NCBI RefSeq assembly: GCF_006345805.1
Contig: NW_021827037.1
Location: 1-11,313, forward strand
Direction of reading: 5' to 3'
DNA from: Octopus sinensis
Lineage: Eukaryota
DNA: 11,313 bases
A program made the position numbers and the translations under genes. Numbering within the stretch: position 1 is the first letter of the stretch; each line of letters starts with the position of its first letter. The notes beneath the pieces were generated by a model, which did not search any database, was not told where the DNA came from, and worked only from the letters and a program-made list of their open reading frames with translations. Shown piece by piece: positions 1 through 11,313 of this stretch.

Positions 1-140
1 GATGTTCGTTGCTCATCTTCTGTCACTGATTTTACCAGAATCAGTGAAGACCACAGTCCTCGCCACCCTGCCCTTCCGAAAAATGATTCTTATATCAACC
101 CTTTAAGTTTGAGAATCAAAAGAATTCAGCTAGGATTAAT

Positions 141-174
141 CTTGGTTTCTTATTTGAACATTCTACGCTTTTAG
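141..174 (+). other. Candidate 3' splice acceptor opening the large propeller exon
   Basis: Pyrimidine-rich tract ending TTTTAG|GTGTAG. Propeller-like coding begins directly downstream and the upstream frames contain stops. Confidence 0.35.
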
Positions 175-3100
175 GTGTAGAAATGTTTGGTCAGACCATA
201 TCGTCATTGACTGGGAAGAGAATAGAATAAAATACGAATTCATAATGAAAGAAACCCCTTCAGATATTGCTGTAGGAGCACAAAATAAACTCTTAGTATC
301 CTTTTCCAATATTAACAGGGTTACCTGTACAATGTGGATGGTCAGCAGTTATTTGAGGTGGGTGGATACAAATTCCCTGGACATTCCAAGCCACATCTCT
401 GTGTACCAAACCATTTTTATGTCCTTCAGGACATATTATTTATCGGATATCAGGTACAGGTGCTGTGACAACAAGAGGAATTGGCATGCATGAATGCCGC
501 CATATTTCTGTGGCAAAGAAAACATTTTTGTAACTGATTATTTTGATGTCCTTCATACATTGGAACAAATGAAGACTTTTGGCCCAGGCAGTCACATAAC
601 CCCCAGCTATGGACCCCAACATTGAACAACTATATTTATATTGAGGATTGCTACAACATTACAAATATTCTACCTATGTCTACATCTTCTATATTAATAA
701 TTTACAAAAACAGAAAGCTAAATTATTCACTGATAACGGGAAATAATTAACCAAAATAATTCAGTTTTCTTGAGCTTCCTCTTTCTGTTGTAGAATAAAC
801 GCAAACAGATTCCTGGTATTTTATTGTGAATTGAAAGGATTTCAGTATATCACCTGTCCTGAACTAAGAAAAGGCCCTTTAATAAAGGTGCAACTGGTTA
901 CATGAAAATATGTCATATTGTATCAAATAAGTGTCTGGCTGTGACCACCACTGAAAATAAAAGCGAGGTCCATATCTTATTGATCAACGAGATAAAGTTG
1001 ACATTGCAGAAAGAATTTCTCTGGGACATCATAATGTCAGCATTGCTGCAACTCCAATTAATTTTGTAGTCGTAGATGGAAACGAAAATAAAATGGTATT
1101 ATTCCACATGTGGTGAAGAACTTTTTCAAAAATACCTTCCATTCTATGGCTACCCTCATCACATCTACTCTGATAATGTTTATTTCTATGTCCTCTTCAG
1201 GAGACACTCTATTCTCAGATGTTACGATCTATATGGAGAAATGAAATGGCAGTGGGAACTGCCTTCCCTGTCACCCTCACATTGCTGTTTCCAAGGAACT
1301 CTTTATGTCCCGGACACTCAACTCAACAGGGTTCTTCTTTACAAGTATCAAGACTGGTCGTCTGGCTGTCGTTACCCATTAAAATCCTTATATCAGAAAT
1401 CTAAATCTACGACTGAAAGAAAAGGAGAATGACCAAAAACTTGTCATTGGCGAAATATGTAATCTGTCCAATGGACAGTTGGTGGTGTCTGACATCAACC
1501 ATGATTGCTTGTTGTACATTTTGAGGAAGGAGACATTGTGTCCAGATTATCTCTGCCGTCTACAGCCACAGATATATGTCGAGGATTCTAATCATATAGG
1601 GGTCACATTACCCCTACAGAAACAATTAAGGGTCATCGGAAACCTATCAAAGACAGTGAGAAGTGTAAAATTAAGGCAGCCTTATGTACAGGTGTGTAAG
1701 ATGGGTGAATGTGAAATTGTTTGTTATTGTGATAAACCATCACATTTAGACATTTTAGCCATCAATAATGATAATCAAGTTGAAGTAATTAAGACAATTA
1801 ATATCCCTGTGTTTGTGAAATCATTATCAGTAGACAAGGAAACAGAAAAGCTATTAATTGTTACTAGGGGAAAAGCTTTTCAGTACAACACTAGAATAGG
1901 TGGTGGTGGTCATGGCGTTTGTCAGATGGTCCCCAGTGTTTTAATGTCCCAAGTGAAACGTCCCCTCAGTCTCCAAGGTGGATCTATTGACCAAACGTCT
2001 GTTTATCTGATAGACAGAAGCCGTATGTTTGCCATAAACGATCAGAATTTGTTGGTTAATGATCTCGTTACTAATAATCAACTTAATTATTATATCGACC
2101 TGGTGGATGTATTTTCCAGACACATTTCTCTCAGTGAAATGTTGTCTTCCACTTTATATCTACAGGACCTGACAGTTTCTGATAAAGCCAGGCATATTCC
2201 TCTCCCTAAACATTTGGGAGACAAAGGACCAGCGGAGATTAGATCTTTGGTTCTTACTGAAAATAATCTGATTGCAGGATGTGACAGGGAGAATGGAAAC
2301 ATTAAGATATTCACATTGGATGGTCACCTATTGGATTCAATCAAAGTGAATGTTCATTATGATATTAAAATGTGTCGATGGCAGTCAAACACACTGGTCA
2401 TTACGACTAGGGATCGTTTTAATAAATCCCAACTGTGGACATTAAAAGTGGAATTTCCATTGTCGTTGGTAATTTACCAAACGAGAAATAATTATAAATG
2501 TGTGGCTTCTTTATCAAATAATCAACTGGTTTTGAGTGAATCGGGAGATGAAAGACATTTGCATTTTGTTGATATTGATGAAATACATTCGAGTGTGAAG
2601 GAAATAAATAAAATAGACATACCTGAACCATTAATATGGAGACACGAAGTTGGAGATTATTCTGATATAATCCAGGATTAAAGTTACTGATGAAGATGTC
2701 ATCATTGTCTTCAACGAAAGATTCATCATCTTCTTCAACAGTGGTGGTCAATATTTACATTCAGTCAGACACTACATGCAGTATTATTTTGGTGATGACA
2801 GGATGACAATTGATGACAGTTTTTTGTACATTTATGGTTATTGGGAGAAATATTTACGTTCATCAGGATATGGAAACATTTTGTGTTTGACCCAGAATGG
2901 GGAATACGAGAGAATATTTTTAAATGAAAGAATTTATAAAGATGAAGTAGAATTCTCCAGTATAGACTGTAAAGGACCAAGGTTTATTGGAAGCCCCAGG
3001 AGGGAAGAAAGGAATGAATGTATGTTGAAGGGGTTTATGGTGAATCGAGACAGCTTCCCGGTTGCTCGTTTACAACAGACGAATGTCCTGTTCAAGTAAA

Positions 3101-3533
3101 AGATTTTGATGTCTCTGAGGAAGGAAAGACATTGCGTGTGAAAAAGCCAATAATGGAAATGTTAAAATATTCGATGAAGACGGCCAGTTGCTATGTCACA
3201 GAAATGTTGCAAGTTTAGTTGGTGGTGTGTGTTTTACACAAGAATCACACATAATGGCCACGGTTCCTAAAAGAAAGAAATACTTCAACTGAATGGAGAA
3301 GATTTGCAGACATCTCAAGTTTGGTCGGGTCTCATCCCTTATGGTGTAATATGGAGAAAAGTGGCGGGTATTTACTGGTGTGTACATAATGAATTGATTG
3401 AATGTCATTGCATAAAGATTGATGGGGACCAAGTGAACATTCTGGAATCTGTGTCGTTATTAATCTTGATTCTGGTCTTCGTTTCCCTTCCATTACATCT
3501 GAAACGAACAAGGAAATATTCAGTAAGGATTAA
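175..3533 (+). pseudogene. Frameshift-interrupted long reading frame (~1,100 aa when repaired) of tandem beta-propeller (NHL-like) modules; pseudogene or intact gene with assembly indels
   Basis: ORF-track fragments 245-493, 1076-1432, 1479-2681, 2776-3099, 3018-3218 and 3304-3537 join into one propeller-like peptide when 1-2 nt gaps are filled, e.g. TPSDIAVGAQNKLLVSF, HPHIAVFQGTLYVPDTQLNRV, IGEICNLSNGQLVVSDINHD, VKDFDVSEEGK. From 1145 onward most repairs are guided by the paralog at 9238-11313. Repairs upstream of 1145 are my own reconstruction and less certain. The family call rests on blade-like patterns only, with no HMM search. Confidence 0.7.
1383..2681 (+). CDS. Largest open segment of the propeller gene (400 aa ORF from TTG at 1479; frame open from 1383)
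   Basis: Frame 3 is open from 1383 (NPYIRNLNLRLKEKENDQKLVIGEICNLSNGQ) to TAA 2679-2681. It is an internal fragment and not an independent gene: homology to the paralog continues on both sides. Confidence 0.65.
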   Translation, partial: NPYIRNLNLRLKEKENDQKLVIGEICNLSNGQLVVSDINHDCLLYILRKETLCPDYLCRLQPQIYVEDSNHIGVTLPLQKQLRVIGNLSKTVRSVKLRQPYVQVCKMGECEIVCYCDKPSHLDILAINNDNQVEVIKTINIPVFVKSLSVDKETEKLLIVTRGKAFQYNTRIGGGGHGVCQMVPSVLMSQVKRPLSLQGGSIDQTSVYLIDRSRMFAINDQNLLVNDLVTNNQLNYYIDLVDVFSRHISLSEMLSSTLYLQDLTVSDKARHIPLPKHLGDKGPAEIRSLVLTENNLIAGCDRENGNIKIFTLDGHLLDSIKVNVHYDIKMCRWQSNTLVITTRDRFNKSQLWTLKVEFPLSLVIYQTRNNYKCVASLSNNQLVLSESGDERHLHFVDIDEIHSSVKEINKIDIPEPLIWRHEVGDYSDIIQD

Positions 3534-3560
3534 TTAATAAATTGGAATACAGAGGAGGAG

Positions 3561-4721
3561 ATGGAGATGGAGGAGGAAGAAGAGAGAGGTAAATCAGGTG
3601 AAATAATTGGTAAAGGTAGATTAAAGGTGAGATGTGGTAATTACATAGCAGAGATTAATAATTCAGGAATTGATGAAATATCAGTGAGGAGACTTCCATA
3701 TAGGACAGCAATGGTCCCTTTTTCCATTCCTGCATTTGAGGAACCTGTTGATTATGATTTGTGGGACATTAGGGACCGGAACAGTAAACTAATTAAGTTA
3801 GATGAGAATGTGAGTGTGTTGATGTTTCGAGAAAGTGTCACATTAATCAGAACAACAACAACAACAACAGTGGACATACTTCAACATGAACAACAACAAC
3901 GACCACCACTGGACATATGTCGGTGGACAGAGGAATGTTTCATTGTCGCCTTTGGGAGAGAAATGAGGGTCTTCGATAGGGATCTCCGTCGTTTAAAAAC
4001 CATCAGAACTGAGAAATACTACAACAGGATTTATAAATACAACGACAATCAACTCGTGTGTGGTGGTCACGATATTAGAGACATAACTCAAGAAGAGAGA
4101 CACAAGAAATACAAAAGTAAATGGAGAAACAACAAGGATTACTATATTTGCGATGACCCCAGCATCTTTGACCCTTATTATGTGGATGTGGTTGATATCA
4201 AAGATGGGAAATGTAAAGATGAAGTGCGTCGTGAGAAGATGAGGAGATTGGGAAGGTTGGAGGGAGATGAAGGGGTGGTGGATGGTGTGGGAGTCACATC
4301 TTTTGGTGATGTTGTTGTTTTGGGGAAGCAGATAAAGAAGGAGTTTGGAATTTGGGGAGTTTATTGTTTTGTGGAATGGTTCAGGGAAAAGTCTTTGGTG
4401 AGGAGGATAAGAATAGAAGAAAGAATATTTTCTTTTCTGGGAGAATATATTCAAAGACCTCGTCTGACCATAATTGGTGAATGTGTTTATATAACAGATT
4501 TAAATAACAATATTTACGAAATACCTCGACATATTGAAGAGGAAACATCTGAAGATGATGAAATCCTGAGATTAAAAGATAATCCAAAATATTTACTCCT
4601 CAGAGGGGATGATAATGAAGTCTTTGAAGTTCTTGGTTTGGATGTTTCAGACAATTCTTTGATGGTTTTTGGAATTATTCCTGGACGTCAATCTTTTGCT
4701 TTCTTTTATTTTGACAAATAA
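3561..4721 (+). CDS. 386 aa protein with acidic N-terminus and one beta-propeller-like module
   Basis: Uninterrupted ATG-to-TAA ORF. It contains DICRWTEECFIVAFG, RIYKYNDNQLVCGG, DGVGVTSFGDVVVLG, RPRLTIIGECVYITD and VLGLDVSDNSLMVFG blade-like segments. The DICRW motif is shared with upstream modules. Confidence 0.7.
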   Translation: MEMEEEEERGKSGEIIGKGRLKVRCGNYIAEINNSGIDEISVRRLPYRTAMVPFSIPAFEEPVDYDLWDIRDRNSKLIKLDENVSVLMFRESVTLIRTTTTTTVDILQHEQQQRPPLDICRWTEECFIVAFGREMRVFDRDLRRLKTIRTEKYYNRIYKYNDNQLVCGGHDIRDITQEERHKKYKSKWRNNKDYYICDDPSIFDPYYVDVVDIKDGKCKDEVRREKMRRLGRLEGDEGVVDGVGVTSFGDVVVLGKQIKKEFGIWGVYCFVEWFREKSLVRRIRIEERIFSFLGEYIQRPRLTIIGECVYITDLNNNIYEIPRHIEEETSEDDEILRLKDNPKYLLLRGDDNEVFEVLGLDVSDNSLMVFGIIPGRQSFAFFYFDK

Positions 4722-4722
4722 A
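4717..4722 (+). promoter_or_regulatory. Candidate polyadenylation signal overlapping the stop of the 386 aa ORF
   Basis: AATAAA contains the TAA at 4719-4721; a T/GT-rich tract follows at 4749-4777. AATAAA is common by chance in AT-rich DNA. Confidence 0.35.
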
Positions 4723-4748
4723 TATTTCCAGAAATATTAAACTTCAAT

Positions 4749-4777
4749 CTTCTTCTTCTTCTTATTGTTGTTGTTGT
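4749..4777. repeat. (CTT)n/(TTG)n microsatellite
   Basis: Direct reading. Confidence 0.85.
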
Positions 4778-4780
4778 AAA

Positions 4781-4835
4781 TGGCTTCGCCCGGGAATCGA
4801 ACCTGCATCGCATACATCGCATTCTACACACTTAT
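4781..4835 (-). other. tRNA-like fragment (B box / T arm); tRNA-derived SINE relic or tRNA pseudogene piece
   Basis: The minus strand reads GTGTAGAATGCG...GCAGGTTCGATTCCCGGGCGAAGCCA, with a consensus B box GGTTCGATTCC. No full cloverleaf is present. Confidence 0.4.
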
Positions 4836-4856
4836 TGTTGTAACATTCCTCAACAC

Positions 4857-5040
4857 TCTCTCTTTGCGTGTGTGTGTATATTTATATACAGTATATGTAC
4901 ATGTGTTTATATATATATACACATATTTAGGAATGTATGTATAGAAATAAGGCTATAAATATGTATGTTTGTGTGTGTGTGTATATACGCATGTATATAT
5001 ATGTGTATATATATATATATATATGCTTGCATGTATGTAT
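4857..5040. repeat. Compound (CT)/(TG)/(TA) dinucleotide low-complexity tract
   Basis: Direct reading. Confidence 0.85.
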
Positions 5041-5105
5041 AGGAATGTCTGGTCCGAAAGCAGAGACTTTCATAATCATTGATTCTCTATTAAAAGGCAG
5101 ACGAC

Positions 5106-5367
5106 CACCGCCGCTGTCTCCGCCGTCATCATCGTCATCGTCTCCGCCGTCGTCGTCGTGGTGGTCGTCGTCGTCTCCGCCGCAGTCGTCGTCGTCGTGG
5201 TCGTCGTCGTGGCCGTCGTCGTCGTCTCCGCCGTCGTGGTCGTGGTCGTCATCATCATCATCATCATCACCATCACCATCATCATCATCATCATCGTCGT
5301 CGTCATCACACATCATCGTCATCATCATCATCATCGTCGTCATCATCATCAATCATCAGCATCGTCG

Positions 5368-5402
<35 letters not shown>

Positions 5403-5430
5403 GTCGTCATCATCATCATCGTCGTCATCA
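5106..5430. repeat. Compound (TCG)n/(TCA)n trinucleotide microsatellite
   Basis: Direct reading. It generates the poly-S/D/T/H/M ORFs in the track. Confidence 0.95.
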
Positions 5431-5558
5431 GCGTTGTGTGTGCGTTGTGGCAGTCTGCATCTGACAGTTTTTAACGTTTAATAAGAAAGAGATTGTTGTT
5501 GTTGCAGTAGTAAATTCCAACTGCACACACGCACAAACATTGCCTTTGTCCTCGTAGG

Positions 5559-5586
5559 GTTGTTGTTGTTGTTGTTGTTGCTGTTG
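5559..5586. repeat. (TTG)n microsatellite
   Basis: Direct reading. Confidence 0.95.
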
Positions 5587-5589
5587 GGG

Positions 5590-5945
5590 GTTCATAAAAA
5601 AAGAGAAGGACACTTTAAGAAGCATTCAGTAAAAGCTTTCCCATAGCTGGTTTTTCACGCTAGAAATAGAAACCACTTACTTTCATATAAAATTTGAAGG
5701 ACAGATATAGAAGCATTCATAAATAAAATTGACCTGTATATGGTCTCATTTCATGCTAGAAAGAGCCACAAAAACCTTCACTTTGTCTCATCACAAATAA
5801 AAATCCAAGGACAATTTACAAAACATCCATGTCAAATATTGTCCTATAGATGGCCTAACATCATGCTAGAAATAACAGCCAAATACTCTGAAATTTGTAT
5901 CGTTTTCATAAAAATAAAAAGTGAAGGACACTTTAAGAAGCAACT
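5590..5945. repeat. Degenerate tandem array of ~3.3 units of 91-117 nt
   Basis: Motif A (GAAGGACA...AGAAGCA) at 5605, 5696, 5806 and 5923; the first and last share an identical 20-mer GAAGGACACTTTAAGAAGCA. Motif B (TCAYGCTAGAAA) at 5655, 5751 and 5861. Confidence 0.75.
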
Positions 5946-6240
5946 CTAAAAATGTCCCTGCGGTTAAGTGTTATTAAGTGTAAAAAAGTATAAAAGTATG
6001 CATCTATGAGTTTATGTGTTAAAAACATAGCAAAGACATGTGTGTATATGTAGGTATATACATGTGTATAAAGGTATTTTTGTATAAATAGGGTATTTTT
6101 GAATGAAATTTGGTAGAAATAACTTTCAAACGATGTAGATTACGATTAAAAAGAAATTGTTGGCAAAATGTTTTGTAAGGGTTCGAGGGAAAAAGTGTGT
6201 GATTTAAGGGAGATTTGGCTGTTGTTCTAGCACACCACCC

Positions 6241-6275
6241 TCCTTGTCTTCTTTTTTTCTCATTTTTTCCCTCAG
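6241..6275 (+). other. Candidate 3' splice acceptor
   Basis: Long polypyrimidine tract TCCTTGTCTTCTTTTTTTCTCATTTTTTCCCTCAG. No convincing coding exon follows. Confidence 0.25.
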
Positions 6276-6580
6276 AAACACATTATGTTATATAAAAAAA
6301 TAAAAAGAATATTTAAAAAATCTCTGATTATTTTTAGCCCCACTTCCTGGCCCCCGATTCTTTCTCTTTATATAATCGTTAAAATATTGGAGAGCCTGAG
6401 AAGATTCTTGCTGGGATTGATCCACAGGGATTTAAATAAGAGCTTTGTAAAAGAGGATTTCTTTTGAGAGCATCCTTTTCTGTTAGGAAATGAAAGTGGA
6501 AGTTTCATTAAAAATATCCATTTTCTGGAAGTTATGAGGAAACAAAGTCGATGGGGTGTTCATCTGTAGTTATGCCACAG

Positions 6581-6584
<4 letters not shown>

Positions 6585-6621
<37 letters not shown>

Positions 6622-6650
6622 ATATAATATATATATATATATATATATAT
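6585..6650. repeat. (TA)n microsatellite with an ATAAT interruption
   Basis: Direct reading; TA/TG-rich low complexity continues to ~6930. Confidence 0.95.
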
Positions 6651-7095
6651 AACTGTAGAAATGTAGGTGTGTATATATATATTATATGTATGTGTGTTTG
6701 TGTATACATTTATTCATGTATATGTACAAGTTTAAAAAAGAAATATCAAAAGATGTTGGAATATTTGAGGTATTGGATAATTTCCGACTCTATTGTATAG
6801 GATTGCCGATACATTTATATAGGAATATAAATATACATCATAATTATACCCACAGAAAAGCAGAATATTATATATACATGCATATTCACATACAAACTCA
6901 GATATATATACATATAATTATACATTATTATACGTAGACTTCTTGCACACACATAGAAAAGACAACGGGTAAATCCATCTGTGACAACCCATGCTTAAGG
7001 GTGTCTGGTGATATTTCGGGTCTGGTATTACACAAACCGCCCAGTCTGGAGTCTCTCTATAACTTCTGCCACTTCCCGTTCAATTGTTTCTATCT

Positions 7096-7108
7096 GTTGC
7101 CTAGCAAC
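7096..7108. promoter_or_regulatory. RFX X-box motif
   Basis: GTTGCCTAGCAAC matches the consensus GTNRCC-N(0-3)-RGYAAC and is nearly palindromic. Function is not shown. Confidence 0.45.
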
Positions 7109-7505
7109 GCTAATTTGAATGACAAAAAACGTGGAGAAAAAGGCGGGAAATCAAAGAGACATTGTCAGCATTTTTATGAATTAAATAATGTTAAATGACA
7201 TCAAATGTGTCACAATTAAGTCATTAATTAGGAATTATAATTAATTTGGACGTGAAAAAAAGAAAGGAAAACTAACGGATGGTGTATATGTATGTATTTA
7301 TGTATGTACATAAGCAGGTAAATATTTATATATGTAAGTGTGTATGAATATTTACATACGTATAGAGAGAGAAAGGGGGGAGAGAGAGGGTGGAGTATAC
7401 ACATGTATACACGTAAGGCGAATGATGTCTGGGGTGGTATCGGTTTGTCTGGTGTGTTGTATACACGCCTGTTTATGTTGTGCGTGTGTGTATTCATGGT
7501 GATGT

Positions 7506-7530
7506 TGTGTGTGTGTGTGTGTGTGTGTGT
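7506..7530. repeat. (TG)n microsatellite
   Basis: Direct reading. Confidence 0.95.
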
Positions 7531-7575
7531 ATCCGGGAACGTCACTTTCTGCCTCTCTCTCTATATCTGACTGTC

Positions 7576-7576
<1 letters not shown>

Positions 7577-7634
<58 letters not shown>
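7577..7634. repeat. (CTAT)n / (GATA)n tetranucleotide microsatellite
   Basis: Direct reading. Confidence 0.95.
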
Positions 7635-7635
<1 letters not shown>

Positions 7636-7636
7636 G

Positions 7637-7686
7637 CCATTTGACTGCGGCCATGCTGGAGCACCGCCTTTAATCGAGCAACTCGA
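7637..7686 (-). mobile_element. 3'-end fragment of the same SINE family
   Basis: CCATTTGACTGCGGCCATGCTGGAGCACCGCCTTTAATCGAGCAACTCGA is the near reverse complement of 8391-8440. Confidence 0.85.
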
Positions 7687-7688
7687 TG

Positions 7689-7703
7689 CACACACTCACA
7701 CAT

Positions 7704-7775
<72 letters not shown>
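7689..7775. repeat. (CA)n followed by (TA)n
   Basis: Direct reading; left flank of the foldback element. Confidence 0.95.
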
Positions 7776-7783
<8 letters not shown>

Positions 7784-8004
7784 TTAAGGGTAGAAATTGA
7801 TATTTATCAATTAAGACTAGTGGTCTAGCATATTAAAAAGAATCTGAAGATTAAAATATTTATATTACCAATTGAGGACTGAACACGAAAAGTGGACAGT
7901 CAACCTCAATGGTATATATAAAATATTTTAATCTTCGGATTCTTTTTAATATGCTAGACCACTGGTCTAATTGATAAATATCAATTCTACCCTTAATTAA
8001 TATT
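7776..8004. mobile_element. Foldback / MITE-like palindromic element within (TA)n
   Basis: About 110 bp arms: 7776-7886 pairs with 7892-8004 with a few mismatches and 1-nt gaps, around a GAAAA loop at 7887-7891. Termini are AATATTAATTAAGGG...CCCTTAATTAATATT. No coding capacity. The inverted repeat is certain; the MITE label is inference. Confidence 0.75.
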
Positions 8005-8039
8005 ATATATATAATATAATATATATTATATAGGTGTTG

Positions 8040-8070
<31 letters not shown>

Positions 8071-8071
8071 T
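8005..8071. repeat. TA-rich tract followed by (TG)n
   Basis: Direct reading; right flank of the foldback element. Confidence 0.95.
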
Positions 8072-8072
8072 A

Positions 8073-8463
8073 GGCGCAGGAGTGGCTTGTGGTAAGTAGC
8101 TTGTTTACCAACCACATGGTTCCGGGTCAGTTCCACTGCGTAGCATCTTGGGCAAGTGTTTCTACTATAGCCTCGGGCCACCAAAGCCCTGTGAGTGGAT
8201 TTGTTTGATGGAAACTGAAAGAAGCCCGTCGTATATATGTATATATATATATATGAGTGTGTGTCTGTGTTTGTCCTCCTAGCATTGTTTGACAACCGAT
8301 GCTGGTGTGTTTACGTCCCCGTCACTTAGCGGTTCAGCAAAAAGAGACCGATAGAATAAGTATTGGTCTCACAAAGAATAAGTTCCGGGGTCGATTTGCT
8401 CAACTAAAGGCAGTGCTCCAGCATGGCCACAGTCAAATGACTGAAACAAGTAAAAGAAAAGAA
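8073..8463 (+). mobile_element. tRNA-derived SINE, near full length (common Octopus family)
   Basis: tRNA-like head with A-box-like TGGCTTGTGG (8083-8092) and B-box-like GGGTCAGTTCC (8124-8134), then CTTGGGCAAGT, an internal TA/TG tract and a 3' end GCTCCAGCATGGCCACAGTCAAATGACTGAAACAAGTAAAAGAAAAG. Family recognised from memory, not by database search. Confidence 0.85.
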
Positions 8464-8493
8464 TATATATATTATGATTTTTGAAGAAACATA

Positions 8494-9072
8494 ATGGAAC
8501 AGAGTGAGAAATTAAAGGAACTGATTTTTCCTGAAGAAAAAGGGAGACAGAAATTGTCACATGACTGTGATGTCTGTAAAAAGTCCTTCTCTCAAAAGGC
8601 TTACTTAAATAAGCACAAACGTATTCATACGGGAGAGAAACCATTTCACTGCGACATTTGTGGTAAATCATTCTTTCAGAAAGGTAGCTTGACGTCACAC
8701 AAACGTCTTCATAAAGGAGAGAAGACTTATCACTGTAATGTCTGTGGTACATCATTCTCTGACCAAAGTATTTTAACTACTCACATACGTGTTCATACAG
8801 GGGAGAAGCCATATCACTGCAACATCTGTGGCAAGTCTTTCTCTAAAAGTATTACCTTAACTAAACACAAATGTATTCATACAGGGCAGAAACCATTTGA
8901 CTGTGACATCTGTGGTAAATCATTCTCTCGAAATTATAACTTGACTGTACACAAACGTATTCATACTGGGGAGAAGCCTTGTCACTGTGATGTCTGTGGT
9001 AAATCATTCTGCCAAAGTGACAGCTTAGCTACTCACAAACGTTTCCATATAGGAGTGAAGCCATATGACTGA
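8494..9072 (+). CDS. C2H2 (Kruppel-type) zinc-finger protein with 6 complete tandem fingers before TGA
   Basis: Six C-x2-C-x3-F-x5-L-x2-H-x3-H repeats at 28 aa period with TGEKP-type linkers. Large C2H2-ZNF expansions are established in Octopus. Confidence 0.93.
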
Positions 9073-9237
9073 TATATGTGGTGAATCATTTCCTATAAGT
9101 ACTTATTAGTCACTGACATATCTATACAGGAGAAACCAGATCGTTGTGGAGTCTGTGGTAAATCATTCTCTTCAGCCAGTCTCTTCACTACACACAAACG
9201 TATTCATACAGGGAAGAATCCATTCCACTGTGATGTT
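9064..9237 (+). pseudogene. Continuation of the ZNF array: broken finger 7, intact finger 8, start of finger 9
   Basis: 9064-9138 is a finger shortened to 75 nt from 84. 9139-9222 reads DRCGVCGKSFSSASLFTTHKRIHTGKNP and 9223-9237 reads FHCDV, both in the same frame as the 8494 ORF. Confidence 0.85.
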
Positions 9238-11313
9238 TATGGCTACCCTCTTCACATCTACTCTGATAATGTTTATTTCTATGTCCTCTTCAGGAGACAC
9301 TCTATTCTCATATGTTACGATCTATATGGAGAAATGAAATGGCAGTGGGAACTGCCTTTCCCTGTTCACCCTCACATTGCTGTTTTCCAAGGAACTCTTT
9401 ATGTCCCGGACACTCAACTCAACAGGGTTCTTCTTTACAAGTATCAAGACCGGTCGTCTGGCTGTTGTTTACCCATTAAAAATCCTTATATCAGAAAACT
9501 AAATCTACGACTCAAGAAAGGAGAATGACCAAAAAATTGTCATTGGCGAATATGTAATCTGTCCAATGGACAGTTGGTGGTGTCCGACATCAAGCATGAT
9601 TGCTTGTTGTACATTTCTGAGGAAGGAGACATTGTGTCCAGATTATCTCTGCCGTCTACAGCCACAGATATATGTTAGTGGGGTTCTAATCATATAGGGG
9701 TCACAAGATGATCTCCAGTGTTTTACTGTCCCAAATGAAACCTCCCCACAATTTCTATGGTGGATGTATAGATAAAAATATTTATCTGTTAGACAACATC
9801 CCTATGTTTGTTATAAATGATTACTATTTGGTGGTTAAGGATCTCGTTACAAATAATCAGCTTAATATTGACATGGCACATCTATTTTATAGAAACATCT
9901 GTGTAAGTGAAATGTTGTCTTCTAAATTCTATCTACAGGATCTCCAGGTTTCCGAGACAAACAACCAGTGCAGATTTTTCGTTTGGTTATTACTGAAAAC
10001 AACCTGATTGCAATATACGACAGGAAAAATAAAACACATTAAGAAATTCACATTTGATGGTCATCTCTTGGATTCTATCAAACTGAATGTCTCTGCCATC
10101 AATATGTGTCGATGGCAGTCAAACCCACTGGTTATTACAACTGGTGATGGTGACAACCAAATGTTGACATTAAAAGTTCAATTTCAATTGTCATTGGTGA
10201 TTTAGCAGACAAAAAATAAATATCATTGTATTGCTTGTTTGTCGGATGGTCTACTAGTATATAATTGGGATGGAGATGAACGTACTTTGTATGTCATTGA
10301 TTTTGATGAAATCCATTCGACTGTGAGTATAATGAAGCAAATAGACATACCCGAGACATTATTGATGAGAGGTGGTGAGGTTATTGATTATGTTGAAGGC
10401 ATATGAAATATTACAGTGACTGTTAATGATGTCATCCTCATTAGCAACAACAAATTCATCAATTTCCTCAGTAGTGGTGGTCAGTATTTACATTCAGTTA
10501 GACACTACATGAAGTATATCAGTATTCATAGCAACATAACAGTTGATGAGAAAAGATATCATCTCTATGGTATATTTAACAACATAGTGTGTTTCACACA
10601 GACTGGTGACCACAGCAAAATATATTTAAATGAAAGAATTTGTGTATGTAAAGTGGGCTTTAGCTGTATAAACAGTAAAGGACCGAGATATATTGGAAGA
10701 CACTGAAATAAATTGTATGTTGAAGGTTTGTTTCAGCTTAATCGGGAGAGATTCCCTGTTTGTCGTTTACAAACAGACGACTGTCCTGTTCAAGTAAAAG
10801 ATTTTGATGTCTCTGAGGAAGGAAAGACAGACGTGTGTGAAAAAGCCAATAATGGAAATGTTAAAATACTTGATAGAGATGGGGAGTTGCTATGTCATAG
10901 AGATGTTGGAAGTTTAGTTGGTGGTGTGTGTTTTACAGGAGAAAGAGGGATAATGGTCACACTTCCAAACAGATGAGAAATATTTCACTGAAGGAACAAG
11001 ATTTGGAGAAATATAAAGTTTGGTCAAGTCTCATCCCTTATGGTGTAATATGGAGAAAAGTGGCAGGTATTTACTGATGTATACATATTGAATTGATTGA
11101 ATGTCATTGCATAAAGATTGATGGGGACCAAGTGAACATTCTGGAATCTGTGTCATTATTAAATCTTGATTCTGGTCTTCGTTTCCCTTCCATTATATCT
11201 GAAACGAACAAGGAAATATTCAGTAATGAATAAATAAAGGTAGATTAGAGGTGAGATGTGGTAATTACATAGCGGAAAGTAAGTCAGCAGCTGATGAAAT
11301 AGCAGAAGATTTC
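9238..11313 (+). pseudogene. Decayed, 5'-truncated paralog of the propeller gene; runs off the window end
   Basis: Aligns to 1145-1607 (9238-9705) and to 1924-~3680 (9706-11313). It has in-frame stops at 9676, 10203, 10404, 10704, 10974 and 11075, frameshifts and internal deletions. Confidence 0.88.

What the first reader, a model, noticed from the sequence alone, without database searches (positions are those of the whole stretch)
9139..9528. In-frame chimera: C2H2 zinc-finger array fused to beta-propeller sequence
Seen: frame 1 is open from 9085 to 9528 and reads ...KRIHTGKNP-FHCDV|YGYPLHIYSDNVYFYVLFRRHS...LYVPDTQLNRVLLYKYQD...KKGE*. The ORF track shows only the part from ATG 9334. From 9238 the DNA matches 1145 onward at about 97% ignoring gaps. 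The junction sits at a microhomology: the other fingers read TGTGG where the propeller reads TATGG, and both parents carry CCATTC (Pro-Phe) just upstream. No intron or repeat lies at the join. Inference: microhomology-mediated recombination or template switching between two expanded gene families made a new architecture (up to 8 fingers plus ~97 aa, about two blades and a linker; ~347 aa if finger 7 is intact). It is not a complete propeller, and a misassembly is a real alternative.
Basis: partly seen in the sequence, partly recalled or inferred. Interest (0 to 1): 0.72.

Follow-up and report, generated by a model that had tools for sequence, protein, structure and literature searches.

The report
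Real but decaying zinc-finger/propeller gene fusion
In common octopus genomes, a broken zinc-finger gene is joined to a 468-base piece of a neighbouring octopus-only gene; the join is real and shared by two species, but it looks like a decaying rearrangement scar, not a working new protein.

Summary
The window is the whole 11,313-bp unplaced contig VCDQ01009858.1 of Octopus sinensis. After zinc finger 8 and four codons of a ninth finger (HCDV), the sequence switches in frame at 9237/9238 into a 468-bp fragment (9238-9705). That fragment is ~96-97% identical to 1145-1607 of an octopus-specific, propeller-like gene.

Misassembly is essentially excluded. The same junction occurs in a second O. 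sinensis contig. It is base-for-base identical in the O. vulgaris chromosome assembly (OX597841.1, ~6.93 Mb), so it predates the species split.

A "new ZNF-propeller architecture" is not supported:
- Finger 7 carries shared in-frame TGA stops.
- The fragment ends at a shared premature TAG (9676), 27 nt before a second breakpoint (9705/9706).
- Beyond that breakpoint lies the remnant of a much older (~75% identical) paralogue.
- Between-species divergence is a uniform ~0.6-0.9% across finger array, fragment and flanking pseudogene.
- Coding changes are 6 nonsynonymous to 1 synonymous.

An O. vulgaris gene model (CAI9742764.1, 366 aa) does cross the junction. It needs a 90-nt intron that removes a zinc-binding histidine.

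The window's earlier stop (9526) comes from contig-private 1-2-nt deletions, probably consensus errors.

Verdict: a real, conserved two-breakpoint rearrangement scar of modest interest.

The parts
1..4721 (+). Copy 1: an intronless member of an octopus-specific, propeller-like gene family. It is cut by the contig start, and in this contig it is broken into several frames.
   Evidence: [quoted passage not shown] It has 26 private 1-nt deletions against 0-9 in the relatives.
1145..1607 (+). The segment of copy 1 that matches the fragment at the junction (donor-type sequence).
8071..8475 (+). SINE-like interspersed repeat just upstream of the zinc-finger gene. It is not the orthologous copy of the one in O. 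vulgaris.
   Evidence: Many copies at 72-91% identity in L001-L003 and L005. It differs from L007 by 8.9% substitutions, against under 1% from 8476 onward.
8494..9072 (+). Zinc-finger ORF: a 24-aa leader plus six intact C2H2 fingers (8566-9048), ending at a TGA inside finger 7.
   Evidence: The same 192-aa ORF is present in O. vulgaris.
9049..9144 (+). Degenerate finger 7. It has in-frame TGA at 9070 and 9082, and both histidine positions are lost. This contig also has private deletions of 1 nt (9104) and 2 nt (9129).
   Evidence: The stops are shared with L006 and L007.
9145..9207 (+). Finger 8, which is intact (CGVCGKSFSSASLFTTHKRIH).
9208..9237 (+). Linker TGKNPF plus the first four codons (HCDV) of a ninth finger. 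This is the last zinc-finger sequence before breakpoint J1.
9238..9705 (+). A-fragment: 468 bp of a copy-1-type gene (family residues YGYP...HIGVT), fused in frame.
   Evidence: It differs by 3.4-4.7% substitutions from five copy-1-type genes and by about 15% from the paralogue L003. It is identical at J1 in O. vulgaris.
9526..9528 (+). It is caused by a 2-nt deletion at 9515. A further private 1-nt deletion lies at 9548.
9676..9678 (+). Premature TAG shared with O. vulgaris. It is part of a cluster of fragment-derived changes (CGA TGG GAT to TAG TGG GGT) 20-27 nt before breakpoint J2.
9706..11313 (+). Remnant of an old paralogue. It starts exactly at the family's second module (AG ATG...) and is only about 75% identical to copy 1 (1924-3537). 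It is broken into short ORFs and cut by the contig end.
   Evidence: The same broken ORFs are present in O. vulgaris.

Best explanation
The junction is a genuine, evolutionarily fixed rearrangement scar in a gene cluster of the Octopus vulgaris/sinensis lineage. It is not an assembly error, and most likely not a working domain fusion.

The structure has three pieces:
1. A C2H2 zinc-finger gene broken inside its ninth finger.
2. At J1 (9237/9238), a 468-bp internal piece of a neighbouring, octopus-specific propeller-like gene.
3. At J2 (9705/9706), the start of the second module of a much older, already decayed paralogue.

Inferred origin: the most economical explanation is one error-prone repair event with two template switches. 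It would have copied 468 bp from a copy-1-type gene lying some 10 kb upstream in the same orientation. Two successive deletions in a tandem array would give the same product.

Shown:
- Both breakpoints have at most 2-3 contiguous shared bases.
- Both breakpoints, the broken finger 7, the premature TAG before J2 and the shattered downstream module are identical or shared between O. sinensis and O. vulgaris. They therefore predate the split of the two species, put at 2.5 My ago in PMC10700109.

Present state: at most, the first six fingers (192-aa ORF) could still be made, with the junction lying behind their stop codon. The ZNF-propeller reading frame itself is not maintained as a protein. The window's short ORF end at 9526 is a peculiarity of this low-quality contig.
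For: Source and second copy:
- The window is the complete contig VCDQ01009858.1.
- The same J1 is in contig VCDQ01005947.1, with 13 substitutions and 3 indels over 887 bp and a different structure upstream. That means a different molecule or copy.

Conservation in O. vulgaris:
- O. vulgaris OX597841.1 matches window 8071-11309 in one 97.5% blast alignment, but only 8476-11309 is orthologous (under 1% substitutions).
- J1, J2, the finger-7 TGAs and the TAG at 9676 are all conserved there.
- Substitution divergence is uniform: ZNF 0.94%, fragment 0.64%, old module 0.81%.
- Changes inside the putative coding sequence are 6 nonsynonymous to 1 synonymous (my reading).

Mosaic structure:
- The fragment is 3.4-4.7% from copy-1-type genes, while the sequence after J2 is about 25% from them. 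The 316 bp between (1608-1923) are missing.
- No remnant of the propeller gene's 5' part lies upstream of the fingers.
- Fragment-derived substitutions cluster next to J2.

The O. vulgaris gene model: it needs a 90-nt GT-AG intron that removes finger 6's last histidine.

Contig quality:
- Four window-private deletions lie in the junction region.
- There is a three-fold excess of private 1-nt deletions in copy 1.
Against: - An annotated 366-aa protein in O. vulgaris (CAI9742764.1) crosses J1 in frame. That annotation pipeline used RNA-seq and Iso-Seq among its inputs (PMC10700109), so transcription and even splicing around finger 7 may be real.
- With under 1% divergence there is little power to detect selection.
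- The ATG and the six-finger ORF are kept in both species.
- In O. vulgaris the frame across J1 stays open for about 190 codons.
- The single-event template-switch origin is only inferred. Microhomology at both joins is short and interrupted.
- The one fragment-derived change near J1 (H to L, 14 nt in) is absent from the L006 copy, so it arose later.
Confidence: 0.72

Rival explanations
1. A young, functional chimeric gene. Here the locus makes a seven-finger DNA-binding protein with a ~146-aa beta-strand tail taken from the propeller-like family. Expression would use a 90-nt intron that skips the broken finger 7, as annotated in O. vulgaris.
For: - Gene model CAI9742764.1/P0138 (366 aa) crosses the junction, with a canonical GT-AG intron.
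- Pfam finds 7 zf-C2H2 stretches in it.
- The junction is in frame.
- The ATG and the ORFs on both sides are conserved between species.
Against: - The intron removes the second zinc-ligand histidine of finger 6. This is typical of a predictor stepping around stop codons.
- In the window the same splice would be out of frame because of the 2-nt gap at 9129.
- The L006 copy has a 1-nt deletion 30 nt after the junction.
- Changes are 6 nonsynonymous to 1 synonymous, and divergence equals that of the adjacent pseudogene.
- The tail starts mid-blade, ends at a premature stop and cannot close a propeller.
- No paper mentions the locus.
Confidence: 0.12
2. The fragment is a gene-conversion tract. An old tandem paralogue would have had part of its first module overwritten by a copy-1-type gene. 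Separate later deletions then removed its 5' part up to the zinc fingers and the 316 bp after the tract.
For: - The fragment and the old module are collinear with copy 1 (1145-1607, then 1924 onward).
- The family shows mosaic patterns of similarity among copies.
Against: - Both ends of the supposed tract coincide exactly with rearrangement breakpoints, so no old-paralogue sequence flanks it on either side.
- This needs three independent events where one or two suffice.
Confidence: 0.12
3. Assembly or library artefact: a chimeric long read or a graph misjoin created the junction.
For: - The window is a short unplaced contig with an excess of 1-nt deletions.
- It has a fold-back structure at 7635-8442.
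- Its left part is joined differently from related contigs and from O. vulgaris.
Against: - The junction is present in three sequences from two species, and the O. vulgaris assembly was made independently (its authors describe ONT reads, PMC10700109).
- There is no shared repeat at the join that could mislead an assembler.
Confidence: 0.02

Closest known systems
Octopus C2H2 zinc-finger gene expansion (tandem clusters of multi-finger genes; my own knowledge of Albertin et al. 2015, not re-read here)
   Same: - 84-bp finger repeats with TGEKP-type linkers and a short leader.
- Pfam zf-C2H2 well above cut-off.
- 60% identical to O. sinensis 'ZNF239-like' P0036, which also breaks off inside a finger into unrelated sequence.
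   Different: This copy has a dead seventh finger. It is cut in its ninth finger by a foreign gene fragment.
DNA-level chimeric genes and chimeric pseudogenes made by ectopic or non-homologous joining of neighbouring genes (for example Drosophila jingwei-type fusions or primate TRIM5-CypA; my own knowledge)
   Same: Parts of two unrelated genes are joined in frame, are lineage-specific, and are fixed in more than one species.
   Different: - No evidence of expression or selection.
- No retroposition hallmarks.
- The donated part is an incomplete domain ending in a premature stop.
Replicative template-switch rearrangements (FoSTeS/MMBIR; my own knowledge of Lee-Carvalho-Lupski 2007 and Hastings 2009)
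   Same: - Two breakpoints 468 bp apart.
- A short templated insert copied from a nearby gene in the same orientation.
- Only 1-3 nt of homology at each join.
- A cluster of point changes beside one join.
   Different: The event is ancient, so the parental alleles are unknown. Two simple deletions cannot be excluded.
NHL / six-bladed-type beta-propeller proteins (for example the Lin41 filamin-NHL domains, PDB 6fpt)
   Same: - The family is all-beta with four-strand blade periodicity.
- All of the 50 best Foldseek matches listed are propeller proteins.
- Weak hits to NHL (18.5 bits), SGL (E 0.22) and designed propellers (E 0.002).
   Different: - No Pfam model reaches its cut-off.
- The structural model is of low confidence (pLDDT 43, TM at most 0.47).
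- Full-length members are 1,500-1,900 aa orphans seen only in octopus data.

Membership tests
C2H2 zinc-finger protein (Pfam PF00096/PF13465) | CX2CX12HX3H units joined by TGEKP-like linkers, scoring above Pfam's gathering cut-off | tested here: met
   - Seven regex-perfect fingers: 8566-9048 (six) and 9145-9207.
- PF00096 scores 110 bits against a cut-off of 25.2, and PF13465 scores 144 bits against 40.
C2H2 zinc-finger protein (intact gene) | An uninterrupted array in one reading frame | tested here: not met
   Finger 7 has TGA at 9070 and 9082 and has lost both histidines. The stops are shared with L006 and O. vulgaris.
Beta-propeller (NHL / SGL / WD40-type) | A match to a curated repeat or domain model above its cut-off | tested here: not met
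   - SGL: E 0.22, 11.5 bits against a cut-off of 26.3.
- NHL: 18.5 bits against 20 in one full-length relative; no hit in the other four, except DUF4934 at 17.1 bits against 27 in P0129.
- Precomputed Pfam is '-' for all eight octopus homologues.
Beta-propeller (NHL / SGL / WD40-type) | A predicted fold of four-stranded blades arranged in a ring | tested here: inconclusive
   - The AlphaFold2 model of P0006 has mean pLDDT 42.9. Only residues ~230-340 reach 62-83; these are all-beta with blade-like strand spacing.
- All 50 Foldseek PDB hits listed are propellers at E 1e-9 to 1e-7, but TM is at most 0.47.
- An HMM search of the PDB hits designed propellers at E 0.0023.
Beta-propeller (as part of the chimera) | Enough blades to close a ring | tested here: not met
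   - Only 97 aa follow the join before the window's private stop, or 146 aa before the shared stop. Full-length family proteins are 1,500-1,900 aa.
- The piece starts inside a blade.
Functional chimeric (fusion) gene | One open reading frame from a start codon across the junction | tested here: not met
   - In the window there is no in-frame ATG between the stop at 9082 and 9334.
- In O. vulgaris it is achieved only through a predicted 90-nt intron that deletes a zinc ligand.
Functional chimeric (fusion) gene | Purifying selection on the fused frame | tested here: inconclusive
   - 6 nonsynonymous to 1 synonymous changes.
- 0.6-0.9% divergence, equal to the flanking pseudogene.
- There are too few changes for a firm test.
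Functional chimeric (fusion) gene | Transcript spanning the junction | not testable with these tools
   No read data are accessible. No paper mentions LOC118768538 or CAI9742764.
Template-switch (FoSTeS/MMBIR-type) complex rearrangement | Two or more breakpoints with microhomology and a short templated insert from nearby sequence | tested here: inconclusive
   - J1 and J2 lie 468 bp apart, with a donor-type gene upstream in the same orientation.
- Contiguous homology is at most 3 nt at J1 (T.TGG) and about 2 nt at J2.
- There is a nearby 7-nt TCCATTC match (1.1% of positions, post hoc) and a mutation cluster beside J2.
- The parental alleles are unknown.
Assembly chimera | A junction confined to one contig or assembly | tested here: not met
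   The junction is present in VCDQ01009858.1, VCDQ01005947.1 and O. vulgaris OX597841.1.

The most novel reading that the evidence does not exclude
The locus is a young protein-coding gene of the O. vulgaris species complex, older than the 2.5 My species split. Its product would be a seven-finger C2H2 protein whose C-terminus is a ~146-aa beta-strand module taken from an orphan, hypervariable propeller-like family. It would be expressed through the 90-nt intron around the dead finger. That would be a dated, two-breakpoint example of domain shuffling between two lineage-specific octopus gene families.
Probability: 0.1. Interest if true: 0.5.

Novelty: new member of a known kind. Interest (0 to 1): 0.25.

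Why it matters
If the fused frame were expressed, it would be a cleanly dated case of new gene architecture arising by non-homologous joining inside the fast-evolving octopus zinc-finger clusters. Both breakpoints and a donor-type gene are preserved.

As the evidence stands, the practical value is more modest:
- It shows how such clusters shed and splice gene fragments.
- It flags two questionable annotations. One is the O. vulgaris 366-aa model with a stop-skipping intron. The other is the O. sinensis 'ZNF431-like' model, which stitches three pseudogene pieces together.
- It documents that this unplaced contig carries many single-base deletions that create false frameshifts.

Tried and rejected
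- Exact look-ups of the window's 192-aa ZNF ORF and its 64-aa ORF found no record.
- A homology search with the 147-aa chimeric ORF returned nothing. The word index missed even obvious relatives, so one capped search was wasted.
- The ZNF homology search was swamped by vertebrate and insect zinc fingers. Its one useful hit identified the contig.
- Rfam found no RNA family in the window, so the SINE-like repeat could not be named.
- A protein-level search for remnants of the propeller gene's 5' part between 4700 and 9240 found none. This rejects 'zinc-finger gene inserted into an intact paralogue'.
- I first suspected a fold-back or chimeric-read artefact, because of the palindrome at 7635-8442 and the short contig. 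I rejected this for J1 and J2 once the O. vulgaris orthologue was found. It remains open only for how the left 8.4 kb is attached.
- Structure prediction with a 9-sequence alignment gave a poor model. It serves only as class-level support.
- Literature searches for the locus identifiers found nothing.
- Simple internal periodicity of copy 1 was an artefact of reading two loci from one file. I corrected this.

Full report
**What the window is.** The window is identical to the whole 11,313-bp unplaced contig VCDQ01009858.1 of the Octopus sinensis assembly GCA_006345805.1. It holds four things:
- 1-4721: an intronless member ("copy 1") of a gene family found only in octopus data.
- About 4.7-8.5 kb: a spacer rich in microsatellites and repeats.
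- 8494-9237: a C2H2 zinc-finger array.
- 9238-11313: sequence related to copy 1 again.

**Check of the observation.**
- Frame 1 has stops at 9070, 9082 and 9526. It is therefore open from 9085 to 9528 and reads ...HTGKNPFHCDV|YGYPLHIYSDNVYFYV...KKGE*. Its only ATG is at 9334.
- 9238-9705 aligns to 1145-1607 with 14 mismatches and 9 gap openings in 471 columns.
- The homology ends abruptly at TATGG. Copy 1 reads CCTTCCATTC|TATGG and the window reads AATCCATTCCACTGTGATGTT|TATGG. The other fingers read TGTGG at that place.
- A 7-nt match (TCCATTC) this close to a breakpoint is reached at only 1.1% of positions along copy 1. This is a post hoc test, so it is suggestive only.
- The 84-bp finger repeat ends at 9233, and no interspersed repeat touches the join.

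**Is it real?** Yes.
- A second O. sinensis contig (VCDQ01005947.1, locus L006) carries the same join. It differs by 13 substitutions and 3 small indels over 887 bp. Its structure upstream is also different, since it lacks window 7857-8537. It therefore comes from another molecule or gene copy.
- A profile search of 1.84 billion representative proteins returned P0138. This is O. vulgaris CAI9742764.1, and its sequence runs ...NPFHCDV|YGYPLHIYSDN....
- Its locus (L007; OX597841.1 at about 6.93 Mb) matches window 8071-11309 in one 97.5% blast alignment. Orthology holds only from 8476 on (under 1% substitutions); the SINE before it is a different copy. L007 is base-identical from 9130 to 9421, which covers the junction.
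- The O. vulgaris genome was assembled independently; its authors describe ONT reads. They date the split from O. sinensis at 2.5 My ago (PMC10700109).
- No shared repeat at the join could mislead an assembler.
- Misassembly is therefore excluded for practical purposes, and the junction is older than the species split.

The fragment is bounded by a second breakpoint.
- At 9705/9706 the copy-1-like sequence (...GGGGTCACA) jumps to AGATGATCTCC.... This is the start of the family's second module and corresponds to copy-1 position 1924. The 316 bp between (1608-1923) are missing.
- Left of this point, the fragment differs from five copy-1-type genes of both species by 3.4-4.7%.
- Right of it, identity to every known family member drops to about 75% in DNA and 50-69% in protein. 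The frame is shattered into short ORFs, and the same short ORFs occur in O. vulgaris.
- No trace of the propeller gene's 5' part lies upstream of the fingers.
- The locus is therefore a three-part mosaic: a zinc-finger gene cut in finger 9, then a 468-bp young fragment, then an old dead paralogue.

**Coding state.** The fused frame does not look maintained.
- Finger 7 is dead in all three copies. It has in-frame TGA codons and has lost its histidines.
- The fragment ends at a TAG (9676) shared with O. vulgaris. This stop belongs to a tight cluster of fragment-derived changes (CGA TGG GAT to TAG TGG GGT) 20-27 nt before the second breakpoint.
It follows a 2-nt deletion at 9515, and a further private 1-nt deletion lies at 9548, both in runs of A. 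Two more private deletions lie at 9104 and 9129, where L006 and O. vulgaris agree with each other.
- Copy 1 in this contig has 26 private 1-nt deletions, against 0-9 in four relatives, while its private substitutions are comparable or fewer (47 against 49-172). This points to uncorrected long-read consensus errors.
- The O. vulgaris model reaches 366 aa only through a 90-nt GT-AG intron, equivalent to window 9041-9129. That intron steps over finger 7 and removes the last zinc-binding histidine of finger 6. In the window that splice would be out of frame.
- The L006 copy has a 1-nt deletion 30 nt after the join.
- Between the two species, substitution divergence is 0.94% in the fingers, 0.64% in the fragment and 0.81% in the dead module. 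Inside the putative coding sequence the changes are 6 nonsynonymous to 1 synonymous. This is what neutrality predicts, but the numbers are small.

**Is the partner a beta-propeller?** Probably, at the level of fold class.
- No Pfam model reaches its cut-off: SGL has E 0.22, and NHL scores 18.5 bits against a cut-off of 20 in one relative.
- A PDB profile search gives only weak hits to designed propellers (E 0.0023).
- An AlphaFold2 model of the O. bimaculoides member is poor overall (pLDDT 43). It is all-beta with four-strand periodicity in its best part, residues about 230-340, which covers the start of the segment found at the junction.
- All of the 50 best Foldseek matches listed are propeller proteins, though TM is at most 0.47.
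- The family is small, with 22 representatives. Full-length members are 1,500-1,900 aa.
- The 97-146 aa in the chimera start inside a blade and cannot form a closed propeller.

**How it most likely arose (inferred).** I favour one error-prone repair event with two template switches.
- A break in the ninth finger would have been repaired by copying 468 nt from a copy-1-type gene.
- Such a gene lies a few kb upstream in this contig. By collinearity it lies roughly 10-13 kb upstream in L001 and O. vulgaris.
- Repair then switched again to the head of the second module of the old paralogue downstream.
- Features that fit this: two breakpoints close together, 1-3 nt of homology at each, the same orientation, and a mutation cluster beside J2.
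- Two successive deletions, or conversion plus deletions, give the same product and cannot be excluded. A species with only one of the two joins would decide.

**Comparison and verdict.** This resembles known DNA-level chimeric genes and pseudogenes, and template-switch rearrangements. It sits in the octopus zinc-finger clusters, which are well known for turnover. It is a new example of a known kind.
- The chimera and the non-homologous join are supported.
- Misassembly is refuted.
- The "new architecture" reading is not supported by the sequence, although an annotated model exists and transcription remains untested.

Interest is modest (0.25). It would rise to about 0.5 if junction-spanning, correctly spliced transcripts were found.

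Noticed in passing
window 3963-4427, 8680-8958, 9941-10039: The NCBI gene model on this contig (P0103, 'zinc finger protein 431-like', 271 aa) is itself a three-exon chimera. It joins the C-terminal ORF of copy 1, fingers 2-5 and a piece of the dead paralogue. It splices over the junction at 9238, so it is probably an annotation artefact.
   Followed up: partly
window 7635-8442 (centre ~7891): A nested inverted duplication (fold-back) that includes a SINE-like repeat and a CA/TA microsatellite. Related sequences differ here: L006 lacks 7857-8537, apparently deleted between CTGAAGAttAAAA and CTGAAGAAAAA, while L001 and O. vulgaris carry 7-9.5 kb more. The way the left 8.4 kb of this contig is attached to the zinc-finger locus is therefore either a structural variant or an assembly problem.
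   Followed up: partly
window 8071-8475: A SINE-like interspersed repeat of about 400 bp, with many copies (72-91% identical) in every octopus locus fetched. It has no Rfam match. It sits immediately upstream of the zinc-finger start codon, both here and in O. vulgaris.
   Followed up: partly
window 2251-3000 and 4001-4500 (copy 1); L002 13425-14006: These are hypervariable patches in the propeller-like family. All pairs of copies differ by 6-10% here, against 1.4-3.4% elsewhere. Between two O. vulgaris paralogues, one 71-codon stretch has 21 nonsynonymous and 0 synonymous differences. This hints at diversifying selection in an orphan multi-copy gene.
   Followed up: partly
window 1-4721: Copy 1 changes frame at least five times relative to the O. 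vulgaris ORFs of 514 and 791 aa. The contig has 26 private 1-nt deletions against 0-9 in the relatives. Most of the frameshifts are therefore probably consensus errors and not pseudogenisation.
   Followed up: partly
O. vulgaris OX597841.1 at ~3.14, 6.04, 6.93 and 8.71 Mb (L003, L002, L007, L005): Several family copies lie on one chromosome. The flanks at 6.93 and 8.71 Mb are 97.6% identical over 2.1 kb, which indicates recent segmental duplication of the whole gene-plus-spacer unit.
   Followed up: no
window 8581-9071: The finger array contains a 252-bp (three-finger) internal duplication at 81% identity. Fingers 1-3 and 4-6 therefore arose by duplication of a block.
   Followed up: no
window 5124-5430: Long CGT and TCA triplet arrays just after copy 1 create spurious Asp/Ser/His-rich ORFs on both strands.
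   Followed up: no
P0036 (O. sinensis ZNF239-like): The closest annotated octopus zinc-finger relative also breaks off inside a finger (…CRICGS|IWLGETL…) and runs into unrelated sequence. Truncated finger arrays that read into foreign DNA may be common in these clusters.
   Followed up: no
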